Origin: an uncultured cyanobacterium
Lineage (GTDB): Bacteria > Cyanobacteriota > Cyanobacteriia > Cyanobacteriales > Nostocaceae
Direction: 5' to 3'
NCBI GenBank assembly: GCA_963772205.1
Contig: CAVYXS010000258.1
Span: forward strand, 16,325-80,324
Length of the DNA: 64,000 nucleotides
Part shown: piece after piece, positions 1 through 64,000 of the stretch
Position numbering within the stretch: position 1 is the first letter of the stretch
Layout: every line of letters begins with the position of its first letter
Notes under the pieces: model-generated
What the model was told of the DNA's origin: nothing
Databases searched by the model: none
What the model saw: the letters and a program-made list of their open reading frames with translations, nothing else
Position numbers and translations under genes: made by a program

Positions 1-219
1 CCCCATATTTATCCTGACGCCAAGCGTTACAACAGCCTCACTTACGCCCACGTTTTGGCTAAAGATTTGCGGGTAATGGATAGTACTGCGATCGCTTTGT
101 GTAAAGAAAATAATATTCCCATTCTTGTATTTGACTTAACGGTGAGAGGTAACATCCACCGCGCAGTCGTGGGAGAATCTATCGGCACCCTTGTGGGAGG
201 TTCTTGTGACATTAGCTGA
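1..219 (+). CDS. pyrH: UMP kinase, C-terminal part (gene starts upstream of window)
   Basis: Frame-1 translation ...[58 protein letters not shown] ends at TGA 217-219. This is the typical PyrH C-terminus and sits directly upstream of frr, as in the conserved pyrH-frr arrangement. Confidence 0.8.
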
Positions 220-232
220 AGCTGAGAGTACG

Positions 233-754
233 ATGCAAAAGACCGTTGAAGCAACTCAACGCGCTTTTAACACTATTCGCACTGGCCGCGCCAATGCGAG
301 TTTATTAGATAAAGTCTTGGTGGACTACTATGGTTCACCTACACCTTTGAAATCTCTGGCAAATATCAGCACGCCAGACGCCTCAACGATCCATATTCAA
401 CCCTACGATCGCAGTAGCTTGAATATAGTCGAAAAGGCAATTTCTTTGTCGGATGTGGGTTTAACTCCCAGTAACGACGGTTCTGTCATCCGCCTAAATA
501 TCCCGCCTTTGACAAGCGATAGACGTAAAGAATTAGTCAAACTTGCCACTAAGTACGCCGAAGAAGGTCGTGTTGGTATTCGCAACATCCGCCGCGATGC
601 CATAGATTCTATTCGCAAACAAGAAAAAAGCGCCGCCATCCCTGAAGATGAAGCACGCGATCAGCAGGACAAACTACAAAAACTCACCAACAAATATATT
701 GCCAAAATAGACGAACTACTGGCAGAAAAAGAAAAAGACATCTCAACTGTCTAA
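233..754 (+). CDS. frr: ribosome recycling factor
   Basis: [46 protein letters not shown]... is a full-length RRF-family sequence. Start taken at the ATG at 233 inside ORF 191..754. Confidence 0.9.
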
Positions 755-1117
755 AAAATCATCAGTGAGGAGTTAGGAGTAATAATTCTCAATCTTAACT
801 CTCACTCTGAAGTGTAACTGTTTTCAATGCTTTGAAATACGGACATTGCCTAGGGACACAAGTTTTTTGTGTCCCTATTGCATCACTAAGTAGTCATCAG
901 CGACTAGGGAATCAGGACTAGTACTCTGTCTCATTAATTTTAATGGGTATGTAGTCAGCACTTTAGTGCTTTAATGAGCGATAAATCGCTCACTACGGAA
1001 CCATCATCATTAGTGCGATAGACCACTAGAGCGTCGGTCAAATTTCAACTACTTATTCCCAATATTCGTCGAAGATATATAAGAAAAAAAAACTAAATTC
1101 AGGAGCCAAAATTCAGA

Positions 1118-2239
1118 ATGTACGATAGTATCATTGTTGGTGCCGGACCTGCTGGTGGAACCGCTGCATATCATTTAGCCAAGCAGGGGCGCTCAGTATT
1201 AATTTTAGAAAAAGCATCTCTACCAAGATACAAACCCTGTGGCGGTGGTGTGTCGCCCATAGTCGCTCAATGGTTTGACTTTGACTTTAACCCAGCAATT
1301 TCAGCGAAAGTAGACACAGTTCGCTTCACCTGGAAATTAGGTGACGCCGTAGAAGCAAAAATCGGCATTAAAGAACCAATTTGGATGGTGCGCCGAGATA
1401 TTTTTGACCATTTCTTAGTGCAACAAGCTCAGAAGCAAGGCGCTGAATTGCAAGACAATACAGAAGTCACTGGTATTGAATTTCAAGGCGACTATTGGCA
1501 AGTTAATACAGCCAATGGTCCAGTTTCTGGGCGCTACTTAATTGGGGCTGATGGTGCTAAAGGTTCGATGGGAAAATGGCTAGGTTTAAAAGACCGTAAA
1601 CGACGTTTAGCAGGAGCATTGGAGGCAGAAGTAGCGACAGATGTACCGAATAAATCTATGGCACATTTCGAGTTTGGCTTAATCAAAAACGGCTACGTCT
1701 GGAACTTTCCCAAGGATGATGGTTATTCGATTGGTATTGGTACGTTCATTGGCAGTGAACCCCAAAACTTTAAGAAAATTTTGGATGAGTACGCCCAATC
1801 ATTTAATATTGATATCAAAACTAGCAAGCAGTATGGTCATCCCATTTGCCTATGGGATGGTAAGCAAAAGCTACATAGCCAAAATGCAATTTTGGCTGGA
1901 GAAGCCGCTTCTGTAGTTGATCCCTTGACAGCAGAAGGAATTCGCCCCTCAATTTTCAGCGGTTTGCTAGCAGCAGAAGCGATTAATCAAGCACTTTCTG
2001 GTAATCTCAATGCTTTAGAAGAATACACCCATGCTATTAATGAACAATGGGGTTCTGATATGGCGTGGGCACAAAAAATAGCTGCCGGATTTTATCGTTT
2101 TTCCAACATTAGTTATAAAACTGGTGTTAAAAGTGCCTCTGTCACCAAAATTATGGGTCAAATTTTGTGTGGAGAACTGCGTTATGCCGATATTGCCGGT
2201 CGCGCCCTCAAGCGTTTAATCCCTGGCTTTGGTGGTTAG
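1118..2239 (+). CDS. geranylgeranyl reductase family FAD-dependent oxidoreductase
   Basis: N-terminal Rossmann motif IIVGAGPAGGTAAYHLAKQGRSVLILEK, 373 aa, similar to ChlP/GG-reductase family. Confidence 0.75.
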   Translation: MYDSIIVGAGPAGGTAAYHLAKQGRSVLILEKASLPRYKPCGGGVSPIVAQWFDFDFNPAISAKVDTVRFTWKLGDAVEAKIGIKEPIWMVRRDIFDHFLVQQAQKQGAELQDNTEVTGIEFQGDYWQVNTANGPVSGRYLIGADGAKGSMGKWLGLKDRKRRLAGALEAEVATDVPNKSMAHFEFGLIKNGYVWNFPKDDGYSIGIGTFIGSEPQNFKKILDEYAQSFNIDIKTSKQYGHPICLWDGKQKLHSQNAILAGEAASVVDPLTAEGIRPSIFSGLLAAEAINQALSGNLNALEEYTHAINEQWGSDMAWAQKIAAGFYRFSNISYKTGVKSASVTKIMGQILCGELRYADIAGRALKRLIPGFGG

Positions 2240-2389
2240 TTGTAACTCATTAGGAGTTTTCCACAAATAAGCTATTTCATCTTGTGGGGTGGATAGTAAA
2301 GCCAGCCCAGGACGGGCGAGACGCCCATCCCACAAGAATTCATTGGCTCAGGACTGAGACAACTGGCATATTATTTTAAATTCGTAAAT

Positions 2390-2842
2390 TTACTCTTCCT
2401 CCTCGTCTAAATCTTCGTCATCTACATCCTCATCGTCTAAATCTGGCTGGGTTAATTTTTTATCACTTTCACCAAGTTGAATCAGGTGAATATGCTTGTA
2501 TCCCAGTCTAATTTCAAATTCATCACCAGATTTTAAGCCCATTGCTTTGGTATATGTAGCACCAATGACAATTTGGCCATTTTGATGCACACTAACCCGG
2601 TATGTCGGTTCACGACCACGCCCATCTTTGGGTGCTTCCGGACTCAGAGGAATTCCTCTGGCCGATAACAAGGCATCATAAAAATCTGTGAGATTGACAC
2701 GAACCTGCTTATTTTTAGTAACAGTGTAATAGCCGCACTGCTTGGCTCTTTCTCGACGTGGTAAATTGGAAAGTTCTTTAACTTTAGCAAGTAGTGCTTT
2801 TCCGGTTAATGGCGCGGTTGCAGTTTCAGTCATTATGCTCAA
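2390..2842 (-). CDS. cyanobacterial AbrB-family (cyAbrB/CalA-like) transcriptional regulator
   Basis: C-terminal AbrB/SpoVT swapped-hairpin domain IVIGATYTKAMGLKSGDEFEIRLGYKHIHLIQL, acidic tail. The domain is C-terminal, as in cyAbrB proteins. Confidence 0.7.
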   Translation of the reverse strand: MSIMTETATAPLTGKALLAKVKELSNLPRRERAKQCGYYTVTKNKQVRVNLTDFYDALLSARGIPLSPEAPKDGRGREPTYRVSVHQNGQIVIGATYTKAMGLKSGDEFEIRLGYKHIHLIQLGESDKKLTQPDLDDEDVDDEDLDEEEE

Positions 2843-4367
2843 AATTTCCTTACTTTCTCCAAACTGATAAACTCTGTCGTCTTATGCCAGTATTTAGCTT
2901 CTTAGCGTCTGCACAAGGGTACTTGTCCTCTAGGATGAGGACTTAATTCCTGCTGATCATGGGTAGGTCAAGAGCCTCTATTATGGTTGTTTACAACAAA
3001 TTAGAGGTTATGGCTGTCACAAGCATTAATTTCGGTGATTTTACGGCACTTTTAACCATCATTCGCCATCAGAAATAAATTTTTTTTCTTTTGGCGCTAC
3101 TGTAGCGGTATAACTTTAAGCCACCTTTACAAATTGTTTGAGTTCTACTACATCTAAGTTGTAGATCCCAGAAATTGCAGGTTTTCCAATTTCAGTGCTT
3201 GTCTTTCTTGCCAGTGATTTATAGGTTATTCCCTACTCATCCTGCCAAGCTTCGGACAGCATAGTATTTGAATGGGGTACTACAGCTATACACCCTTTTC
3301 TCCTGCCAATAGAGACGTGAAATTTCTTGTCTCTACATTACGAATAAACAAAGCAGTAGTAGCCGCGCTTATACGGCTATTGAGACATGTTTTGTGACTT
3401 CGTAATTTCATATTAAATACTAGCATGGACTAATAATAGCAAAATAGTTGTTTTATTTTGAATTAAAATTGCTAGTAAAGTTTTATTCTAAATCTCCTAG
3501 CTCACGGAAGGTAAAAAGCGGTGAGGATTGTTCTAGGGCTTGTTTGAGGTAGTGAGTATTGCGGCTAGGCTTTTATAAAAATTCATCTAATTTAGACGAG
3601 CAGTTTTGAGAGTGAGTTACATCCTTTGATTGTCTTGATTGTCAGGATTTTGCTGTCTGTTGATCCGCGTGAGCCAAAAAGTGGTCATAGTATTGTGCAT
3701 ATCTCTGGGAAGAATAAATTTTCCCACATATATATAGTGCTTTGTTGCCACCACCAAATGTTCATCATCAGATTTAACAATTCTATATAACCAAAAATTC
3801 CCCCTTAGTGAATGATTAAGGGATTTTGGCGCCAGTGGCTGCCAATCCTTTTGACATGAATATCTCGTGATAACCTAAAGTAGATTTAATTTGCTGATTT
3901 TTTCTCTTCAGGGGATGATCATAACTCCCTTGAAGAATGTAACTCTTCTCGCGGACACTGCATAACAGGTAAATTCACAAGAGTCAAGAGTCAAAAGAAA
4001 GGAATAGGCAAGAGGCTATAGGAAATAAATATTTTCCTATAGTCGCGTACCCATTCCCGATAGCCTTGGGAATTTGGACTAGTGGACTTTGAGAAACAAA
4101 GTGGAGGGGATTTAAATTTGCAGCGGTAATTACTTTTTTTGCTGTTGCGGCTGGGAGATTGAGACAAATCTCGGCGATCGCCATTCTACAACTAAAATTT
4201 TCATGGTGATCCTGAAACTAAAATCACTAAGTCTTTAATTATCAGCTTATTAACAGCTAACCTAGAATCTAGGGCAAAAAAAGTATAGCTCATTTTTGAG
4301 AGTAACCTGTCTGTAGTCGTGATTTCTCAGGTGGGTATGGTAAGCTTGAAAATTTTGGTTGGTGCTA

Positions 4368-5369
4368 ATGGAACTTCGTTTTAAGGTCATTCGACAGCAA
4401 GAAAATGCCTCGCCAGTAGTGCAAACTTACCTATTGGAGGCAGAACCTAGCAATACAATCCTGGATTGTCTCAATCAAATTAAGTGGGAGCAAGATGGGA
4501 CTTTGGCATTTCGCAAAAATTGCCGCAATACCATTTGTGGTAGCTGCGCTATGCGAATCAATGGACGTTCGGCTTTAGCTTGTAAGGAAAACGTTGGCAG
4601 TGAACTGGCCAGATTACAAAAGATATCATCCTCAGAACCTCAGGTAAATACCAGTCCAGAAATTACAGTAGCGCCTCTCGGTAATATGCCCGTAATTAAG
4701 GATTTGGTTGTAGATATGCACAGTTTTTGGGATAATCTGGAGGCGGTTACTCCTTATGTGAGTACAGCCGCCCGACAAGTTCCAGAACGAGAATTTTTGC
4801 AAACACCAGAAGAGCGATCGCGCCTCGATCAAACTGGCAATTGTATCATGTGTGGAGCTTGCTATTCTGAATGCAACGCCCGTGAAGTTGATTCAAACTT
4901 TGTCGGACCCCACGCCCTAGCAAAAGCTTACCGCATGGTAGCAGATTCGCGCGATCGCCAAACCGAAACTCGCTTAGAAATTTACAACGAAGGTACTCAA
5001 GGTGTTTGGGGTTGCACCCGTTGTTTATACTGCGATAGTGTTTGTCCTATGGAAGTCGCACCACTAGAACAAATAACCAAAATTAAACAAGAAATTCTCT
5101 CACGCAAACAAGCCAGCGACAGCCGCACAATTCGTCACCGCAAAGTATTAATAGACTTAGTTAAAGCAGGTGGCTGGATTGATGAACGTCAATTTGGTTT
5201 ACAAGTAGTAGGTAATTATTTTAAAGATTTAACAGGATTGCTCAGTCTTGCACCCCTCGGCTTGCGGATGATCATCAAAGGTAAATTCCCCCTTTCTTTT
5301 GAATCTTCCGTAGGAACTCAACAAGTGCGATCGCTCATCGAATCCATACAACAACTAGAAAATAAATAG
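4368..5369 (+). CDS. sdhB: succinate dehydrogenase/fumarate reductase iron-sulfur subunit
   Basis: 2Fe-2S motif CRNTICGSCAMRINGRSALAC, 4Fe-4S/3Fe-4S Cys clusters CIMCGACYSEC and CTRCLYCDSVCP. Start chosen at MELRFKV (ORF opens at 4359). Confidence 0.85.
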   Translation: MELRFKVIRQQENASPVVQTYLLEAEPSNTILDCLNQIKWEQDGTLAFRKNCRNTICGSCAMRINGRSALACKENVGSELARLQKISSSEPQVNTSPEITVAPLGNMPVIKDLVVDMHSFWDNLEAVTPYVSTAARQVPEREFLQTPEERSRLDQTGNCIMCGACYSECNAREVDSNFVGPHALAKAYRMVADSRDRQTETRLEIYNEGTQGVWGCTRCLYCDSVCPMEVAPLEQITKIKQEILSRKQASDSRTIRHRKVLIDLVKAGGWIDERQFGLQVVGNYFKDLTGLLSLAPLGLRMIIKGKFPLSFESSVGTQQVRSLIESIQQLENK

Positions 5370-5417
5370 TGCTGAGTGAGGAGTGCTGAGTTGGGATAAT
5401 TTCTCCCCATCTCACCC

Positions 5418-5939
5418 TCACCGAGGATCTTGTGGGATATTCAATGGTTGTCCCGAACGGTCATAAACTAAAATATCCCACTGTCCATTGCTACTAGATT
5501 CAAACGCAATTCTATTACCATCGGCGCTAATGGCGGGGTTGCGGACTTCCGCTTGCAAATTAGCAGTTAAATTTCGTGATTGGCGTGTTTCTCTGTCGTA
5601 GAGGAGGATAGCCGATCGCCCTTGACGACTAGCAGCAAAAACGATGTAGCGACCATCACTAGAAACCCCAGGATGAGAAGCGATCGTATCAAAGGAATTT
5701 AAACCTGACAGATCAACCAAATTACTAGTTACAGTATCAAACATGTATATATCTTGGCTACCTCGGCGGTCACTGGTAAAAACAATGTATCTACCCGAAA
5801 TTTGGGGATTTAATTCCGAGGCTAGACTGTTGAGACTCCGACCCCCCGAATCAAACGGATAACTTAACAGACGCGGGTAGCCAAAACACCCATTCAAACC
5901 TAAGCACGTAAACACAGAAATCAAAATAGAGGGTTTCAT
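5418..5939 (-). CDS. TolB-like periplasmic beta-propeller (PD40 repeat) lipoprotein
   Basis: Repeated GRYIVF..SDR..G..DIY PD40-like motifs. N-terminal lipoprotein-like signal MKPSILISVFTCLGLNGC. Confidence 0.65.
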   Translation of the reverse strand: MKPSILISVFTCLGLNGCFGYPRLLSYPFDSGGRSLNSLASELNPQISGRYIVFTSDRRGSQDIYMFDTVTSNLVDLSGLNSFDTIASHPGVSSDGRYIVFAASRQGRSAILLYDRETRQSRNLTANLQAEVRNPAISADGNRIAFESSSNGQWDILVYDRSGQPLNIPQDPR

Positions 5940-5958
5940 AATTAATATATTTAGTTAT

Positions 5959-6022
5959 GGGGCATGGGGCATGGGGCATGGGTAATTAATTAACTCCCCA
6001 TCTCCCCATCTCCCCATCTCCG
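5959..6022. repeat. STRR-like heptamer block (GGGGCAT)n followed by (CTCCCCAT)n
   Basis: Direct tandem repeats visible in sequence between the two PD40 genes. Confidence 0.8.
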
Positions 6023-6520
6023 CTACGGTGGTGGACTCACGGTGGCACCATTGGGAATATCTAACTCTATATTTGGCCCCCGGTCTAGGACTTCAATATC
6101 CCACTGACCACGGCTAGCCGTTTCAAATACAACATAACGTCCATCTGGACTGATTCCAGGCTTTCTGACCCAGCCACGATAGATTGGGGTGAGAATTTGC
6201 GATTGTTCGATAGCGCGATCGTAGAGTGCCACCACTGGTCTACCTTGGTCGCTAGTAAGATAAACAATATAACGCCCTGTGTAGCTCAGGCTAGGACTTT
6301 CGGCAATTGTTTCCCGTCGGTTTAAGCCTGGTATGCCGATAAAGCGTTGCTGTTCCAAGTCGTACATCAGTAACTGGTGATTACCATTACGATTGGAAAC
6401 AAAAGCTAAAAAGCGCCCATTTCCACTCAAAGTTGGTTGCTCTTCCGTGTAGCGACTATTGAGGGATGTAGTCCCAATGGGGATATCGCTCGAACTACAA
6501 GATACAAGCAGACTTACCAA
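6023..6520 (-). CDS. TolB-like periplasmic beta-propeller (PD40 repeat) lipoprotein, paralog of neighbour
   Basis: Same PD40 repeat pattern (GRFLAFVSNRNGNHQLLMYDL; GRYIVYLTSDQG; GRYVVFETASRGQWDI). Lipobox LLVSC. Confidence 0.65.
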   Translation of the reverse strand: MVSLLVSCSSSDIPIGTTSLNSRYTEEQPTLSGNGRFLAFVSNRNGNHQLLMYDLEQQRFIGIPGLNRRETIAESPSLSYTGRYIVYLTSDQGRPVVALYDRAIEQSQILTPIYRGWVRKPGISPDGRYVVFETASRGQWDIEVLDRGPNIELDIPNGATVSPPP

Positions 6521-6631
6521 GCTAAAAACCAGGCTCCAATGAATGGGTCTGTTGGAGCCAAAATCTAGGCGTAATTTTGTTCACCGCAACTATTTTCCGT
6601 CGCCTATCAGCCTACATCCACCCTGAATATT

Positions 6632-7525
6632 TTAATACTTGTCATAATTGGTTGAATTATCTACATCGTCATCTGGCTTGGCGATCGGTTTGTATTCTAC
6701 ATAATCAGTGGGGATCGCGTCATCATCATCGCGTTCTCTGCGAGGAGTTGAGTCACTAGGGGGACGACGCCTCCTGGGTTTGGGGGTAACATCTTCCTCA
6801 CGACTTTCTGGACGCTGAGGGCTGTTGTTACCACGACGGGGAGGTTTTCTGACTTCTCCTGCAGAACTGTCCCAATCATCAACTTCCCTAGGGGCTGAAC
6901 CCCAATCATCTTCTTGTGTTTCGGGACGACTTGCTGGACGCCCTGAACTCCGCCGGCGCGTTTTATCAGTAGATTCCGGCTTTTCTGTGCTGTTGCGCCG
7001 TTCAGAACGACGGGGTGGTTGATCTTCATAGTAGTCATCGCGAGGCGATCGCTCATCCCTGCTACCTCGAATTCGCGCACGCGGGGGGCGTTCCTCGTCT
7101 TCATAAGGTAATGGTTCTAATTCTGCGTCTACCTCGGCTTTATACCTCCGCTCATAGGAATATTTATTACTTACTGGTCGGTCTTCGTCTACAATCGGCG
7201 TATTGCGCTTGGCTTGCTGGGTGGCTATACTTCGCAGTCGAATACTTTCAACTGCAAAGAATACGGTTGTGCCGACTAAAAGCAGCTGACCAAATTGTAA
7301 AATTGGGTCTAGTCGCCAACCTTGGAAGATCAGAATAAAACCACAAAGTAAGCCTACCGCCGCAAAAAATATATCTTGATCTCGTGACAGTTCGGGACGC
7401 ACAGTCCTCAGAAAATACAGTGCTGCTCCAGACACAGCTAGGAAAATTCCTAGAATACTGGCTGAGTTCGCCCCAAAATTTACCTGAGCCAGAATACTGG
7501 CTGAATTCAGCCAAAAATTTATCAT
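6632..7525 (-). CDS. ycf66: Ycf66 family membrane protein with long charged (R/D/E/P-rich) C-terminal tail
   Basis: N-terminus NSASILGIFLAVSGAALYFLRTVRPELSRDQDIFFAAVGLLCGFILIFQGW matches the Ycf66_N domain. The remaining ~200 aa are low-complexity RRxE/D. Confidence 0.75.
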   Translation of the reverse strand: MINFWLNSASILAQVNFGANSASILGIFLAVSGAALYFLRTVRPELSRDQDIFFAAVGLLCGFILIFQGWRLDPILQFGQLLLVGTTVFFAVESIRLRSIATQQAKRNTPIVDEDRPVSNKYSYERRYKAEVDAELEPLPYEDEERPPRARIRGSRDERSPRDDYYEDQPPRRSERRNSTEKPESTDKTRRRSSGRPASRPETQEDDWGSAPREVDDWDSSAGEVRKPPRRGNNSPQRPESREEDVTPKPRRRRPPSDSTPRRERDDDDAIPTDYVEYKPIAKPDDDVDNSTNYDKY

Positions 7526-8207
7526 AAAACCTCGCGGGATGTGGGAAACTCAGCTTTTAAAAGCTGAGAGGGAAACGGCACGAGCGAACGCCACTTGCTA
7601 CAACTTTGGGAACCAAAGCAATGCAGTGACTCCTTTAGTCGCAGTCCCCTTACGGGGGGGTGGTAGATAGAGGAACAGTATTTACCACCTTCCCTGTATG
7701 CCGAGAATCGCCTTGCTGTTCCAGTAATGTTAGCTTAGACCTGTTATCAGAAGCTCAGTAGGCTGAAAGCACTGTTCCAGTGACCTTAGAACTGTTTAAC
7801 TTACAGCGACAGAGCGGGGAACTAGCTACGCATTCCGAGGTGTCGTGACTCAAATAACGGCTACCCTTAGACTACAATCAGGGTGGTCTGGTCAGTACGG
7901 CTTGCTTGATTTCTCTTACAAGCCCAGTCCCTTTAGGGCTGGGTTACTGACTGCTGTTTTCCCAATATCAAATCTATGTTAGCGAGTCACAATTAAAATC
8001 ACTACTCTAATCCGGCACAATAATATAGATTAAAGCTTCAAAGCATCTAGTAAAGAAGCTCTGAAGCTATGTACCTCAAACTAAAAAGCTGATATCTGTC
8101 AGGTAAGTATACCTTGTCCTGGGTTGGAGGAATTGATGCTCCTAGGGGATTAAGGTAAATAGCTGACAGACAATCGATTATGAGGGTCTAATTAACTCCC
8201 TAAATGA

Positions 8208-8327
8208 TTATGAACGCTGGATTTTATCTTTTTGGCTAATGAAAATCAGCGCAACTGTTGCTGGGATCACGACAATCGCTGTACCCCAAACCAGACTCCA
8301 AAGAAAATTTGCTAAAGCAGGTGTCAT
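8208..8327 (-). CDS. psbX: photosystem II protein PsbX (39 aa). It is below the 60-aa ORF cutoff, so absent from the supplied track.
   Basis: Reverse-complement of 8208-8327 translates as MTPALANFLWSLVWGTAIVVIPATVALIFISQKDKIQRS*, a near-canonical PsbX sequence (single TM helix). Confidence 0.8.
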   Translation of the reverse strand: MTPALANFLWSLVWGTAIVVIPATVALIFISQKDKIQRS

Positions 8328-8587
8328 AGTTATCAACCTTTTTTTACACACTTCATCATAATAATTCTAATGGTGTATCACTTCCTTGAGAAGCCTCTAA
8401 CCATAAGCTAGTAATCAACAAACGCCCAAAAGCCTGTTTGCACTTTCATCCATAGGAGAAAGTCACAGCATTTGGTTAAAATGAGAGAGCGTGTTTACAA
8501 AGCTTAAACTTTTCCGAGAGTTCACAGATATTATTAGCTCAAATCGATGACTGGTGTTAACCTGACTGCTTTGATTCTCGGCCTGTC

Positions 8588-8839
8588 TTGGGAGTGATGA
8601 CATTTTTGTTTATTTTCCGTATCATTCTCACTTGGTATCCACAAGTGAATCTGAATCGTTTGCCCTTTAATCTTATAGCTTGGCCTACGGAACCATTTTT
8701 AGTACCACTGCGAAAGCTGGTGCAACCCATAGGCGGTGTGGACATTACTCCCATCATTTGGGTTGGTATTTTCAGCCTGCTACGAGAAATTTTACTAGGT
8801 CAGCAAGGATTGCTGACTATGTTGTCGCGTGTGAATTAG
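8588..8839 (+). CDS. ycf19: YggT/Ycf19 family membrane protein
   Basis: FRIILTWYPQVNL...PTEPFLVPLRKLVQPIGGVDITPIIWVGI is the YggT signature. Start may be at the third Met (8597). Confidence 0.8.
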   Translation: MGVMTFLFIFRIILTWYPQVNLNRLPFNLIAWPTEPFLVPLRKLVQPIGGVDITPIIWVGIFSLLREILLGQQGLLTMLSRVN

Positions 8840-8965
8840 GGCATGGGGCATGGGGTATGGGGCATGGGAAGATGGGGAGATGAGGAGGATGAGGGAGATG
8901 AGGAAGTAATTTTTCCCAATGCCCAATACCCAATGCCCAATGCCCAATGCCCAATGCCCAATCCC
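8839..8965. repeat. inverted heptamer array (GGGGCAT)n ... (ATGCCCA)n forming a long potential hairpin
   Basis: GGGCATGGGGCATGGGGTATGGGGCATGGG ... CCCAATGCCCAATACCCAATGCCCAATGCCCAATGCCCAATCCC. Lies between the convergent ycf19 and accC 3' ends. Confidence 0.8.
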
Positions 8966-10309
8966 TTAACTATTTATATCCTGCACAAAACTAGTGGAGA
9001 CATTACCCTGTAAAAACTGGGGATTTTCCATGATTTTTTGATGAAATCCAATAGTTGTGGGTAGTCCAGTGACAGCACACTCCCGCAAAGCCCGTTTCAT
9101 GCGGTTAATCGCTGTGGGACGGTCGGGTCCCCAAACAATTAACTTACCAATTAAGGAATCGTAGTAGGGCGGAATTTGGTAATCTGTGTAAACGTGGGAA
9201 TCAATTCGCACGCCAGGACCACCAGGAGGAAGATAACCACTAATCCTGCCTGGGGAAGGGCGAAAGTCATGGTCAGGATCTTCGGCGTTAATGCGACATT
9301 CGATCGCATGACCCCGCAAAACAACTTGGTCTTGAGTCAGCTTGAGTCTTTCTCCTTGGGCAATCCTAATTTGTTCCACAACCAAGTCTATCCCAGTAAT
9401 CATCTCGGTTACAGGATGCTCAACTTGAATCCGGGTGTTCATTTCCATAAAATAGAATTGACCCGATCTATCCAAAAGAAATTCAATGGTACCCGCCCCA
9501 GTGTAATTAATAAACTGAGCGGCTTTGACCGCAGCTTGTCCCATTTTTTCGCGTAAATCTGGGTCGAGAGCTGGGCTGGGGGCTTCTTCGAGCAGCTTTT
9601 GGTTGCGGCGCTGAATCGAGCAATCCCGTTCGCCCAAATGGATAACGTTACCATAGTTATCTGCTAAAATCTGAAACTCAATGTGGCGCGGACGCTCAAT
9701 GAATTTTTCTATATAAACGCCAGAATTACCAAAAGCTGCACCCGCTTCACCTTGGGCGGCAAAGAAGAGTTTGACGAATTCGTCTTCAGAACGCACAAGC
9801 CGCATACCTCGTCCACCGCCACCCGCAGTGGCTTTAATCATCACGGGATAACCGATATCCTTGGCAAGTATTAATCCTTCTTGTTCTGATTCTACTAACC
9901 CTTCACTACCAGGGACAGTAGGCACCCGAGCTCTTTGCATGGTTTCTTTGGCGGTAGATTTATCCCCCATCAAGCGGATAGCGTCGGGAGTGGGGCCAAT
10001 AAAAGCAATATGATGGTCATTACAGATTTCCACAAATCGAGCATTTTCTGCCAAAAACCCATAACCAGGATGAATAGCGCTGGCATTGCGCGTTAAGGCT
10101 GCAGCAATAATATTGGGAATATTCAAATAACTTTTACTGCTGGCTGGTTCGCCAATGCAAACCGCTTCATCGGCAAGTTGGACGTGTAGAGCGTTACGAT
10201 CAACAGTGGAGTGAACCGCAACCGTCGCAATTCCCATTTCTTCACAGGCGCGGAGAATGCGAAGGGCTATTTCTCCCCGATTGGCAATTAATATTTTATC
10301 AAACTTCAT
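8966..10309 (-). CDS. accC: acetyl-CoA carboxylase biotin carboxylase subunit
   Basis: [34 protein letters not shown]..., 447 aa, full ATP-grasp biotin carboxylase. Confidence 0.95.
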
Positions 10310-10714
10310 TTTCTAGCTGCGATATTAGTACCAGTAGATTGACATTCTCTCCCATTCAACTTGCAACAACGCTTTCGCCTTATTGCAAATTATGACGGAA
10401 GATTACCAAGCCTCGTCCTCAGCAAGGTGCAAATGCCCTTTGGGAAACCCCCCAAAGGCTAGGATCTAGCTTAGAAGTCCCTACGGGTTTTAACTAGACT
10501 AACAATATTACTGCTGCTAGTCTGTTTCGCTCACCCGCAGAAAGCTTTTGGCTATAACCGATATAACCCAATGGCATAGAGCTAGGGGAGCCTAAACAAT
10601 CGTGCCATTCAGCTATACCCCCTTTAATATCACTTGAAAAATAACTACATTTCTGTCAGTCTGGTATCCACCAGCAAAAAATTTATGCTATATTCATTTA
10701 GTTAGATAACTTAT

Positions 10715-10795
10715 GCGGATGTGGCGGAATTGGTATACGCGCACGCTTGAGGTGCGTGTGGCTTTGCCTTGCGAGTTCGAGTCTCGCCATCCGCA
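10715..10795 (+). tRNA. tRNA-Leu (anticodon GAG), long variable arm, CCA not encoded
   Basis: GCGGATG acceptor stem pairs with CATCCGC. Anticodon stem CACGC/GCGTG with loop TTGAGGT. Variable arm TGGCTTTGCCTT. T-arm GCGAG-TTCGAGT-CTCGC. Confidence 0.8.
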
Positions 10796-11091
10796 TTTTT
10801 TAATTGCGAGTTAGGATTAGCCCTTTCAAGGTGGATAGAAATTCTCGCAAATTAATTCCTCTATAACTTCTGATCTCTGTCTCCTATGTGGTTAGAAAAA
10901 TCATTTTTTAACCGCAGAGGCACAGAGTACGCAGAGAAAAAAAAATCTGAATTTGTAATTTGAAATAAAATATTGCTTGTCTCCTTGACAGTGTTAGAGT
11001 TATGTGTTATGTAAACCATTCTCCCCAGATGCCTATTGGCAAGCTGGGTTTTTATGCTTTTATATAGATAGGTGAAGTTTTGTAAAAAACA

Positions 11092-11716
11092 TTGACTGCT
11101 ACTTTTAAAGCAACAAACAACTTAACATTACCAACGGGATGGCATCGTCTGATCCCGATTTGGCAAGGTGGTGAGGAAGCAATTCAACAAAGTTTACCTC
11201 ACTCTCAGCTAGCACCAGGCTTGGCAATTACTACTTTTGGGGGATGGCTCGCCAACACGACATTTACAGTTGCTTACACGTGAGCCGACAGAAGTGGATG
11301 TTATTGACATGTCTTTGATTGGGATGGATACAGATAACGCTCCTGACTTAATTCAAGCTGTCCCGGATCCGCGACTGCGGCGTCAGGTTTGGCTACGTAC
11401 CGCCTCTGGTCAGCGATTAGGTTATGCTACTTCATGGTGGGAAGCTAGTCATGTAGATGAATTTTTGCAAAACCGTTCCTTACCGATTTGGGCGAGTTTA
11501 GCTCGTATCCGTACAGAGTTATATCGGGATATTCAAGGTATTTACTACGGTGACTCAGCTGCTTTGGAGTCAGGTTTTGAGGTTAAGGGGCCTTTTTGGG
11601 GTCGCCACTATTTATTTTGGCATCATGGACAACCTTTGACCTTGATTTATGAAGTTTTTTCGCCTTATTTAACTAAATATTTGGGTGCTACGCAGATGAG
11701 TTCCATCAATCAGTAA
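11092..11716 (+). pseudogene. chorismate lyase-like (DUF98/UbiC-like) protein, apparent +1 frameshift near 11220
   Basis: The N-terminal 43 aa (…PIWQGGEEAIQQSLPHSQLAPG) are in frame 1 and the rest (WQLLLLGDGSPTRHLQLLTREPTEVDVI…) in frame 2. The two ORFs 11092..11283 and 11237..11716 overlap. Confidence 0.55.
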
Positions 11717-11794
11717 GGGACTGACAAATAAAAAAATCTCCAATTTTTCTTGTGGGGTGGGCGTCTCGCCCGCCCGTAGCCAAGGAATATAGCG

Positions 11795-12112
11795 GTTAAG
11801 GAATATAGCGGTTATCGATTGAGTCCAATACACTCGTAGGGGCACGGCAGTGCCCATAGGTGTCAACTTAACGTGAAACCCTTGTCAAGACGTGATTTTG
11901 AATTAAATCACCTACCATCAGAATCCGCGTTACCCCACCCCGGTTTTGTCTAAAGCGAAAACCGCCCCTCCCCTTGGCAAGGGGAGGGGTTGGGGGTGGG
12001 GTAAAACGCCTGTGGGATAAGCGTTTGAGCTTAAGTTGACACCAATGGGCAGTGCCGTGCCCCTACATGCGACGATATAATTTTGTATTGCATCCAACTG
12101 AGAACAGCTATA
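11795..12112. mobile_element. nested MITEs: a 185-bp MITE with GGTGTCAACTTAAG terminal inverted repeats (11859-12043) inserted in the central palindrome of a ~110-bp MITE (GGGCACGGCAGTGCC family)
   Basis: The outer element halves (…CCAATACACTCGTAGGGGCACGGCAGTGCC | GGGCAGTGCCGTGCCCCTACATGCGACGATATAATTTTGTATTGCATCCAACTGAGAACAGCTATAG) flank the inner element. A second copy of the inner MITE is at 18523-18708. Confidence 0.7.
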
Positions 12113-12160
12113 GATGTCCACTCCACAAAATAGGATAATTTATTTGTGGAAAATCCCTAA

Positions 12161-14308
12161 TTATGGAGTTACAAAATCTAAATGATCGCCGGGGAAAGAA
12201 CGTAAATCCTGTACCGTACCTTCCATTTTCAATTTTCCTTTTTCCAAGAAAATAATCCAGTCTGCACGCTCAATTACCCTCGGACGGTGGCTAATTATAA
12301 TTGTAGTTTTGCCTTGTCTAGAAAATAACAGTTTATCTAAAACTTCTGATTCACTGCTGGGGTCAAGTCCGGCTGTGGATTCATCTAAAATTAGTACAGG
12401 TGGATTATGCACAATGGCGCGTGCTAACGCTAGTCTTTGTCTTTGTCCGCCAGAAAGATTAGCGCCAAATTCTCCTAAAACTGTTTGATATGTGTCTGGT
12501 AATTTACTAATAAATTCGTCAGCCAGGGTAATTTGACAAGCGGTAACAATTTCTTCAAAACTGACATCTGGATAACCTAAGCGGAAGTTCTCAATAATTG
12601 AGCGACTCCAAAAATGAGCATCTTGTGGGACTAAAACTACTTGTTTTCGTAAAGATTCTAAAGATAAATCTTGCAGGTTATACATACCATAGCGGATATT
12701 CCCAGATTGAACTGTATGTAACCCGGCAATTAATTTGGCTAAGGTACTTTTACCACAACCAGATTTTCCAATTAAAGCAACAACTTTACCACCGGGAATT
12801 GTGACTGAAAAATCTTCTAATAAGTCTATCCTACCAGCATAATAAAAATTTAACTTACTACAGCATATATCTGTATAACCAGGAATATTTGCTCCAGGTT
12901 TTTGTATATCTGGAGAAGATTCAGGCGTACTGTTGATAACTTCTTGAATACGGGTATTAGCAGTTTGTACATGGGCAAAATCATCTACAATACCGATAAT
13001 AAAGCTAAATAAGCCAGTGACATTACCAGTCAGGCTCGAAAATGCTATTAATTGGCCTATACTTAATTCTTTACTAATAACAAGTTGACTGCCAAATAAT
13101 AATAAACCTGTACCACCAATATTAGCAACTAGTCCAGAAAACTTTTGGTTGATAATTTGAATTTGGATGGTTGTTAAAGATAACTTAGTTAAGCGGGTAA
13201 ATCGGCTTTGTAATTCTTCCCAAAATTGTGCTGCAGCCGTAGTAGTTTTTAGGGTTAATGCACCTTTAAAAATTTCTACTAACACCCCTTGATTTTCTGC
13301 ATCCAACACCATATATTTACGGACTTTTTGCCGCACAATAGGGAGAAAGGCTATTGTAGTGATGTTCATTAAAGCCGAAATCAATAGCGCAAATAATGAT
13401 AATTTCCAGCTATAATAAAACATCAAACATAAGCAAACCACTGCCATAAAAAATCTGGTAGGGAAACCAATTACTCCTTGAGCAATAAAACTATTGATTT
13501 TCTCAATATCTCTCAATCTGCTGGCAATTTCTCCACTCCGACGAGATTCATAATATTTTAAAGGTAAAGATAATAGTTTTTGTCCAAATTCTAACATCAA
13601 CTTTAACTCGAAGCGTCGGGCAAAATTAGCAATTAGCATATTTTGCACCAATTCTAAGCTGGTGTTGATAATGTGCATGACAATTACTGCTAATACTAAA
13701 GAGAGCAGTAAATCGGTATCACCTCGCACTAAAACATCATCAGTGAGAATCTGTATCAAAAAAGGAGAAGCTAAAGACAATAAGCCAATTAATTGGGAAA
13801 TTACCAAGGCTTCTAAAATTAGACCTCGGTATGGTAAAATTCCCTGGATAACCTTTTCAAAAGTGTTAAGTTTGTCATCAGGTTCAGCAAAAAAACGATT
13901 TGCATCTGGTTGGAGTAACAACACTACGCCATTTTGCCAACCCTCAAGTAGTTCTTCTTGAGAAAGATAACGAATACCTATTGCTGGATCGCCAATAATA
14001 TATTTTTTACCACGCTGACCATACAAAACTACCCAATGATATCCTTTCCAATGGATAATTGCTGGTAGTGGCATTTTTGACAGTTTTGCCAGAAAATCAC
14101 CTGATGCTTTACCAGTTCGAGTATAAAGACCTAGGGCTTCTGTACCACGTCTTAAACCTAACAACGTAGTTCCCAATTGACCGCTACCAATGGAATCACG
14201 GATACGGTTAAGTGTTAAATTACGTCCATAGAATTTGAGAATAGAAGCAACACAAGCGGCGCCACAGTCTTCTTCACTGTACTGAATTACAACTGGGTAT
14301 TTTTTCAT
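12161..14308 (-). CDS. peptidase C39 domain-containing ABC transporter (double-glycine leader peptide processing/export, SunT/LagD-like)
   Basis: N-terminal C39 papain-like domain with catalytic Cys (EEDCGAACVASILKFYG) and His (HWVVLYG), six-TM ABC exporter domain, C-terminal ATPase (GKSGCGKST Walker A, LSGGQRQRLALARA signature, ILDEST Walker B). Confidence 0.9.
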   Translation of the reverse strand: MKKYPVVIQYSEEDCGAACVASILKFYGRNLTLNRIRDSIGSGQLGTTLLGLRRGTEALGLYTRTGKASGDFLAKLSKMPLPAIIHWKGYHWVVLYGQRGKKYIIGDPAIGIRYLSQEELLEGWQNGVVLLLQPDANRFFAEPDDKLNTFEKVIQGILPYRGLILEALVISQLIGLLSLASPFLIQILTDDVLVRGDTDLLLSLVLAVIVMHIINTSLELVQNMLIANFARRFELKLMLEFGQKLLSLPLKYYESRRSGEIASRLRDIEKINSFIAQGVIGFPTRFFMAVVCLCLMFYYSWKLSLFALLISALMNITTIAFLPIVRQKVRKYMVLDAENQGVLVEIFKGALTLKTTTAAAQFWEELQSRFTRLTKLSLTTIQIQIINQKFSGLVANIGGTGLLLFGSQLVISKELSIGQLIAFSSLTGNVTGLFSFIIGIVDDFAHVQTANTRIQEVINSTPESSPDIQKPGANIPGYTDICCSKLNFYYAGRIDLLEDFSVTIPGGKVVALIGKSGCGKSTLAKLIAGLHTVQSGNIRYGMYNLQDLSLESLRKQVVLVPQDAHFWSRSIIENFRLGYPDVSFEEIVTACQITLADEFISKLPDTYQTVLGEFGANLSGGQRQRLALARAIVHNPPVLILDESTAGLDPSSESEVLDKLLFSRQGKTTIIISHRPRVIERADWIIFLEKGKLKMEGTVQDLRSFPGDHLDFVTP

Positions 14309-14342
14309 AGTTAAAAATTAGTTTTTATGCACCGATTGATAA

Positions 14343-14395
14343 AGAACCCCACCCCCAACCCCCTCCCCGCAAGCGAGGAGGGGGCTATTATATAC
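14343..14395. repeat. GC-rich hairpin repeat (CCCCACCCCCAACCCCCTCCCCGCAAGCGAGGAGGGGGCT family)
   Basis: Near-identical copies at 18463-18515 and 32941-32992. Longer related versions at 23329-23412, 29996-30075, 37031-37133, 44648-44740 and 26633-26685. Confidence 0.75.
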
Positions 14396-14928
14396 CTCAC
14401 TAGATCGGGAAACGCTATTTATAGATATATTGCTATGAGAATGATACATAATGTGTAAAAATTCGCTCTGTCCAGATCCCCGACTTCTTAAAGGAAGTGG
14501 GGTGTCTGATTTGTCAGGAATAATTTAAAACTGTGATGGCAATATAATTTAGCAGTAAAATTCCATAAAAATTGAAAAAGTCGGCTTTTAAATTGTGGTT
14601 AATGAATTTTTATTCTTAGCTTGCAAGCATCCGAAATATCCGTTGATCAATGCATTAGGAAAGCAACAGGCGAATGGTACGAAAACATCGCCAATCAATA
14701 ATGACATGCGGTAGTATCATGTTGATACTTATAACTTAAACAATATTACTCTTAATAAGCTGGTTGCAAAGACTATATACAAGATATAGCTTTTACAACC
14801 AGCTAATGCTATGGTAGGCATAAGCCATCAAAACCCTAAGGCTAACAGAGTGCGGCTATCCCTATTAGCCGCAACTCTACCTAATTTTTGATAAATTTAA
14901 AGCTTATACGAACAGTTAGCATTTAGGA

Positions 14929-15261
14929 CTAGGATGGGCAGCCGTTATAACCGCCGCCACCATAACCGCCGCCACCATGACCGCCGCCACCATAGCTGCT
15001 GCTACCACTGCTGCTGCTGCTGCTGCTGCTGTTGCCATTATTGTTGGTATTACAAATAGTGGTATTCACAGTAATAGTGGTACTCACAGAATAAGACGGG
15101 CTAGGAGAAGATGTCGGCGCAGATCCACCGCAAAGATCGCTTAAAAACGAACCTAAATCTAAGAAACAACCACCGGAAATTGTGGATTCATTGTTTTCAG
15201 ACAAATCAGACAGGTAGGTTTCGTCAATAGAAAGTAGTTGGTTTTCAGATGCGATGATCAT
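14929..15261 (-). CDS. double-glycine leader bacteriocin-like precursor peptide 1 (Gly/Ser/Asn-rich, 4-Cys core)
   Basis: Leader MIIASENQLLSIDETYLSDLSENNESTISGG ends in the GG cleavage motif (LSxxELxxIxGG type). The core starts CFLDLGSFLSDLCGG… and carries GGGGHGGGGYGGGGYNGC tracts. Confidence 0.75.
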   Translation of the reverse strand: MIIASENQLLSIDETYLSDLSENNESTISGGCFLDLGSFLSDLCGGSAPTSSPSPSYSVSTTITVNTTICNTNNNGNSSSSSSSSGSSSYGGGGHGGGGYGGGGYNGCPS

Positions 15262-15362
15262 GAATAATTCAGTCCTTTTTGAAGTTTTGACTTGTATTTA
15301 TGAACTTTTGAAGATACTTCACAGTACAAGCTGCTAATGGATGCAGTGTACAGAAAATATCA

Positions 15363-15656
15363 TTAGTGTCCGCCGGAGCTGCTGCCGGAGCTGCTACCGC
15401 TGGTGGCATTGTTGCCGTTGGTGTTGGTATTGGTTATATAGTTATTGACTATAACCGTAGTCCCAGGGCTCTGACTAGGAGCAGGCTGTCCATAACCGCC
15501 GCCGCTGCCGCCACCGAATAAACAGCCTAAAAGACCAAAAAGCCCACCGAATAAAGAAAAACAACCACCAGAAATTGTGGATTCATTTTCTTCAGACAAA
15601 TCAGATAGGCAGCTTTCGTCAATGGAAAGTAGCTGGTTTTCGGATGCAATCATCAT
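15363..15656 (-). CDS. double-glycine leader bacteriocin-like precursor peptide 2 (paralog)
   Basis: Leader MMIASENQLLSIDESCLSDLSEENESTISGG is ~85% identical to peptide 1. Core CFSLFGGLFGLLGCLFGGGSGGGYGQ… The ~100 nt upstream is also duplicated. Confidence 0.75.
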   Translation of the reverse strand: MMIASENQLLSIDESCLSDLSEENESTISGGCFSLFGGLFGLLGCLFGGGSGGGYGQPAPSQSPGTTVIVNNYITNTNTNGNNATSGSSSGSSSGGH

Positions 15657-16451
15657 GATAAGTTTCGTCCTTTTTGAAGTTTTTACGTTTGTTTATGAAC
15701 TTTTAAAGATACTTGACAGTGCTAACTAACAATATATGCACTGTGCAGAAAGTATCAATTTTTTAATAACAGTAACTCCAGAAGATAAAAGAAAATTGTG
15801 GCTTCATTTATCTGGAATTACTGTTATTTAACTAGTTCATGTATCTAAACCTACAGTATCTACGAAAAAAAGTATAGTCTTTTTTGATTTTTTTTCGATA
15901 AAGCAAAAAATGTATCTGTAGCTATTAAGTATTTATACGCATAAATTAATTGTAAACCTTCATACTATTCTCTAACATCAGAGATTTCACATTTTCAAGA
16001 CTTATCTTTTGCGTAAAATACGATAAAAATTGAGAACTAAGTTGATACGTATTACTGGCTGTATAATATCAAGCTACAGCAGAAATAATGTAAATTTCTC
16101 ATAAAAAAAGAAAATATCGGTAAAATATGATATCTTCTGAAATAAGTGAAAATAACACATTTTAGAATCCAAAAAGTATAAAAAAACATTAAATATTCAT
16201 TTAACTATATTGAAAATACGTCCATATTGAAAAATGTAGTTTTTGTAATTTTAATAGTACTGGCGTAAAGTAAATGTAACCGAAAAAACAATATTTTGAG
16301 ATTGCTACGTCATTCCTCTAGCCTAACGGAAGCAAGTTACGCAATAACATAAATGAAAACTCACGCTTTCAAAATGGATGAGGTGTATGTGTATGGCAGA
16401 AAATAACTACTGTTTATTTAGCGTAAATTTTGGCATTTTTTGAGAAAAACT

Positions 16452-18428
16452 ATGATTAAAGTTTTGGTGGTAGATGACCAAAAAACTATTAGAGAGTACT
16501 TAAAATCTTTGATTCAAAAAGAAACAGATTTAGAAGTAGTTGGGGTTGCAGATAATGGCAAAACTGCTATTCTTGAAGTTGCTAAATTACATCCAGATGT
16601 CGTGCTAATCGATATGGAAATGCCGGAGATGGACGGTATTCATGCGACAAGGATTATTAGTGAAAGATTTCCGAAAACGAAAGTTTTGGTGTTGAGTGGT
16701 TACGACAATTATCAATATATTCAGGATTCGATAAATGCTGGAGCAATTGGTTATTTACTAAAAGATGCTTCTCCAGAAGAACTTAGAGACTCAATTCGCT
16801 TAATTGACAAAGGCTATAGTCAATTAGCGCCTGGATTAATTAGTAAAATTATTACCCAACAGACAACATCCAATTCAGAAATAGTCAAAGTTGCCAATAA
16901 TTTTGATTCTCAGGTTTCAGGAATAGTTGTTAAGGAAAATCCGCCTACTTTTTTGAATGTAATTCATCCAGACGAACTATTACCCAATACGACTCGTTGG
17001 GCAGAAGTAGGAGGGGTATTTTTAATTGGAACTGTGATTACAGGCATAATTTTGTCTGCTGTTATTGAATACAAGGTAGTTGTAAAAGCACCTGCAAATG
17101 TGCGTCCGGCTGGAGAAGTACGCTTAGTACAAGCAACACTAGAAGGAACAGTTAAAAGCATTCTTGTTAAAGAGAATCAGATGGTGAAAACACAAGATAT
17201 TATTGCCACCATCGATGATAGTCAACTACAAATAAAAAAAAGTCAACTTCTAGACAATATCCAGCAGAACCAAATGCAACTGATGCAAATGGATGCTCAA
17301 ATTAGTGGTATTAATAGACAAATAGACGCAGAAACAGACCGTAATCAGACAGCGATCGCATCGGCGACAGCAGACTTACAACGCACGCGAAGAGAATATC
17401 AGCAAAACAAATTTGCTGTTAAAGGTCAATTACAAGAAGTCCAGGCTAATATTAAAATTGCCCAAAATGAATTACAAAAAGCCGAATTTGACTTGCAATC
17501 AATGCAAGCGAATCTGAAAGTGACAGAAGCAGCATTAAAAGTTGCTAAACTCAAGAGCGATCGCTATCAAAGTATTGCTACATCCGGCTCCATTTCTCAA
17601 AATCAATTGGAAGAAGTTCAATTAGGGGTACAACAGCAACAACAATCTCTGATTTCACAAAAAGCGAGTTTAGAAGCTCAAAAGCAAGTTGTCGAAAGAC
17701 AAAGACAAGCGATAGCAGTAGCAATGACCAAATATAAACCAGCAGCAGCAGCCATCAACCCTACTAATGCTGTTTTATCAGTGGTAGAAGGAAAAATTGC
17801 CCAAGAACGGGCTGCAGGTGAAGGAAGTTTAGCACGATTGAAGCAAGAAGAAAATAGTTTAATTCAGCGGAAAATCGAAATTCAAAATATAATTAACAGC
17901 GCCAAAAAAGACTTAGGACAAATAGAAAAACAACTGCAAGCAACTGTGATTCGTTCTCCCGACAAAGGGACAATTTTGAAATTAGAACTGCGAAATCCGC
18001 AGCAGTTAGTTCATGCGGGAGAAGCGATTGCTCAAATAGCCCCTTCTGAGGCACCTTTAGTAGTCAAAGCCAATGTCAGCGCTGAGGATATTAGCAAAGT
18101 AAAAGTCTGTAAATCTCCAAAAGTTGCACTCTGCGAACAAGGTAAAGTGCAAATGCGAATTTCCGCGTATCCTTACCCAGATTATGGCATTTTGCAGGGC
18201 GCTGTCAGAAGTATTAGTGCTGATGTGATTACACCCGCAAGTAATCCCATTGTGCCAACTGCACCTTACTATGAAGTGACTATCGAACCAGAGAAACTTA
18301 ATTTAAAAAAAGGTAATAAATTGTATCCAATCCAAGCAGGAATGGAAGTAAACGCCGAAATTATTTCCCAAAAAGAGACTTTTTTAACCTTGATTCTGAG
18401 AAAAGCACGGCTTATGACTAATTTATAG
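16452..18428 (+). CDS. response-regulator receiver domain fused to HlyD-family membrane fusion (secretion adaptor) protein
   Basis: N-terminal CheY-like REC (VLVVDDQ…, phospho-acceptor Asp in VVLIDMEMPEMDG, LVLSGY, YLLKD). Then a TM helix (VGGVFLIGTVITGIILSAVI), long coiled-coil and HlyD C-terminal beta-barrel (ATVIRSPDKGTILKLEL). Start taken at ATG 16452 (ORF opens with TTG at 16440). Confidence 0.85.
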   Translation: MIKVLVVDDQKTIREYLKSLIQKETDLEVVGVADNGKTAILEVAKLHPDVVLIDMEMPEMDGIHATRIISERFPKTKVLVLSGYDNYQYIQDSINAGAIGYLLKDASPEELRDSIRLIDKGYSQLAPGLISKIITQQTTSNSEIVKVANNFDSQVSGIVVKENPPTFLNVIHPDELLPNTTRWAEVGGVFLIGTVITGIILSAVIEYKVVVKAPANVRPAGEVRLVQATLEGTVKSILVKENQMVKTQDIIATIDDSQLQIKKSQLLDNIQQNQMQLMQMDAQISGINRQIDAETDRNQTAIASATADLQRTRREYQQNKFAVKGQLQEVQANIKIAQNELQKAEFDLQSMQANLKVTEAALKVAKLKSDRYQSIATSGSISQNQLEEVQLGVQQQQQSLISQKASLEAQKQVVERQRQAIAVAMTKYKPAAAAINPTNAVLSVVEGKIAQERAAGEGSLARLKQEENSLIQRKIEIQNIINSAKKDLGQIEKQLQATVIRSPDKGTILKLELRNPQQLVHAGEAIAQIAPSEAPLVVKANVSAEDISKVKVCKSPKVALCEQGKVQMRISAYPYPDYGILQGAVRSISADVITPASNPIVPTAPYYEVTIEPEKLNLKKGNKLYPIQAGMEVNAEIISQKETFLTLILRKARLMTNL

Positions 18429-18522
18429 ACAAGAGCTATAGCGTTTCTCTGTCAAGTGAGGTAAAAGAACCCCACCCCCAACCCCCTCCCCGCAAGCGAG
18501 GAGGGGGCTATGATGTACCATT

Positions 18523-18708
18523 GGTGTCAACTTAACGCGAAAGCCTTGTAAAAACGTGATATTGAGGTTACTCACGTACCATGATGATCCGCGTTACCCC
18601 ACCCCAGTTTTGTCTAAAGCCAAAACTTCCCCTCCCCGCTTGCGGGGAGGGGATTAAGGGGTGGGGTGCAATGTATGTCGGGTAAGCGTTTGACCTTAAG
18701 TTGACACC
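18523..18708. mobile_element. second copy of the 185-bp MITE with GGTGTCAACTTAAG terminal inverted repeats
   Basis: GGTGTCAACTTAACGCGAAAGCC … internal GC-rich hairpin … CTTAAGTTGACACC is collinear with 11859-12043. Confidence 0.7.
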
Positions 18709-19054
18709 ACTGGGCACTGTTCCCTACAGCGCGTGATACAATTTTGTACTTGGTGGTATGTTTACCTGAAAACAGATGTCAGCCAAGCGGTACAGGAACG
18801 CTTTGAGTAAGCGATCGCCATGACAACTATTTAAACGAATATGATATAATCCGGTCGCAACGACTTGGATACAAGCAGACATCATATTCAGAAAACGTAA
18901 CTAACCACAAAAACACCGATTACTACCAAAATATCATCAAAATTCTGGGTAAGAAAATTTAATGTAATTAGCAGACTTCAAAAATGGGAAACCTTTTGGT
19001 TTAATAAACCAATCAAGCAAGTAAAGAATTTGCCAATATGAGGTATAGGTTTTA

Positions 19055-20779
19055 ATGGCACTACCTGTTGTGTCTGTCCTGATGAAGAAAAAAAAGAAAC
19101 CGTCTCTGGTGCTGACACTCTCTGCTGCTGGATTATTGATTGGCGCAGGAAGTGCAGCATACTGGTTTTTCACCCAGGGACAACCATTTGCTAGAGATTT
19201 ACCAGTAGGTGCAAATATTATTCCTCAAGATGCGCTGTTTGCGGTTTCCCTCAGCACAGATCCTCAACAATGGCAGAAATTGCGGGAATTGGGCACAAAA
19301 GAGACTCAAGCCGAAATAGATAAAAATTTAGTGCAGCTGCGCGATCGCTTTTTGACTAATAATGGCTATGACTTCCAAAAAGATATTCAACCTTGGGTAG
19401 GCAATGAAGTGACAATCGCCATTCTTACGCCCCAAGTCAGTCAACCCGCACCCAAACCAGTAGCCACTGATATAACTCCTGATAGTAGTCAACAGTCGAT
19501 GGTGATGGTGCTGCCAATTAACAACCTAGAAAAAGCCAAGAGCATTTTAACACAACCCAAAGCCCCTAATCAAGGCAAATGGATTGACCGCACATATCAG
19601 GGTTTTGCCATTAAACAAACCGATGGACAAACTGGATCGAACCTTTCAACAACATTAATAGATGGGCGCTTCCTCGTCATTACCGATAATCCCAAAGCCA
19701 CAGAACGAGCAATTGACGCTTATAAAAATCAAACATCCCTAGCCACTACAGGCGGATTTGCTGAGAATTTTCCCAAAATTGCCAACTATCAACCATTTGC
19801 CCAGTTTTATATCAATGTACCCTCAGCAGCGAAAATAGCAGATACCTCTCCCAATCACCATTTACCTGCTCAAGTATTGGCTCAACTGCAGAATAACCAA
19901 GGTTTAGCGGGAACAATTACCTTAGAACCCGAAGGAATCCGCTTAAAAGGCATTTCTTGGCTCAATCCCAATAGTCAGCGAGTGCTGACGGTGGAAAACA
20001 AAGCTGGAAGAATGCAAAACCGCGTACCAGCAGAAACCTTGATGATGCTTTCTGGTGGAAACTTACAGCATTTGTGGGCAGACTATATTTTAACATCCCA
20101 AGGAAATCCCCTCTCACCAATCACACCAGAACAGCTACGAAGTGGTGTGAAATCCCTGACAAATCTGGATTTAGACAGGGATTTGCTCAGTTGGATGAAA
20201 GGCGAGTTTTCTATTTCAGTGATTCCCAATACACCCAAACCAGGCTCATCAGAAAATTTTCGTGCAGGGTTCCTCTTTATGGTACAGGCAAGCGATCGCT
20301 CTTCAGCTGAAGCATCCTTAAAACGCCTAGATGACGTAATGAAAAATCAATATCAGTTCCAGATTCAACCGGGAATAGTGACAGATAAACCCGTTGTTAA
20401 CTGGATTGGGCCTTTTGGTACTTTAACTGCTACCCACGGCTGGTTAGATGGAGATGTCGCCTTCTTGGTAGTGGGCGCTCCCATCGCGGATAAAATTATC
20501 CCCGATCCTAATCATACACTAGCTAGCACTATGTCATTTCAACAAACTGTCCCGACAGAACCCAATCCCACAAATGGTCAATTTTTTCTCGATGTCGAAC
20601 GCACAGCGAAAAATTTCCCCCTCCCGATTTTAATTCCCAATCAACAAACTTGGTTAGCTGCAACTCGTTCAATTGGGGTGACAACATCTGTTAACGACAG
20701 TCGCAGTAACCGCTACGACTTGTTTATCTCGCTGAAAAAAGTTGACACCTCAGCCCCCTTACCCAGTCCACAGAAGTAA
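19055..20779 (+). CDS. DUF3352-like membrane-anchored hypothetical protein
   Basis: N-terminal Lys-rich segment and TM helix (SLVLTLSAAGLLIGAGSAAYWFF), 574 aa. Consistent with a conserved cyanobacterial hypothetical protein family; domain assignment is from memory. Confidence 0.55.
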   Translation: MALPVVSVLMKKKKKPSLVLTLSAAGLLIGAGSAAYWFFTQGQPFARDLPVGANIIPQDALFAVSLSTDPQQWQKLRELGTKETQAEIDKNLVQLRDRFLTNNGYDFQKDIQPWVGNEVTIAILTPQVSQPAPKPVATDITPDSSQQSMVMVLPINNLEKAKSILTQPKAPNQGKWIDRTYQGFAIKQTDGQTGSNLSTTLIDGRFLVITDNPKATERAIDAYKNQTSLATTGGFAENFPKIANYQPFAQFYINVPSAAKIADTSPNHHLPAQVLAQLQNNQGLAGTITLEPEGIRLKGISWLNPNSQRVLTVENKAGRMQNRVPAETLMMLSGGNLQHLWADYILTSQGNPLSPITPEQLRSGVKSLTNLDLDRDLLSWMKGEFSISVIPNTPKPGSSENFRAGFLFMVQASDRSSAEASLKRLDDVMKNQYQFQIQPGIVTDKPVVNWIGPFGTLTATHGWLDGDVAFLVVGAPIADKIIPDPNHTLASTMSFQQTVPTEPNPTNGQFFLDVERTAKNFPLPILIPNQQTWLAATRSIGVTTSVNDSRSNRYDLFISLKKVDTSAPLPSPQK

Positions 20780-21389
20780 GCAAATGCGGGGTGGGGTTCC
20801 GGATATGCTGTAAGGGACTTGCAAATAAAAAAACATCCAAATTTTCCGGGAGCATCCCAAATCTGTAAATTTATTTTTTTGTAGTAGTGATGGCTCTCTA
20901 GCCCGCTTACTGGACATTAGTATTGGGACATTAGGGAGCAAGATGCTCCCACTACAAATTTTCTTTTGGCAAAATTGGGATGCTCCCAATTTTCCTGTGG
21001 GGTGGGCGTCTCGCCGCCCGTAGCCTATGGCTGGATGTCCACCCCACAAGATGGAATAATTTATAGCAGTTATCGGTTGAGTTCAATACACTCGTAAGGG
21101 CACGGCAATTTTCCCTACATGCGACGATATAATTTTCTATTGCATCCAACTGAGAACAGCTATATTTCTTGGTAATCTCTAATTGCTTGCAAACAAGAAC
21201 ATTCCTATTTTGCACCCCAAAATTTAAGCTTTGAACTCGGAATGTCAAGTTTTAGACTCAAACACCCAAGCTCAAAGCTATAATTTTCCAAATCTGAGGC
21301 AGAATTACCGGGATATTTACGCGACTCTCGATGCGGATAACGGCACTTTGTGAGATAGCAGGGTAAATCTGCGCTCAAATTGATGGAAA

Positions 21390-23045
21390 TTAGTTTTTAC
21401 TTTTGAAAGACTCTAACCAATTTTGGACTTGTTCACGGGCAATATCGCGACCACCCAGACCAAAAGCTAGGGCAATAGCAACTGCGATCGCACCTAATAA
21501 TAGTCCAAAAGCTAAATTCACAATATCAGGAGCAACCCCGATTTGTTGGAGTGCCATTGCAGACACTAAAGCAATGATAGATATCCGTGCTACTTGACCC
21601 AAAATTCTTGCTTGGGAATCGCCGGAACTGGTAATGATATTAAAAGCGAGATTTGCCAAAAACAAGCCAATGGCAAATACTACTAATCCAGCTAAAATCC
21701 GCCCAATGATGACTAAAATCCCAGTTACCAGCACTGTCAGCGCCGGAATATTCAGGATATTGACAGCCGCCACAGTCGCAAATAACAAGATACCAACTAA
21801 GACGATAACGCCAACAATTTCTGATGGAGTGTAAGTTGGTGCTGGTGCTGTTGTTCCTTCTTCGTCAGAGAATGCTGATTCCCTTTTGGGTACTGGTAAA
21901 CCCAAGATATGGAAAATATTGTTAAAGCCAATACTTGTGAGGATGCTGGTAACCAGATCCGCCACAAATCGCCCCAAGAAATAGGCAAAAATCAAAATAC
22001 CTGCAGCGGTAAAGATTCCCGGTAAGGCATTGAGAATCTGTTGTAGCGCAGCAATTGCGGGGACTGAGATCGCATCAATTTTTAAAGCATTCAGCGCCGC
22101 GATCGCTACAGGAATCAAAATCAAAATATAGACCAGCAAGCCTATAATATTCGATAGAGATTGCGCTCCGGCAGATGGAGACAGTCCAAACCGACTCCCA
22201 AAATGGTCAATCCCCGTTGTTGCTAGCAAGTTGCTCACAATCCGGCGGACAATATTTGCCAAAAACCAGCCAACTACGCCAATTACTGTCGCTCCAAGAA
22301 TATTTGGCAGAATTGACAGAATCTGTGTAGTCAGAGCTTGTACTGGTTGTAGTGCTTCTTTTAGCCCCAGACTATCGAGAAGTGGGACAAGAAACAGCAA
22401 AAAGATGAACCAGTAAAGCGCAGTGCTAATAGTTTCACTGACAGACAACTGATTGACACTGGGTGTACCGTCTTGTGTTTGTTGATTTAACTGCTCATCT
22501 AGTCTCGCTGCTTGTAGCGCACGTAACGTCACCAGCTTGACGACGGTGGCTAATAACCAAGCAACTCCCAAAATAATTCCTGCACCAAGCAACTTTGGCA
22601 AATAGCCAACAATTTGATTGAGAAAACTATTGAGGGGTTGAGAGGCTACCTGTAGCCCTAGCTTCTCTAAAACAGCTACCACCGTCAACAGAGTGATGCT
22701 CCAAAAGGCTAAACCGGAGATCAATTGCTCCACCTGGGGAACATTGTCTCGGCCTGTCAATCCTGAAGCAATACGGTTATCTATGTCTGTGCGATTGAGG
22801 ATTCCCCTGATAACTGCTGCAACAATTGCAGCAATCACCAACCCAATAAATAAAATTGCTATTGCTTCCAGCAACCGGGGGGTAGACGCCAATAGCTGAT
22901 CAACAATTCCTTGCACACCTGCAATTCCTTGCTTTCCACCAGGTGGATCAGTCGGTAGAGGTGACGATTGCGCCAACAATTTTTGCACCCTCATCGACAA
23001 ATCAACTTCCATCACCTGAGTTATTCCTGGCCAAGTTGTGTTCAT
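21390..23045 (-). CDS. mechanosensitive channel-like membrane protein with repeated conserved TM-helix (MscS-associated) motifs
   Basis: 551 aa, multiple hydrophobic helices with repeated motif (…LLEAIAILFIGLVIAAIVAAVIRGILNRTD…; …ILGQVARISIIALVSAMALQQIGVAPDIVN…). Confidence 0.55.
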   Translation of the reverse strand: MNTTWPGITQVMEVDLSMRVQKLLAQSSPLPTDPPGGKQGIAGVQGIVDQLLASTPRLLEAIAILFIGLVIAAIVAAVIRGILNRTDIDNRIASGLTGRDNVPQVEQLISGLAFWSITLLTVVAVLEKLGLQVASQPLNSFLNQIVGYLPKLLGAGIILGVAWLLATVVKLVTLRALQAARLDEQLNQQTQDGTPSVNQLSVSETISTALYWFIFLLFLVPLLDSLGLKEALQPVQALTTQILSILPNILGATVIGVVGWFLANIVRRIVSNLLATTGIDHFGSRFGLSPSAGAQSLSNIIGLLVYILILIPVAIAALNALKIDAISVPAIAALQQILNALPGIFTAAGILIFAYFLGRFVADLVTSILTSIGFNNIFHILGLPVPKRESAFSDEEGTTAPAPTYTPSEIVGVIVLVGILLFATVAAVNILNIPALTVLVTGILVIIGRILAGLVVFAIGLFLANLAFNIITSSGDSQARILGQVARISIIALVSAMALQQIGVAPDIVNLAFGLLLGAIAVAIALAFGLGGRDIAREQVQNWLESFKSKN

Positions 23046-23510
23046 GGTTTTCTGGAATTAAGGTTAAGTCTTCGCCGAAAACACCTGAGATTTTACTAGA
23101 GTCGATTGTTTAACACAATCTGCACTCACATAAGCTCAATAGTGTTTTGTTTATCAACTTACCAGTAAAAACATTTATGACGCTGATATCAAGAGTAATT
23201 TTTTACTTTGTTAATTATCTTCGTGATTCAGCAGTCAATATTTGCCAAAAAAGAATTAGTTATATTTTTTTCGTCGAAACCCCGCCCCTAATAGACGAAT
23301 TTCTTACCCAAGACCTCTTGCAAAAGTCTCCTAACACCCCACCCCCAACCCCTCCCCGTATACGGGGAGGGGAGACTTTGACGTAAGTCGAAGGCGGGGT
23401 GGGGTTCTTTGGTTTGATTTATGCAAGAGGTCTCCAGTAACCAGTACCGGGTTCCCAGTAGGCTTCATTTTAAGGTACTCTAAAGTGCAGCCAGAGTAAA
23501 AAAATGTAGA

Positions 23511-23957
23511 ATGTCCCAAGTTTTGGCACAATCGATTCAAATTAAAGCCACAGCTACAGTGGTGGAGCGTTGTATTACCGATCTCACCCTCATGCACCGC
23601 TGGCTTAACCCAGTTCTGTGCTGCGAACCTGTGGGTGAAGTTTGGAGTACCGCTGTGGGCAGTCAAAGTCGATTTATAATTGACATACCGATGATTAAAC
23701 CCACCCTCAACACCGTAGTCGTAGAACGACAACCGGGTTTAGTCGTCTGGGAATTTCAGGGCTTTTTTACAGGGCGCGATCGCTGGGAATGTCAACCAAT
23801 AGAAACAGGAACACACCTACTCAACCGCTTCGAGTTCGATATTCCTAATCCCCTAGTCCGTTGGGGTTTCAACACCTTTGCAGCCTCTTGGACTCAACAA
23901 GATATGCAAGCTCAACTAGGCCGACTCAAACGCCTAGCTGAAGAAGTACAACAATAG
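23511..23957 (+). CDS. SRPBCC (START/polyketide-cyclase-like) family protein
   Basis: 148 aa. Fold-family assignment from length and overall pattern; weak. Confidence 0.45.
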   Translation: MSQVLAQSIQIKATATVVERCITDLTLMHRWLNPVLCCEPVGEVWSTAVGSQSRFIIDIPMIKPTLNTVVVERQPGLVVWEFQGFFTGRDRWECQPIETGTHLLNRFEFDIPNPLVRWGFNTFAASWTQQDMQAQLGRLKRLAEEVQQ

Positions 23958-24127
23958 TCAGTTGTCAGTGCTGAGTCCTGAGTTTTCAACTGGAACCGCA
24001 AGGAGTCCCACACCGAAATCTCTGATTCGGTGTTGGGAGGAATTGCGGGCTTGTTTTGTTGCGTCCTGCGACCATTTTCTTGCACAGCAAGAAGAGGTAG
24101 GAGGACAGCGACAAAACAAGCAATCTT

Positions 24128-25225
24128 TTATGCTTTTACACATAGCTTTGTACTCCGTTTGATAAGTTGAACTTTTGCTGGGCTGAATTGCCCAATTCTG
24201 CGCCAGTTGTGGTCATACACAGAAACATTTTTAGTTTTTGGAGTCTGCGTATAGCCACCAATCCAGCCAATATAAAATTTACCCGCTTTTTCAGCTTTCA
24301 CTAAGTCACCAGAACGTAATCCGAATGGCGTAATTGTTCCACCTTTGCGCTTTCTGTTGCCAGGAATATCTTTAACAGGGTTCTCGAAATGAAGCTGACG
24401 ACGGAATAGATTTGGACGCGCAATTATGCGGAATGGTGCAGGTGTAATAGCAACGAATCCTACCCAGCGATGTCCCCGACTATTAGCAGTGTGGAATTTC
24501 TCAAACCGCATGAAGTTGCTAGATGCTAATGCAATCCCGTCATGAGCATGAGTCTCTGGAGTTTGTTTTGATTTGTCTTTCTTGTCTTTAGATAATCCTA
24601 ATTGCTGCCTGAGTATTGAAGTCTGCCACCCTTCTTGTGTATTGGTTGGTACAATTTCACAGAGCCATTCCAGCATCACTTTTTGACCAACCATCACAGG
24701 ACTAAAACCTTTGTCGCCTTTCGCTTTGATGTATTCGTAGGTGATTTGAGTTACAGGAAATAATTTGACTAATTCTTTGGTAATTCGTAATTCTAATTCC
24801 TTGTTAGCGCGAATACTGGGAGGCAATTTATTCTGTTTGCGGTTGTTAAACCTTTTTTGACGGTGCGCCCTTTGATTAAACGTTACTTTGCGATTTATCC
24901 TTCTACCTCGTCTAGCACGTCTCAATAATCGTCTACCATCCATCTTTTTGGTGACATCTGAAAATGGCAATATTAGATGTGCCATAAATAATGTGAATTT
25001 AACAGACTGGACACCAACGCCAGTAAACTTTTTACCAGGGTCTAATCCCAAAGCTATTGATTGAGTGTCATAACCAGACGGTTCCACTAATAGCTGAATG
25101 CCAAAAATATTGAGGTCATTCTGTACAATCTTGGCTTTACCTTCCTTAAGCCAACGTCTAGCTCTACTGGCTTTTGTTGGCATCATGGGTTTACCGTTTT
25201 TATCTAACACTGGAACACGAATCAT
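24128..25225 (-). CDS. isrB: IsrB-like OMEGA RNA-guided nickase (IscB homolog lacking the HNH domain, IS200/IS605 superfamily)
   Basis: N-terminal RRXRR/PLMP domain MIRVPVLDKNGKPMMPTKASRARRWLKEGKAKIV; RuvC-I IALGLDPGKKFTGVGV; Arg-rich bridge helix RRLLRRARRGRRINRKVTFNQRAHRQKRFNNRK; RuvC-II ITYEYIKA; RuvC-III THAHDGIALASS. No CxxC…H…N HNH insertion between RuvC-II and III. 365 aa. Confidence 0.8.
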   Translation of the reverse strand: MIRVPVLDKNGKPMMPTKASRARRWLKEGKAKIVQNDLNIFGIQLLVEPSGYDTQSIALGLDPGKKFTGVGVQSVKFTLFMAHLILPFSDVTKKMDGRRLLRRARRGRRINRKVTFNQRAHRQKRFNNRKQNKLPPSIRANKELELRITKELVKLFPVTQITYEYIKAKGDKGFSPVMVGQKVMLEWLCEIVPTNTQEGWQTSILRQQLGLSKDKKDKSKQTPETHAHDGIALASSNFMRFEKFHTANSRGHRWVGFVAITPAPFRIIARPNLFRRQLHFENPVKDIPGNRKRKGGTITPFGLRSGDLVKAEKAGKFYIGWIGGYTQTPKTKNVSVYDHNWRRIGQFSPAKVQLIKRSTKLCVKA

Positions 25226-25451
25226 GGAGATAATCCTCTCGTGTAAGTTGTAAGTCCCTTAGCTCACCATTACCAAAATGTCCTTTCTGCAAGCACCACT
25301 AATCAGATGGTTTGTAAATAATCCAGACTCGGGAAACATCTGGAAGTACGTATCAGGTAATGGCTTGTGAGCAGTAGTCATCTCTTAGTTGCAAGCTGAT
25401 TCTTGCAAGCCTACACTGCACCGGAGGTCAGTGTAGGTAGTTGACTTGTCC
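25226..25451 (-). ncRNA. candidate omega-RNA (guide RNA scaffold) of the IsrB element
   Basis: Immediately 5' of isrB on the same strand. Minus-strand sequence has strong hairpins (CCTACACTG-N10-CAGTGTAGG; CTTGCAAGaatcagCTTGCAAG) and a long-range helix GCTCAC…CCATTACC / GGTAATGG-TGAGC. This is the usual omega-RNA position for IscB/IsrB. Confidence 0.5.
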
Positions 25452-26270
25452 TCATCCCCCAATCTCCACAAGCAGCCGATTAATGACAACCGCATCATCG
25501 GCGTTAGGAACCTGAGCCAGATAAGTTTGGAAGTCCTCAGCCGCTTGGGAATAATGACCAAGTTGATAGTAAAGAAGCCCGCGATCGCGCAATTCTATGC
25601 TGACATCAGGAAACAGCAGCAAAATGCGTTCCACCGCCGCGAGACTTTTTAATAAATTCTGCTGTTTGAGGTAAATATATTTTAAATTCGTCAGCATCCG
25701 TGCTAAAAACTGCCGATTACTCACCGTGGCTAAAAATTCCGGTTTTAGTGTCACAGGTTGCTGAAACATTCGCGAAAGCCGTTCTTGACAATCTTGTGGA
25801 AATATGACCTCACCTCGATTAAATGCATCAACAAAAATTTCCACATCGCAAATATCTGGGCGAATCAAGAAATGACCAGGCATTCCCACCCCCACCATCG
25901 GAAAACCAATTCGTCGAGACACTTCCAGATAAACCAGCGCCAAAGTAATTGGAATTCCCAGCCGACGGTCAATTACATCATTAAAAAAGCTATTGCGAGG
26001 GTCGTAGTAGTCTGTTTTATTCCCAGAAAACCCCAAATCTTCGTAGATATATTTATTGATACATTTAATCACCCGCAACGGGTAGCGCGACTCAGGCAAG
26101 CGTTCTTCTAGTTCCACTGCCATTGTATCCAGTCCATGAATGTATTCTTCTGGATCAAGGTCGGGATATTCTTCTTGAGCAATATACAAAGCTGCCTTTG
26201 CAAAGTCAATATGCTCGTCAGGTTGCTGAATTTCCTGGTAAAAATATTGTCTCGCTGACGAGAAATTCAT
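25452..26270 (-). CDS. SirB1/transglutaminase-like family protein with C-terminal TPR-like region (UPF0162)
   Basis: 272 aa, motif GFPMVGVGMPGHFLIRP typical of the transglutaminase-like/SirB1 family. Confidence 0.6.
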   Translation of the reverse strand: MNFSSARQYFYQEIQQPDEHIDFAKAALYIAQEEYPDLDPEEYIHGLDTMAVELEERLPESRYPLRVIKCINKYIYEDLGFSGNKTDYYDPRNSFFNDVIDRRLGIPITLALVYLEVSRRIGFPMVGVGMPGHFLIRPDICDVEIFVDAFNRGEVIFPQDCQERLSRMFQQPVTLKPEFLATVSNRQFLARMLTNLKYIYLKQQNLLKSLAAVERILLLFPDVSIELRDRGLLYYQLGHYSQAAEDFQTYLAQVPNADDAVVINRLLVEIGG

Positions 26271-27329
26271 AAGTAATTACTCAGTGGAGGTATGAAAGTG
26301 CAGCGGAAGCGTGTCAACCTTCAACACGGTTCGGTTAGTTTTTTGATTTTTCCAAGATACCTCCTACCCCTCTTAAAAAGGCTTGCTCTTTACCCCTTTT
26401 TAAGGGGGTCGCTGCAGGCGGGGGTATCTTATCCGAACTGTATTGGGTCAACTTTCATCTTAGGTAAATTCAGCGTCTTTGGAAATGTTTTATAAAGGTT
26501 TTACCTAATAAATCTATCTTTAGTATGAAACTTCTTTAATATCATGATTTTTCATTGACACAAGTCTAGATTTAGCTATCCCTTTGGCATGAATGCGGAA
26601 ATTGAAATACAGCACTTTGCAAGTAAATGAAGTACACCCTCCCCAATACATACGGGGAGGGTTAGGGTGGGGTATTTTTGTACCTCACCAACTCACAATC
26701 TGCTGTATTTTTGATTTTGCACAATGCCATTTTCAGAAGATGTATCCCACATCAAAGTCCAATGCCATAGGACTGGGCTTTTTCCCATCAGCAGGTTTTT
26801 TAAGTAAAATTACTTAAAATAATTACTTATAGAAGTAAGATTAAGTATTTTTTCAGTAACATCACAGCTATATTATGACCCCATAGTAGGTATAATTAAT
26901 TTTAATTAAGTTCAGTAATTTCTAAGTATATCAATTCTGATTGACGCACACAAAATATACATTCACTATTGCTGAATTCCTTTATCAGCCTTGATAAATA
27001 CAACTTTTCGTATCCAGTCCAGTTCGATAATTAATCCAAAAAATGTATTATTTGTATTAATTAAGCCCTAAACCCTTTTCATTTTATGAGTTGAGCAGGT
27101 AGGATTTATAAGTATGAGGGCGAGAAAAAAAACAAACCTTGCTCCCAACCGGAAAGACCAAAGCAATATAAATGACTTAAGTCGGATGTATTGCTAGCTG
27201 TCTCGGAAATAAATATCAAATTATCAAAACCAACCTTTAGTAAAGCTAGAGATGAGAACGCTCAAATTTAAATTCTCATTTTCAAGCAATTTTTTCCGCT
27301 GTTCAAAACTACCTTCTGGAGTACATTTC

Positions 27330-28040
27330 ATGGCTATTTTCGCAAAAAAGCTGGGTTCATTAATCGGTACGTTATCTGCTCTAACAGTATTACCAATAGC
27401 TTTTGCTAAACCAGCTTCAGCCACTTTAGTTTATGGTTCAAATATTGTCACCAACGGTAGCTTTGAAAATACACCTACACCTTTAAGCAATGGTACTTAC
27501 GGAGATTTTTCTTCCATTCAAGGATGGAACTTATTATCTGGTTCTTCCAGCAACGTTATTGAAGTACAAGATAACGTTGCTGGAAGTCCATTTGATGGTA
27601 ACAACTTTGTTGAATTAGATAGTACTGCCGTCACAGGTATTTACCAAACCTTGGCAACTACAATTGGCCAAACCTACCAAATTTCATTTGCTTTCTCACC
27701 ACGCGGAGGAACAGATGCAGCTCATAATATACTAAATGTCAATTGGGGAAATCAATCGGTTGCTTCTCTCACCGCCAATGGCGCCGGACTAAGTCTGAAA
27801 CAGACAGCGTGGAATACTTTCACTTATAACGTTGTTGCCACAAGTACAAGTACTATTCTAAGTTTTAATGACTTTGGCGCTGTATCCGATAGTTACGGTA
27901 CATATTTAGATGCCGTGAGTGTGACTACTGTCACATCTGTCCCCGAATCTGGTTCAATTATGGGTCTTCTAGCTTTTGGTGCTATTGGTGCTACTTCACT
28001 TCGCAAGCGCAAACACCAGAAAGTCACAATTCAAGCTTAA
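27330..28040 (+). CDS. secreted DUF642-like domain protein with C-terminal PEP-CTERM sorting signal
   Basis: Signal peptide MAIFAKKLGSLIGTLSALTVLPIAFAKPASA. C-terminus VPESGSIMGLLAFGAIGATSLRKRK (PEP-like motif + TM + basic tail). Start at internal ATG 27330 of ORF 27252..28040. Confidence 0.7.
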   Translation: MAIFAKKLGSLIGTLSALTVLPIAFAKPASATLVYGSNIVTNGSFENTPTPLSNGTYGDFSSIQGWNLLSGSSSNVIEVQDNVAGSPFDGNNFVELDSTAVTGIYQTLATTIGQTYQISFAFSPRGGTDAAHNILNVNWGNQSVASLTANGAGLSLKQTAWNTFTYNVVATSTSTILSFNDFGAVSDSYGTYLDAVSVTTVTSVPESGSIMGLLAFGAIGATSLRKRKHQKVTIQA

Positions 28041-28175
28041 GTTTCTTGTCAACGTCAACCTCCATAACTGCCGTGTCTTGCTCTAGACACGGCATTTTTT
28101 TAGTAGTGAGCGATTTATCGCTCTTTAAAGCACTTTAGTGCTTCAAAACCCACCGATTTTAGTCCTAACTGCGAA

Positions 28176-28287
28176 CTATAGCGGTTATCGGTTGAGTCCA
28201 ATACACTCGTAAGGGCACGGCACTGCCGTGCCCCTACACCGGACGATATGATTTGTAAGGCATCCAACTGAGAACCACTATATCGAC
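28176..28287. mobile_element. ~110-bp MITE (CTATAGCGGTT…GGGCACGGCACTGCCGTGCCC…CCACTATAT family)
   Basis: Other copies at 33059-33167, 52742-52845, 21062-21165 (degenerate) and 41916-42010, with fragments at 56117-56172 and 45580-45660. The central palindrome occurs at many gene 3' ends. Confidence 0.7.
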
Positions 28288-28491
28288 TTGGGGCATAGCC
28301 CAAACACGGCATTGGGACCATTCATGCGCCATGCGCCATGACGCCACATGCTTTCCGACGCAAGGCGACAGGAACGCAGGGCTGCCCCCATGCCCATGCC
28401 TATTATTAATTTATGGTAGAGAGTGGGGTCGTTCAGTGCTAACCTGAGAGATGACATTACTTGATCTTATGTCTTTTACAGCCCTATCTGA

Positions 28492-29967
<1,476 letters not shown>

Positions 29968-30177
29968 TCATTAGTCATGAGACTTCTTGCACAAATCAAA
30001 AAAAGAACCCCACCCCGCCTTTGACACAAGTCAAAGTCTCCTCTCCCCCCTTGTGGGGACGGGCTGGGGGCTAGCTGTTATGGTGCTTTTGCAAGAAGTC
30101 TATTTATTAGTCATTAGTTCAAGTGCTAATAACTAATGACAAATTAGAACAGACAAAGGACAAAGGACAAAAGACAA

Positions 30178-30591
30178 ATGACATTAACCGTCCGTGTAAT
30201 TTCTCCAGACAAAACCGTCTGGGATGCCGAAGCAGAAGAAGTAGTTTTACCCAGCACCACCGGTCAGCTAGGTATTCTCACTGGACACGCGCCACTTTTG
30301 ACCGCCTTGGATACAGGTGTCATGCGAGTACGTGCCAGCAAAAATCAGAATTGGCAAGCGATCGCTCTTTTGGGTGGTTTTGCCGAAGTCGAAGAAAATG
30401 AAGTCACAATTCTGGTTAACGGTGCGGAACGTGGCGACGCTATTAACCTTGAGGAAGCTCGTACTGCTTTCAACGCAGCACAAACAGCCCTAAATCAGGT
30501 AGCAGCAGACAATCGCCAAGCACAATTCCAGGCAAATCAGGCCTTCAAACGCGCTCGCGCTCGCTTTCAAGCTGCAGGCGGCTCGGTCTAA
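30178..30591 (+). CDS. atpC: ATP synthase F1 epsilon subunit
   Basis: [44 protein letters not shown]. Directly follows the beta subunit. Confidence 0.9.
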
Positions 30592-30995
30592 AATTTTATT
30601 ATAGATGTATCTAGCTCCAGGGCACGGCATTGCCGTGCCCCTACCAATCTATTTGTATCATCATTAAAGTCAAACAGTATTAGAAGTTATTCCCCCCATC
30701 TCTCCCTAAAATTAATCTTGCTAACAAAATTACACTAAGTTTAAGAAAACTGACATCGCCAAAGTGTAGTGATAACTTAGATAATTAGTTGCCCAAAAGG
30801 CACACATTATGGAAAGTTATTCATGTTCCCTTGGTAAGCGTCATCAGAATAAATTGGGTCATATTGCAGCGTCTGTCGTCGGTACATTAGCACTAGCTAT
30901 AAGTATTAATTCTGCCAATGCTACTCCAGTAAAAACAACTACTGCAAAAGAAATTACCCCCGTATCAGTTCAACTAAATCAGACAAAACCAGTCA

Positions 30996-32918
30996 TTGCC
31001 CAGTTACAAAGCAACAAGCCTCAATATCAGGCAATGCAGACTGTCGCCTGGCGGAATCATCCCCATTGTTCTGGTTGGTGGTGTGATTGTTTTTGTCCCC
31101 CTGTTCTTTGGCGGATTGGTGGTGATTGGTGAACGCGAAGTAGGTATTGTGGTGAGAAAATTCACCCTTTCCGGGCGCGGCATCCCATCTGGAGGACTAA
31201 TTGCGCTCAATGGTGAAGCAGGTTTGCAAGCAGATACCCTCGCCCCTGGTTGGCACTGGGGGTATTGGCCTTGGCAGTACTCTGTTCGCAAAGAGCAGGT
31301 AGTTGTTGTGCCTCAAGGTGAAATCGCCCTGATTGTGGCTGCAGATGGGGCTTCCAACCCGCCAGAGCGGATTTTGGGCAAAATCGTCGATTGTGATAAC
31401 TTTCAAGATGCCCGCAAATTCCTCACCCACGGTGGCGAAAAAGGTCGGCAAATGGGTTTTCTCACAGCCGGTACATACCGCATCAACACCGCCCTGTTTA
31501 AAGTAATTATGGCATCGAACGCCAGCACTCATGGCATGAATCCCGAACAGTTGCGCGTGTATAATTTACCCGCAGATAAAGTTGGGATTGTCACTACTTT
31601 AGATGGTTTACCAATCCCCGGTGGTGAACTTGCAGGCCCCATAATTGCTGGACATGACAACTTCCAGAGTGGTCAGAAATTCATTGATGGCGGTGGAAGA
31701 CGCGGTTTACAAGAGCAAATACTACTTTCTGGTTCCTGGAACTTGAATCCTTGGTTTGTCCAAGTTGAACAAGTCCCCATGACAGAAATTCCCATTGGCT
31801 ATGTGGGCGTGGTGATTTCTTTCGTGGGTAAAGCTCATCAAGATGTCAGTGGTGCAGCCTTCACCCACGGTAACTTGGTGAATCAGGGACATAAAGGCGT
31901 GTGGGTGGAACCACTTTATCCTGGTAAGCACCCGATTAATTCCCGGATTATGAAAATTGAATTGGTGCCTACCACCAACATTGTTTTAAACTGGTCAGGT
32001 CGCACCGAACGCCACAGCTATGATGCTAAACTAGCTTCCCTCACAGTGCGATCGCGTGATGGGTTTGCTTTCGATTTAGAAGTAGCGCAAATTATCCATG
32101 TGGGTGCGTTAGATGCGCCAAAGGTAATTTCTCGCGTTGGTGCAATGCAAAATCTGGTAGACCATGTATTAGAACCAACCATTGGTAACTATTTCCGCAA
32201 CTCAGCCCAAGACTATACTGTACTAGACTTTCTCACCGCCCGGAGTGAGCGCCAATCGGAGGCTGCTGAGTATATTAAAACAGCACTGCGGGCTTATGAC
32301 GTGCAAGCGATCGACACCCTCATCGGTGATATTCAGCCGCCAGCATCGCTGATGCAGACACAGACAGACCGGAAAATTGCGGAAGAACAACGCAAAACCT
32401 ATGAAGTGCAGCAGATGGCGCAAACCCAACGCCAACAACTAGTTCGGGAGACAGCACTGGCTGATATTCAGCAAGAAATGGTGAAATCGGAGCAGAGTGT
32501 ACAAATTGCTGAGTTGAAAGCCCAAGCCGAAATTAAGCAAGCTAACGGTCAAGCCGAGTCTACCAAACTACGGGCAATTGCGGAAGCTGAAGGTATCCGT
32601 GCCACAGGTAACGCTAAAGCCGAAACCTACCGCACTGGTGTAGAAGCCCTGGGAACACAAGGTTATACAGCAATGCAGCTGATGCAAATTATCGGCGATC
32701 GCAACGTCCGATTGATACCCGATATCCTGGTTGGTGGTAGCAACGGTAGCACCAACGGCTTGGTGGATGGGTTACTTTCGATGATTTTATGGAATCAAAC
32801 TGGTAAGCAAGGTGAAGTGACACCAACACCATTGCATCCTCAAGCAGTAGTCAAAAACCAATCCACGTCACAAAATGGTATTCCGTCGGTAGTTTTAGAT
32901 TTGCCAAAAGATAAGTAA
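30996..32918 (+). CDS. flotillin/SPFH (band 7) family membrane protein
   Basis: N-terminal TM (IIPIVLVGGVIVFVPLFFGGLVVIG) followed by an SPFH domain and long Ala/Gln/Glu-rich coiled coil (…AELKAQAEIKQANGQAESTKLRAIAEAEGIRATGNAKAETYR…). 640 aa. Confidence 0.8.
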   Translation: MPSYKATSLNIRQCRLSPGGIIPIVLVGGVIVFVPLFFGGLVVIGEREVGIVVRKFTLSGRGIPSGGLIALNGEAGLQADTLAPGWHWGYWPWQYSVRKEQVVVVPQGEIALIVAADGASNPPERILGKIVDCDNFQDARKFLTHGGEKGRQMGFLTAGTYRINTALFKVIMASNASTHGMNPEQLRVYNLPADKVGIVTTLDGLPIPGGELAGPIIAGHDNFQSGQKFIDGGGRRGLQEQILLSGSWNLNPWFVQVEQVPMTEIPIGYVGVVISFVGKAHQDVSGAAFTHGNLVNQGHKGVWVEPLYPGKHPINSRIMKIELVPTTNIVLNWSGRTERHSYDAKLASLTVRSRDGFAFDLEVAQIIHVGALDAPKVISRVGAMQNLVDHVLEPTIGNYFRNSAQDYTVLDFLTARSERQSEAAEYIKTALRAYDVQAIDTLIGDIQPPASLMQTQTDRKIAEEQRKTYEVQQMAQTQRQQLVRETALADIQQEMVKSEQSVQIAELKAQAEIKQANGQAESTKLRAIAEAEGIRATGNAKAETYRTGVEALGTQGYTAMQLMQIIGDRNVRLIPDILVGGSNGSTNGLVDGLLSMILWNQTGKQGEVTPTPLHPQAVVKNQSTSQNGIPSVVLDLPKDK

Positions 32919-33269
32919 TTATTGTTGTACGTAAGTCGGGTGTACAAGAACCCCACCCCCAACCCCCTCCCCGCAAGCGAGGAGGGGGCTATTACATCAA
33001 AAACTCCATCCCCTCTGGGTGGAGTTTTTTATAATTTTTATTTATATTTTAGACACAAATATATAGCGCTTCTCAGTTGGATGCAATACAAAATTATATC
33101 GTCGCGTGTAGGGGCACGGCACTGCCGTGCCCTTACTCAACCGATAACCTATATATAGCGTTTCTCGCCCTAGTTAGGTACACCCGTAGGGCACGGCAGC
33201 TGTTCCTTACACCGCGTGATACAATTTTGTACCTCATCTGAATGTGTTGTGCTATAAGCCACAACAGTA

Positions 33270-33352
33270 ACCTTTGTCGTGACGACAGTAACCTTTGTCG
33301 TGACGACAGCAACCTTTGTCGTCACGACAGCAACCTTTGTCGTGACGACAGC
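33270..33352. repeat. intergenic tandem repeat, 21-bp unit (CCTTTGTCGTGACGACAGCAA) x ~4, each unit containing palindrome GTCGTGACGAC
   Basis: Visible as AACCTTTGTCGTGACGACAGTAACCTTTGTCGTGACGACAGCAACCTTTGTCGTCACGACAGCAACCTTTGTCGTGACGACAGCAACC. Confidence 0.85.
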
Positions 33353-33635
33353 AACCCCTTTCACGTAGTTGAACCACACTCTCAGGGCACAGCAGTGCTG
33401 TGCCCCTACAACAAATGTGGTCTATTTACCTGAAAACTGCTGTAACTTGACACCTATGGCGAGACGCCCGCCCCAGTCCTTGGGCTAGATGTCCACCCCA
33501 CAAGATGGAATAATTTATTTCTTAGTAATCCCTTACCGCAAAATTGCATATGTCCCACCCTGCTCAGAAGTATATAAAAGTAAGCCAGCAAATAACGGTG
33601 GTGTTGTCTTAAATTTCATTTCATACATTTATAAT

Positions 33636-35120
33636 ATGCGTTTACCCAACATTGGTCTAAGTTTCCTCGCCCTAGTTATTGCCACTGCTTCCACACCGAT
33701 AACTTTCAGCTTTTCCGCATCACCAGGAGAGTTACGAGTACTGGCGCAAACATCAGAGGCACGGAAAGCGGAAGCAGATAGATTGTTAGACCAAGGTTTA
33801 CAGCAGTATCAAACCAGTCAATTTACAGCAGCATTGCAGTCTTGGCAACAAGCACTACAAATCTACCGGGAAATAAAAGACCGTCAAAATGAGGGTGCTG
33901 CACTGGGAAATCTCGGTCTTGCCTACTATTCCTTGGGAGACTACAAAAAAGCCATTGACTACGAACAACAATTGTTGGCGATCGCACGCTCAATTAAAGA
34001 CCGTAAAAGTGAGGGTGTTGCACTGGGAAATCTCGGTCTTGCCTACCTTTCCTTGGGAGACTACAAAAAAGCTATTGAGTACGAACAACAATTCTTGGCG
34101 ATCGCACGCTCAATTAAAGACCGTCAAAGTGAGGGTAAAGCACTGGGAAATCTCGGTCTTGCCTACTATTCCTTGGGAGACTACAAAAAAGCCATTGAGT
34201 ACGAACAACAATGGTTGGCGATCGCACGGGAAATTCAAGACCGTCAAAGTGAGGGTCTTGCACTGGGAAATCTCGGTCTTGCCTATCTTTCCTTGGGAGA
34301 CTACAAAAAAGCCATTGACTACGAACAACAATTCTTGGCGATCGCACGGGAAATAAAAGACCATCAAAGTGAGGGTCTTGCACTGGGAAATCTCGGTCTT
34401 GCCTATCTTTCCTTGGGAGACTACAAAAAAGCCATTGACTACGAACAACAATTCTTGGCGATTGCACGGGAAATAAAAGACCATCAAAGTGAGGGTGCTG
34501 CACTGAACAATCTAGGATTGGCTTACTACAAACAAGGAAATCTCACTTTAGCAGAAAGTACCTTGATTCAAGGCATAAAAGTTTGGGAGTCTCTACGAGG
34601 TCGAGAATTAAAAGATAGTGAGAAAGTTTCAATCTTTGAAACCCAAAGTCAAACCTATCGCACTTTACAACAAGTCATAATTGCTGAGAATAAAATTGAA
34701 GCAGCCTTAGAAATAGCTGAACGTGGACGGGGGCGTGCTTTTGTGGAGTTACTTGCTTCCCGGTTATCTGCTAACCCTAAAGAACAATTTCCCACCCCAC
34801 CAAATATTGCAGAGATTAAACAAATTGCCAAATCACAAAATACTACTTTCGTGCAATATTCAATTATTTATAATGAATTCAAGATTCAGGGTAAACAAGA
34901 AGCCAAGGAATCAGAACTCTACATTTGGGTAATCAAACCGAATGGTGAAGTTACCTTCCGTAAAGTTGACCTTAAACCTTTATGGCAAAAAGATAATACA
35001 ACTTTAGCTGAGTTAGTCACCAGCAGCCGCGAGTCAATAGGTGTCAGAGGACGTGGCGCTATTGATGTAAGTTACAACCCCAATGCACCCAAAGGCAAAA
35101 ACCGCTTTTTACAGCACTAA
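33636..35120 (+). CDS. TPR-repeat protein with truncated C-terminal CHAT-domain start. Seven near-identical 40-aa TPR units.
   Basis: Signal/TM MRLPNIGLSFLALVIATAS. Units of ALGNLGLAY(Y/L)SLGDYKKAI(D/E)YEQQ(F/W)LAIAR(S/E)IKD(R/H)QSEG repeated 7x (120-nt DNA repeats 33.88-34.5 kb). Then ERGRGRAFVELLASRL…LYIWVIKPNGEVTF, which resembles the N-terminal part of a CHAT domain. ORF stops before any catalytic His/Cys region. Confidence 0.65.
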   Translation: MRLPNIGLSFLALVIATASTPITFSFSASPGELRVLAQTSEARKAEADRLLDQGLQQYQTSQFTAALQSWQQALQIYREIKDRQNEGAALGNLGLAYYSLGDYKKAIDYEQQLLAIARSIKDRKSEGVALGNLGLAYLSLGDYKKAIEYEQQFLAIARSIKDRQSEGKALGNLGLAYYSLGDYKKAIEYEQQWLAIAREIQDRQSEGLALGNLGLAYLSLGDYKKAIDYEQQFLAIAREIKDHQSEGLALGNLGLAYLSLGDYKKAIDYEQQFLAIAREIKDHQSEGAALNNLGLAYYKQGNLTLAESTLIQGIKVWESLRGRELKDSEKVSIFETQSQTYRTLQQVIIAENKIEAALEIAERGRGRAFVELLASRLSANPKEQFPTPPNIAEIKQIAKSQNTTFVQYSIIYNEFKIQGKQEAKESELYIWVIKPNGEVTFRKVDLKPLWQKDNTTLAELVTSSRESIGVRGRGAIDVSYNPNAPKGKNRFLQH

Positions 35121-35244
35121 AGTGCTACGACAGGACTAAAGTCCTGACTACGAATTTATAATTTTCACAAGTAGGGGCTGGGCAGGGCATTGCCGTGCCC
35201 CTACCAAGGTATTGGTATCATAGTTAAATTAAGGCGGCTAAATT

Positions 35245-37020
35245 TTGAATTTCTTACACAACCGTTATCGCTTGCTGAAGTTAATTGGTAAAGGGGGATT
35301 CTGCAAAACCTATCTCGCTGTAGATGAGGGTGAGTTTCCCCCTGTTCCTTGTGTTGTGCAACAATTGTCGAATGACAATCAAACACCTGCAGCTTTTGTG
35401 CAAAAGGCGCAGTTACTACAAGAGTTGGGACAGCATCCACAAATTCCCGCAATACTGGCACATTTCGAGGATAATCAGCATTTTTATTGGGTGCAGGAGT
35501 TTATTGCTGGCGCTAATTTGGCTACCTTATTGGCAGATGAGGGAAGCTTTAGTGAAACTCAAATTTGGCAACTTTTAGAGAATATATTACCAGTTATTAA
35601 ATTTATTAGCGATCGCCATCTGATTCACCGCGATATTAAACCAGAAAATATTATTCGCACATCCCCCGGAAATTTCGTCTTAGTTGATTTTGGTGCGGCT
35701 ATAATCACCAGCGCCATTAACCAGCTAACTGTTGAAAATACTATTGGTAGTCCAGTATATATCGCTCCAGAACAAGCCGAGGGAAAACCAGTTTTTGCGA
35801 GTGATCTTTACAGCCTGGGTGTAACTTGCATTCACCTACTGACTCAGATTCCGCCTTTTGATTTATTTGATATTGCGAACGATTGTTGGATTTGGCAACA
35901 GTATCTTACCACCAGAGTGAGTCAGCGTCTCTCACAAACTCTCAACAAACTGCTACAAAATAACCTCACCCAACGCTTTCAAACAGCGGATGAAGTGATG
36001 GAAACTACAGGTATCATTGATGCCCACCCTTACCCAGCAATCACTTCAGAGTCTATCAGCAGTCCAAAATTGCCAATTCATCCACAATGGCAATGTATAC
36101 ATACAATTAGTGGACATTCCAGTATATCTGCTGCTATTAACTCTCTGGCTTTCAGCCCTGATGGTAACACCCTCGCCAGTGGCGATGATGACAAAATCAC
36201 GAGATTGTGGGATTTAAGCACCAAAAAATTGCTAACCAGCTTGAAAGGACATAGCCAAGGGGTGAAATCTGTAGCCTTTAGTCCTGATGGACAAATTTTA
36301 GCAACGGCTAGCGACGATAAAACTATTAAATTGTGGAATTTCAACACATTCGCAGAAATCTTCACCCTCAGCGGACACTCAAATGCAGTGAAATCAGTAG
36401 CTTTCAGTCCAGATGGACAGATGCTTGCTAGTGGAAGTTGGGATAAAACAGTCAAACTCTGGGATGTCAATAATGGTCAAGAAATTTGTACCCTGACTGG
36501 ACATCAATTACAAGTAAGTTCAGTCGCCTTTAGTCCCCAAGGAGAACTGTTAGCCAGCGCCAGTTTTGACAGAACGATTCGCCTGTGGCAACTTTCTGCC
36601 AGAGAATTGAAAAACCGCCCAGATTATACCTTGTTAGGCACCCTTTCAGGACATGCTAGGACGGTTTTAACAATCGCTTTTAGTCCCGATGGTCAAATTT
36701 TGGCGACGGGTGGCGACGATAACACAATAAAATTGTGGGAGGTAAACACTGGTCAGATAATTACCACACTTTCAGGTCATTCTTGGTCGGTGGTAGCATT
36801 AGCTTTCACTGCTGATGGCGAAACGCTGATTAGCGCCAGTTGGGATCAGACAGTTAAACTGTGGAGAGTAAGAACTGCAGAACAAATTGCTACTCTATCG
36901 AGTCATGTAGACTCTGTATCTGCCATTGCTGTGAGTCAAGTTGCACAGCTAATTGCTAGCGGTAGCAAGGATAAGACCATCAAATTATGGCAGCCTTTGA
37001 CCCACCCACGCCTAGAATGA
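35245..37020 (+). CDS. serine/threonine protein kinase fused to WD40 repeat domain
   Basis: Kinase motifs GKGGFCKTY, HRDIKPENII, DFG, APE. Then seven WD40 repeats (…LASGDDDKITRLWDL…, …ASDDKTIKLWNF…). Confidence 0.9.
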   Translation: MNFLHNRYRLLKLIGKGGFCKTYLAVDEGEFPPVPCVVQQLSNDNQTPAAFVQKAQLLQELGQHPQIPAILAHFEDNQHFYWVQEFIAGANLATLLADEGSFSETQIWQLLENILPVIKFISDRHLIHRDIKPENIIRTSPGNFVLVDFGAAIITSAINQLTVENTIGSPVYIAPEQAEGKPVFASDLYSLGVTCIHLLTQIPPFDLFDIANDCWIWQQYLTTRVSQRLSQTLNKLLQNNLTQRFQTADEVMETTGIIDAHPYPAITSESISSPKLPIHPQWQCIHTISGHSSISAAINSLAFSPDGNTLASGDDDKITRLWDLSTKKLLTSLKGHSQGVKSVAFSPDGQILATASDDKTIKLWNFNTFAEIFTLSGHSNAVKSVAFSPDGQMLASGSWDKTVKLWDVNNGQEICTLTGHQLQVSSVAFSPQGELLASASFDRTIRLWQLSARELKNRPDYTLLGTLSGHARTVLTIAFSPDGQILATGGDDNTIKLWEVNTGQIITTLSGHSWSVVALAFTADGETLISASWDQTVKLWRVRTAEQIATLSSHVDSVSAIAVSQVAQLIASGSKDKTIKLWQPLTHPRLE

Positions 37021-37180
37021 CTAATAGACCTGTTGCAAAAGTCCCCTAACACCCCACCCCCAACCCCTCCCCGCAAGCGAGGAGGGGAGACTTTGACGTA
37101 AGTCAAAGGCGGAGTGGGGTTATTTCTTTTGATTTATGCCCCATGCCCAATGCCCCATGCCCCATGCCCCATGCCCAATA

Positions 37181-37480
37181 TCAGGCGCTACCTGTAAAGG
37201 CAACTTCAGGAAACTTCAATTGCGCTTCCGCCATTGGGCGGTTTCTGCCTTCTTCTTGCCAGTAGTTAATCACTTCTGTGGCTTTATTGAGCAACTCAAC
37301 GCGATCGAGGTCAGTAATCCAGTGTTTGGATTCTAGCTCCTTTTTTAACTCTTCCCAGGCATCATTCCTAGGCCAGAAAAAGTACTTAGTCAAAGGGCTT
37401 GTGCCTTTGCCTACAATTTGGTCAACTGCGAGAGCGACGTTTTCGTCTAACCAAAGAATCTTCAAAATAAACTTGGTCAA
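37181..37480 (-). CDS. ycf65: ribosome-associated protein PSRP-3/Ycf65
   Basis: [47 protein letters not shown] matches the PSRP-3 family. Confidence 0.85.
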
Positions 37481-37604
37481 TCACACCTCCGGGGAAAATC
37501 CGGGCATAGCTTAATAAGTTAGCGATCGCTTATTGTAACTCAATACCTTGCCAGATGGTTAAATACTAATTAGGTATCATGCCCCATGCCCCATGCCCAA
37601 TTTT

Positions 37605-38384
37605 ATGACTAAAGCGATCGCAGTTTTTGATATTGATGGTGTTATCCGCGATGTTGGTGGTTCCTATCGGCGGGCGCTTGCAGATACTGTAGAGCATTTT
37701 ACCGCCCTTGCCTATCGCCCGACACCTATAGACATTGACCAGTTAAAATCTGAAGGCATCTGGAATAACGATTGGGAAGCCTCTCAAGAATTTATTTACC
37801 GTTATTTTCAATCTCTTGGACAGTCCCGCGAGCAATTGCAACTCGACTACAAAGAAATTGTCAGTTTTTTTCAATCCCGTTACCGAGGTTCTGACCCTGA
37901 CAATTGGACGGGGTATATCTGTAATGAACCCTTATTATTAAAGCCTAGCTATTTAGACGAACTAACACAAGCTGGCATTCCTTGGGGCTTTTTCAGCGGT
38001 GCTACTCGCGCTTCGGCTACCTACGTCTTGGAAAAACGCTTGGGTTTACAGTCGCCGGTGTTGATTGCGATGGAAGATGCACCAGGTAAACCTGACCCCA
38101 CAGGACTTTTTGCCGCTCTTGGTCTGTTAGAAAATAATATTGACAATAAACCAACAATAGTGTACGTCGGAGATACTGTAGCAGATATGTACACTGTAGA
38201 GAAAGCACGAGAGTTGAATCCAGAGAGAAATTGGATTGGTGTAGGTATTTTACCGCCTCACGTCCAGGAAACTGCAGCGCGGCGTGATGCCTATAGTGAG
38301 ACATTGCAAAAAGCTGGAGCGGCTATAGTTTTGAGTAATGTGCAGGAGTTGACACCAGAGCAAATTCAAGAATTGGTAAGCTGA
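37605..38384 (+). CDS. HAD-superfamily hydrolase
   Basis: Motif I AIAVFDIDGVIRD, motif IV YVGDTVADM. ORF opens at 37593. Confidence 0.7.
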   Translation: MTKAIAVFDIDGVIRDVGGSYRRALADTVEHFTALAYRPTPIDIDQLKSEGIWNNDWEASQEFIYRYFQSLGQSREQLQLDYKEIVSFFQSRYRGSDPDNWTGYICNEPLLLKPSYLDELTQAGIPWGFFSGATRASATYVLEKRLGLQSPVLIAMEDAPGKPDPTGLFAALGLLENNIDNKPTIVYVGDTVADMYTVEKARELNPERNWIGVGILPPHVQETAARRDAYSETLQKAGAAIVLSNVQELTPEQIQELVS

Positions 38385-38482
38385 TTACAAGCATTAGAAC
38401 CACATCTATCCTCAGGGCACAGCATTGCTGTGCCCCTACCATGTGATCTATTTACCTGAAAACTGCTGTAAACGAGGTTATT

Positions 38483-39331
38483 TTAATTTTCTGGCGATCG
38501 CCAGGCGTATAAACTGAAAATATCAGAACCCTGAAGAATCGGTTCTTGCTCAACTTTAATCTCACTAAAACCCTGTTCTTGAAGTAAAGCTGTAATCTTT
38601 TCAATGCGAAGCTCTAAATCATGCACTTCAATGAACACTTGTTTAATTTTTGGCCAATCTTGTGCTTCAATACCTAGCAGCACATCCATCTCACTTTTTT
38701 CTACATCTATTTTGAGCAAGTCAATCTGCTGGATATTCTGCTCACTAATCATTTGCGATACGGTTTTCAATTGGCACATAACTTGCTCTGCTTGAAAAGC
38801 TGTAGCAAATTTGCGATCAATAATGCGCGAAAATAGAGGTTTTGGTAACCAACGCAGCCAACTAATAGAAGCAGGAAAATTTTTGAAATTAGCCAAAGTC
38901 ATTTTCTTGAGTTTGTCCAATTCTTCTTGTGAACTGATTGGATATGCAGTCGAGCCGAGAGTTATTTTTGGGTAATATGTAAAGGTCATAGTCTTCGATT
39001 CCTGGGATAATCCGCACGGAAAAACCTTGACGTTTTTTAACGCCAAACGTTCGACATTGCTGTTCAGCACTTTGAAAATTGCCGGGATAGGCTCAAAAGC
39101 ATAGACATGCACATTTTGGTTACAGTGTTGAGTCACCAACATTGTAAATAAACCTATATTGGCTCCCACATCAAAAACTGTATCACCCTCGCTCAACTTA
39201 ATTCCATATTTTAAGTACGCCTGCACTTCTTGGTACATCAATTGCACTTCATCTTTTCGCAAGCAAGATATTTTCATCCCGTTGGGAAGCGTAGTTTGGG
39301 GAATTAAAGTTGGCATAGATGACGTTACCAA
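38483..39331 (-). CDS. FkbM family methyltransferase
   Basis: SAM-binding motif VFDVGANIGLFT, FkbM-like length and pattern. Confidence 0.7.
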   Translation of the reverse strand: MVTSSMPTLIPQTTLPNGMKISCLRKDEVQLMYQEVQAYLKYGIKLSEGDTVFDVGANIGLFTMLVTQHCNQNVHVYAFEPIPAIFKVLNSNVERLALKNVKVFPCGLSQESKTMTFTYYPKITLGSTAYPISSQEELDKLKKMTLANFKNFPASISWLRWLPKPLFSRIIDRKFATAFQAEQVMCQLKTVSQMISEQNIQQIDLLKIDVEKSEMDVLLGIEAQDWPKIKQVFIEVHDLELRIEKITALLQEQGFSEIKVEQEPILQGSDIFSLYAWRSPEN

Positions 39332-39386
39332 GATGGCATAATACGAGAATCATACCCTATAAAAGTAGTACGAAATTCTGAAAACT

Positions 39387-40969
39387 TTACTGCCAATTTC
39401 TCAACCGAAAGCGCACTGGCATTTTATCGGACGGATAAATTAACAGATTTTGCTGTAATTCTTCCAAAGAAGAACGACCGTTAACTAACTCCCAGTCGAA
39501 GTAGCGGAGCAATAATGCTAGCATCAGAGTTCCTTCTAGCATGGATAGATGCTCTCCCAAGCAACGATGAAGCCCTGAGCCAAAGTCTATCATTGGCAGT
39601 GAACTAGTTTCCTTATCCTTGTCTAACCAACGTTCTGGCAGAAATTCCTCCGGATTAGCATAGACTTGTGGATCTCTTCCAGCAGCAAGCATTGACCAGG
39701 ATACTCTTGTACCGCGAGGAATGACTTGACCCTCAATTACAGTGTCGCGTTGAGTCTCCAATGAAGTTGAGCCAGAAGCGACTGAATAGAGGCGCAATGT
39801 CTCCTTGAGAATTGCACTAATATAAGCCAATTCTTTGAAGCTTTCTGTATTAATACAGCCTTTGCTTTGCCAAACTTGGTCAACTATGTACCGTGCTTGC
39901 TGAAAAACCTTTTGATTTAAGCTCAACTCTCCGACTGCAAAGGATAAAGTATGGGCTGTTGTGTCAGTACCAGCTATTAAGAGTTCAACAGATTCTGCTA
40001 TTAATGTTTCGCGATTGTATTTTGGTTCTTTAGCAGCAATTTTGACTAACATTGATTCAGGAAACAAAGGACTGACTTGTGGTAAATCGGTCTGGCTTTG
40101 TTCTCTCATCTGTAAAGCTGAGGTCTACACGGGGAGTGAGAAATTCCTCTCAAATATCGCCTTGCTGCCCAATAATCTCGGGAATTCTTAGTGGGCAAAT
40201 ATTTCATCCATATCTTCTCTCCAGTAGCTTGGCGTAGGAACCGATAGCCAACAACAGACATTGCTTCATACACCTTGAGAACTTCCAGGATAGGCCCTTA
40301 TGACTAGTACCGTTCTATCCACAGGAATGCCTAAGTACTAAACTAGGAAATTACCCTCATTGTTAGTTCGACAAACAGAGGATCTACCTGAACTTCTTTT
40401 GGTAGCGCAGCTTCTTTCAGTGTCTCAATTACTTGTTCGCAGGCTTGGTTAATAATTTCCACATATTTGGAGAGACTGCTAGAACTGAATTCCGGTTCCA
40501 AGCCTTGCGTCGCCACTGCCACTCAGTCCCAGTTTCTCCTATCATAATGGGACTAGTAATATCGTTCCAAGCTTTGCGTAATCGCTCAGAATCTAATTAA
40601 GCTACCATCTCTCATCCCATTGACAATGGTATCTTCGATAACTTTTGGTTTACTTAAAACGACAACTGGAGAACCGCCATTCCACATCACATACATCGGC
40701 CCTAGCTGTTGACTCCAATCAAACATTAATTGGAATAATTTTTTCTGTTTCACTGCTGCTAATATTTGCGGAAGATTTCCTAACAGCCAGTGTTTGGGAG
40801 GAGAAGGGAGTGATTCTAGCGCTTTGTATGTGTTCTTTTGTTTCCACCAGCGCCACCCAATTGTTCCCGCTATGGTAGTAACGCCTAAGACTGTGGCTAA
40901 AGATGGAAGTGAGTCAGAATAAGCAATCTGAGCAGTAATGTTTTGAAACATGAATCCGCCTTTATCCAC
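39387..40969 (-). pseudogene. cytochrome P450, disrupted. N-terminal fragment 40586-40969, C-terminal fragment 39387-40109; the ~475-nt middle has no open frame.
   Basis: C-terminal fragment has I-helix AGTDTT, ETLRL (K-helix ExxR) and heme-binding FGSGLHRCLG. N-terminal fragment has a membrane-anchor/P450 N-terminus. No continuous ORF joins them. Confidence 0.7.
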
Positions 40970-41082
40970 TAAAAACTTCAGATTACCCAGATACTACCTT
41001 AATAGCTACCAATCAACTAATACAAAAAAATACCCCCAGTAAATCCCTCTACGGTCGGTTGCAAAAATTATCTAAAAATGCA

Positions 41083-41889
41083 CTACTGCAGTTTCAAGAA
41101 CTTATCCAAAGCAGCCACCGCACTAGGAGGCCAACGGCGGATATTTGTCACCCAGTTGATATCTTTGTAGCGTTTATCCAATCCATAGGCAGCTACCCAG
41201 TTGCTTTCGGCTTCGCCTTTGTTTCCACTTACCCAATACGCAGCTGTTAACGCAGCACGCATATCAGCAAATTGCGGATATTTGCGGACGATATTTCGCA
41301 TTTCGCGGATGGCTTTGTCTTTGACACCTGTTTCATACAGCGCCAAGGCATAATTAGCACGGGCGAAGGCAAAATTTGGGGATATTTCAAAAGATTTTTT
41401 GTAGTCTTTAATCGCTTCTGACCATTTTCCTAAACCTGCTTTAGCATTACCACGATTGTTATATGCCATTGCGTCTTGAGAATTAAGTTCTAGAACATGA
41501 TTATAATCAGCGATCGCATCAAGCCATTTTCCTAAACCCTCTAACGCTGCACCCCGATTTAAATAAGGATCGCTGACATTGGGCGCTAGCTCAATGGCTT
41601 TGTTGTAATCCAAAAGCGCTGCTTGTAACTTGTTCTGACTGACTCGCGAATTCCCCCGATTACTCCATGCTCCAGCATTGGTGGGAAATTTTGCAATAAT
41701 CTCTGTCCAGTAACGTTCAGCTGTGGCAAAATCACCTTGATTTGTCGCCTCAAACGCCTTATTAGCCAAGTCATCTCCTTGCTGTAATTGTTCTTGAGTA
41801 ATACTAGGCGCTTCTGATAATGCTATGACTGGTGTACCCCAGCCAAACACAAGCAAGAGAGTGAGAAAAATAGCAATTAACTTAATCAT
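41083..41889 (-). CDS. secreted tetratricopeptide repeat protein
   Basis: Signal peptide MIKLIAIFLTLLLVFGWGTPVIALS followed by ~6 TPR units (AWSNRGNSRVSQNKLQAALLDYNKAIEL…). Start chosen at internal Met; the upstream part of ORF 41083..42051 runs into a MITE. Confidence 0.7.
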   Translation of the reverse strand: MIKLIAIFLTLLLVFGWGTPVIALSEAPSITQEQLQQGDDLANKAFEATNQGDFATAERYWTEIIAKFPTNAGAWSNRGNSRVSQNKLQAALLDYNKAIELAPNVSDPYLNRGAALEGLGKWLDAIADYNHVLELNSQDAMAYNNRGNAKAGLGKWSEAIKDYKKSFEISPNFAFARANYALALYETGVKDKAIREMRNIVRKYPQFADMRAALTAAYWVSGNKGEAESNWVAAYGLDKRYKDINWVTNIRRWPPSAVAALDKFLKLQ

Positions 41890-42068
41890 AGGGAATGGGG
41901 AATGGGGAGAAGTTTTATAGCGGTTCTTAGATTGGATGCAATACAAAATTATATCGTCGCGTGTAGGGGCACGGCACTGCCGTGCCCTTACGAGTGTATT
42001 TGACTCCAAGCTGGGAACTAGAAACGCCAAGCTGGGAACTCGAAACTTCACACTCCCTCCAGTCCCTT

Positions 42069-43169
42069 TTAAAGCAAAGACAACTGCTCATTAGGCGGCT
42101 TAAAGCCCAAATGCTTGTAGGCTGCAGTTGTCGCTATTCTGCCACGGGTAGTCCGGCTTAAATAGCCTATTTGCATTAAATAAGGTTCATAAACTTCTTC
42201 TATGGTTTGGGTATCTTCACCCGTCGCAGCGGCTAAGTTTTCTAATCCCACAGGTCCACCATTAAAGTGTTCAATAATCACACTCAGCATTTTCCTGTCT
42301 GTCCAATCTAAGCCGCATGGGTCTACTTGAAATAGATGTAATGCCTCTGCTGCAACGCTTTCGTTTATTTCACCCAATAATTTTACCTCTGTATAATCAC
42401 GTACTCGCTTGAGTAATCTATTGGCGATACGTGGTGTTCCCCGCGCCCGACGAGCAATTTCTGTGGCGCCATCTTCGGCGATCGCGGTTTGAAGTATTTG
42501 TGCAGTTTGCAGGACAATTTGGGTGAGTTCGTCAACTTCGTAAAATCGCAGTTTCTGAATTAAGCCAAAGCGATCGCGTAGTGGTGAAGAGAGGGCACCT
42601 GCACGTGTTGTCGCTCCCACTAAAGTAAATTTTGACAAGGGTATACTGCGAATGCGAGCGCTGGAACCTTTACCGATGGTAATATCTAGGCGATAATCCT
42701 CCATTGCCGGATAAAGAATTTCTTCTGTCATTCGCGAAAGACGATGAATTTCATCCACAAACAAAATATCTCCTGGTTTTAAGTTCACCAGTAGCCCTAC
42801 AATATCCCGTGGACGTTCTAGTGCTGGCGCACTAGTTATTTTGCAGTTTACCCCCATCTCTGATGCTAAAATCATTGCCATTGTGGTTTTTCCCAATCCC
42901 GGCGGCCCGTACAGCAGCAAGTGATCCAGCACTTCACTCCGTGACTTAGCTGCTTTTATGGCAATATCTAGCACATCCTTTAGGTCTTTTTGCCCAATGT
43001 AATCAGCAAATCGCTGGGGTCGAATAGTCTCTTCTTGCTTATCTTGCTCATCAATAGCGGCTTCAGCTTGCAAAAGGTCTGGTTTAGGAGGAGCTTTCGC
43101 CAACTCTCGCTGCTGCTTTGGTTGTCCATTGGGTTCTGGAGGCTGTTTTTTCGAGGAGATAATCGCCAT
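42069..43169 (-). CDS. ruvB: Holliday junction branch migration DNA helicase RuvB
   Basis: [23 protein letters not shown] Walker A, FVDEIHRL, RuvB C-terminal winged helix. 366 aa. Confidence 0.95.
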
Positions 43170-43323
43170 AATTCAGCTATCTACTTTAACTTGAGGATTG
43201 TGTCAGCGCCAACTTGGCGGTAAAACTGCGAAGAATCACGGTGGCAAAAATTTTGTTTTGGAAATACACACGCCCATTTAAAATTTAAATTCCGGACAAT
43301 TACCCAGGAGTGGAAAAGTTGTT

Positions 43324-44115
43324 ATGTTATCTAAAAGAATCTTACCTTGCTTGGATGTGAAGGCGGGACGGGTTGTTAAAGGAGTTAATTTCGTTAATCT
43401 GCAGGATGCGGGTGATCCGGTAGAACTGGCAAAGGTTTATAACGAAGCCGGTGCAGATGAGTTAGTGTTTCTGGATATTACAGCGACTCATGAAGACCGG
43501 GATACGATTATTGACGTGGTTTACCGCACTGCAGAGCAGGTCTTTATTCCATTGACTGTGGGTGGTGGTATTCAATCCTTAGAAAATGTTAAAGGTTTGT
43601 TACGAGCGGGCGCAGACAAGGTTAGTATTAATTCTGCGGCAGTACGCGACCCAGACTTTATTAATCGGGCAAGCGATCGCTTTGGTAATCAGTGTATAGT
43701 TGTTGCTATTGATGCCAGACGAAGACTAGACCCCACGAATCCTGGTTGGGATGTGTATGTGCGAGGTGGCAGAGAAAACACAGGCAAAGATGCTTTACTT
43801 TGGGCGCAAGAAGTGGAAAAACGCGGCGCAGGTGAACTGCTAGTAACAAGTATGGATGCTGACGGGACTAAAGCCGGTTATGACATCGAATTGACAAAAT
43901 CTATCGCTAATGCTGTACAAATTCCTGTAGTTGCTTCTGGTGGCGCTGGTAATTGTGAACACATCCACGCTGCATTGACTGAAGGCAAAGCCGAAGCCGC
44001 CTTACTCGCCTCACTCTTACATTATGGTGAATTAAGCGTCATCCAAATTAAAAATTATCTGCGCGATCGCTCTGTACCAGTACGAATGCTCTGTGATCTA
44101 GAAGTTAGTGCTTAA
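43324..44115 (+). CDS. hisF: imidazole glycerol phosphate synthase cyclase subunit
   Basis: [54 protein letters not shown], a canonical HisF sequence. Confidence 0.95.
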
Positions 44116-44291
44116 TACTTCTTCCCACTCGTCACCGCTAAGAAAAAGAAAGATTTTATCGTTTGTTCTGTGTTAACTACATGGAGGTTTAGCTTGAAAT
44201 TCAGCATCCAACTACATCTATCCCTGGTTAGAGACAGTTGCCTAAAAGAGTGTTAGCATTAATTTACAAGTATTAATAAATATTAAGAAAT

Positions 44292-44483
44292 ATGTTGATT
44301 CCTATTTTGCTGTTTGATGTCGCGCTCGTGGCTTGGTCACTCCACCTCATGGAGAAAGCGTTTGAACATAAAGAATTTTCTCTCATGTTGGCTGGTACAT
44401 TGGTTGCCCTTGCTGCTGCTGCCATGTTGGTAGTTTACTTTCTCATGGGGCACTGTATGAGCTATTTACTCAAGGTGTCTTAG
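44292..44483 (+). CDS. small hypothetical membrane protein (two predicted TM helices)
   Basis: 63-aa ORF with two hydrophobic segments. Intergenic position, no conflicting gene. Confidence 0.3.
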   Translation: MLIPILLFDVALVAWSLHLMEKAFEHKEFSLMLAGTLVALAAAAMLVVYFLMGHCMSYLLKVS

Positions 44484-44754
44484 TCAAGTGTTGAATGCTG
44501 AATCCTCATATCAGCCACAATACTTTACATTTTTTTTAACATTGCACCCGGAATATGGGTGACAACAGCGTTTAGGTAAATAGACCACCCTTCTGGGGCT
44601 GACGACGTGCGCCTTTACGAATATAAGTTGTACAATAGATATCTTGCAAAAGTGCCCTAAAACCCCAACCCCAGACCGTATACAGTCCGGGGAGACTTTG
44701 ACGCAAGTCCAAGGCGGGGTGGGGTTCCTTGGTTTGATTTATAACTGCTGTAAG

Positions 44755-45441
44755 TTAACTTCCCGGTAAATTTCGTAACCGCTCATTTAAATGATTGCGG
44801 TCTGCCAAAGCGTGTAACAAGGGGCCATGTGAGGTAAACTCTACAATACTTACTGACCCAACCGGACACCCCAAACGATAGCGGAAGCGTCCCACATCAA
44901 TGCCCAACAGGCTGCACAGAATAATTCTGATGGTAGCTTTGTGAGCAACAACTAAAACATTACCACTACTATAAAGTTGCTGAATTTCTGCAATTACTTG
45001 TATAGCGCGAGATGCGATTGTTACAGCCCTTTCTCCCTCTGTTGGCGCATACCAAGCAGGGTCTGCTGTCCAACGTAGATAATCATCGTGATATTCTTGG
45101 GTGATGATGTCTGGGGTTTTACCTTCCCATTTGCCATAATGAATTTCTTTCAAACCATCGCGCAGTTCTGGTTGTATTCCTATGGCTGCACATAGGGGTT
45201 TTGCTGTTGCCACAGTTCGCCGCATGGGACTAGAAAAAACCGCTGTCCAAGGTGTAGAACTATATGCAACAGCAAAAGCTTCTGCCATTTCCACGCCTTC
45301 TGGGGTTAACTCTGTGTCTATTGAACCGCAATAAGCGTTATTTCGGCTGGATTCTGTTTGTCCGTGACGGAGAAAATAAAGAGTTAGGCTCAAGGTTCTG
45401 TTCTCACTGGGTTGAAGATAGGGACTAGGGACTGGGGACAC
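44755..45441 (-). CDS. histidine phosphatase (phosphoglycerate mutase) family protein
   Basis: RHG catalytic motif LYFLRHGQTESS. 228 aa. Confidence 0.8.
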   Translation of the reverse strand: MSPVPSPYLQPSENRTLSLTLYFLRHGQTESSRNNAYCGSIDTELTPEGVEMAEAFAVAYSSTPWTAVFSSPMRRTVATAKPLCAAIGIQPELRDGLKEIHYGKWEGKTPDIITQEYHDDYLRWTADPAWYAPTEGERAVTIASRAIQVIAEIQQLYSSGNVLVVAHKATIRIILCSLLGIDVGRFRYRLGCPVGSVSIVEFTSHGPLLHALADRNHLNERLRNLPGS

Positions 45442-45692
45442 TTCCCACCCTCAATTACTATAGGACTTACGCAAGTGTCACAAAAAAATTAAATTTTTTC
45501 AGTGTAGTCAGGACTTTAGTCCTGACCTTGAGGAATAAAGTCAATAATATGTCAGTTGCGTAAGTCCTGTACTATAGGGGTTTATCGCCAAGCGTGAGGT
45601 ACACCCATAGGGGCACGGCAGTGCCGTGCCCCTACACCGCGTGATACGATTTTGTACCTTATCTAAATGGGAAGTGCTATAATGAGCAACTA

Positions 45693-46535
45693 TTAAGAGA
45701 GTTGGAACAGGAATGTCATCAAATCTCCCTTACCTAAACTGATGCGATCGCCTGGTCTCAAACGGTGTCTGTTACCCGGTAATAGCGGCAAATTGTTAAT
45801 GTAAGTGCCATTAGAACTACCTACATCTTCGATATAATGAGCGTCTGCCTCAACACGAATGTCTGCATGAATCCGTGAAACAATTTCCGAATTAGGAAAA
45901 CCTGACACATCGATATCAGGAGGAATACGGTCATTTGCTTTGCCAATATGAACCACAGACAGAGTTTGAGGTAATTCAATGTCTGTGTCGCTTTGAACAT
46001 GGTATAGCCTTGCTGTCACCTGCTGTAATTGCGTTCTGGCAGGACTAACGGGGGCAGCGACTGGTTCCGGTGGTGCAGCAACTGGCTCCGGTGGTGCGGC
46101 GACTGGTTCCGGTGGTGCAGCGACTGGTTCCGGTGGTGCAGCAACTGGTTCCGGTGGTGCAGCAACTGGTTCCGGTGGTGCGGCGACTGGTTCCGGGGTG
46201 ACGGCGACTGGTTCCGGGGTGACGGCGACTGGAGCAACAGCCATCGCTGTTGCTGGTAAACCGGAAACAGCAGTGGGGGTACCGAGTGGTAAAGGGTCAG
46301 GGGTAACTAACGGCGGTACAGGGATTTCGGGTGCTACAGTTGCTACTACTGCAGTTGCAGGAACAGCGGCAGATGAGTGTAGATTATAACCACATTGACC
46401 ACAGAAAGCGGCATCTGCCTGCACAGTAGCCCCACAGCTGGGACAATTACTAGTTGCTGGTAACGGCGTATAACAAGCTTCGCACTGGACAGCGCCGTCT
46501 GGGTTGGGATGATTGCAATTGGGACAGACGATCAT
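45693..46535 (-). CDS. zinc-ribbon + proline-rich repeat + FHA domain protein
   Basis: N-terminal double zinc ribbon (CPNCNHPNP…CEAC; CPSCGATV…CGQCG). Eight tandem PEPVAAP units (21-nt repeats). C-terminal FHA (YIEDVGSSNGTYINNLPLLPGNRHRLRPGDRISLG). Start taken at Met31 of ORF (MIVCPNC). Confidence 0.75.
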   Translation of the reverse strand: MIVCPNCNHPNPDGAVQCEACYTPLPATSNCPSCGATVQADAAFCGQCGYNLHSSAAVPATAVVATVAPEIPVPPLVTPDPLPLGTPTAVSGLPATAMAVAPVAVTPEPVAVTPEPVAAPPEPVAAPPEPVAAPPEPVAAPPEPVAAPPEPVAAPPEPVAAPVSPARTQLQQVTARLYHVQSDTDIELPQTLSVVHIGKANDRIPPDIDVSGFPNSEIVSRIHADIRVEADAHYIEDVGSSNGTYINNLPLLPGNRHRLRPGDRISLGKGDLMTFLFQLS

Positions 46536-46676
46536 GGATTTCCGCCTTTGTTCAAGATGATCGTAAAATTGTACTGGCAAGCAGAGAGAACTCCTAGCCG
46601 CACAAGTCGCGGCTCGATAGTTCAACAGAGGAGCGACTCTAGCAATAGATTCTCACAATTACTCCTGATGGGAAAG

Positions 46677-47399
46677 TCAAGCTGGGAGTTCCGCACCTGC
46701 AGAGCGATCCAGCAACCACAAGAGTTCTCCTTGGGGTTGAATGAAGCGAGAAGGGTAGGTGAATTCATCAGCTACGGGTGCAAAGACTTGAGCTAAAGCG
46801 GGTCGTTTATTAGCACCTGCAACCAAAAAAATCACACTCCTAGCCGCGTTGATGAATGGATAGGTAAAGGTGATGCGGAGGCTGCTATCTTTGTTACCCA
46901 CAGTAATCAGGCGATCGCGAACTTTTAACGCCTCTGTGTGCGGAAACAAAGATGCTGTATGGGCATCATCTCCCATTCCTAGCAAGACTACATCGAGAGC
47001 GGGAAACTCTCCGGATGCCGTATGAAAAAATTCTTGTAGATGCTGTTCATACTTAGTCGCTGCTAGGGCTGGATCGCTTTCTGTGGTGGGTATGGGGTGA
47101 ATATTAGCCGCTGGGATATCAACACGATCTAGCCATGCGCGACGCGCCATCAGTTCATTGCTATCGGGATGATCCGGTGGGACATAACGTTCATCCCCCC
47201 AGAATACATGAATTTTATCCCAAGGCAGTTTTTGATTAGCAATCGCCTCGTACAACGGCTTAGGAGTACTACCGCCAGCTAAAGCAATAGTAAACCGCCC
47301 CCGCTGTTCAATAGCAGTTTCTATCTTCGACAATATTAACTCTAGCGCTCGCGCTACGAGCGCGGCCTGATCCGGTAGAACTTCAACCGTTTTGTTCAT
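46677..47399 (-). CDS. pgl: 6-phosphogluconolactonase
   Basis: FTIALAGGSTPKPLYEAIANQKLPWDKIHVFWGDERYVPPDHPDSN is the Pgl/DevB family signature. Confidence 0.9.
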   Translation of the reverse strand: MNKTVEVLPDQAALVARALELILSKIETAIEQRGRFTIALAGGSTPKPLYEAIANQKLPWDKIHVFWGDERYVPPDHPDSNELMARRAWLDRVDIPAANIHPIPTTESDPALAATKYEQHLQEFFHTASGEFPALDVVLLGMGDDAHTASLFPHTEALKVRDRLITVGNKDSSLRITFTYPFINAARSVIFLVAGANKRPALAQVFAPVADEFTYPSRFIQPQGELLWLLDRSAGAELPA

Positions 47400-47572
47400 C
47401 GCTTCTTCATCACATTGCCGGCTTCCAGCAATACAATACCGAACTTATGACTATTTTCCGGTTTAACTTTTGAAACTTTTAACATCATTCGGGTATGGGG
47501 CACTTGTACTGAGCGAAGCCGTTGGCGTAGCCTCTCGTAGAGAAGTATGGGGCAATTATTTTCCTTCTCGCC

Positions 47573-48316
47573 CTAATCCGCGACAAACACCACCTCCCAA
47601 TCGGGAATCACTTCTCGCTGGGCGATTAATAATTGCTGTATGCCTTTTTCTGCAAAATCTAGCAACTGATTTAACTCGGTACGGTTAAAGCTACCTTCTT
47701 CCGCTGTTCCTTGGATTTCGATGATCCCCAGATTTTGATTCATCACCACGTTGAAATCTACTGCAGCGGCTACGTCTTCAATGTAGTTCAGGTCTAAAAA
47801 TGGCTCTCCCTGTAATAACCCTACAGAAACTGCTGCTACCTGTCCACACAGGGGCGATCGCTCTAATACTCTCTGCTGCAATAATTGAGAAATGGCATGA
47901 GCTAAGGCGACAAAAGAGCCTGTAATTGCTGTTGTTCTGGTTCCTGCATCTGCTTGCAATACATCAGCATCAACTGTCAGGGTGCGTTCTCCCAGGACTT
48001 CAAAATCCAGTGCAGCGCGTAAGCTACGTCCAATCAAACGTTGAATTTCTTGTGTCCTTCCTGACAACTTCAACAATTCCCTTTCATTTCGCTGTTGTGT
48101 AGCACTGGGTAACATGCGATATTCTGCAGTTAACCAACCTTTACCCGTTCCTGCTAAAAACTTGGGCACTCCTTCAGTCACGCTGACGGTACAGAGTACT
48201 TGAGTGTCACCGCATTTTGTGAGTACAGAACCAGGCGCAAAGCGGGTGAATCCGGGGTGAAAGCTAATCGGACGGAGTTCGTAGGGTTGACGACCGTCTG
48301 GACGCTGCCAAACCAT
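47573..48316 (-). CDS. rph: ribonuclease PH
   Basis: [46 protein letters not shown]…, a canonical RNase PH sequence. Start at internal Met (ORF opens at 48376). Confidence 0.9.
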
Positions 48317-48424
48317 TGGAATTGCCTCAAAAGTTTTACAATACTGCTTTAAGGGTACCTTAGTGTTGCGATGCATCTGATTATGAGCGGTAAGGGACTA
48401 AAGTCCTGATTACGAACTTACCCA

Positions 48425-48991
48425 CTAGGTATTGTGTTCAGGAACTGAAAGCAGATTCATAATATTTTGCTCAACCATCTGAGGTAACTGGTCGCCGTTG
48501 ATAGTCAATAGCAGGCGACGACGGTCATAATATTCCAGGATGGGGATAGTGCGATCGTAAAATAATTCTATCCGACGCTGCACAATTTCCGGCTGCTCAT
48601 CTGGAAGCGATCGCCCCAAACAGCGATTAACCATAACGGCTTCTGGTACTTGTAAATAAATTGCCCAATCTAATTTTTTCCCTAAATAGTCCAACAAAAA
48701 ATCTAATTCCTCAGCTTGGAAGGCAGTACGGGGATAGCCTTCTAATAGCCAACCACTATTGGTATCAATTTTTTTTAGCCACATTTTGATTAATGCAATC
48801 ATCATTTCGTCGGGGACTAGTTCCCCTTTTTGTACGTATGGTTCTGCATGGCGTCCCAGGTTGCTTAAGCTAGCAATTGCTTCCCTTAAAATCTCACCTG
48901 TAGAAATTTGCGGAATATCAAAAGTTCTACAAAGCCTTTGTGCTTGAGTGCTTTTCCCCAATCCTGAACCTCCCAGAATCACCAATCTCAC
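48425..48991 (-). CDS. adk: adenylate kinase family protein
   Basis: P-loop ILGGSGLGKSTQAQRL, ISTGEILR, LLEGYPRT NMP-binding motif. 188 aa. Confidence 0.8.
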   Translation of the reverse strand: MRLVILGGSGLGKSTQAQRLCRTFDIPQISTGEILREAIASLSNLGRHAEPYVQKGELVPDEMMIALIKMWLKKIDTNSGWLLEGYPRTAFQAEELDFLLDYLGKKLDWAIYLQVPEAVMVNRCLGRSLPDEQPEIVQRRIELFYDRTIPILEYYDRRRLLLTINGDQLPQMVEQNIMNLLSVPEHNT

Positions 48992-49434
48992 AAAAATTTA
49001 CTCCTCATGTTATCAAATTCACCACTCTCTAACTCTGTTTTGCCCAAACCAACGGTAAATCTAACATTTGTTGATTTTCAGGCACTATACCCATTCTTTA
49101 GCTTTATTTCCGGTTTTATTCGTCTATTTTCATGTTTATAGCTAGTTTCATCCACAAGACACCTGTGTTAATTTGAGCTACTGTTGACTTCAGCACAAAC
49201 CTAGTGATTCACTAAGAATGTAGCTTGCCAAATACACTACACTAGTACCGTGCGGCGTAAATACGCCTACCATTTCTCAAGACTGCAAATGATGATTGTT
49301 TCAAGGTTCATAATGGTGGGTTTATTTCCGCCATGCTGTACTAGTAAAAAACAGATTGATTATACAGATAGATTTGTGATAAATATTTTCAGCAATAACT
49401 CTTCAATTATTTGTCAGATTTTCAACTTTAATTT

Positions 49435-49971
49435 ATGTTGATCCAGCTAGAAACCCCAAGTGTAAATTCGAGCCTAAGCTTACCATGTCCAGTGGAAGGA
49501 TTAGTGCAAGTTTTTACTAGTTCCCATCGTAACTTTTTTACGAGTGTTATGGCACAAGCACTGAGAATTGCTGGTCAAGGTACACCAGTGTTAGTAGTGC
49601 AGTTCCTTAAAGGTGGCATTCGTCAAGGACAGGAACGACCCATGCATCTAGGACAAAATTTAGACTGGATTCGCTGTGATTTGCCTCGTTGTATTGATAC
49701 ACCACAGCTAGATGATTCAGAAAAGGAAGCTTTACAAAAATTGTGGCAATATACACAACGTATAGTCTGTGATGGTAAGTATTCTCTCGTAGTTTTAGAT
49801 GAATTAAGTTTAGCGATCAATTTTGGTTTAATTCCCGAAAGCGAAGTTTTAGCGTTTTTAGCACAACGCCCTCCCCATGTCGATATTATTCTCACTGGGC
49901 CAGAAATGCCAAAATCTCTTTTGGATGTAGCAGATCAAATTACAGAAATTCGGCGTAGTCATCGCCCGTGA
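49435..49971 (+). CDS. CobO/BtuR (cob(I)yrinic acid a,c-diamide adenosyltransferase)-like protein with degenerate P-loop
   Basis: GLVQVFT…ALRIAGQGTPVLVVQFLKGG…LVVLDELSLAINFGLIPESEVLAFLAQRPPHVDIILTG matches the CobO family. The expected GNGKGKTTA P-loop is replaced by SSHRNFFTS. Confidence 0.65.
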   Translation: MLIQLETPSVNSSLSLPCPVEGLVQVFTSSHRNFFTSVMAQALRIAGQGTPVLVVQFLKGGIRQGQERPMHLGQNLDWIRCDLPRCIDTPQLDDSEKEALQKLWQYTQRIVCDGKYSLVVLDELSLAINFGLIPESEVLAFLAQRPPHVDIILTGPEMPKSLLDVADQITEIRRSHRP

Positions 49972-50196
49972 AGAATGTACCACTTCACGATATCCTAGTA
50001 CTCTGTCAAGATAAAAATGATCGACTGTAGTGCAGGCAGCGTTCGACTGAGCGCTCACGCCGTACCCCTCCGGGGAAGCAAGCTGCGCGTAGCGTCCCGC
50101 ACTTAAGTCTTGCCCGCGTGAGCGAGACTACCAATAAATCCCTCAAAACAAAATTGACAGACTACTAGTAAGTCGGTTTGAATTAACTGTAAACTT

Positions 50197-50796
50197 GTGA
50201 TTAAAAACGATATCTGGATTACGGAAATGGCTCAAAAGGGTATGATTTCGCCCTTTGAACCTAGTTTAATCAGAAAAGTACAAAAAGATGCCGATTTAGA
50301 AGTTCGACCTGTAATCAGTTATGGTCTGTCTTCCTATGGCTATGATATCCGCCTTTCTCCGGCTGAGTTCCGCATTTTTTGCCACATTCCCGGAACTGTA
50401 GTTGATCCGAAAAACTTTAATCCTCAAAATTTGGCAGCAACACAGCTACACACGGATATTAATGGTAGTTATTTTATTTTACCTGCTCATTCCTATGGAT
50501 TAGGGGTTGCTTTAGAAAAATTAGAGATTCCAGACAATATTACTGTAATCTGCATAGGTAAATCTACATATGCTCGTTGTGGTATAATAGCAAATTTAAC
50601 ACCTGCAGAAGCTGCATGGCGCGGTCATCTTACCTTGGAATTTTCCAATTCTTCTAGTGCTGACTGTCGCATCTATGCTAATGAAGGTGTGGTGCAATTG
50701 CTATTTTTAGAAGGTGAACCCTGCGCTATCAGTTATGAAGCACGCCAGGGTAAATATCAGGATCAAGCAGAAATTGTGACTTTGGCTAAAGTCTAA
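50197..50796 (+). CDS. dcd: dCTP deaminase
   Basis: MISPFEPSLIRKVQKDADLEVRPVISYGLSSYGYDIRLS… dUTPase-like fold. 199 aa. Confidence 0.85.
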   Translation: MIKNDIWITEMAQKGMISPFEPSLIRKVQKDADLEVRPVISYGLSSYGYDIRLSPAEFRIFCHIPGTVVDPKNFNPQNLAATQLHTDINGSYFILPAHSYGLGVALEKLEIPDNITVICIGKSTYARCGIIANLTPAEAAWRGHLTLEFSNSSSADCRIYANEGVVQLLFLEGEPCAISYEARQGKYQDQAEIVTLAKV

Positions 50797-50870
50797 TCTT
50801 TGCCGTTAAAATCAGATTTGGATTTGGCAAGGTAATTAGCGATACTTAGAAGACTTGAATTTTGAATTGG

Positions 50871-51593
50871 CTAAGGTGCTAATCTGGCCTTGCCCAAACG
50901 AGATTTTTCATACCATTGTGCGATCGCTGGCACCCACTCGGCAAAATGAGGCCACATTAGTTCACATAACTTTTGAATTTCCAGTTGAGCATCTTTCTTA
51001 TTTCTCAAGTCGCAAAAATGCAAGAATGACCTGAGATTAAAACTGACTACAAAATGCTGACGATAATCAAAGGGTACTTTCCCCCTGGCGTGTTCTTCAG
51101 ACATTCCCCCTTCAAAATCAGCTTTATATCGTTTAGCTGCTTCCAGACACCATTGCAAATCTGCTGCTCGTTGCTCTGGTGAATAGTAGTATTTTTTGCC
51201 TTGTCTATCAGTGTAATAGTCAACAGGGCGTAGGTAGAAAACATCTTCAATGTCTTTGTTTCCCTCTACTACTTCGATAAATTGGTTGCCAGTATATCTA
51301 AAAGATTGAACGTCAAATGATACACTAATTCTATGAGTACGCGCTTGCTGCATCACACTGTGGGGAAAGTAGCCACAGTTGAAAACAATCTGAGGATGCT
51401 CTAATGGTCCATAGTGTCCCCTTTCTCCTGCTAGTAGCCGCTTGACTATAACTTCGCCACATTCTGACTCAGAAGGCCATGAGTCTTTTTCATCATAAAC
51501 AAACTTGTCGGTATAGTCTTGGTGCATTGCGGCATAAATCACCTGCTGGGGGTTTGGGGTTTTGGTAATAACTTCTACTCGGAATCGATGCAT
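50871..51593 (-). CDS. thyX: FAD-dependent thymidylate synthase
   Basis: ThyX motif RHR..S in QQARTHRISVSFDVQSFRY. 240 aa. Confidence 0.9.
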   Translation of the reverse strand: MHRFRVEVITKTPNPQQVIYAAMHQDYTDKFVYDEKDSWPSESECGEVIVKRLLAGERGHYGPLEHPQIVFNCGYFPHSVMQQARTHRISVSFDVQSFRYTGNQFIEVVEGNKDIEDVFYLRPVDYYTDRQGKKYYYSPEQRAADLQWCLEAAKRYKADFEGGMSEEHARGKVPFDYRQHFVVSFNLRSFLHFCDLRNKKDAQLEIQKLCELMWPHFAEWVPAIAQWYEKSRLGKARLAP

Positions 51594-51710
51594 TGGTTTT
51601 CTTCAACTGGGTACAAATGAGGACTCTAGCTTGTTGGTTGGGCGAGAAACTCAATCGATCATCATATATCGTTGGGCAGACTCAGATACTTTACAAAAAT
51701 TAATTTAGTT

Positions 51711-51728
51711 GTTACACTTCTTTACATA
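51711..51728 (+). promoter_or_regulatory. HLR1-type direct repeat (RpaB-type high-light regulatory element) upstream of hli
   Basis: GTTACACT-TC-TTTACATA matches (G/T)TTACA(T/A)(T/A)-N2-(G/T)TTACA(T/A)(T/A). A third TTTACAAA half-site lies 12 nt upstream (51691-51698). Sits ~25-40 nt before the hli ATG. Confidence 0.5.
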
Positions 51729-51750
51729 AATCAAAAAGCGAGAAAGTTCC

Positions 51751-51966
51751 ATGCGTACAAATGCATCTATTGTTGACGACCAGGGTCTAATGAACAACTT
51801 TGCGATCGAGCCAAAGGTGTATATAGATGAGGAAGGCGATCGCACTGGGTTTACTCCCTATGCAGAACTCCTCAATGGTCGTTTAGCAATGATTGGTTTT
51901 ATTTCGTTAATTGCATTAGAAGTTGTTACAGGACATGGTATATTTGGGCTTTTGGCAAGTTTGTAA
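51751..51966 (+). CDS. hli: high-light-inducible protein (HLIP/Scp, one-helix CAB family)
   Basis: Chlorophyll-binding motif [24 protein letters not shown]. 71 aa. Confidence 0.9.
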
Positions 51967-52142
51967 CAATTACTTTCAATTTTAATAACGCAATTTTTAA
52001 TAAATGTGGAGACGAGATATATATCTCGTCTTTTTAAATTTATGGATAATTGTGTTAACTATCAACGACCCCATGAAGTGATGATGCAATGAATATATGT
52101 TTTAGCTTATAATTCACTGAAATAGTTCTAACCACAGGGCTT

Positions 52143-52736
52143 GTGAGGGCGATCGCCATGACCACACTGACCAAAAGACTGACCCTGGAAGAATATCTAA
52201 CTTATGACGATGGCACCGATACCAAATATGAGTTAGTCGATGGGGAGTTAGTCAAAATGCCACCAGAAACAAATAGGAATAACTTAATTGCCCTCTATCT
52301 GCTGTCAGAATTTCTCAAGCTAGTACCTTTATACCTCATCTGTCATAAAGATACAGAAATTGTGGTGACAGGCAATCGCACTCGTGTCCGCCTGCCAGAT
52401 TTGATGATATTAACTGAGGAGTTATTCGCCGCAATTGGTGGCAGACGTGCTACAATTACTCAGGATATGCCATCTCCCGCACTGGTGGTAGAGGTTGTCT
52501 CTCCTGGCAAAGTTAACGAAGATCGGGACTACCGCTACAAACGTTCAGAGTACGCCGCACGGGGAATACCCGAATACTGGATTGTTGATCCTGGTAAAGA
52601 GAAAATCACAGTGCTGACACTGGTAGATGGATTATACGAAGAAGCTGTGTTTCAAGGTAGCGATGATATCGCCTCAGCCACTTTTCCTAATTTGAAACTA
52701 ACTGCAGCGCAAGTCTTGGGAATAGAAAAAGAATAA
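52143..52736 (+). CDS. Uma2 family endonuclease (DUF820)
   Basis: EYLTYDDGTDTKYELVDGELVKMPPETNRNN…DLMILTEE…PALVVEVVSPG…YAARGIPEYWIVDP matches the Uma2/DUF820 PD-(D/E)xK pattern. Confidence 0.8.
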   Translation: MRAIAMTTLTKRLTLEEYLTYDDGTDTKYELVDGELVKMPPETNRNNLIALYLLSEFLKLVPLYLICHKDTEIVVTGNRTRVRLPDLMILTEELFAAIGGRRATITQDMPSPALVVEVVSPGKVNEDRDYRYKRSEYAARGIPEYWIVDPGKEKITVLTLVDGLYEEAVFQGSDDIASATFPNLKLTAAQVLGIEKE

Positions 52737-53085
52737 TTCAACTATAGCGTCGGTTAAGTCCAATAGACTCGTAAGGGCACGGCAGTGCCGTGCCCCTACA
52801 CGCGACGATATAATTTTGTAAGGCATCCAACTGAGAACCGCTATAATTACTAAGATCAAACCCGTGAACTAATCGAACTCATCGCCGAACTAACTGCAGC
52901 GCAAGTCAGTTAATGGAACCAACAATAGAACAATTAAAAGCCTTTTACGAACTATGCGTCAGAGTAAGTAATCTACTACAAACAATTGAGTTAACTAGGT
53001 ACGATACGCGCTCAAAAAGAATAGTGGTACTTATAGGTCAAACGATTCAAGTTGAAATTTTAAGTAACGGAGAGGAAATAATACA

Positions 53086-53277
53086 ATGAGTGATTTAACC
53101 TATCAACAATTAACTGAATCACAATTGAGGGATTATGTCAAGCGTCATCCTCAAGATGAAGAAGCTTTTCAACACTACCTCACGATTATGAGAGCAAAAC
53201 CTAATAGGGTAGTGGTTAGTACGGGTGAACAGTTAGAGACTGAATTAAAAAAGAGAATAACCAACCCACTCCCCTAA
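53086..53277 (+). CDS. small hypothetical protein between the two Uma2 genes
   Basis: 63-aa ORF with a reasonable RBS-like GGAGAGG upstream. No recognisable family. Confidence 0.3.
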   Translation: MSDLTYQQLTESQLRDYVKRHPQDEEAFQHYLTIMRAKPNRVVVSTGEQLETELKKRITNPLP

Positions 53278-53289
53278 CCCTATCCATAC

Positions 53290-53868
53290 CTAATCCCAAA
53301 CAATTTGTAAATCTAAAATAAAACCAGGTAATACCTCTTCCCCCGATAGGCTAGAAGGGGAATTTAAAACTTCTTTTGCTTGTCCTTGTCGATAAATTTC
53401 CACACGACGTGTTTTTCTATCGAATAGCCAACCTAACTTTACTCCTGCAAGCATATATTCTTGCATTTTTGCTTGGGTTTCGCTCAAGCTATCCGATGGG
53501 GACATTAATTCTAAAACAAAATCGGGAGCAATGGGAGGAAATTTTTCCCGTTGTTCGGGTGTAAGTACATTCCATCTGGTATATTGTATCCAGGAGACAT
53601 CTGGTGAGCGCTCTGAACCGCTAGGGAGTTTAAAGCAAGTGGAAGAGTCGAAAACTTCACCCAGTTGTGTTTGTTCGTTCCACAGGACAAATCGCGCCGT
53701 TAATTTAGCATTCCGTTTTCCCGTTTCTCCCCCTGTTGGTGGCATTACTATCAATTCTCCCTTCGTGTTACGCTCAAATGTAACTTCAGGATTATCCCGA
53801 CACAGTTGGTAAAATTGGTCATCACTGAGCTGGACGATATTATTAAAGTTGATGGTAATTGCGGTCAT
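53290..53868 (-). CDS. Uma2 family endonuclease (DUF820), second copy
   Basis: QFYQLCRDNPEVTFERNTKGELIVMPPTGGETGKRN…PDFVLELMSPSD…YMLAGVKLGWLFD. Confidence 0.8.
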   Translation of the reverse strand: MTAITINFNNIVQLSDDQFYQLCRDNPEVTFERNTKGELIVMPPTGGETGKRNAKLTARFVLWNEQTQLGEVFDSSTCFKLPSGSERSPDVSWIQYTRWNVLTPEQREKFPPIAPDFVLELMSPSDSLSETQAKMQEYMLAGVKLGWLFDRKTRRVEIYRQGQAKEVLNSPSSLSGEEVLPGFILDLQIVWD

Positions 53869-53906
53869 AGCCAGAGTAAATATAAGGATAAATTTGAAAA
53901 GACATC

Positions 53907-55298
53907 CTAACCCCTAGCCCCTAGCCCCTTATTTCTGGAAAGACATTTCTCCAAAAACCGCTGGGGAAGTTCTACACTTTCGCCCCAATGCAAATGAACA
54001 TAAGAAGCGTGAAGATTAAGACTTTCTCCCCATCCCTCAAACCCCATATTTTCCTCAGAATCGTAGCGCGTAGTTGTAAATAGGGGCTGATTAGAAGTTA
54101 ATCCTAAACCGGAACGGTGAAACTCATGTCCATAAACGGCTGAACCAGAGGATACTAATAGGCTATCATGCATCGCGACAGCGCGACGATAGCCCAAAGT
54201 TAAACGCCCACCCATCACAGCAGATGTTGGTAACACTCCCACCATCGGCCAAGGCTTACCTTCAAAATCCACTATTTGCTCACATAAATACATTAAGCCG
54301 CCACACTCAGCAATAGTGGGCATTCCCGCCAAAATCGCTGCTTTGACTGTATCACGCACAGTTATATTTTCAGCCAATTGCTGGGCAAAAACTTCCGGGA
54401 AACCACCGCCGAAATACATTCCCTGTACACCTTCTGGTAATCCCGCATCTTCCAAAGGACTCCAGAACACCAATTGGGCGCCCAAATCTTGGAGTAAATC
54501 TAAATTGTCTTGGTAGTAGAAATTAAAAGCGCGATCGCGGGCGACTGCTATTTTGACAGAAGAGGTGGGGAGGTGGGGAGGTGGGGAGGTAGGGAGATGT
54601 TCGGATTTTAATAGGGGTAATAAGCGTTCCCAGTGGAAGCAGGTGTCACCTAAATCAGCGAGACGATTGATGACAGCGTTTAATTCTGGAAGTTCGGTGG
54701 TGGGGACTAAACCCAAATGGCGATCAGGAATTGTGATGTTATCCTGACGTTTTAAAACACCGAGAATTGGTAAATTTAGTGGTTCTAGAGAATCTTGGAG
54801 TAAGGATAAATGGCGATCGCTACCCACGCGATTTAATACCACCCCAGCTATTTTAATTTTCGGATCAAAGGAGCAGTAACCGTGTGCGATCGCCGCTACT
54901 GAACCAGACAAGCGACTGCAATCAATCACCAATATTACAGGCAAATCTAGCAACCGCGCTATATGAGCAGTACTCGCAAAAGAGATGGGGGAAAAGTTGT
55001 CCCCCCCTTTCCCCTTAACTCCATCAAACAACCCCATCACCCCTTCAACGAGTGCAAATTCACTCAATTGACTATGACGTGCAAAACATTGCTGAACGTA
55101 AGCTTGGGAAGTTAACACTGGGTCTAAATTCCGACAAGCACGACCAGTAACGTGCTGATGGAACATCGGGTCAATATAGTCAGGGCCAACCTTAAAAGAT
55201 TGTACAGTTAAACCGCGACGACATAAAGATGCTAAAAGGGTGAGTGTGACAGTTGTCTTCCCTACCCCACTACGTTCTCCAGCAATGATGATAGACAT
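53907..55298 (-). CDS. cbiA: cobyrinate a,c-diamide synthase
   Basis: MSIIIAGERSGVGKTTVTLTLLASLCRRGLTVQSFKVGPDYIDP plus a C-terminal glutamine amidotransferase domain. Contains an in-frame PPPHLPTS duplication (54560-54610). Confidence 0.9.
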   Translation of the reverse strand: MSIIIAGERSGVGKTTVTLTLLASLCRRGLTVQSFKVGPDYIDPMFHQHVTGRACRNLDPVLTSQAYVQQCFARHSQLSEFALVEGVMGLFDGVKGKGGDNFSPISFASTAHIARLLDLPVILVIDCSRLSGSVAAIAHGYCSFDPKIKIAGVVLNRVGSDRHLSLLQDSLEPLNLPILGVLKRQDNITIPDRHLGLVPTTELPELNAVINRLADLGDTCFHWERLLPLLKSEHLPTSPPPHLPTSSVKIAVARDRAFNFYYQDNLDLLQDLGAQLVFWSPLEDAGLPEGVQGMYFGGGFPEVFAQQLAENITVRDTVKAAILAGMPTIAECGGLMYLCEQIVDFEGKPWPMVGVLPTSAVMGGRLTLGYRRAVAMHDSLLVSSGSAVYGHEFHRSGLGLTSNQPLFTTTRYDSEENMGFEGWGESLNLHASYVHLHWGESVELPQRFLEKCLSRNKGLGARG

Positions 55299-55344
55299 AG
55301 AAAATTTGTAATTACTTACACTAAGTAATTGCTTGCTATATTGA

Positions 55345-55773
55345 CTATAAACGCCAATTATCTAATATAAGAGGATAACCTAAACCCTGAATTCTTTGAT
55401 AATGAGATAAATTACCAGTTACTAAAGTTAGATTATGACTAATAGCGATCGCCGCAATCATACAATCAGGATAACCAATTCTTTTTCCTGTTAATTCTAA
55501 ATCAGCGTATATTTTCCCCGCTAATACAGATTCAGTCAACTCCAAGCTTAATATCTCTTGTGAAGTTAATATATTTAAGAATTGTTCAAGACGTTCTTCT
55601 TGTTTACGTTTTCTCCAACCTTCGACAATTTCCATTACAGTAATCACGGAAATTGTGTATCTCTCAAATTGGTTTATATAAATATGAGCTTTGGCAACAA
55701 TCTGAGGATTTGCTCGTTTAATAATTTCTGAGAGAATATCGGTATCAAGTAGCGATTTCTCTACTTTATTCAT
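55345..55773 (-). CDS. vapC: type II toxin VapC (PIN domain)
   Basis: LLDTDILSEIIK… PIN-domain acidic residues. 8-nt overlap with the upstream antitoxin gene. Confidence 0.8.
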   Translation of the reverse strand: MNKVEKSLLDTDILSEIIKRANPQIVAKAHIYINQFERYTISVITVMEIVEGWRKRKQEERLEQFLNILTSQEILSLELTESVLAGKIYADLELTGKRIGYPDCMIAAIAISHNLTLVTGNLSHYQRIQGLGYPLILDNWRL

Positions 55774-55999
55774 TTGCTACATTATATCCTCTTTTTTCCA
55801 TTGCCTCAGCTAAAATTTCATCAACAACTTCTGGAATATCAGCATATAATCCCATCAAAGGGTCGTTTTTATCCTGAATTTCTGCTAAACGCGCCATTAC
55901 TTGAGTAAGCAATTCTGATACAGTTGATTGATTAAGCATTGCCAAGGTTTTTACTCGTTCCAAGGTTCGTCTATCTATTTCCAGTTCTATCTTTTCCAT
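55766..55999 (-). CDS. vapB: type II antitoxin (VapB-like)
   Basis: 77-aa ORF overlapping vapC start by 8 nt, typical TA operon architecture. Confidence 0.65.
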   Translation of the reverse strand: MEKIELEIDRRTLERVKTLAMLNQSTVSELLTQVMARLAEIQDKNDPLMGLYADIPEVVDEILAEAMEKRGYNVANE

Positions 56000-56169
56000 T
56001 TCATCTCCATTTGATATACTAAGTAATAACTGATTGTATAATCTAACATATTGTTTTGTTTATTTCATAATAATTGGTTTTGTCTCATTTGTGAGATTTG
56101 TATTGCTTCCCATTCAAATGAAGTACAAAATCATATCACGCTGTGTAGGGGCACGGCACTGCCGTGCCC

Positions 56170-56338
56170 TTACCGATGTACCTCACGCTTGTCGATAAAT
56201 GCTATAGCATGAGTTGTATTAACTTGAACACGATAGAGAATGTATCCAATTTCGTCAATAACATCTTCAGGAAATTCTAATAATTCTTCTTTGGTGTAGT
56301 TTACCCAAATAACTGTTTTAACTGGATCATTAGTCATA
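56170..56338 (-). pseudogene. Gp49-like/RelE-ParE-superfamily toxin N-terminal fragment, truncated by MITE insertion
   Basis: Minus-strand translation MTNDPVKTVIWVNYTKEELLEFPEDVIDEIGYILYRVQVNTTHAIAFIDKREVHR* (56 aa) resembles the first half of phage Gp49/DUF891 toxins. It ends inside the GGGCACGGCACTGCCGTGCCC MITE core. Confidence 0.45.
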
Positions 56339-56407
56339 AATGTAGGTAATAAACAATTAAGAGTTAGGAATTAAAACTCCTAACTCCTAACTTTTAACTT
56401 ATCACTC

Positions 56408-57780
56408 TTAACTCTTAACTCCTAATTTGAGAATCTTCCCTGTAACACCCAAACTTTCTTCAAAAAGCGCCTCATGTCCCCAGCGTTGTACCTGCTGACT
56501 CAGCAGCACTTCCGCCTTTTGTTCAGAAAGTGAACTCACTTGTTGAAACAAACCTGCAGATTGGGCGCCACCGTGTGTTTCCATCCGCATACAGCCACCA
56601 GTTTCCGTACAGATGACAATACCGCAGTCTGCTTGAGGATTGGTGGAACTTAAACGAAAAGCAATCAAGTCGCCGCTAACTTCACCCACATCAGCAACTG
56701 GAACGCCTGCTAACTCGGCTTCTATTTGCCGTTGGTCATTTGCCAGCAAGCGGATGCGGGTGATATCATAATCTCCGCTTTCTTTGGCATAGGAAACCGG
56801 CAGCCATTGTAACCGACTTGCTAGCCAACCTAAAAATAGCAAAGCCTGTGCAGGGTTGCCTTTTTCATAATCTATCGTTACGCGGTCAATTTCTCGAAGA
56901 GCTGCGCGACGATGGGGGGAATCGTAGGCTTGAGCAGTCAATTCTTGCCATGCGGCTAGGCGACGCCAGTTCAAATCAGCTAGGGGTATACCAGTTTGCA
57001 CCAACTCTTCTAAGCTGAGTAAATCGGTTTCTGGCTCGTTAAAGTTGCAAGAATCTACAATCACATTATTACAAACCGCAGCCAGTCGCTTGAATACTGC
57101 GTTATTGGGATCTGGTGTCGCCTTCCACCAGAGAAACTTGGGCAACCCACCAATTAACAAAGCCGGAATCATCCCACCAATTCGTTCTAAGGCAGCAGCT
57201 GTGCCCGAAAGAGTGATATATTCGCAGCAAATGAGGGTGCTAGAAGATTGCTTTTGAATGGGGCAATAGGCAGAAACTTGAGCTTTCACCCCTTCATCTT
57301 CACCAGCAATGGGACACAGGGCAATAATCCGGCACGGGTTGCGGATAGCAATTTCATCGGCAATCCTGGGGCTACTGGCATCACCATAAGTAATATTACC
57401 AGAACCATTGTCTCCCGCTCCACCGCCTTGACGTTTCGCGAATTTTTCCCGCAATATTGCCAAGGTTTCTGGCGTAGCAATGCCAGTTTCTGGTAGTCCA
57501 TTTTGTCGCTGAACTTCCCGCAGCGCTGCTTCCGTTTGGGGCCTAAAATCCCATCAATCGGGCCGTGATAAAACCCCAGAGCAGCTAAAAGATACTGGGT
57601 TTCTTCTGGTTCGTAAACCACTAAAGTAAAAGTTGTGGCACGAGTCGCAGCGGGAAGCCCACCGTCTTCACCAGTAATGCCGTAACTTTGCCAAATTTGA
57701 TTCAGTTCCGCCTCTATGTCTGAAAGCGAAACATCCTTGGGTGCCTGAAGTCGAAAAATTGTGGGAGCTTGGGAAGTCAT
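56408..57780 (-). pseudogene. opcA: glucose-6-phosphate dehydrogenase assembly protein OpcA, -1 frameshift at a homopolymer near 57538-57541
   Basis: N-terminal 75 aa (MTSQAPTIFRLQAPKDVSLSDIEAELNQIWQSY…FYHGPIDGILGP) in one frame; the remainder (…AILREKFAKRQGGGAGDNG…) in another. Restoring one C in CCCC (coding strand) gives a continuous OpcA. Confidence 0.8.
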
Positions 57781-57786
57781 AATAGT

Positions 57787-57856
57787 TGTCAGTTGTTATT
57801 TGTCAGTTGTCATTGGTCATTGGTCATTGATTTTGACTAATGACTAATGACTAAAT
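57787..57856. repeat. STRR2-like heptamer array (CATTGGT)n … (TGACTAA)n, inverted
   Basis: TTGTCAGTTGTCATTGGTCATTGGTCATTGATTTTGACTAATGACTAATGACTAAA between opcA and zwf. Confidence 0.8.
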
Positions 57857-57857
57857 T

Positions 57858-59386
57858 CTAGAGTCTGCGCCAGCGGCGATTATCTTGATTAATTAAGAAT
57901 TCCGCTTCGGCTGGTTCCCAAGTACCGGCTTCGTACTGGGGAATAGTGTTTGGATCTGCGGGTGCATCCCAAACAGAAAGGGCTGGTGTCACAACCTGCC
58001 AAGCTGCTTCTACTTCGTCGGCGCGGGTGAATAATGTCTGGTCGCCCATCATACAATCGAGGAATAGGCGATCGTAAGCATCAGATGTGGCTTGGATGCC
58101 AAAGGAACCATAACTAAAGTCCATGTCAACGGAACGGGTGCGGAATTCTGCCCCTGGCATTTTTACGTCAAAACGCAGGGAAATTCCTTCGTTCGGTTGA
58201 ATTCGCATTGCTAAAATGTTGGCATTTGTCTGTTGGGCTGCAGACTTGAACATCCGTGATGGCACTTCCCGGAAGTGGATGGAAATTTCGCTGACTTTTT
58301 TCGGCATCCGCTTACCAGTACGCAGGTAAAAAGGAACACCCTGCCAACGCCAGTTATCCACCATAAATTTCATGGCTACATAGGTGGGTGTGGTCGAATT
58401 CGGATTAACTCCGGGTTCTTTTCTATACCCTTCTACAGCTTGCCCTTTCATCCAGCCAGCGCTGTATTGACCGCGCACGGCTGAACGTGACAAATTATGT
58501 ACGTCTGCTAAACGTGTAGCTTGTAGCGCCTTTACTTTTTCCGTGCGGATACTATCAGCATCCATTGAATTGGGTGCTTCCATCGCGGTTAAGCAGTAAA
58601 GTTGCATCAAGTGGTTTTGCAACATATCCCGCAGGCGCCTGCACTTTCATAATATCCGGCGCGGTCTTCCACTCCCACAGTTTCTGCCACAGTAATTTGT
58701 ACGTGGTCAACAAACTGGCGATTCCACAAGGGTTCAAAAATCGCATTGGCAAAGCGAAACACCAGCAAATTCTGGACTGTTTCTTTACCCAAGTAGTGGT
58801 CAATGCGGTATACTTGATTTTCTTTGCAGAATTTCTGTACCACTTGGTTTAGGCTTTGGGCTGAAGCCAAGTCCCGACCAAAGGGTTTTTCAATTACCAG
58901 ACGATGTTTGTAGGGATCTTCTAACATCCCCCCTGAACCTAGTTGTCTAATGGCTTCAGGAAAGAAGTTTGGCGCAACGGAGAGGTAAAACATGCGGTTT
59001 CCCCGTGTACCCCGTTTTTCGTCTAATTCACTCAATAAAGTTTTGAGTTTTTGGTAGCTTTCAGGGTTGTCTATGTCCCCTGGAGAGTAGAACAGACCTT
59101 GAGAAAAGTCTTGCCAGAGTTCCCCAAGTTCGACATTGGGATGAGCCTCTTCCATCCCCTTCTGCATTTGTTCGCGGAAGTATTCGTGGCTCCACGCCCG
59201 ACGTGCGACACCAACAATCGTGGTTTCTGGGGGAATGCGTCGTTCCCGTCGTAATTTGTAAAGCGCTGGCACTAGTTTACGCCAGGTAAGGTCACCGGAG
59301 GCGCCAAAGATGACTATAATTTGGGGTTCGGGCATCCCTTGTTGTTGCAGTCCAACGCGCAAAGGATTTTCTAGCAGACTGACCAT
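57858..59386 (-). pseudogene. zwf: glucose-6-phosphate 1-dehydrogenase, -1 frameshift at a homopolymer near 58630
   Basis: N-terminal half (…[12 protein letters not shown]…RIDHYLGKE…[10 protein letters not shown]) ends CGICCKTT*. C-terminal half starts [18 protein letters not shown] in another frame. Inserting one C restores …[15 protein letters not shown]…. Confidence 0.8.
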
Positions 59387-59487
59387 AGGAATTTTAGATT
59401 TTAGATTGTGGATTTTGGATTAGGGTATGGGGCATGGGGCAATAGGGCATGGGTAAAAATCAGTACACAGTCCCTAGTCCCCAGTCT

Positions 59488-60633
59488 CTATGCTGGTGAC
59501 AATTTCTTGACCTTACCTTCCAAAGAGTTCATCAAGGATTGGTAGGGTTTGATAAACTTGTCAATGCCTTCAATTAGCAGTTCGTCCATGACTGCATGAA
59601 TATCGATGTTGATGTCGGGATCTTTCAGGCTTTCGATCAGCTGGTAAGCTTCTGGAATGCCTGTTTCCAAGCGATTGGCGACATCGCAGTGATCAGCGCA
59701 CGCTGCAATGGTCTCCGGTGGGAGGGTGTTCACCGTATCAGTCCCAATCAACTCATTGACATACATCACGTCGCTGTAGCTGGGGTCTTTGGTGCTGGTG
59801 CTGGCCCAAAGTAGACGCTGGACTTTTGCCCCTTTTGCTGCTAATGCTTCCCAGCGATCGCTTTGGATGATCTTTTTGTATTCCTGATAAGCGACTTTGG
59901 CATTAGCGATCGCTATTTTGCCGCGAATCAAGTGCAGCTTTGGTGCTTGGACAATATCATCAACACCTTTCTTCAACTTAGCATCAATCCTGGCGTCAAT
60001 GTTTTTATCAATCCGGCTGAGGAAAAAGCTAGCTACTGAAGCTATTTTGCTAATATCCTTACCTGATGCTGCTCGTTTTTCTAAGCCGCGAATATATGCC
60101 CAAGCTGAATTAATATAGCTGGTCACAGAAAACAGCAGTGTGATATTGACATTGATGCCATTGGCTATTGATTGTTCTACGGCGGGTAAACCAGCCTCTG
60201 TGCCGGGAATTTTAATCATGACATTTTCCCGACCAATCTCTTGAAAATAGCGCTGCGCTTCGGCAATTGTGGCTTGAGTATCATGGGCGATGGTGGGTGG
60301 TACTTCTAGGCTCACATAACCATCTAGTCTATTCGTGGCTTCATATACAGGGCGCAGAATATCACAAGCATTGCGGATATCTGCAAAAGCTAGAGATTCA
60401 TAAATTTTGTATGTCGGTAATCCAGCGCCAATTCCGGCTTCAATATCGGCATCATAAATGACATTTCCAGCAATTGCTTTTTCAAAGATAGCTGGGTTGG
60501 AGGTAATCCCAGAGATTCCCTGATTTTCAACCAGGTTTTTGAGTTCGCCTGATTGAATAATGTCACGGCTCAAATTATCTATCCAGATACTTTGACCGTA
60601 TTGTTTTATTTCTAATAGGTGATTAGTTGCCAT
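59488..60633 (-). CDS. tal: transaldolase (long cyanobacterial type)
   Basis: MATNHLLEIKQYGQSIWIDNLSRDII…ITSNPAIFEKAIAG… matches the transaldolase family. Upstream of zwf, as in the fbp-tal-zwf-opcA operon. Confidence 0.9.
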   Translation of the reverse strand: MATNHLLEIKQYGQSIWIDNLSRDIIQSGELKNLVENQGISGITSNPAIFEKAIAGNVIYDADIEAGIGAGLPTYKIYESLAFADIRNACDILRPVYEATNRLDGYVSLEVPPTIAHDTQATIAEAQRYFQEIGRENVMIKIPGTEAGLPAVEQSIANGINVNITLLFSVTSYINSAWAYIRGLEKRAASGKDISKIASVASFFLSRIDKNIDARIDAKLKKGVDDIVQAPKLHLIRGKIAIANAKVAYQEYKKIIQSDRWEALAAKGAKVQRLLWASTSTKDPSYSDVMYVNELIGTDTVNTLPPETIAACADHCDVANRLETGIPEAYQLIESLKDPDINIDIHAVMDELLIEGIDKFIKPYQSLMNSLEGKVKKLSPA

Positions 60634-60952
60634 AGGGGTAATTGTCCTCCTGCTATTTAGCTGTTCAATTTGATTTTGGCAAGGCTAATCAATGGATTTG
60701 GATTTGTGATTTTTGGCTTTGCCAATACTGTGTATTTTGGCTTGACCAATCACCTATCTCATCGACCTACTGAGATACTTTATAATTTACAAACAGATCA
60801 CCAAGATAGACTTTTGCTTACTCGGTGATATTAGATGCATCCTCAAAACTTTGGTCACTCACTTGCTTTGCTATTCAAGATTCAGCTGGCAGCATTCAAA
60901 CAATCAAAAACATTGAGCAATTATACTGCCATCATTGGGAATTTTGCATTGC

Positions 60953-62002
60953 CTAGTGACCGTTGTGTGTAAAAGACTCCACCTTGGCTACATCCTCTTT
61001 GCTACCAATAATCAGAGGCGTACGCTGGTGCAATTTTTTCGGCACTACGTCTAATATATCTACAAGTCCTGTAGTAGCTCGACCCCCTGCTTGTTCAATC
61101 AAAAAGGCTAGGGGAGCAGTTTCATACAGCAGGCGCAATTTTCCTTCTGGTTTTTGAATTGTGCCTGGGTAGAGAAATACACCACCTTGAACTAAAATTC
61201 TATGGATATCGCTGACCATTGCGCCGCTATAACGAGCGACATAACCTTCTGTACGATGGACGTAGCGGATGTATTCCCGATAGGATTCTTCCCACTGCCA
61301 AAAATTACCCTCGTTGACGCTATACACAGAACCGTGGGTAGGAATCTGGATATTTTCTTCTGTGAGGATGAATTCCCCTAAGCTGGGATCAAGGACAAAC
61401 GAATGGACTCCCTTGCCTATAGTATAGACCAGCATTGTGCTTGGGCCATATAGAATGTATCCGGCAGCAAGTTGCTTGCGTCCATTGGTAAGCAGATCAG
61501 TTGCTTTTCCATCACTATCGTTTCCTTCTTGTTGGCGAATGGAGAAGATGGAACCCAAACTGAGATTAGTGTCGGTGTTGGATGAGCCGTCAATGGGGTC
61601 ATACAATAAGGTGTAGCGCCCAATGGGACAATTTTCGGGTATATAGTAGGGTTTTTCCATTTCCTCGGAAGCTAGGCGACAGACTAAGCCGCTTTGCTTA
61701 AACACCGAGATAAATACCTCATTGGCATAGACATCCATCTTTTTGACGGATTCTCCCTGTACATTGACTTCCCCAGTAAATCCGAGAACTCCTTCCATTA
61801 AACCAGCACGGCTGAGGCGACGAGCAATTAATTTACCTGCCAAGCCGATGCGATTCATCAGCGCACTCAGATCCTGTGCATCTGCTGAAAAACTCTGCAG
61901 TTGCTGTAAAACATGACGGGATAAGGTTGTACAATCACGATCTAGGCTGTTGTCTGTAGCGTAGTCGATAGACAAATCTATTGATTCTGGGGCTTGAGCC
62001 AT
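60953..62002 (-). CDS. fbp: fructose-1,6-bisphosphatase class 1
   Basis: …[19 protein letters not shown]…[18 protein letters not shown]…YPGT are FBPase class 1 motifs. 349 aa. Confidence 0.9.
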
Positions 62003-62494
62003 TGTTGTTTTCTTCCTCGCGACTAGCTCGTGGTTTAGTTTATGCTGTTCGTGACATCTTATTTATAGTCGCTGCCTCTATCTTAGAAAGGTAATTTGCG
62101 AACTTAAATGTGATTTTAGATAAACTAAAGAAATGAATCTGTTTGTTTGCTATACCCAGTGCGATGCCTGGGTTGGGCGTAGCCATCGCCAAGCTAAAAT
62201 TATTTAATTGAGTAAATTTGCCTAATTTTACTTTTGAGTGCTATTATTGAATTGTGACTTCCCCTTCTGGATGGGGACAATCCTAAATAAATTGACAATT
62301 ACATACTATACTAGTCAAAATCTCCTTTGACATTGGGAAAACCGACTAGTTGTGACATCGGTCTGTTGAACACAACTAGTCGGGTTTGGGTTGATAAAAT
62401 TGTTTGGTTTCATAGTTAATTGTTTCTAGCAAATTTCACTGACAGATGTCTTGCCTAACTAGAAAACAATTGCTAGAATTATAATTCATTTTAA

Positions 62495-62782
62495 TTACTC
62501 TTCTGGTTTATTAGCCCAGCTACCTCGTCGGTTATTATCCTCTCGCGGTTTGGCTTTATTAACTCTGAGTTGACGCCCCATCCATTCTGCCCCATCTAAT
62601 TCTGTGATAGCAGCGTCTTCCTGGGCATCTTCTGTCATTTCTACAAAGGCAAAGCCACGCATCCGCCCTGTTTCGCGGTCTGTAGGCAAGACAACTCGTT
62701 TGACCTCGCCATAGTCTGCAAAGACTGCTTTTAGGTCTGCTTCGGTAGCGCGGTAGGAGAGATTTCCAACGTAAATAGTCAT
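62495..62782 (-). CDS. rbp: RRM-type RNA-binding protein
   Basis: RNP2 IYVGNL and RNP1 RGFAFVEM motifs. 95 aa with a short basic C-terminus. Confidence 0.9.
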   Translation of the reverse strand: MTIYVGNLSYRATEADLKAVFADYGEVKRVVLPTDRETGRMRGFAFVEMTEDAQEDAAITELDGAEWMGRQLRVNKAKPREDNNRRGSWANKPEE

Positions 62783-63551
62783 GTGGGATCACGTAAATTT
62801 AAACAAACAGCGGTTTGTTCAGTTGTAAAACAGATATAACAAATTGCAATTACTGCACAGTCTCTTCTGATTTACCTATGGCAAATTATGTAAGAGATTT
62901 ACCATTATGGTAACAATCTCTACAACTAAATGAGCTAGGTGGCTGAACTTACGCATACGCTCATATAATACCTGATTATAATATTTTTCAAAGTATGAGA
63001 TTTTACAATCGCTCATAACATATAATCAGGTAAACTTATAGTTTATTAGTTATGTTGATTTTTTTATTATCTATTACTGAGTAACAATGTAAAAATAATT
63101 ACTCAATAATATAGCTTATTTATCTTTCAAGTCCTCTACGACCGTTGTATTGCAAAGATTATGGACTCAATCAACCTAAAAACTGTATTAGTGATGACGA
63201 TTCATTAAGTATCATATTACAATTAAAAAATCGCTGACATGTCAGTGTTTAATTTAGCACTCAGCACTCACAACAATTTTAAATTGTTGTTGACGTTCTT
63301 AGTAGCGCTTTAGCCTCATATCTGCCTCTGGGGATTGATTTTTCAAGTTAAAATTCAGGACTGAAGTCCTGACTACGAACTTATTCAAGTCAGAACTAAT
63401 CAGACACACTACTAGTAGTCACCAAAGGAACAAGGCTTGGTTTGTAGTTAGGACTAAAGTCCTAAGAAAGCGATAAATCGCTTACTACATACTAAGCATC
63501 ATTTGTGTGGTGAACCACTAGGCTATAAATATGTTTTAGTATTTTATCATT

Positions 63552-64000
63552 ATGGCAAAAACAAAGAATTCTACTTCCATCATAATAGCTAAAACTCTAG
63601 CTGTAACTGGATTTGCCGCTTCTGTGTTGCTAACTGCAGCCCCAGCCCATGCTCTTGATTTCACTTTCTCTTTTAAGGATACAGATGGAGGTGATGGAAC
63701 AGTTACAGGAACGCAGGGATATATTACAGGAACTTTGAGTGGCCTAGTGGAAGGTAATAACTCTGGAACAGGGATTACAGCAACGGTTACATCCAGTCCT
63801 GGTGGTAACGGAGTCGGTTCTGGGTATAGTTATTTAGGTGGCGGTACTAACGCTTTTGTCGTTAGTGGCGGTAATATCATTTTTGCTGATGTATATTTTG
63901 GGGATAGTTCTTCTGATCCTAATTATTTATATTTAGGAACGCTGGGTAATAGTGGTTATAACAGCGAGTTAGTGAATGATTCTATTTCCTATAGCTATGG
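63552..64000 (+). CDS. secreted hypothetical protein, 5' part (continues beyond window)
   Basis: ATG at 63552; signal peptide MAKTKNSTSIIIAKTLAVTGFAASVLLTAAPAHA. Open to the window end in frame, Gly/Ser/Thr-rich. Confidence 0.5.
   Translation, partial: MAKTKNSTSIIIAKTLAVTGFAASVLLTAAPAHALDFTFSFKDTDGGDGTVTGTQGYITGTLSGLVEGNNSGTGITATVTSSPGGNGVGSGYSYLGGGTNAFVVSGGNIIFADVYFGDSSSDPNYLYLGTLGNSGYNSELVNDSISYSY

Follow-up and report, generated by a model that had tools for sequence, protein, structure and literature searches.

A probable export cassette for two double-glycine-leader peptides, with a receiver-fused HlyD-type adaptor, in a Calothrix-like cyanobacterium

Cyanobacterial clusters that combine double-glycine (GG) leader peptides with a peptidase-containing ABC transporter (PCAT) and an HlyD-type adaptor have been described before. 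The group III bacteriocin-type clusters of Wang, Fewer and Sivonen (2011), such as asr5139-alr5148 of Nostoc PCC 7120, comprise a short-type C39-ABC gene lacking a cNMP domain, an HlyD gene and at least one GG-leader precursor, with no LanM, SurA or second ABC gene (PMC3140520). The locus described here, found in a 64-kb stretch of DNA (hereafter, the window), is alike in these traits and fits the group III type, and the HlyD part of its adaptor shares ~44% identity with its counterpart on the PCC 7120 alpha plasmid. It differs from group III in the N-terminal receiver of its adaptor, of which that paper makes no mention (the word "regulator" occurs 0 times), in a leader that is not of NHLP, Nif11 or HetP type, and in a conserved structured non-coding element that follows the precursors.

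The sole characterised cyanobacterial cluster of such architecture is the EbfG1-4/PteB system of Synechococcus elongatus, whose EbfG products are biofilm matrix and amyloid proteins rather than antibiotics (PMC4997328, PMC9981879, PMC12267927). In strain PCC 7942 (EbfG1-4, PteB, Synpcc7942_1132), genes for several small GG-motif proteins adjoin those for a C39-ABC and an HlyD protein, a likeness of architecture and description; the products are secreted matrix or cell-surface proteins, EbfG1-3 form amyloid and no immunity gene has been described (PMC4997328, PMC9981879). The peptides studied here also have an amyloid-like, N/T/S-rich beta-prone segment in their cores. However, no EbfE-like second peptidase was seen at this locus, and the S. 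elongatus adaptor has not been reported to carry a receiver. Export of class II microcins (CvaAB-TolC for colicin V, MceGH for microcin E492) and of MccAB1 likewise joins a GG-leader precursor, a PCAT, a membrane-fusion protein and TolC in diderm bacteria, and class II microcins are, as here, Gly-/Ser-rich mature peptides below 10 kDa. MccAB1 is a dual-function microcin (PMC13188072), and amyloid formation and biofilm promotion are also known for some microcins. The present locus shows no sequence similarity to those systems, lacks genes for immunity or siderophore modification and has an adaptor fused to a receiver (REC).

Exporter and receiver-fused adaptor

The exporter gene (12161-14308, minus strand) encodes a 715-aa protein with the Pfam domains Peptidase_C39, ABC_membrane and ABC_tran, arranged as a C39 domain (aa 1-136; 13901-14308), a six-TM exporter domain and a nucleotide-binding domain. 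It aligns over its full length with PCAT1 of Clostridium thermocellum (4ry2, E 1e-98) and with ComA of Streptococcus (8hf7), both of which share the Gln/Cys/His/Asp peptidase site; Q9, C15, H91 and D107 align with the catalytic residues of PCAT1. These two systems are monoderm and lack a membrane-fusion partner, in contrast to the cassette. Since the TM segments, Walker A, signature motif, Walker B and H-loop are also all present, the PCAT is intact and has a complete catalytic make-up.

On the opposite strand, the 658-aa adaptor (16452-18428, plus strand; Pfam Response_reg and HlyD_3) consists of a cytoplasmic NarL/VraR-like receiver (aa 1-120; 16452-16811), a linker, a single TM segment assigned by hydropathy (aa 187-205; 17010-17066) and a periplasmic HlyD-type membrane-fusion domain, with structural matches to the receivers of VraR, DesR and NarL and to E. 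coli HlyD (8dck_C). The ATG at 16452 (MIKVLVVDD...) is most likely its start, rather than the TTG at 16440, in line with the start of all homologues. An alignment of 17 REC-HlyD proteins shows D8, D54, S82 and K104 to be invariant and D9 to be replaced once, by Glu in P0016; the receiver is complete, with canonical phospho-acceptor residues. The pairing of exporter and phospho-regulatable adaptor had been regarded as uncharacterised, and indeed no description of a REC-HlyD fusion was found in the literature searched; the fusion itself, however, is not peculiar to this locus, being an architecture widespread in cyanobacteria and usually next to a C39-ABC gene. Distant REC-HlyD genes (37-49% identity) directly adjoin a short C39-ABC in three other loci (L005, L006, L007), and the cargo genes nearby have the leader motif E-x-x-S-[TA]-[IV]-x-G-G in common.

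Precursor peptides and the structured element

Both precursor genes lie on the minus strand. Peptide A (110 aa; 14929-15261), delimited by its ORF and a family alignment, has its leader at 15169-15261 and its core at 14932-15168; peptide B (97 aa; 15363-15656), delimited by its ORF, has its leader at 15564-15656 and its core at 15366-15563. The leaders are identical at 27 of 31 positions and both end in ESTISGG. As each is 31 aa long, the predicted mature peptides have 79 and 66 aa, and not 80 and 67 as given earlier. The boundary is fixed by two proteins (P0291/P0292) that adjoin a long-type C39-ABC and carry the B core family behind an unrelated GG leader (MKISDINYVEDIK...VVGG), with homology starting exactly after the GG. 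Curated GG-leader, Nif11 and NHLP models, the check proposed in the earlier note, matched neither leader even at E<=10. Both leaders have Glu at -7, a position at which GG leaders usually carry a hydrophobic residue.

The cores are near-neutral and of low complexity (62-67% G/S/T/N), and AlphaFold2 predicted no fold for them (pLDDT 53). In the mature peptides, a hydrophobic Gly-zipper head of 12-18 residues is followed by a beta-prone TTVIVNNYITNTNTN-type segment and then by a Ser/Gly/Asn tail. Both cores do begin with CF and contain four and two Cys, respectively, but the cores of most orthologues have no Cys, so Cys is not conserved and "disulfide-only peptides" does not describe the family. 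Likewise, the Gly-rich tract (GGGGH/GGGGY) ascribed to both peptides is present in A, where three 15-nt tandem units encode it, and absent from B. Orthologues of A type occur in L010/L012 and as P0008, and those of B type in L010-L012 and as P0007, P0009 and P0010; the window, L010 and L012 retain both paralogues together. While the leader is conserved, the cores diverge or are swapped: they are ~55-65% identical where the ABC proteins are 90-93% identical, and in NIES-2100 a Pro/Cys-rich core stands behind the same leader. The peptide family is tiny and confined to a few Calothrix/Stigonema-type genomes.

Directly downstream of the last precursor gene lies a 171-nt structured, RNA-like non-coding element (14745-14915, minus strand), present in every cassette (seven copies in six cassettes) at ~87% mean column identity, although the flanking intergenic DNA is unalignable. 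It has no ORF and no period-3 pattern, folds with an MFE of -68.3 kcal/mol (z = -6.9), and where a substitution alters one side of a predicted pair without breaking it, the outcome is mostly G-U on the sense strand. A covariance model (R1) scores 134-212 bits in every cassette and finds nothing comparable elsewhere. The element is clearly under constraint. Rfam holds no family for it, it contains no canonical U-tract terminator, and no compensatory double changes were seen, there being too little variation for a true test; it could also be a DNA-level operator. Upstream of peptide B (15731-15831, minus strand), a promoter scan gave a candidate TTGATA-16-TATATT (15758-15731; 10/12 match), preceded by a 21-nt inverted repeat (15762-15782/15811-15831) conserved in the window, L001, L010 and L012 and partly in L011; this region may have a regulatory role.

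Layout and distribution of the cassette

The double-glycine processing and export locus proposed in the earlier note is supported, with its three parts (C39-ABC, two GG-leader genes and opposite-strand HlyD adaptor) lying where they had been placed. Its neighbours (accC, a tRNA, a chorismate pyruvate-lyase-like gene, a DUF3352 gene and an MscS-like gene) include no tailoring enzyme; among the larger ORFs scanned in the window, none encodes a histidine kinase or a TolC-like protein. None of the four ORFs is disrupted, and no catalytic or phospho-acceptor residue is missing. The accessory nature of the locus also holds: it is AT-rich (GC 36.7% in the ABC gene and 38.0% in REC-HlyD, against 44-47% in flanking genes), the corresponding site in Tolypothrix tenuis PCC 7101 lacks the ABC and peptide genes, an orphan REC-HlyD being all that remains, and a Stigonema MAG carries the cassette at two other chromosomal sites. 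The order HlyD, then divergently B, A, RNA element and ABC is kept in the window, L010 and L012; it is also kept in L001, L011 and L013, where peptide content varies, a duplicated, single or different peptide replacing the A/B pair.

As for the repeats said to bound the locus, that at 14343-14395 cannot be a boundary, as it sits within the locus and belongs to a 56-nt GC-rich palindrome (14341-14396, 33 nt upstream of the ABC start codon) dispersed in five copies across the window (14360, 18483, 18629, 32964, 37064); its insertion before ABC is seen in this genome only and not in the other five cassettes. Flanking MITE-like copies do exist and bracket the cassette: a left one of ~230 nt (11836-12066), missed earlier, which lies a short way beyond the 3' end of the ABC gene and has terminal inverted repeats of 51 nt, and a second (18515-18719) in the right-hand repeat block (18464-18719), together with palindrome copies at 18464-18519 and 18629-18665. 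Their terminal motif occurs at these two places only in the window and is absent from the related loci.

Proposed export and possible roles of the peptides

Our best explanation is that transcription of the A and B precursor genes starts in the AT-rich divergent region and that the 171-nt element most likely ends or stabilises an abundant peptide transcript, limiting read-through into the transporter gene. The C39 domain would cut after Gly31, and the transporter would hand the products, by analogy with PCAT and CvaAB-TolC systems, to a channel of the adaptor and an unlinked TolC-like outer-membrane protein. The cytoplasmic N-terminus of HlyD couples substrate engagement to TolC recruitment. 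As the receiver occupies this place, its phosphorylation by a kinase encoded elsewhere would probably control, at the post-translational level, how the export machine assembles or works. Processing and export of the peptides we consider very likely, and the mechanism as a whole reasonably probable, while for gating by REC phosphorylation we see about even chances. The parts are separable: Stigonema MAGs have natural REC-less variants with intact peptides and ABC, indicating that REC is a regulatory add-on outside the transport core, and T. tenuis has the orphan REC-HlyD. REC control may thus be weak or serve another purpose.

We tentatively favour secreted, self-associating surface or matrix peptides of the EbfG kind, a role at least as likely as that of bacteriocins. 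The bacteriocin or microcin assignment of the earlier note, made from composition only, is not supported. It would make the peptides unmodified two-peptide (class IIb-like) or class II microcin-like agents of a competition island, their Gly-zipper heads entering the membranes of competitor cyanobacteria. The export set is indeed canonical for class II bacteriocins and microcins, the A and B paralogues stay paired, the hydrophobic N-termini of the cores contain GxxxG-type motifs, Ser-rich tails recall class IIb microcins, and both the patchy distribution with swapped cargo and the fast core divergence relative to the ABC protein would suit it. However, no immunity-like or other extra ORF is conserved in any of the six cassettes, the cores gave zero matches to bacteriocin or microcin families, siderophore-attachment genes are absent, the peptides lack cationic character and low-complexity polar sequence makes up two-thirds of each core; moreover, in cyanobacteria a GG motif is no predictor of antibiotic activity (PMC4997328, PMC12267927). 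We regard antibiotic peptides as rather unlikely. The lack of a conserved extra ORF, the near-neutral low-complexity cores, the absence of a predicted fold and the EbfG precedent make a non-antibiotic role slightly more likely.

It is improbable that the peptides are diffusible quorum or developmental signals with REC closing a sensing-secretion loop, as in ComC/ComAB or the proposed HetC/PatS relation. Elsewhere among bacteria, PCATs do secrete signalling peptides (ComA structures are among the PDB hits), the receiver is fused straight onto the export machine and a regulator might bind the conserved inverted repeat that precedes the peptide genes, but the mature products, at 57-79 aa and with long low-complexity tails, do not resemble known peptide pheromones, no locus examined has a linked kinase or DNA-binding regulator, and the cores vary too much between close strains for a receptor-matched signal. 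We give equally little weight to a decaying or silent relic, losing parts piecemeal and with a REC fusion of no current regulatory role. The REC deletion in Stigonema, the loss of ABC and peptides in T. tenuis, the hairpin repeat before the ABC gene and the MITE-like copies on both sides could be so read; against this stand the intact ORFs, the conservation of ABC and of the 171-nt element, and a Stigonema MAG cassette that is duplicated rather than degraded.

The kind of system is already known, and its switch fusion, peptide family and conserved RNA-like element are the unstudied parts. Judging from the sequence, this Calothrix-like cyanobacterium probably carries a small, accessory and self-contained cassette that encodes two secreted-peptide precursors, the transporter that would cut and export them, and an adaptor fused to a phospho-switch.

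An export cassette of the group III type

The four genes that the earlier note had placed between positions 12161 and 18428 are intact there, and their content points to a cassette for the processing and export of double-glycine (GG) peptides. A short C39-ABC transporter, an HlyD-type protein and precursor genes are present, with no LanM, SurA, S8 peptidase or second ABC gene, which by gene content assigns the locus to the known cyanobacterial group III of GG-peptide clusters defined by Wang et al. 2011 (PMC3140520). What is new is the fusion of a receiver domain to the adaptor, the family of peptide cores and a conserved RNA-like element. As had been claimed, no modification enzyme is adjacent, genes for LanM, LanB, YcaO and rSAM proteins being all absent nearby.

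The exporter (715 aa; 12161-14308, minus strand) has the Pfam domains Peptidase_C39, ABC_membrane and ABC_tran. It matches over its whole length both ComA and PCAT1 (4ry2), a bacteriocin transporter of solved structure, the latter over residues 2-707 with an E value of 1e-98. Its Gln9, Cys15, His91 and Asp107 fall on the PCAT1 peptidase positions, giving a complete set of catalytic Cys/His, oxyanion Gln and Asp, and Cys15 stands opposite the Cys-to-Ala substitution in entry 7n87; the N-terminal domain is therefore a catalytic C39 domain and not the Cys-less C39-like type. Transmembrane segments were detected, and the nucleotide-binding domain has Walker A, signature, Walker B and H-loop (motifs at 514, 618, 638 and 670), as in type I ABC exporters. 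It is likely that this protein cuts its cargo after GG. Exact look-up of the transporter returned no record; its 90%-identity cluster also holds proteins of Calothrix sp. NIES-2100, C. brevissima NIES-22 and a MAG labelled Stigonema ocellatum SAG 48.90.

Both precursor genes lie on the minus strand, A (110 aa) at 14929-15261 and B (97 aa) at 15363-15656. Their leaders are 31 aa long, identical at 27 of 31 positions, and terminate in ESTISGG, so the predicted mature peptides have 79 and 66 aa, one residue less than the 80 and 67 previously given. The leaders had been taken as canonical, and the curated GG-leader models (bacteriocin_sig TIGR01847, NHLP, Nif11, ComC and others) gave no match even at E<=10; at the same threshold, Pfam and NCBIfam searches with leaders, whole precursors and orthologues returned only noise (TafF, YxzE, DEC-1). 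The boundary between leader and core is nevertheless well supported by sequence features. GG occupies positions 30-31 (-2/-1), and hydrophobic residues stand at -4 (Ile), -12 and -15 (both Leu); Glu at -7, in place of the usual hydrophobic residue, is a deviation. The leader has a charge of -6/-7 and is thus strongly acidic, a C39 transporter is its neighbour, and in the family alignment it is near-invariant while the cores diverge. The most telling evidence is the reuse of the core: a core-only profile search recovered two proteins, P0291 and P0292, in which an unrelated GG leader (MKISDINYVEDIKQEEKLDKVVGG) precedes the same core, and the homology starts precisely after GG. Wang et al. (PMC3140520) had noted leaders of this second, HetP-like type, and P0292 adjoins a long-type cNMP-C39-ABC transporter and a rotamase.

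A motif E-x-x-S-[TA]-[IV]-x-G-G is also common to cargo near distant pairs of receiver-fused HlyD (REC-HlyD) and C39-ABC genes, as in ...PEDESAIAGG (locus L005) and ...DEQASTVQGG (locus L007). The L005 cargo gene (4208-4492, minus strand; GG leader ...LSPEDESAIAGG) has an extraordinary core, in which Arg/Lys blocks alternate with Asp blocks (HRRRRRKKRRKGRGDDDDGGKGRRRGDDDDGG...).

Peptide cores and their possible role

The cores begin with a hydrophobic, Gly-zipper-like head of 12-18 residues (e.g. CFSLFGGLFGLLGCLFGG), followed by a Y-G-x-S-Q-P linker, a beta-prone segment of the TTVIVNNYITNTNTN type and a Ser/Gly/Asn tail. Gly, Ser, Thr and Asn together make up 62-67% of the residues, the net charge is about zero and the Cys residues are not conserved. 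In the peptide of Calothrix NIES-2100, this leader and hydrophobic head are joined to a Pro/Cys-rich core. AlphaFold2 on the peptide alignment gave no fold (pLDDT 53, pTM 0.13), a model too poor for a fold search. Searching 5.8 billion proteins with a core-only profile retrieved the same family plus the two members with a different leader, and no structural, S-layer or cell-wall family of the kind that the earlier note had named as evidence against its reading. As judged from these comparisons, the A/B core, with its hydrophobic Gly-zipper head, Asn/Thr ladder and Ser-rich tail, would represent a new family of secreted peptides, used with two leader/exporter systems.

We lean, with reserve, towards A and B being self-associating surface or matrix peptides. 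Of the cyanobacterial clusters with this architecture only EbfG1-4/PteB has been studied, and the proteins that it exports belong to the biofilm matrix and the cell surface, some being amyloid (PMC4997328, PMC9981879). The likeness between EbfG1-4 and the A/B peptides is architectural and compositional only. A bacteriocin would be expected to travel with an immunity gene, and when all ORFs of at least 20 aa from the six cassettes were compared with one another, only the peptide genes, and frames overlapping them, proved to be conserved. A 45-aa hydrophobic ORF at 16052-16189, considered as an immunity candidate, is conserved nowhere. A recent survey stressed that antibiotic activity is not predictable from the GG motif (PMC12267927), and at least one microcin combines antibiotic and matrix-type functions (PMC13188072). 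A bacteriocin is judged less likely than a surface or matrix role, and a signal function improbable. The cores also differ from siderophore microcins (class IIb), which have a Ser-rich C-terminus ending in Ser: the tails here are Ser-rich but end in GGH, CPS, GW or KP, and no glycosyl- or acyl-transferase genes for siderophore attachment occur in or beside the cassette. The earlier note is confirmed as to the locus, with minor corrections, and supported in part as to its interpretation, the label bacteriocin not being established.

Distribution and surroundings of the cassette

The peptide family is very small: a family profile searched against 5.8 billion proteins yielded 8 members, and a pattern scan of one genome per species in 185,579 species found four loci. 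The order of genes is constant, with HlyD divergent from the peptide gene or genes, which are followed by ABC, and the pair of A-type and B-type paralogues is kept in the window and in the two loci of a Stigonema MAG (L010 and L012). Several comparisons support an accessory and mobile cassette. It occupies the same chromosomal site in Calothrix NIES-2100 (L013) and in a JGI genome (L001); at the corresponding site of Tolypothrix tenuis PCC 7101 (L003), REC-HlyD stands alone, without ABC or peptides; and the 5.45-Mb Stigonema MAG carries the whole cassette twice, at unrelated sites (L010 and L012, the latter being the same locus as L009). In L009, the A-type precursor gene (6881-7195) was left uncalled and an overlapping 78-aa ORF in an alternate frame (6814-7050, minus strand) was annotated instead. 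Small GG-peptide genes of the A/B family are under-annotated.

In the window, one flank of the cassette holds accC, a tRNA and a chorismate pyruvate-lyase-like gene, and the other DUF3352 and MscS-like genes. The GC content is 36.7% for the ABC gene and 38.0% for the adaptor, against 44-47% for the flanking genes. The locus had been described as an island bounded by repeats, which stands only in a different form. The proposed left repeat (14343-14395) lies inside the locus and is one of five window copies of a dispersed GC-rich palindrome with core CCCCTCCCCGCAAGCGAGGAGGGG (14341-14396, 18464-18519, 18629-18665, 32964-32987 and 37064-37087), typically found just 3' of genes, which rules it out as an island edge. 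What does bracket the whole cassette is a pair of MITE-like elements of about 230 nt, each with terminal inverted repeats of 51 nt. The two copies, at 11836-12066 and 18515-18719, are in direct orientation and were not found in related loci. The palindrome at 14341-14396 sits 33 nt upstream of the ABC start in the window genome only, being missing from the other cassettes, and could affect transporter expression.

The tRNA gene (10715-10795, plus strand) has accC on one side and the chorismate pyruvate-lyase-like gene on the other, and the left edge of the cassette is some 1.4 kb away. A HEARO RNA (RF02033, 129 bits; 7724-7951, minus strand) is located upstream of a ycf66-like gene, apparently with no adjoining HNH/IscB ORF; HEARO is an omega-RNA class associated with IscB/HNH ORFs. 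Not beside it, at 24128-25225 on the minus strand, is a gene whose 365-aa product matches Pfam RRXRR (E 3e-48), a family that occurs in RNA-guided nucleases of the IscB/IsrB type.

A receiver-fused adaptor and a structured element

The adaptor (658 aa, plus strand) starts at the ATG at 16452, the start used by all homologues. It has an N-terminal receiver (REC), a linker, a single hydrophobic transmembrane segment (aa 187-205) and an HlyD-type periplasmic part, and thus the one transmembrane helix and periplasmic domain of HlyD proteins with a cytoplasmic part enlarged by REC. It matches HlyD_3 and Biotin_lipoyl_2, with a structural match to E. coli HlyD (8dck_C), and TIGR01843 at E 1e-40, yet below the model cutoff. 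The closest structural relatives of the receiver are those of VraR, DesR and NarL. Its key residues are D8, D9, the phospho-acceptor D54, S82 and K104; in the 17 aligned REC-HlyD proteins all are kept, except that D9 is Glu in one (P0016).

Close orthologues with REC (70-81% identity) occur in Calothrix and Tolypothrix strains and more distant ones (37-49%) in metagenomes and MAGs, and the nearest HlyDs without REC are about 60% identical across the HlyD part. Exact look-up of P0015, a REC-HlyD identical to that of the window, gave no record. When aa 1-260 were searched exhaustively against 1.84 billion representatives, many proteins of 585-750 aa aligned from receiver through transmembrane segment to HlyD, and seven of ten sampled matches carried both Response_reg and HlyD_3. 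At least 42 REC+HlyD proteins were collected, and those with organism names are all cyanobacterial (Xenococcus, Pleurocapsa, Dendronalium, Nostoc minutum and unnamed Cyanobacteria). A plasmid tblastn match in Nostoc UHCC 0302 (H8), the sole apparently full-length one, was discarded as a fusion since its alignment ran on into the adjacent ABC gene. In the full-text literature searched, no account of an HlyD with a fused receiver was found. The window adaptor belongs to a widespread but unstudied receiver-fused subfamily.

A neighbor-joining tree of the HlyD part does not support a single origin of this fusion: the REC-bearing proteins form about three main blocks with REC-less relatives between them. 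As the REC domains look alike across the blocks, this suggests repeated loss of REC or exchange of modules. The Stigonema cassettes give a direct view of loss: their HlyD begins at residue ~125, inside the retained linker, with no upstream REC remnant. A short C39-ABC gene lies directly upstream on the same strand in three of four distant REC-HlyD loci examined (L005, L006 and L007, not L008). No histidine kinase is adjacent to the window cassette or conserved in related loci, and the larger window ORFs that were scanned included neither a kinase nor a TolC-like gene. P0158 joins a receiver of this type to a protein with a GNVR domain (Wzz-like, polysaccharide co-polymerase), which suggests that such fusions may extend to other envelope-spanning export adaptors.

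Directly 3' of the last precursor gene, every cassette has a structured non-coding element, 171 nt long in the window (14745-14915, minus strand). Its other copies are at 6160-6330 and 6789-6954 in L001, 10326-10502 in L010, 10293-10463 in the related locus L011, 10418-10594 in L012 and 10388-10543 in L013, and mean column identity is ~87% for the seven copies in six cassettes. NIES-2100 keeps the element although its peptide core is unrelated and the remaining spacer unalignable. Stop codons interrupt every frame of the element, which shows no codon periodicity and is predicted to fold into a long multi-stem domain and a 13-bp hairpin (MFE -68.3 kcal/mol, z = -6.9). The one-sided substitutions that keep pairs are mostly G-U on the peptide-sense strand, and would be A-C mismatches on the opposite one; there are no double compensatory changes in the alignment, and covariation is not demonstrated. 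A covariance model detects one element per cassette and two in L001, in which the element was duplicated along with the peptide gene, and nothing comparable elsewhere within 245 kb. Rfam gave no match to the element in the locus at E<=1 or in the whole window at gathering score, and metagenome scans with its invariant blocks gave no matches. Judged by its location and predicted fold, the element, which separates the highly expressed precursors from the transporter gene, would serve as a transcript end, as a stability element or as an attenuator. It is a candidate for a new RNA motif (3'-UTR or attenuator) tied to peptide-precursor genes. Gene B is preceded by an inverted repeat of 21 nt, which is conserved, and by a good predicted sigma-70-like promoter.

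A wider and more doubtful proposal is that the REC-HlyD proteins constitute a cyanobacteria-wide class in which a phosphorelay acts directly on a secretion machine, where phosphorylation of the receiver might switch the assembly or activity of a PCAT/TolC peptide exporter without transcription, while in this cassette the undescribed structured RNA might set the ratio of precursor to transporter. In cyanobacteria, few secretion loci are as abundant, or as little understood, as GG-leader peptide clusters, and to our knowledge only one has a known biological role, in biofilm matrix formation. If the receiver gates export, it would be a direct phosphorelay link to a type I-like secretion adaptor. 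The cassette offers a compact natural test case with built-in controls, in the form of one relative with REC deleted, one without ABC and peptides, and one with a swapped cargo.

Follow-up and report, generated by a model that had tools for sequence, protein, structure and literature searches.

Class II microcins such as colicin V and MccE492 are gene-encoded, Gly/Ser-rich peptides of 60-100 aa that carry a double-glycine (GG) leader and are exported, in the CvaAB manner, by a C39-peptidase ABC exporter (PCAT) together with an HlyD-family adaptor. Among cyanobacteria, group III bacteriocin clusters combine an HlyD gene, a short C39-ABC gene and several precursor genes (Wang et al., 2011, PMC3140520), and in Synechococcus elongatus PCC 7942 the tandem GG-motif genes ebfG1-4 form one polycistronic transcript; secretion of EbfG is aided by the C39-peptidase transporter PteB, and such peptides need not be antibiotics (PMC4997328). 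Hairpins at the 5' end are also known to stabilise bacterial mRNAs, the ompA, papA and aprE leaders having been reviewed (PMC3997798). Here we describe a tandem pair of GG-peptide genes in a 64,000-nt stretch of contig CAVYXS010000258.1 from an uncultured cyanobacterium of the Nostocaceae (the window), and argue that what resembles a duplicated promoter is more plausibly a portion of mRNA leader that was copied within one operon.

The pair lies between two genes for export machinery. On the minus strand, 12161-14308 encodes a 715-aa PCAT (PF03412, E = 1.1e-32; PF00664; PF00005) whose translation keeps the catalytic motifs QYSEEDCGAAC and HWVVL...IGDP (Cys, His and Asp), and a divergent plus-strand gene (16440-18428) encodes a 662-aa HlyD-family membrane-fusion protein fused to a receiver domain (REC; PF13437, TIGR01843). 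Like group III clusters (PMC3140520), the interval 12161-18428 thus holds a C39-ABC gene, an HlyD-type protein and several short GG precursors with a conserved leader and variable cores, and has neither a second (peptidase-less) ABC gene nor modification enzymes. Unlike them, its leader matches no named precursor family, its HlyD is fused to a receiver domain, and the locus is chromosomal and syntenic within a narrow Stigonema/Calothrix clade, with a very small peptide family (only 7 representatives among 1.84 billion proteins); a blastn search of the cassette against PLSDB plasmids gave no match. The likeness to EbfG1-4 and PteB is one of architecture only, namely tandem small GG genes with a C39 transporter: a structured leader and a 3' element, both present in the window, are not described for ebfG. 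With class IIb microcins the peptides share a Ser-rich C-terminal tail, whereas their leader is about twice as long as that of class II microcins, and neither siderophore-attachment genes nor a candidate immunity gene was found nearby, there being no conserved ORF on either side of the peptide genes, towards HlyD or towards the ABC gene. With a GG leader, an adjacent C39-ABC exporter and an HlyD partner all present, the setting is a bacteriocin-like double-glycine peptide cluster, in agreement with the bacteriocin-type array of the original prediction.

The first gene of the pair, pep2 (A-type; minus strand, 15363-15656; from the ORF list and homologs), encodes a 97-aa precursor composed of a 31-aa GG leader and a 66-aa core that starts Gly/Leu/Phe-rich and continues Asn/Thr/Ser-rich; its orthologs are in loci L002, L008, L009, L012 and L014. 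The second, pep1 (B-type; minus strand, 14929-15261; from the ORF list and orthologs in L002, L008, L012 and L014), encodes a 110-aa precursor with a leader of the same family and a core containing a Ser run and GGGGH/Y repeats. As had been claimed, the leaders are nearly identical and the cores have diverged: the leaders (MMIASENQLLSIDESCLSDLSEENESTISGG and MIIASENQLLSIDETYLSDLSENNESTISGG) agree at 27 of 31 residues and differ at four, and the first 96 nt of the genes match at 85 positions (88%), with six synonymous and four non-synonymous codon differences, while core DNA identity is 48-49%. The leader ends in ...CLSDLSEENESTISGG, directly before C, and has I at -4 and L at -12 and -15, the double-glycine leader pattern; G30 and G31 are invariant in nine aligned family members. 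Neither precursor matched Pfam at E <= 0.01, and profiles of named precursor families (Bacteriocin_IIc, NHLP and Nif11-type, with their NCBIfam equivalents) gave no significant match; the sole NCBIfam match, TafF (E = 0.09), arose by chance, and PADLOC returned nothing for the peptides. An AlphaFold2 model of pep2 from nine sequences (mean pLDDT 52, pTM 0.16) has a single helix, at residues 34-47, and is unfit for a fold search.

Similarity between the genes continues upstream of their start codons. The blocks preceding pep2 (copy A; minus strand, 15657-15760; defined by alignment and folding) and pep1 (copy B; minus strand, 15262-15362; defined by alignment, direct repeat and a covariance-model match) are identical at 79 of 104 positions in a global alignment and at 80 of 103 in a second (76-78%), confirming the predicted resemblance of the ~100 nt before each gene. 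A repeat finder reported one 220-nt direct repeat (15143-15362 versus 15538-15757; 80% identity, spacing 395 nt) that reaches through the block, so the similarity extends well beyond the coding leader, and a 23-nt motif (AAGTATCTTYAAAAGTTCATAAA) occurs twice in the 64 kb against 0.00 expected in shuffles. Since the similarity begins directly after the pep2 stop codon (TAA, 15363-15365), block B is the entire 101-nt pep2-pep1 spacer. The block was found before all 18 family genes examined, one of them a pseudogene remnant. Its first part is H2, an imperfect hairpin of ~50 nt, after which come AAGYTCAT, an unstructured A-rich linker and a ribosome-binding site. On the minus strand, H2-A spans 15708-15756 in copy A, with AAGTTCAT at 15695-15702 and AAGGA at 15668-15672 after the linker; in copy B, H2-B spans 15313-15361 and AAGTTCAT lies at 15300-15307, ahead of the linker and ribosome-binding site.

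Both copies have a long history. An A-type/B-type pair with a 101-102 nt spacer recurs in five Stigonema-like genomes (the window, L012, L014, L002 and L008), and core amino-acid identity is 51-63% for A-A and 46-52% for B-B comparisons against 35-44% across types, the cores being orthologous by type across genomes. Because pair and spacer recur in this way and the cores group by type, the tandem duplication of block, leader and core is ancient. The proposal of a cassette duplication followed by core divergence thus stands as to the unit that was duplicated and the retention of leader and block, but the event was not a recent one after which the cores drifted.

The resemblance of the blocks might have no function at all, being a leftover of the duplication that gene conversion, starting from the conserved leader, has homogenised. 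Conversion is indeed suggested in L002 and L008, where block and leader are 97-100% identical between paralogs and the cores 59-64%. Drift of a functionless block would fit the 78% identity of the window blocks, which is near that of neutral four-fold sites between these species (76-79%), as well as the two blocks of L014, only 65-67% identical. However, type-specific variants persist across the window, L012 and L014 (91-93% within type: 91% between the A blocks of the window and L012, 93% between the B block of the window and those of L012 and L014), so there has been no recent conversion in these three loci, and the hairpin potential, AAAAGYTCAT, the linker and the 101-102 nt spacer survive sequence divergence. 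We consider this explanation improbable. In more distant loci the block is 52-63% conserved, less than the four-fold degenerate sites in the adjacent ABC gene (71-76%), and constraint therefore acts on structure and short motifs only; the Calothrix loci, with their single peptide gene, keep hairpin potential, AAAAGYTCAT and the A-rich linker.

Before pep2, H2 is one arm of a larger fold. Directly upstream of block A, and outside the duplication in this window, lies the inverted repeat H1 (minus strand, 15762-15831), with 21-nt arms that are 90% complementary and a 28-nt loop. Next to it, ATGAACTA (minus strand, 15833-15840) pairs with AAGTTCAT at 15695-15702 to form P0, which closes H1 and H2-A into a ~150-nt three-way junction; in consensus, AAGYTCAT pairs with ATGARCT ~140 nt upstream. 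This P0-H1-H2 fold is conserved across 11 loci, among which the sequence changes include compensatory ones and ones to G·U in the sense strand, and was the minimum-energy structure in 10/10 A-copy leaders folded. Standard pairs fill 81.8% of H2 cells, compared with 35-54% when partners are slid, and the H2 covariation score is 0.313, compared with 0.170 in shuffles (reached by 0/500); for the full fold 81.5% is paired, compared with 37-51% slid, and 15 pairs changed on both sides (0/500 shuffles), six pairs having so changed in H1, the covariation statistics being inflated because the sequences come from a narrow clade and are related (11 leaders, effective number 2.6; 11 to 18 related sequences in the structure tests). 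One P0 pair (14-156 in alignment A9) is G-C in five loci, G·U in five and A-U in the window. Folding favours the sense over the antisense strand for H2 in 13/16 blocks and for H1 in 9/11 (for the window H1, -26 versus -20.5 kcal/mol). Compensatory base pairs on one strand across homologs, the mark of a conserved cis-acting RNA, are thus present within this narrow clade.

Individual parts of the fold differ in how firmly they align. In H2 a clean alignment is obtained for the outer stem only, because the inner stem shifts register from one subtype to another, and the folding energy of the block alone is unremarkable (z = -0.4 to -2.8). The structure of H1 was taken from single-sequence folds and a hand-set structure; RNAalifold predicted no pairs for H1 on a MAFFT alignment because of a one-column misregister around an indel. 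P0 has a pairing probability of 0.5-1.0 on the assumption that the transcript starts at P0, and is outcompeted in L012 and L002 if it begins ~30 nt further upstream. Block B is a partial match to the covariance model (50.9 bits): of the leader, just the 3' third remains before pep1, comprising H2, linker and ribosome-binding site, and the AAGTTCAT of this copy is retained though the P0 partner was not duplicated, which the P0 model leaves unexplained. Rfam 15 covariance models found nothing at or near gathering score in 14300-16500, the only such matches in the window being HEARO and tRNA, both elsewhere, and the matches to microRNA and sRNA models that a permissive scan returned were all due to chance. 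We rejected H2 as an intrinsic terminator, as it has no U run (H2-B is followed by CUUCAAAAGUUCAU).

Inverted repeats may also be DNA operators, and H2 and H1 could in principle be bound by a dimeric regulator. Both lie between divergent genes, and a receiver-domain protein is encoded next door. That protein, however, has no DNA-binding domain detectable by Pfam/NCBIfam profile searches, and the hairpin arms differ between lineages with compensatory changes, G·U pairs occur on the sense strand only and P0 joins sites 140 nt apart, so we hold an operator function to be very improbable. Because the hairpin with its compensatory and G·U changes, the P0 strand, the A-rich linker and the ribosome-binding site are conserved, the ~100 nt common to both copies most likely represent transcribed RNA and not a promoter.

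The original prediction had placed a promoter and a common regulatory site in the conserved block, from which it would follow that pep2 and pep1 are transcribed independently. The comparison of the blocks lends the common promoter no support. Both contain no shared sigma-70-like site: the only such match, TTGATA-16-TATATT (minus strand, 15731-15758), is in the pep2 copy, inside H2-A and where the two blocks differ, and has no counterpart on the minus strand of 15262-15362. It agrees with the consensus at 10/12 positions and is the best promoter-like match in the 2.2-kb region, which speaks for a separate promoter, as do a separate ribosome-binding site for each gene and the longer duplicated unit of L001, which includes H1 and the 3' element like a self-contained cassette. 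Among the A copies, though, the match is confined to the window and L012, being absent from L002, L008, L009 and L014, and promoter-like matches in the region are no commoner than in shuffles (12 versus 9.0 ± 3.4). Block B starts at the pep2 stop, and a sequence scan of the minus strand detected nothing like a terminator between the two genes. The L001 copy, although longer, is also without the TAnnTT/palindrome region described below, and hairpin arms that vary while pairing and sense-strand G·U are kept do not evolve as promoters or protein sites would. Independent transcription from each block is on this evidence unlikely, though less so than the two alternatives considered above.

A better candidate for a promoter lies once per operon, ~190 nt upstream of pep2. 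The -10-like hexamer TG-TAGGTT (TAnnTT; minus strand, 15848-15855) stands exactly 7 nt upstream of P0 in 11/11 loci, and we infer that it may be the operon promoter. A conserved palindrome, A6-GACTATAC-T7, containing TATACT (minus strand, 15865-15885) is an alternative promoter or regulator site, and a promoter scan returned TCGAAA-16-TATACT at 15898-15871. TATACT was rejected as a conserved -10, since it reads TGTACT in Calothrix-type loci. We also rejected an NtcA-type site (TGTA-N8-TACA) over the -10-like box in Stigonema-type loci, the spacing being N6 in L001, L003 and L011. On these sequence features, pep2 and pep1 would be co-transcribed from a start that places the 5' end of the mRNA at or next to the beginning of the three-way junction.

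Downstream of pep1 the minus strand carries a second structured region, the 3' element (14735-14915), which consists of a rod-like domain, including a GCGGCTA/TAGCCGC hairpin (14852-14872), followed by a second hairpin (14755-14807; arms of 24 nt), which is possibly where the operon terminates. The element is highly conserved and strongly structured (MFE -68.3 kcal/mol, z = -5.07), folds better in sense (-49.2 kcal/mol) than in antisense (-40.8 kcal/mol), and its G·U pairs are confined to the sense strand. Small ORFs in this stretch were rejected, as orthologs carry stop codons and the frames differ; it behaves as RNA.

Our preferred explanation, to which we give a probability of roughly 60%, is that a double-glycine peptide gene and the 3' part of the mRNA leader before it were long ago duplicated in tandem, the block being transcribed RNA within one operon. 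The cassette sits in a conserved chromosomal export locus, in the order REC-HlyD, peptides, C39-ABC exporter, and one promoter would yield a single pep2-pep1 transcript in which the block serves as 5' UTR and as intercistronic RNA element. Pairing of the 5' end, together with the hairpin between the cistrons, would protect or shape the mRNA, each cistron would have its own open translation start, and the large 3' structure would end or attenuate the transcript ahead of the exporter gene; the adjacent PCAT/HlyD pair would export the precursors, with cleavage taking place behind the GG motif. A stabilising role for the RNA structures, like the function of the peptides, is a deduction here: by analogy only, P0 hiding the predicted 5' end, an intercistronic hairpin and open ribosome-binding regions resemble the stabilising stem-loops of other bacteria (PMC3997798), although a simple protective hairpin would be smaller than this three-way junction. 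Reading the block as leader changes how expression in such peptide arrays ought to be predicted and engineered.

A more speculative and rather doubtful extension is that the P0-H1-H2 leader and the ~180-nt 3' element are two undescribed families of regulatory RNA, which would respond to a protein or ligand and gate peptide production relative to the exporter, the half-copy before pep1 uncoupling the second paralog. If so, two RNA families would bracket a hypervariable secreted-peptide cassette. In either case both are candidate structured RNAs without an entry in Rfam, and both are directly testable.

Beyond the clade, distant C39-ABC homologs (65-70% identity) in L138, L139 and L140 belong to other clusters without this leader RNA. 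A metagenome scan with the leader alignment gave no confirmed locus, and the at least 120 stretches matching the DNA pattern GAAGTATNNNNNAAAGYTCAT were all rejected as chance, having no leader ORF downstream. L140, an array of Nostoc commune NIES-4072, has tandem GG-peptide genes beside an HlyD and C39-ABC exporter and spacers of 108 nt that are almost the same in sequence and each contain a hairpin of 13 bp. Its leader, cores and spacer sequence are unrelated to those of the window, and covariance model R1 has no match there, but it shows that units of a hairpin-bearing spacer and a gene are commonly duplicated in such arrays. As a peptide gene array, that of the window is of an ordinary kind, set among some RNA structures not described before, and the current view of double-glycine peptide systems is not overturned. 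From Stigonema to Calothrix, the leader and the RNAs at the 5' and 3' sides persist while the cores shift from Gly/Ser/Asn-rich to Pro/Cys-rich, making the locus a clean natural case of a hypervariable core between conserved flanks.

Two peptide genes lie in tandem on the minus strand of the window: pep2 (15363-15656; 97 aa), the upstream, A-type gene, and pep1 (14929-15261; 110 aa), the downstream, B-type gene. Each encoded precursor opens with a double-glycine leader of 31 residues, four of which are not shared. The original prediction held that a cassette comprising promoter or 5'UTR plus gene had been duplicated and that the cores had then diversified. Pairwise alignment of the ~100 nt preceding each gene (block A before pep2, block B before pep1), set to detect similarity confined to the leader, returned 79/104 identical positions, compared to 85/96 for leader-region DNA (codon differences: 6 synonymous, 4 non-synonymous) and about 48% for core DNA. 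As the similarity reaches beyond the coding leader, duplication of a unit that includes the upstream ~100 nt is borne out. Additionally, a repeat finder reported a 220-nt direct repeat (80% identity, 395-nt spacing) over the two units, and a 23-nt motif from the upstream block has exactly two occurrences in the 64 kb, against a chance expectation of zero. Similarity of block B begins directly 3' of the pep2 stop codon, such that this block is the whole 101-nt pep2-pep1 spacer. The pep2/pep1 duplication is real and well delimited, and the cyanobacterial double-glycine peptide locus that holds it is of an ordinary type.

This is a very small peptide family: searching 5.8 billion proteins through a word index gave 8 matches, and a full HMMER profile run against 1.84 billion cluster representatives gave 7. 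Related loci were recovered from a JGI 6.5-Mb contig (L001), one Stigonema MAG (two loci, L002 and L008), Stigonema ocellatum SAG 48.90 (L009, with a remnant of the cassette at L010), Calothrix NIES-2100 (L003), two Calothrix FACHB strains (L136 and L137), and short contigs (L011 to L015). Synteny across these loci comprises DUF3352, a receiver-domain/HlyD fusion (REC-HlyD), the peptide gene or genes, a C39-ABC exporter, a chorismate-lyase-like gene, and accC. In five loci (the window, L012, L014, L002, and L008), an A-type and a B-type gene stand in that order with 101-102 nt between them. Across genomes, core identity is 51-63% for A-A and 46-52% for B-B comparisons versus 35-44% across types, while block identity is 91% between window A and L012 A and 93% between window B and the B blocks of L012 and L014, versus 78% between window A and window B. 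Because cores and blocks both group by type across genomes, the duplication predates the species carrying the pair.

Within L002 and within L008, the two paralogs are 97-100% identical over block and leader and 59-64% identical in their cores; the block-plus-leader identity is a gene-conversion tract. A separate duplication with other boundaries is found in L001, where the 324-nt spacer includes H1 and the first half of the 3' element (both described below) and the core DNA is 94% identical. This region (L001 6001-6927) reverses the window pattern, with upstream blocks only 74% and leaders 87% identical (DNA). Calothrix loci carry a single gene with a Pro/Cys-rich core, the leader and flanks being as elsewhere, and the adjacent ABC gene is 87-94% identical at the protein level, indicating that the cores evolve much faster than the ABC gene.

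The upstream block precedes all 18 family genes examined (18/18) and has a conserved order: the hairpin H2, AAAAGYTCAT, an A-rich stretch, and the ribosome-binding site. H2 is an imperfect hairpin of ~50 nt with an outer stem of GATAYTT/AAGTATC. Standard pairs fill 81.8% of its cells, versus 35-54% with partners slid by 1-3 columns; both sides have changed at 7 pairs, and none of 500 shuffles attains the covariation score. The inner stem shifts register among subtypes, which is why RNAalifold recovers the outer stem only. Isolated blocks are not unusually stable when folded (z = -0.4 to -2.8). In distant loci the block is 52-63% conserved, below the 71-76% at four-fold sites of the ABC gene, which argues for constraint on structure and short motifs.

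Block A is preceded by H1 (15762-15831, minus strand), a long hairpin with 21-nt arms that are 90% complementary. ATGARCT, upstream of H1, is complementary to AAGYTCAT of the block, and the minimum-energy fold of the stretch -185 to -38 was a three-way junction of H1, H2, and the closing long-range helix P0 in 10/10 folded A-copy leaders (P0 pairing probability 0.5-1.0, assuming that the RNA starts at P0). In an 11-sequence alignment the whole junction is 81.5% paired versus 37-51% when slid, and 15 pairs are altered on both sides, which 0/500 shuffles match; the statistics given here all derive from a narrow clade whose effective number of sequences is 2.6. One P0 pair is G-C in five loci, G·U in five, and A-U in the window. 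The sense strand folds more stably than the antisense in 13/16 blocks for H2 and 9/11 for H1, as expected of RNA and not of a DNA palindrome. Scores from a junction covariance model (R1) were 100-158 bits for A copies, 79 for the longer B copy of L001, and 44-59 for ordinary B copies; the model had no other match in the window and none in more distant C39-ABC clusters. Junction structure and model scores together identify the block as the 3' third of a larger leader; in the window lineage, only this third was duplicated. AAGTTCAT is kept in the pep1 copy although its P0 partner is absent there, which pairing in P0 does not account for. The L010 remnant (2814-3063, on a second S. ocellatum contig) sits at an unrelated locus and consists of a full leader RNA (146 bits with R1), in which the H2 outer stem is damaged, and 14 leader codons only, followed by a frame break.

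The idea that the block holds a promoter was not supported. A sigma-70-type scan yielded 12 matches in 2.2 kb versus 9.0 ± 3.4 in shuffles; the best, TTGATA-16-TATATT, falls inside H2 of the pep2 copy, and the minus strand of the pep1 block gave no match. TTGATA/TATATT is present only in copy A of the window and L012, at positions that differ between A and B blocks. The block is better explained as a transcribed, structured leader. In 11/11 loci, TG-TAnnTT precedes the 5' strand of P0 by exactly 7 nt (window 15848-15855); before the motif comes a conserved A6-GACTATAC-T7 palindrome. In -10 elements, the A at position 2 and the T at position 6 weigh most. On this basis we infer a putative transcription start at the first P0 base or beside it, which would leave the mRNA 5' end base-paired. 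A perfect NtcA-type box, TGTA-N8-TACA (15841-15854, minus strand), overlaps the -10-like hexamer in Stigonema-type loci; as the half-sites are separated by N6 in L001, L003, and L011, the box may be peculiar to one lineage or a coincidence.

Alongside the established duplication, its age, and the conserved structures, we propose with moderate confidence that a single promoter would give a joint pep2-pep1 mRNA, with the block serving as 5'UTR and intercistronic element; no terminator-like site was found between the genes. With lower confidence, the base-paired 5' end and hairpins would protect or shape this mRNA and the A-rich linker would leave both translation start sites open (mean unpaired probability over -15 to +6, 0.37-0.69). 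Three precedents support the operon and leader-RNA reading: the Synechococcus tandem GG-motif genes ebfG1-4 are polycistronic (PMC4997328), bacterial mRNAs are stabilised by 5' hairpins (PMC3997798), and an array in Nostoc commune NIES-4072 (L140 2115-4778), located between HlyD and C39-ABC genes, consists of unrelated tandem GG-leader genes (MESTLFTTLTVTEEASLSGG..., PAPT-repeat cores) with near-identical 108-nt spacers that each contain a 13-bp hairpin.

Directly after pep1 is a non-coding 3' element of ~180 nt (14735-14915, minus strand) that is 85-95% conserved in every related locus, Calothrix included, far above the peptide cores. Its fold comprises a rod-like domain and a hairpin whose arms are 24 nt long (MFE -68.3 kcal/mol, z = -5.07), the consensus fold is stronger in sense (-49.2 kcal/mol) than in antisense (-40.8 kcal/mol), and it is 96.9% paired versus 32-46% when slid. 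L011 shows a compensatory change, GCGGCTA to CCGGCTA, swapping G-C for C-G. The element had no match in Rfam; candidate identities are 3'UTR, terminator or attenuator ahead of the exporter gene, and sRNA. The two RNA structures flanking the pep genes are the most novel features of a locus whose type was already known.

In gene content, the locus agrees with group III clusters (Wang et al., 2011; PMC3140520). Downstream, pep1 is followed on its own strand by a C39-peptidase ABC exporter of 715 aa whose catalytic Cys and His/Asp motifs are readable in translation; divergent and upstream is REC-HlyD (16440-18428, plus strand), an HlyD-type membrane-fusion adaptor bearing an N-terminal response-regulator receiver domain, which suggests that export is controlled by phosphorylation. 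The adaptors of L002 and L008 (536 aa each) have no receiver, and that of L009 (548 aa) has a truncated one. Neither pep1 nor pep2 matched a family in Pfam, NCBIfam, or PADLOC, and no immunity gene was found near them. The precursors would presumably be cut after Gly31 and then exported, and the mature peptides may be bacteriocins or EbfG-like matrix components, both candidate roles. The window also contains DUF3352 and Ycf66 genes, which point to a cyanobacterial source. A full-length HEARO RNA (Rfam RF02033, 129 bits) lies at 7724-7951 on the minus strand with no adjoining IscB-like or HNH ORF, the next minus-strand ORF (6632-7525) being Ycf66. An inverted repeat rich in G/C, CCCCCTCCCCGC / GCGAGGAGGGGG (14359-14384), is part of a stretch before the ABC start codon where the related loci show only gaps opposite the window sequence.

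What the first reader, a model, noticed from the sequence alone, without database searches (positions are those of the whole stretch)
16452..18428. CheY-like receiver domain fused to an HlyD membrane fusion protein
A full REC domain is fused N-terminally to the TM helix, coiled-coil and HlyD beta-barrel of a secretion adaptor. The REC has a predicted phospho-acceptor Asp in VVLIDMEMPEMDG and conserved S/T and K positions. This implies phosphorylation-dependent control of peptide export by an unidentified histidine kinase. The gene is divergently transcribed from the peptide genes across an AT-rich ~780-nt region (15657-16451), which could hold coordinated promoters. No function has been described for REC-HlyD fusions.
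Basis: partly seen in the sequence, partly recalled or inferred. Interest (0 to 1): 0.6.

Follow-up and report, generated by a model that had tools for sequence, protein, structure and literature searches.

The report
Receiver domain fused to peptide-secretion adaptor
A cyanobacterial gene joins an intact two-component phospho-receiver domain to the membrane adaptor of a small-peptide export pump, which suggests, without proving, that a kinase signal controls peptide secretion directly at the pump rather than through gene expression.

Summary
ORF 16452..18428(+) encodes a 658-aa protein with four parts:
- a NarL/LiaR-type receiver (REC, res 1-125);
- a flexible ~55-residue linker;
- one TM helix (181-204);
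- a periplasmic HlyD-type adaptor (lipoyl domain, long helical hairpins, beta-barrel).

All REC pocket and switch residues are present (D8, D9, D54, S82, Y101, K104). They are near-invariant in 50 related fusion proteins, and REC dN/dS is 0.08-0.28.

The gene lies divergent to two double-glycine-leader peptide genes and a C39-peptidase ABC exporter. It is therefore the adaptor of a cyanobacterial bacteriocin/EbfG-type export system.

The fusion is rare but recurrent in cyanobacteria: 22 of the best 150 family representatives carry REC. It usually sits next to a C39-ABC gene, and never next to a histidine kinase in the loci read. One very close relative has cleanly lost REC and kept the rest. 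The Tolypothrix ortholog keeps REC-HlyD but has lost the ABC and peptide genes.

Other family members carry NB-ARC NTPases or an undescribed ~110-aa domain at the same position. The cytoplasmic N-terminus looks like a modular signal-input slot.

Phosphorylation-gated export is the best reading, but it is inferred. I found no paper describing this fusion. Verdict: a new variant of a known kind, of moderate interest.

The parts
16452..18428 (+). REC-HlyD gene (658 aa plus stop): receiver, linker, TM helix and periplasmic type-I-secretion adaptor
   Evidence: ORF. Pfam Response_reg, Biotin_lipoyl_2 and HlyD_3. TIGR01843 partial match. AF2 model. Orthologs at 70-81% identity.
16452..16826 (+). Receiver (REC) domain, res 1-125, NarL/LiaR/DesR type. 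The phospho-acceptor D54 codon is at 16611-16613. The other pocket and switch residues are D8, D9, S82, Y101 and K104.
   Evidence: Pfam E 7.9e-29. PDB best hit 5hev LiaR/VraR, E 2e-26. Foldseek TM about 0.9 to DesR and NarL REC. Pocket conserved in 50 fusion RECs. dN/dS 0.08-0.28.
16827..16991 (+). Post-REC segment, res 126-180. It begins with the end of the NarL-type alpha6 motif (KGYSQLAPGLISKI), continues as a poorly conserved low-confidence linker, and ends in the conserved DELLP motif just before the membrane.
   Evidence: pLDDT below 50 for 129-180. dN/dS 0.30-0.71. The motif [DE]E[FL]LP is shared with unfused HlyDs.
16992..17066 (+). Single transmembrane helix, res about 181-205
   Evidence: Kyte-Doolittle maximum 2.29 at 187-205. 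AF2 helix 181-204.
17067..18425 (+). Periplasmic adaptor, res 206-658: lipoyl/beta elements, Q/A-rich helical hairpins at 257-497, beta-barrel at 499-643
   Evidence: Pfam. PDB HlyD of the HlyB/D complex 8dck/7sgr and LipC 5nen. Foldseek EmrA, MacA and LipC.
15657..16451 (.). Divergent intergenic region, 795 nt, 27% G+C. The peptide-proximal ~240 nt are 82% identical to L006 by blastn and also align with L004.
   Evidence: Promoter-like hits occur on both strands, but consensus matches only.
15762..15831 (.). Inverted repeat with 21-nt arms (90% complementary, 28-nt spacer), immediately upstream of the best promoter-like site of peptide gene B (-35 at 15758, -10 ending at 15731, minus strand). 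Candidate regulator site.
   Evidence: the repeat finder I3. Promoter scan 10/12. Both arms are visible in L004 and L006 on reading the alignment. Function not tested.
15363..15656 (-). Peptide gene B (97 aa): double-glycine leader ...LSDLSEENESTISGG, then a hydrophobic G/F/L/C-rich stretch and an N/T/S/G-rich low-complexity tail
   Evidence: Translation. Homologous peptides in L004 and L006. No Pfam or NCBIfam family.
14929..15261 (-). Peptide gene A (110 aa), a tandem paralog of B. The duplication covers the leader and about 100 nt upstream.
   Evidence: Translation. Direct repeat D1, 220 nt at 80%.
12161..14308 (-). C39-peptidase ABC exporter (715 aa, PCAT type). The Q-x5-C15, H and D catalytic motif positions are present.
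   Evidence: Pfam Peptidase_C39, ABC_membrane and ABC_tran. TIGR03796, TIGR01846 and TIGR01193 below cut-offs. 93.5% identical to the ABC of L004 and of L006. The motif was read from the sequence.

Best explanation
**What it is (shown).** The gene encodes the membrane-fusion (HlyD-type) adaptor of a cyanobacterial double-glycine-peptide export machine. The partners are a C39-peptidase ABC exporter and two secreted G/S/N/T-rich small proteins. The adaptor's short cytoplasmic N-terminus is replaced by a complete, phosphorylation-competent NarL/LiaR-type receiver domain on a flexible ~55-residue tether.

**How it most likely works (inferred).**
1. An unlinked HisKA_3-type histidine kinase phosphorylates D54.
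2. Phosphorylated RECs of this family dimerise.
3. T1SS adaptors form hexamers around three ABC dimers, so six tethered RECs hang next to the C39 and nucleotide-binding domains.
4. Pairing of these RECs, or their phospho-dependent docking on the ABC protein, switches the complex between export-competent and idle states. [quoted passage not shown]

The result would be post-translational, signal-gated secretion of the peptides. This would add to any transcriptional control from the divergent promoter region. REC is a regulatory add-on, not part of the core machine.
For: **Architecture and REC integrity**
- Domain layout.
- Pocket and switch residues align with CheY and NarL.
- In 50 fusion RECs: D54 in 49/50, K104 in 50/50, S/T82 in 50/50, Y/F101 in 50/50.
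- Purifying selection on REC (dN/dS 0.08-0.28) matches that on the adaptor (0.18-0.26). The linker is relaxed at 0.30-0.71.

**REC type and likely kinase**
- The REC is NarL/LiaR/DesR-type and 55-60% identical to cyanobacterial REC-GerE regulators.
- One such regulator sits beside a HisKA_3 kinase.

**Export context**
- The window has an active-type C39-ABC and GG-leader peptides.
- The same layout occurs in L004 and L095. A C39-ABC lies adjacent in L007, L010 and L011.

**REC as an accessory module**
- L006 has lost REC exactly, with homology resuming at residue 130. Its adaptor, ABC (93.5% identical) and peptides are kept.
- The tether is flexible, with pLDDT below 50 at 129-180.
- The same N-terminal slot holds NB-ARC NTPases or a novel domain in other family members.

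**Literature**
- Cytoplasmic domains of T1SS adaptors are described as essential for substrate recognition and assembly (PMC8277102).
- The HlyB/D inner-membrane complex is a trimer of HlyB dimers with associated HlyD protomers.
- HlyD is required for EbfG-dependent biofilm formation in S. elongatus (PMC11345509).
Against: - There is no experimental evidence of phosphorylation, dimerisation or any effect on export.
- No kinase lies in the window or beside any related locus. The input is unknown.
- The direction of control, activation or inhibition, cannot be told.
- The long disordered tether means the coupling mechanism is guesswork.
- The REC-less L006 system keeps an almost identical ABC protein. 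This gives no sign of a co-adapted REC docking surface.
- Tolypothrix keeps REC-HlyD under selection without adjacent ABC or cargo genes. The REC-adaptor may therefore serve a different or additional partner.
- Hexameric stoichiometry and REC dimerisation are carried over from E. coli HlyB/D and from LiaR/VraR/DesR. They were not tested here.
Confidence: 0.55

Rival explanations
1. Phosphate sink or branch point. The membrane-tethered REC does not gate the pump. It competes with a soluble REC-GerE regulator for phosphoryl groups from a shared HisKA_3 kinase. It thereby tunes transcription of the peptide genes according to how much adaptor is present or engaged. The coupling runs from export machinery to gene expression.
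For: - The REC is 55-60% identical to canonical REC-GerE regulators, close enough for a shared kinase.
- One such regulator is paired with a HisKA_3 kinase.
- A conserved inverted repeat lies upstream of the peptide promoter and could be a regulator site.
- A flexible tether suits a domain that mainly needs to be reachable by a kinase.
Against: - A sink would not need fusion to an adaptor.
- Other signalling modules (NB-ARC, a novel domain) occupy the same slot. This argues that the slot feeds information into the adaptor rather than out of it.
- No cognate regulator or kinase is encoded nearby.
Confidence: 0.15
2. Autoinduction loop of the ComAB/ComDE type, with a shortcut. One of the secreted peptides is itself the signal. 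A membrane kinase senses it outside the cell and phosphorylates the REC on the adaptor, giving direct positive or negative feedback on export.
For: - GG-leader peptides, a C39-ABC and an accessory protein are the export half of Gram-positive peptide-pheromone circuits. This rests on established knowledge of ComAB/ComCDE and Blp/Pln systems.
- There are two paralogous peptides, each with its own duplicated upstream region.
- The S. elongatus EbfG system is under control of an extracellular inhibitor (PMC11345509).
Against: - The cores are long (66-79 aa), low-complexity and G/S/N/T-rich. They look more like matrix or amyloid-type EbfG proteins than pheromones (PMC12267927).
- Cargo differs completely between fusion-bearing loci. 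L007 has an R/K-then-D-rich core and L011 a short G/D-rich core. The REC is therefore not tied to one peptide type.
- No kinase gene is in the cluster.
Confidence: 0.1
3. Phosphorylation-independent structural role. The REC is an oligomerisation or docking domain that stabilises the adaptor-ABC complex. The Asp pocket is conserved only because it maintains the fold.
For: - The REC is orphan in every locus read.
- Phospho-independent REC domains are known in other proteins (general knowledge).
Against: - All five catalytic residues and both switch residues are kept in nearly all of 50 fusion sequences. Phospho-independent receivers usually lose some of them.
- The L006 system lost REC with no visible compensating change. 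REC is therefore not structurally required.
Confidence: 0.12
4. Assembly or annotation artefact, or a decaying gene fusion without function.
For: The fusion is rare: 26 of the 240 proteins listed from 5.8 billion 90%-identity clusters were identified as fusions.
Against: - The reading frame is intact in independent genomes and metagenomes and in conserved synteny.
- dN/dS is well below 1 in both halves.
- 22 of the top 150 50%-identity representatives carry REC.
Confidence: 0.01

Closest known systems
E. coli HlyD of the HlyB-HlyD-TolC type I secretion system (PDB 7SGR/8DCK)
   Same: - Same order of parts: cytoplasmic N-terminus, single TM helix, lipoyl/beta elements, long helical hairpin, beta-barrel.
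- Encoded next to an ABC exporter that has an N-terminal C39-fold domain.
- Direct sequence hit to 8dck_C (E 4e-13) and 7sgr_H.
   Different: [quoted passage not shown] Here the cytoplasmic part is a 125-aa receiver plus a ~55-aa tether.
- The partner ABC has an active C39 peptidase (Cys present), not the inactive CLD.
- The cargo is GG-leader small proteins, not a C-terminal-signal RTX toxin.
- The TIGR01843 score of 139.6 is below the 208.65 cut-off.
Synechococcus elongatus PCC 7942 EbfG1-4 / PteB / HlyD (Synpcc7942_1134-1132) biofilm-promoting secretion system, and the Anabaena PCC 7120 GG-peptide clusters (alr1200-1202, alr5147/8, alr7010-7014)
   Same: - Cyanobacterial clusters of several GG-motif small proteins, a C39-ABC exporter and a HlyD adaptor.
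- The adaptor is needed for the phenotype (PMC11345509, PMC4997328, PMC12267927).
- The window cargo is also low-complexity.
   Different: - These papers describe the adaptors only as HlyD homologs or HlyD-family secretion proteins, and mention no fused domain.
- Regulation there is transcriptional (SigF1, extracellular inhibitor).
- Sequence homology of the window peptides to EbfG proteins was not tested.
- A biofilm role here is not shown.
Gram-positive class II bacteriocin and competence export-signalling modules (ComAB with ComCDE; Blp and Pln systems)
   Same: - A GG-leader peptide is cleaved and exported by a C39-ABC with a HlyD-like accessory protein. There is a weak hit to TIGR01000 bacteriocin_acc, E 7e-12.
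- A two-component system is functionally tied to the export system.
   Different: - There the response regulator is a separate DNA-binding protein acting on transcription, and the kinase gene is in the cluster.
- Here the receiver is fused to the accessory protein, has no DNA-binding domain, and no kinase is nearby.
- This comparison rests on general knowledge, not on a test made here.
Alg44 of Pseudomonas aeruginosa (PilZ - TM - MFP-like periplasmic domain)
   Same: - Same design logic. A cytoplasmic second-messenger or signal-receiving domain is fused through one TM helix to a periplasmic HlyD/MFP-like domain of an envelope-spanning export machine. The result is post-translational control.
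- The HlyD-like domain of Alg44 is noted in PMC4971617.
   Different: - The input domain is PilZ (c-di-GMP), not REC.
- The partner is a glycosyltransferase (Alg8), not an ABC exporter.
- The cargo is a polysaccharide.
- No sequence relationship was tested.
NarL/FixJ-family response regulators (LiaR, VraR, DesR, NarL; cyanobacterial REC-GerE regulators)
   Same: - The REC domain matches 5hev at E 2e-26 and Foldseek hits at TM about 0.9 and 35-39% identity.
- It is 55-60% identical to cyanobacterial REC-GerE proteins.
- The family's alpha6 linker motif is retained.
   Different: - The GerE/LuxR helix-turn-helix output domain is absent. A linker, a TM helix and a secretion adaptor replace it.
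- In an NJ tree, the 115 canonical regulators form one clade separate from the fusion RECs.

Membership tests
Response-regulator receiver domain (REC, Pfam PF00072) | Profile match above the curated threshold, and a (beta-alpha)5 fold | tested here: met
   100.5 bits against a cut-off of 30.2. AF2 gives five strand-helix units at pLDDT about 90. Foldseek TM about 0.9 to DesR and NarL REC.
Response-regulator receiver domain (REC, Pfam PF00072) | Catalytic pocket: acidic pair after beta1, phospho-acceptor Asp at the end of beta3, Ser/Thr at the end of beta4, Lys at the end of beta5, aromatic switch residue on beta5 | tested here: met
   D8, D9, D54, S82, K104 and Y101 align with CheY D12, D13, D57, T87, K109 and Y106. 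They are near-invariant in 50 fusion RECs.
Response-regulator receiver domain (REC, Pfam PF00072) | Actual phosphotransfer from a histidine kinase or small-molecule donor | not testable with these tools
   No kinase in the window or in neighbouring genes of related loci. Needs biochemistry.
NarL/FixJ (LuxR-type) response regulators | C-terminal GerE/LuxR helix-turn-helix DNA-binding domain | tested here: not met
   No GerE hit. Residues after the alpha6 motif are linker, TM helix and HlyD. Only the REC and alpha6 are of this type.
HlyD-type membrane fusion / periplasmic adaptor protein of type I secretion (TIGR01843; Pfam HlyD_3, Biotin_lipoyl_2) | N-terminal single TM anchor followed by lipoyl domain, alpha-helical hairpin and beta-barrel | tested here: met
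   PDB hits to HlyD (8dck, 7sgr) and LipC (5nen).
HlyD-type membrane fusion / periplasmic adaptor protein of type I secretion (TIGR01843; Pfam HlyD_3, Biotin_lipoyl_2) | Score above the curated NCBIfam subfamily cut-off for type_I_hlyD | tested here: not met
   139.6 bits against a cut-off of 208.65, in two partial stretches. It belongs to a diverged cyanobacterial branch. Pfam HlyD_3 is above its own cut-off (50.4 against 22.2).
HlyD-type membrane fusion / periplasmic adaptor protein of type I secretion (TIGR01843; Pfam HlyD_3, Biotin_lipoyl_2) | Genetic linkage to an ABC exporter; cooperation with a TolC-like outer-membrane factor | tested here: inconclusive
   A C39-ABC gene is adjacent in the window and in L004, L095, L006, L007, L010 and L011. 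It is absent beside the Tolypothrix ortholog and the L008 pair. No outer-membrane factor was looked for or seen in the window.
Peptidase-containing ABC transporter (PCAT) / double-glycine peptide export cluster (cyanobacterial 'bacteriocin' clusters of Wang et al. 2011; EbfG/PteB type) | ABC exporter with an N-terminal C39 peptidase that has the catalytic Cys/His | tested here: met
   Peptidase_C39 E 1e-32. The sequence shows Q9...DC15GAAC, a His in GYHWVVL and an Asp in IGDPA. Activity was not tested.
Peptidase-containing ABC transporter (PCAT) / double-glycine peptide export cluster (cyanobacterial 'bacteriocin' clusters of Wang et al. 2011; EbfG/PteB type) | Adjacent small precursor genes with a leader ending in Gly-Gly | tested here: met
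   Both peptides read ...LSDLSE(N/E)NESTISGG|C.... The leaders are conserved in L004 and L006.
Peptidase-containing ABC transporter (PCAT) / double-glycine peptide export cluster (cyanobacterial 'bacteriocin' clusters of Wang et al. 2011; EbfG/PteB type) | Demonstrated secretion, and a biological role (antimicrobial or biofilm matrix) | not testable with these tools
   No family match for the peptides. The role is unknown.
Alg44-type signal-domain/MFP fusions | N-terminal PilZ domain binding c-di-GMP | tested here: not met
   No PilZ hit. The N-terminal domain is REC. Alg44 is an analogy of design only.

The most novel reading that the evidence does not exclude
The cytoplasmic N-terminus of this cyanobacterial HlyD adaptor family is a modular signal-input slot. 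It holds a receiver domain here. In other family members it holds NB-ARC/STAND NTPases, an undescribed ~110-aa 'NWDL...LRGLLCGYSP' domain, or a cyclophilin.

If so, secretion of double-glycine peptides would be gated post-translationally at the pump by phosphorylation or nucleotide switches. REC-HlyD would then be a new class of two-component output: direct control of a type I/PCAT secretion machine. This machine type has so far been treated as regulated through gene expression and substrate availability.
Probability: 0.4. Interest if true: 0.72.

Novelty: new variant of a known kind. Interest (0 to 1): 0.55.

Why it matters
Type I and PCAT secretion systems are generally described as substrate-triggered and controlled at the level of transcription. 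A receiver domain built into the adaptor, at the position where the HlyD cytoplasmic domain contacts the ABC exporter and influences TolC recruitment, offers a concrete and genetically simple test. D54A or D54E alleles, or the natural REC-less allele, would show whether a two-component signal can switch a secretion machine directly.

The cargo family is linked in S. elongatus to biofilm formation and cell specialisation. The fusion could therefore connect environmental sensing to matrix or peptide release in filamentous cyanobacteria.

The wider pattern of REC, STAND NTPase and novel domains in the same slot suggests a general, unstudied layer of regulation in this adaptor family. It also gives an entry point for finding the orphan kinase.

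Tried and rejected
2. **Exact look-up of the window protein P0001.** Not on record, so the source genome and its kinases could not be inspected.
3. **Profile search with A1.** It added only four partial fusions. The rest were canonical REC-GerE regulators, useful for typing the REC but not for counting fusions.
4. **Pfam and NCBIfam on the two peptides.** No family was found.
5. **Search for a histidine kinase or partner regulator.** Twenty further ORFs of the window were scanned, and none is a kinase or regulator. A Ser/Thr kinase-WD40 protein (35245-37020) and an FHA protein (45693-46625) are present, but nothing links them to the cluster.
6. **Rfam on the whole window.** Nothing lies in the intergenic region.
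7. **Literature (the Galperin 2006 census is not held).** No description of REC-HlyD was found.
Rejected: the pocket is intact and conserved.
9. **Artefact or pseudogene hypothesis.** Rejected.
10. **Rigid helical coupling from REC to the TM helix.** Considered unlikely because residues 129-180 are low-confidence and fast-evolving.
11. **Single versus multiple origin of the fusion.** The NJ trees do not settle it. In the adaptor tree, fusions fall in several clades mixed with unfused proteins. In the REC tree, the canonical regulators form one clade and all fusion RECs lie outside it. That fits one old fusion followed by losses, but internal branches are very short.
Full report

Yes. The ORF listing returns one long ORF, 16440..18428 on the + strand. 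The ATG at 16452 gives 658 aa and is the start used by all orthologs, which begin MIKV or MIRV.

Pfam places Response_reg at residues 4-115 (E 7.9e-29, 100.5 bits, cut-off 30.2). Biotin_lipoyl_2 is at 226-255 and HlyD_3 at 499-620. NCBIfam gives a partial type_I_hlyD match of 139.6 bits, below its 208.65 cut-off, plus many NarL-, UvrY- and CheB-type receiver matches. A single strongly hydrophobic segment lies at 186-205.

An AlphaFold2 model was built on a 50-sequence alignment and has mean pLDDT 81. It shows:
- a five-unit beta-alpha receiver at 1-119 (pLDDT about 90);
- a low-confidence stretch at 129-180;
- a TM helix at 181-204;
- beta/lipoyl elements, then long helical hairpins at 257-497;
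- a beta-barrel at 499-643.

Foldseek against the PDB matches the C-terminal part to the periplasmic adaptors EmrA, MacA and LipC. It matches the N-terminal part to LiaR, DesR, VraR and NarL receivers (TM about 0.9 on the target, 35-39% identity). By sequence, the best solved relatives are LiaR/VraR (5hev, E 2e-26) and the HlyD chain of the HlyB/HlyD complex (8dck, 7sgr).

**2. Is the receiver intact?**

Yes. Aligned with CheY and NarL, the protein has the acidic pair D8/D9 and the phospho-acceptor D54 (VVLID-MEMPEMDG). It also has S82, the aromatic switch Y101 and K104.

In 50 receiver-adaptor fusion sequences collected from three searches, conservation is high:

| Position | Conservation |
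|---|---|
| Phospho-acceptor D54 | Asp in 49/50 |
| K104 | Lys in 50/50 |
| S82 | Ser or Thr in 50/50 |
| Y101 | Tyr or Phe in 50/50 |
| First acidic residue (D8) | Asp in 46/46 non-gapped sequences |

Among four close orthologs, dN/dS is 0.08-0.28 for REC, 0.18-0.26 for the TM plus adaptor part, and 0.30-0.71 for the linker.

**3. What kind of receiver is it?**

It is NarL/FixJ-type. It keeps the family's post-REC alpha6 motif (KGYxQLAPGL), which is conserved in all fusions. Its nearest relatives in a 5.8-billion-protein collection are cyanobacterial REC-GerE regulators, 55-60% identical over residues 1 to about 140. One of these, P0176 from Nostocales, is encoded directly after a HisKA_3 histidine kinase. 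By inference only, the missing kinase is of the HisKA_3 (NarX/LiaS/DesK) class.

In an NJ tree of 165 receivers, the 115 canonical regulators form one clade and all fusion receivers lie outside it. This is compatible with a single old fusion event. The branches are short and the regulator sample was selected by similarity, so the point is not settled.

**4. Surroundings**

On the minus strand, divergent from the gene, lie two paralogous small-protein genes, 15363..15656 (97 aa) and 14929..15261 (110 aa). Their leaders end in ...NESTISGG. Each core has a hydrophobic G/F/L/C-rich stretch and an N/T/S/G-rich low-complexity tail. They are a tandem duplication that includes about 100 nt of upstream sequence.

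Next comes a 715-aa ABC exporter at 12161..14308(-), with Peptidase_C39, ABC_membrane and ABC_tran domains. It has the Gln/Cys/His/Asp positions of an active C39 peptidase, as read from the sequence.

The intergenic region 15657-16451 is 795 nt at 27% G+C. Its peptide-proximal 240 nt are 82% identical to L006 by blastn and also align with L004. It contains a 21-nt-arm inverted repeat (15762-15831) just upstream of the best promoter-like site of peptide gene B.

The whole cassette, about 12.1-18.4 kb, has lower G+C (0.32-0.40) than the flanks. No histidine kinase or further response regulator was found among the 26 ORFs scanned against Pfam, which include all 17 ORFs of 300 aa or more.

This is a cyanobacterial double-glycine-peptide / C39-ABC / HlyD cluster of the kind catalogued by Wang et al. 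2011 (PMC3140520). It was studied functionally as EbfG1-4/PteB/HlyD in S. elongatus. There, inactivating the HlyD homolog abolishes biofilm formation in a biofilm-forming mutant (PMC11345509; PMC4997328). Candidate counterparts have been proposed in Anabaena (PMC12267927).

**5. Comparative genomics**

| Locus | Organism or source | Layout |
|---|---|---|
| Window, L004, L095 | L095 is Calothrix FACHB-156; L004 is a JGI assembly at 81% identity | accC, chorismate lyase, C39-ABC(-), peptides(-), REC-HlyD(+), DUF3352 |
| L001 | Tolypothrix tenuis PCC 7101, ortholog at 71% | Same flanks, but nothing equivalent to window 11704-16450. Nucleotide homology resumes exactly at the start codon. |
| L006 | Cluster includes a Stigonema ocellatum MAG protein | ABC (93.5% identical), peptides and an adaptor 86% identical over its own length, at a different genomic site. 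REC is missing. |
| L007, L010, L011 | More distant fusions, 36-46% identity | C39-ABC gene directly beside the fusion. L007 and L011 also carry GG-leader peptides with quite different cores. |
| L008 | Metagenome | Two REC-HlyD genes in tandem, no ABC within the contig |

In Tolypothrix the REC is still under strong purifying selection. In L006, protein homology begins at residue 130, inside the alpha6 motif, and the unique post-REC linker is retained. This is a clean, recent loss of the receiver.

No locus has an adjacent kinase.

From these comparisons:
- The module travels as a unit.
- REC is an accessory that can be lost without visible change in the partners.
- The REC-adaptor can outlive its neighbouring ABC and cargo genes.

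**6. How common is the fusion?**

It is rare but recurrent. An exhaustive HMMER search of 1.84 billion 50%-identity representatives gave 377 family members at E<=1e-30. Among the best 150:
- 22 carry an N-terminal REC;
- 5 carry an N-terminal NB-ARC/NACHT STAND NTPase;
- 8 share an undescribed ~110-aa N-terminal domain (motifs NWDL ... LRGLLCGYSP) with no Pfam match;
- 1 carries a cyclophilin;
- 1 carries a TPR-like segment.

All named fusion-bearing sequences are cyanobacterial: Calothrix, Tolypothrix and 'Cyanobacteria bacterium'. In an NJ tree of the adaptor part, REC-bearing proteins fall in at least four clades. The window clade is nested among unfused ~500-aa adaptors.

Unfused relatives begin only about 25-45 residues before the TM helix. 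They share with the fusions the motif [DE]E[FL]LP just before the membrane.

**7. Mechanism**

*Shown:* an adaptor of a GG-peptide export system carries an intact, selected, NarL-type receiver on the cytoplasmic side, joined by a flexible tether.

*Established elsewhere:*
- The adaptors of T1SS have cytoplasmic domains that are essential for substrate recognition and complex assembly (PMC8277102 section 7.2).
- The E. coli inner-membrane complex is a trimer of HlyB dimers with associated HlyD protomers.
- Receivers of the LiaR, VraR and DesR type dimerise when phosphorylated (general knowledge of those structures, which are the top structural matches).

*Inferred:* an unlinked HisKA_3 kinase phosphorylates D54. 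The tethered receivers then pair, or dock on the C39 or nucleotide-binding domains. This switches the pump between idle and export-competent states, giving post-translational gating of peptide release. The direction of control is unknown.

The closest design precedent is Alg44, where a cytoplasmic PilZ domain is joined through one TM helix to an MFP-like periplasmic domain. I give this reading 0.55.

*Rivals:*
- a phosphate sink or branch that feeds back on transcription (0.15);
- a peptide-sensing autoinduction shortcut of the ComAB/ComDE type (0.10);
- a phosphorylation-independent structural role (0.12);
- an artefact (0.01).

**8. Novelty and verdict**

Annotation pipelines call these proteins 'response regulator' or 'secretion protein HlyD'. 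The architecture is therefore visible in databases. Four full-text searches found no paper that describes or tests it.

Both halves belong to well-known families, and the export system is of a known cyanobacterial kind. What is new is the direct wiring of a two-component receiver, and in relatives other switch domains, into the adaptor. I classify it as a new variant of a known kind.

Interest is 0.55. A specialist in secretion or two-component signalling would find it a neat and testable case. The function is inferred, the kinase is unknown and the fusion is taxonomically narrow.

Noticed in passing
Proteins P0254, P0265, P0303, P0325, P0351: Members of the same HlyD adaptor family carry an N-terminal NB-ARC/NACHT (STAND NTPase) domain of about 350-600 aa in place of the receiver. 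This architecture, a STAND NTPase joined through a TM helix to a secretion adaptor, seems undescribed.
   Followed up: partly
Proteins P0080, P0255, P0259, P0260, P0264, P0281, P0285, P0338: Eight family representatives share a conserved ~110-aa N-terminal cytoplasmic domain with motifs NWDL...IY and L(T/S)xxEKxILRGLLCGYSPxQIA. It has no Pfam match. The second motif looks like a LuxR/GerE-type helix-turn-helix, but this was not confirmed.
   Followed up: partly
Protein P0343: A cyclophilin-type peptidyl-prolyl isomerase (E 1e-25) is fused N-terminally to an adaptor of this family. Rotamase (SurA) genes are known companions of cyanobacterial bacteriocin clusters.
   Followed up: no
window 15762-15831: An inverted repeat (21-nt arms, 90% complementary, 28-nt spacer) sits directly upstream of the promoter-like site of peptide gene B. 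Both arms are visible in L004 and L006 in the alignment. It is a candidate regulator-binding site or RNA hairpin.
   Followed up: partly
L006 9568-10100: The closest relative of the adaptor (86% identity) has lost the receiver cleanly. Its ORF starts MSVAENKFSKIITQQ..., inside the alpha6 motif. The peptide-proximal promoter region is retained.
   Followed up: yes
L001/L002 9407-10000 (Tolypothrix tenuis PCC 7101 and a second assembly): The ortholog of REC-HlyD lies in the same synteny, but the ABC exporter and peptide genes (window 11704-16450) are absent. The orphan adaptor is intact and under purifying selection.
   Followed up: yes
L008 4231-8028: Two REC-HlyD paralogs (589 and 586 aa) are encoded in tandem. 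No ABC exporter lies within the 16 kb of flanking sequence held for this locus (22.9-kb contig).
   Followed up: no
L010 2501-3862 and 8682-9344: The fusion and its C39-ABC are flanked by a REC-DUF3102 protein. On the other side is a GerE protein whose receiver-like N-terminus lacks the acidic pair and has Asn at the acceptor position (LVLNFNT), a likely pseudo-receiver.
   Followed up: no
L007 6208-6462: The GG-leader peptide of this distant fusion locus has an extraordinary core. A run of Arg/Lys (HRRRRRKKRRKGRG) is followed by repeated DDDDGG(K/R)GRR units. It is very different from the window's G/S/N/T-rich cargo.
   Followed up: no
window 7724-7951 (-) and 24128-25225 (-): A HEARO RNA (HNH-endonuclease-associated RNA, 129 bits against a gathering score of 83) lies at 7724-7951. 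About 16 kb away is an RRXRR-family ORF (365 aa). No link between the two was examined.
   Followed up: no
window 12000-18400: The ABC, peptide and REC-HlyD cassette has lower G+C (0.32-0.40) than its flanks (0.42-0.48). The REC-less version in L006 sits at a different chromosomal site. This suggests the module moves as a unit.
   Followed up: partly
window 35245-37020 (+) and 45693-46625 (-): A Ser/Thr protein kinase fused to WD40 repeats, and a zinc-ribbon/FHA protein, are encoded in the window. Neither has any evident link to the cluster.
   Followed up: no

Follow-up and report, generated by a model that had tools for sequence, protein, structure and literature searches.

A probable non-autonomous IsrB insertion element of the IS200/IS605 superfamily, with a conserved omega-RNA and a matching empty site, in an uncultured cyanobacterium

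Among PDB chains, the protein discussed here is best matched by DtIsrB of Desulfovirgula thermocuniculi. Its measured TAM is TTGA, which is read by residues R323 and Q326, and the TAM of its cyanobacterial orthologues is NTG (PMC9581776). Two of these orthologues, DsIsrB and CwIsrB, have been characterised biochemically; they carry RNAs of subgroup B2 and have the NTG TAM (PMC9581776). In the group-B omega-RNA, as it has been described, SL2 and SL5 form an adaptor pseudoknot, S2 is followed by a nexus pseudoknot, and the ribosome-binding site lies in a terminal hairpin (Hirano et al., PMC9581776). In the related IscB systems the scaffold comes from the transposon's right end, the guide is located outside the element, and the upstream genes tend to be co-oriented (PMC10055086). 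According to a 2026 review, restorative homing has been demonstrated for TnpB and IscB, not for IsrB (PMC13565253). IsrB, its RNA, the TTGA motif and non-autonomous IS605-type biology are all known already, and the element that we describe is another member of this group and nothing categorically new.

The DNA that was analysed (the window) is a stretch of 64,000 nucleotides from an uncultured cyanobacterium of the family Nostocaceae. In our opinion, it very probably contains a non-autonomous insertion sequence of the IS200/IS605 superfamily, of the ISC1/IsrB type, which is made up solely of isrB, the gene for an omega-RNA and a subterminal hairpin at either end. The gene and its product are laid out as follows.

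24128-25225, minus strand: isrB coding sequence, 365 aa, an open reading frame with an end-to-end match to PDB 8DMB.
24128-25225, minus strand: domains of the product in order, PLMP/RRXRR, RuvC-I (D62), bridge helix, RuvC-II (E164), a linker instead of HNH, RuvC-III (H226, D229) and the TAM-interacting domain (R343, Q346).

A first-pass annotation, made from the letters of the sequence, had already named this protein an IsrB by the order of its motifs, had supposed that its catalytic residues are intact and had suggested that it be aligned with a characterised IsrB. Such an alignment bears out the first two points. When all PDB chains are compared, the best match is DtIsrB (PDB 8DMB, E 3.7e-50, residues 2-361), and pairwise BLASTP gives 38% identity from end to end. 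Every motif that had been quoted is present and aligned: D62 of RuvC-I lies in GLDPG opposite AVDPG of DtIsrB, E164 of RuvC-II in ITYE opposite IVTE, and H226 and D229 of RuvC-III in ETHAHDG opposite ETHANDA. The arginine-rich bridge helix RRLLRRARRGRR is aligned with RRNLRRARRYRK. Residues 296-359 align with the TI domain of DtIsrB, and the putative TAM readers R343 and Q346, within RRIGQF, fall on R323 and Q326. In 21 homologues of 69-92% identity the four RuvC residues, R343, Q346 and the bridge helix are all invariant. Compared with DtIsrB, the REC linker of the protein is longer by 9 residues, and 17 more are inserted behind RuvC-III; these match the comparable insertions reported for the cyanobacterial CwIsrB and DsIsrB (PMC9581776).

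It could be argued that this is not an IsrB, but some other RRXRR-domain protein or an IscB with a degenerated HNH domain. Pfam and NCBI annotations indeed say only RRXRR: the Pfam family (PF14239) matches residues 4-167 with E 3.2e-48, and the public records of the homologues carry the label 'RRXRR domain-containing protein' and nothing else. Further, the NCBIfam IscB model (NF040563, guided_IscB) does match the N-terminal half of the protein. However, that match covers residues 6-167 only and scores 106.6 bits, below the curated cut-off of 175, and the IscB structures in the PDB match only residues 4-129. The alignment with DtIsrB, on the contrary, runs from end to end and includes the C-terminal TAM-interacting domain, and the linker of DtIsrB is matched by the 61-residue stretch that separates RuvC-II from RuvC-III, with no HNH family detected in the protein by Pfam. 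We therefore find the idea of a different RRXRR protein or a decayed IscB hardly credible at all. As judged by these alignments, the 365-aa protein is a full-length IsrB that looks catalytically intact. An AlphaFold2 model, built on the 21-sequence alignment, brought no structural support (mean pLDDT 48.6, pTM 0.28); the alignment probably lacked depth, and the protein takes up its fold around its RNA.

The association with an omega-RNA, which had also been proposed, is supported by a conserved and covarying RNA directly upstream of isrB.

25226-25445, minus strand: omega-RNA scaffold, 220 nt, starting GUCAACUACC; recognised by covariation in alignment A1.
25396-25401 with 25301-25306, minus strand: adaptor pseudoknot of the omega-RNA.
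Within 25328-25336, with 25254-25261, minus strand: nexus pseudoknot of the omega-RNA.
25226-25236, minus strand: terminal hairpin of the omega-RNA, which holds the ribosome-binding site.

We fetched 37 related genomic loci, all of them cyanobacterial and nearly all from filamentous heterocyst-forming groups. Upstream of the gene, the similarity among these loci starts sharply at GTCAACTACC, which corresponds to position 25445 of the window. The covariation analysis is based on alignment A1, which holds 13 sequences. RNAalifold folds it into 59 pairs, 30 of which show compensatory change; besides the elements listed above, the structure comprises 5' adaptor stems and a long central stem. Two pseudoknots were added by hand. 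In the adaptor pseudoknot AAUCAG of the second hairpin loop pairs with CUGAUU of a later loop, and in the nexus pseudoknot, after the long stem, UCCCU pairs with AGGGA; each contains at least one compensatory change. With the pseudoknots included there are 70 pairs, of which 97% are paired (29-45% in controls slid by 1-3 columns) and 32 have changed on both sides, and none of 500 shuffles reaches the observed values. When the fetched isrB loci are searched with a profile of this RNA, nearly all of them, including a clade at about 50% protein identity, prove to have a homologue upstream. Within the window the profile finds a single copy, at 244.8 bits, which lies in the range of the other copies. 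Comparative sequence analysis thus gives a conserved structured RNA with the group-B layout of IsrB.

Rfam does not recognise this RNA. Its HEARO model (RF02033, gathering threshold 83 bits) gave no match to the RNA upstream of isrB at E <= 10 (positions 25100-25600), no match at E <= 1 in the broader interval 22000-28000, and none in 13 related loci; for this reason the RNA was established by comparative alignment. Failure to reach the thresholds of both HEARO and the NCBIfam IscB model is what is expected of the HNH-less branch.

The ends of the element can be given to the nucleotide, owing to a contig in which the same site is empty.

23990-25445, minus strand: the whole IsrB insertion element, 1456 bp; defined by the empty-site contig L040 and by the conservation boundaries of related loci.
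23996-24048, plus strand: subterminal imperfect palindrome, 6 nt inside the boundary, left end by the TnpA convention; DNA fold -17.1 kcal/mol, z = -5.3.
24050-24121, minus strand: long stem-loop directly 3' of the isrB stop codon; -21.4 kcal/mol, z = -6.5.
25409-25438, plus strand: subterminal hairpin, 7 nt from the boundary at 25445, right end by the TnpA convention; DNA fold -10.6 kcal/mol, z = -2.4.

The host neighbours are a plus-strand SRPBCC/Polyketide_cyc2 gene, which ends at 23957, and a minus-strand transglutaminase-like/TPR (SirB1-like) gene with its stop codon at 25452-25454. The two genes are convergent, and the SirB1-like gene runs in the same direction as isrB. A search of public assemblies for exact matches to the flanking proteins gave two contigs in which the two genes are only 38 nt apart and, further, the metagenome contig L040. 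Once 23990-25445 is taken out of the window, L040 agrees with it at 609 of 609 positions. This contig reads ...GAGTTTTCAA|TTGTCCTCATCC..., with position 23989 joined straight to 25446, and this junction is unambiguous, since a shift of one base either way fails to reproduce the sequence. The comparison of the filled site with the empty one shows that the target site was not duplicated, and the element 23990-25445 has no notable terminal inverted repeats. The element is therefore inserted, without duplication, 3' of a plus-strand TCAA in the 38-nt spacer of two convergent host genes, of which it leaves 32 nt on one side and 6 nt on the other. It had been placed exactly between the two stop codons; it does lie between them, but it does not fill the interval and ends at 23990 and 25445.

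The filled site is also present in contigs L038 and L039, which come from other samples. Filled L038 and empty L040 apparently belong to one sampling series, the 'BUCK21-1' samples.

A genome-wide search for further copies had been recommended as a way to define the ends and the target motif. Here the empty site fixes the ends, with which the related loci agree, and nearly all of about 30 related copies have a TTGA junction. On the 3' side of the gene these copies conserve the stem-loop, the imperfect palindrome, a short variable linker and then GTTGA plus a purine. In the palindrome the sequence has been replaced from locus to locus and the palindromic character kept. The opposite hairpin, at 25409-25438, is on the minus strand the first stem-loop of the omega-RNA (helix 2), in which 6 of 9 pairs covary. 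Of 14 close copies, 8 have the long stem-loop that follows the stop codon, with differences in the sequence of the outer stem and retained pairing; in 3 a shorter hairpin takes its place, 2 are without it, and the remaining copy, L010, is too divergent to place. Subterminal hairpins at both ends are the usual arrangement of IS200/IS605 elements, where the plus strand is here the top strand and the TCAA target lies 5' of the left end. IscB elements have the same arrangement, with the omega-RNA end as the right end (PMC10055086). The hairpins that the first-pass annotation had noticed 3' of the gene and taken for a possible right end are both real (z -5.3 and -6.5), but by the TnpA convention (PMC10055086) the palindrome is the left end. 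The second of them is a post-stop stem-loop that gives way to a shorter one or is lost in 5 of 14 close copies.

The empty site is also informative with regard to the guide and the target. Two short segments outside the element are relevant here.

25446-25465, minus strand: presumptive guide-encoding flank, AGAUUGGGGGAUGAGGACAA, outside the element and directly 5' of the scaffold.
23986-23989, minus strand: TTGA (TCAA on the plus strand), predicted TAM and insertion target, outside the element and kept in the empty site of L040.

For the IsrB of the window a guide of 20 nt is presumed, after the example of DtIsrB (PMC9581776). The flank at 25446-25465 comprises the last coding bases of the SirB1-like gene, its stop codon and a further 6 nt, and the sequence of this flank is unique in the window. 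Read in the orientation of isrB, the empty site is ...AGATTGGGGGATGAGGACAA|TTGAAAAC, which is to say the same 20 nt that precede the scaffold, followed by TTGA. When the element is in place, these 20 nt run into GTCA, which is without the third-position G that is read by Arg. The 3' junction is TTGA in nearly all of the roughly 30 related loci (TCGA in L010), and the 5' flank differs in each distinct locus among them. A crude count over the related loci has the nearest upstream open reading frame running in the same direction 16 times and in the opposite one 8 times. A scan for promoters and terminators remained at chance level, with 7 promoter sites found and 5.4 expected.

As for the transposase, no Y1 transposase (TnpA) is encoded in the element, and none turned up when ten candidate open reading frames of the window were tested; seven of the ten have the right size, and these encode unrelated host proteins. 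The earlier remark that no TnpA is adjacent thus stands, as far as right-sized open reading frames of the window are concerned. Given that tnpA is found nearby in only about 1.5% of iscB genes (PMC10055086), the absence of an adjacent transposase is normal for the family.

The element had further been described as solitary. BLAST of the window and all fetched loci revealed no further copy of the whole element, nor of the stand-alone HEARO region mentioned below. The word needs to be qualified in two respects. At a distance of 16 kb, at 7724-7951, the window has a stand-alone HEARO omega-RNA (129 bits), and the 90%-identity cluster of the protein includes several proteins from single Gloeotrichia genomes. 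We sought an empty site of the stand-alone HEARO element too, by way of the Ycf66 gene, and the spacing was the same in all contigs, with no polymorphism. The notion that IsrB uses this stand-alone RNA in trans was considered and set aside: IsrB has its own conserved cognate RNA, and what the two RNAs have in common is the 5' adaptor only.

Homologues of the protein are numerous (2699 at E <= 1e-5), many of them in Nostocales. Plasmids of Scytonema and Nostoc (PCC 7120 among them) carry such genes, and some genomes have multiple copies; the nearest named relatives are from Gloeotrichia echinulata.

The first-pass annotation had left it open whether the copy is non-autonomous or domesticated, and in our opinion the former part of this statement is favoured and the latter is not. 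Domestication would mean that the protein and its RNA were recruited at a fixed locus, for instance for RNA-guided regulation of neighbouring genes. The transposase is indeed not adjacent, and the guide extends into the 3' end of a host gene. However, the locus is not fixed, as there is an allele with identical flanks and no element, and the related copies are all found in unrelated contexts, with flanks that differ. In addition, the nuclease residues are intact, unlike those of the known nuclease-dead domesticated relatives, and the transposon ends and the adjoining TAM are preserved. Domestication thus appears very improbable to us.

A more serious alternative to a functioning mobile element is that of a stranded copy, one that transposed in the past, whose RNA or protein is now inactive and which persists by inertia. 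In its favour one can mention that TnpA was not found in the window, and that the omega-RNA of the window has private changes, namely two additional nucleotides, CU, inserted between its first and second stems and a U-to-G substitution through which one pair of the nexus pseudoknot is lost. Visible damage is also seen in related copies: L001 is without the first ~70 nt of the scaffold, and in L028 the gene is interrupted. On the other hand, the reading frame of the window copy is full length with all residues that are invariant in the 21 homologues, its RNA scores within the range of the other copies, and both ends of the element are intact. Moreover, environmental samples contain both the filled and the empty allele, identical in their flanks, and this speaks for recent activity. 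We consider a stranded copy unlikely, though it deserves to be kept in mind. The element itself is best read as recently mobile or recently lost; the difference between the filled and the empty site fits either insertion or excision, at any date.

How such an element could maintain itself may be outlined as follows. As the guide is not part of the element, transcription of the RNA must begin beyond the element's boundary, and since the co-oriented SirB1-like gene ends 6 nt upstream, read-through from this gene is the simplest source. The guide RNA is thus probably made by read-through. Such a transcript, passing the stop codon 6 nt before the element, would yield an RNA in which the first ~20 nt from the flank serve as guide and the rest as scaffold. 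A TnpA (Y1) encoded elsewhere in the genome would excise and insert the element as single-stranded DNA by means of the two hairpins. The complex of IsrB with its RNA is expected to recognise the guide-matching flank solely when TTGA follows it, an arrangement that would be present only in the empty site left after excision. There IsrB would nick the non-target strand of the vacated site, and repair from another chromosome copy, which still bears the element, would restore it (restorative homing). Multiple genome copies are typical of such cyanobacteria and would help restorative homing.

Both the nicking and the restorative homing by the IsrB of the window are what we infer from its sequence. 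It is tempting to go one step further and to see in this element a natural and currently active case, in a multi-copy genome, of an IsrB nickase that maintains its transposon by restorative homing without a double-strand break. This suggestion of active homing stems from the filled and empty alleles with identical flanks in what is apparently one sampling series (L038 and L040). We offer it tentatively, and would sooner expect it to be wrong than right.

In our opinion, the value of the element lies in its being a clean and fully delimited natural example with exact ends, for which a matching empty site is available that combines the guide match with the TAM. With the natural population it may be possible to test if transposon homing can be supported by nothing more than a nick. 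The IsrB of the window is further a mesophilic candidate for nickase tools. It is also instructive that the records say 'RRXRR' only and that Rfam misses the RNA, which means that current annotation under-calls IsrB systems in heterocystous cyanobacteria. Otherwise the importance of the finding is modest, because IsrBs of cyanobacteria (Dolichospermum, Crocosphaera) have already been characterised biochemically (PMC9581776).

Among the known systems, DtIsrB (PDB 8DMB, PMC9581776) has the same full-length domain order at 38% identity. It has in common with the IsrB of the window the RuvC residues, the phosphate-lock Asn, the Arg and Gln that read the TAM, and TTGA beside the target; the two RNAs have in common the adaptor pseudoknot (SL2 with SL5) and the nexus pseudoknot in a group-B layout. 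The differences are that the host is a mesophilic cyanobacterium here and a thermophile in the case of DtIsrB, that the protein of the window has the 9-aa REC-linker and 17-aa RuvC insertions, and that the scaffold before the start codon measures 220 nt in the window and 262 nt in DtIsrB. DsIsrB (Dolichospermum sp.) and CwIsrB (Crocosphaera watsonii) belong to the same phylum as the IsrB of the window.

The IS605-family IscB of Geobacillus stearothermophilus (PMC10055086) resembles our element in being non-autonomous, in drawing its scaffold from the right end, in having the guide outside the element and in the co-oriented upstream gene. In both, moreover, the TAM is the target motif of the transposase and the donor joint is the natural target. 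However, the IscB nucleases of this species contain HNH and make double-strand breaks (PMC10055086), whereas IsrB makes only a nick. HEARO RNA (RF02033) and the RNA of the window have in common the 5' adaptor start GUCAacuaCC, two small hairpins, a closing stem and the place upstream of a nuclease gene; the difference is that the RNA of the window IsrB and those of 13 close relatives go unmatched at Rfam. Finally, the ISC1 group of ISC transposons (PMC13565253) likewise has a single gene for an HNH-less Cas9-like protein, usually without a transposase gene. We found no difference between this group and the window element, and it is the class into which the element falls.

In four copies among the related cyanobacterial isrB loci (L002, L006, L008 and L011) the omega-RNA has an additional stem-loop, some 45 nt long, at columns 167-214 of A1, our 13-sequence alignment of omega-RNA scaffolds. 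It is inserted with the hairpin of the adaptor pseudoknot on one side and the long stem's descending strand on the other. This amounts to modular variation of the scaffold. The omega-RNA of the IsrB element in the window itself has a private CU insertion (25362-25367), located between the first two stems, and a U-to-G change (25330), by which one pair of the nexus pseudoknot is broken; neither of the two is present in any other copy aligned in A1.

Two of the related loci are damaged. At the Nostochopsis locus L028 (2362-4588) the omega-RNA is intact (2362-2614), but the match to the IsrB protein is not picked up again before residue 168, which falls at position 4001. This is about 0.9 kb further along than expected, and therefore isrB of this locus seems to be interrupted by an insertion. 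In the Scytonema copy L001 (3847-4030) the gene is intact but the omega-RNA scaffold lacks its first ~70 nt, and unrelated sequence stands in place of the guide adaptor; the guide function of this RNA has probably been lost. At another related locus, L013 from an uncultured bacterium, a cobalamin riboswitch (4307-4491) is found about 1.7 kb downstream of the isrB copy, and it is probably a neighbour unrelated to isrB.

On the other side of the gene, after the isrB stop codon, the window contains a long stem-loop at 24050-24121. The sequence of its outer stem varies among copies with the pairing kept, and in five close copies the structure is absent or swapped for a shorter hairpin. Candidate roles for it are the 3' end of the mRNA or a component of the transposon end.

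Elsewhere in the window, a 127-aa ORF (40586-40969, minus strand) matches the cytochrome P450 profile over no more than the first ~60 profile positions, and it may be a fragment or the mis-delimited start of an adjacent gene.

The window holds a further omega-RNA, followed by a gene of another kind:

7724-7951, minus strand: HEARO RNA (IscB-type omega-RNA), full-length Rfam match, 129 bits
6632-7525: Ycf66-like protein, the next gene after the HEARO RNA

No IscB or IsrB ORF follows this RNA. The PsbX-Ycf66 spacing is identical in other contigs of the same organism, and therefore no empty site was seen for it. The omega-RNA of the IsrB element is not matched by the HEARO model; the RNA at 7724-7951, which is matched over its full length, appears to be a stand-alone omega-RNA of the IscB type, about 16 kb away from that element.
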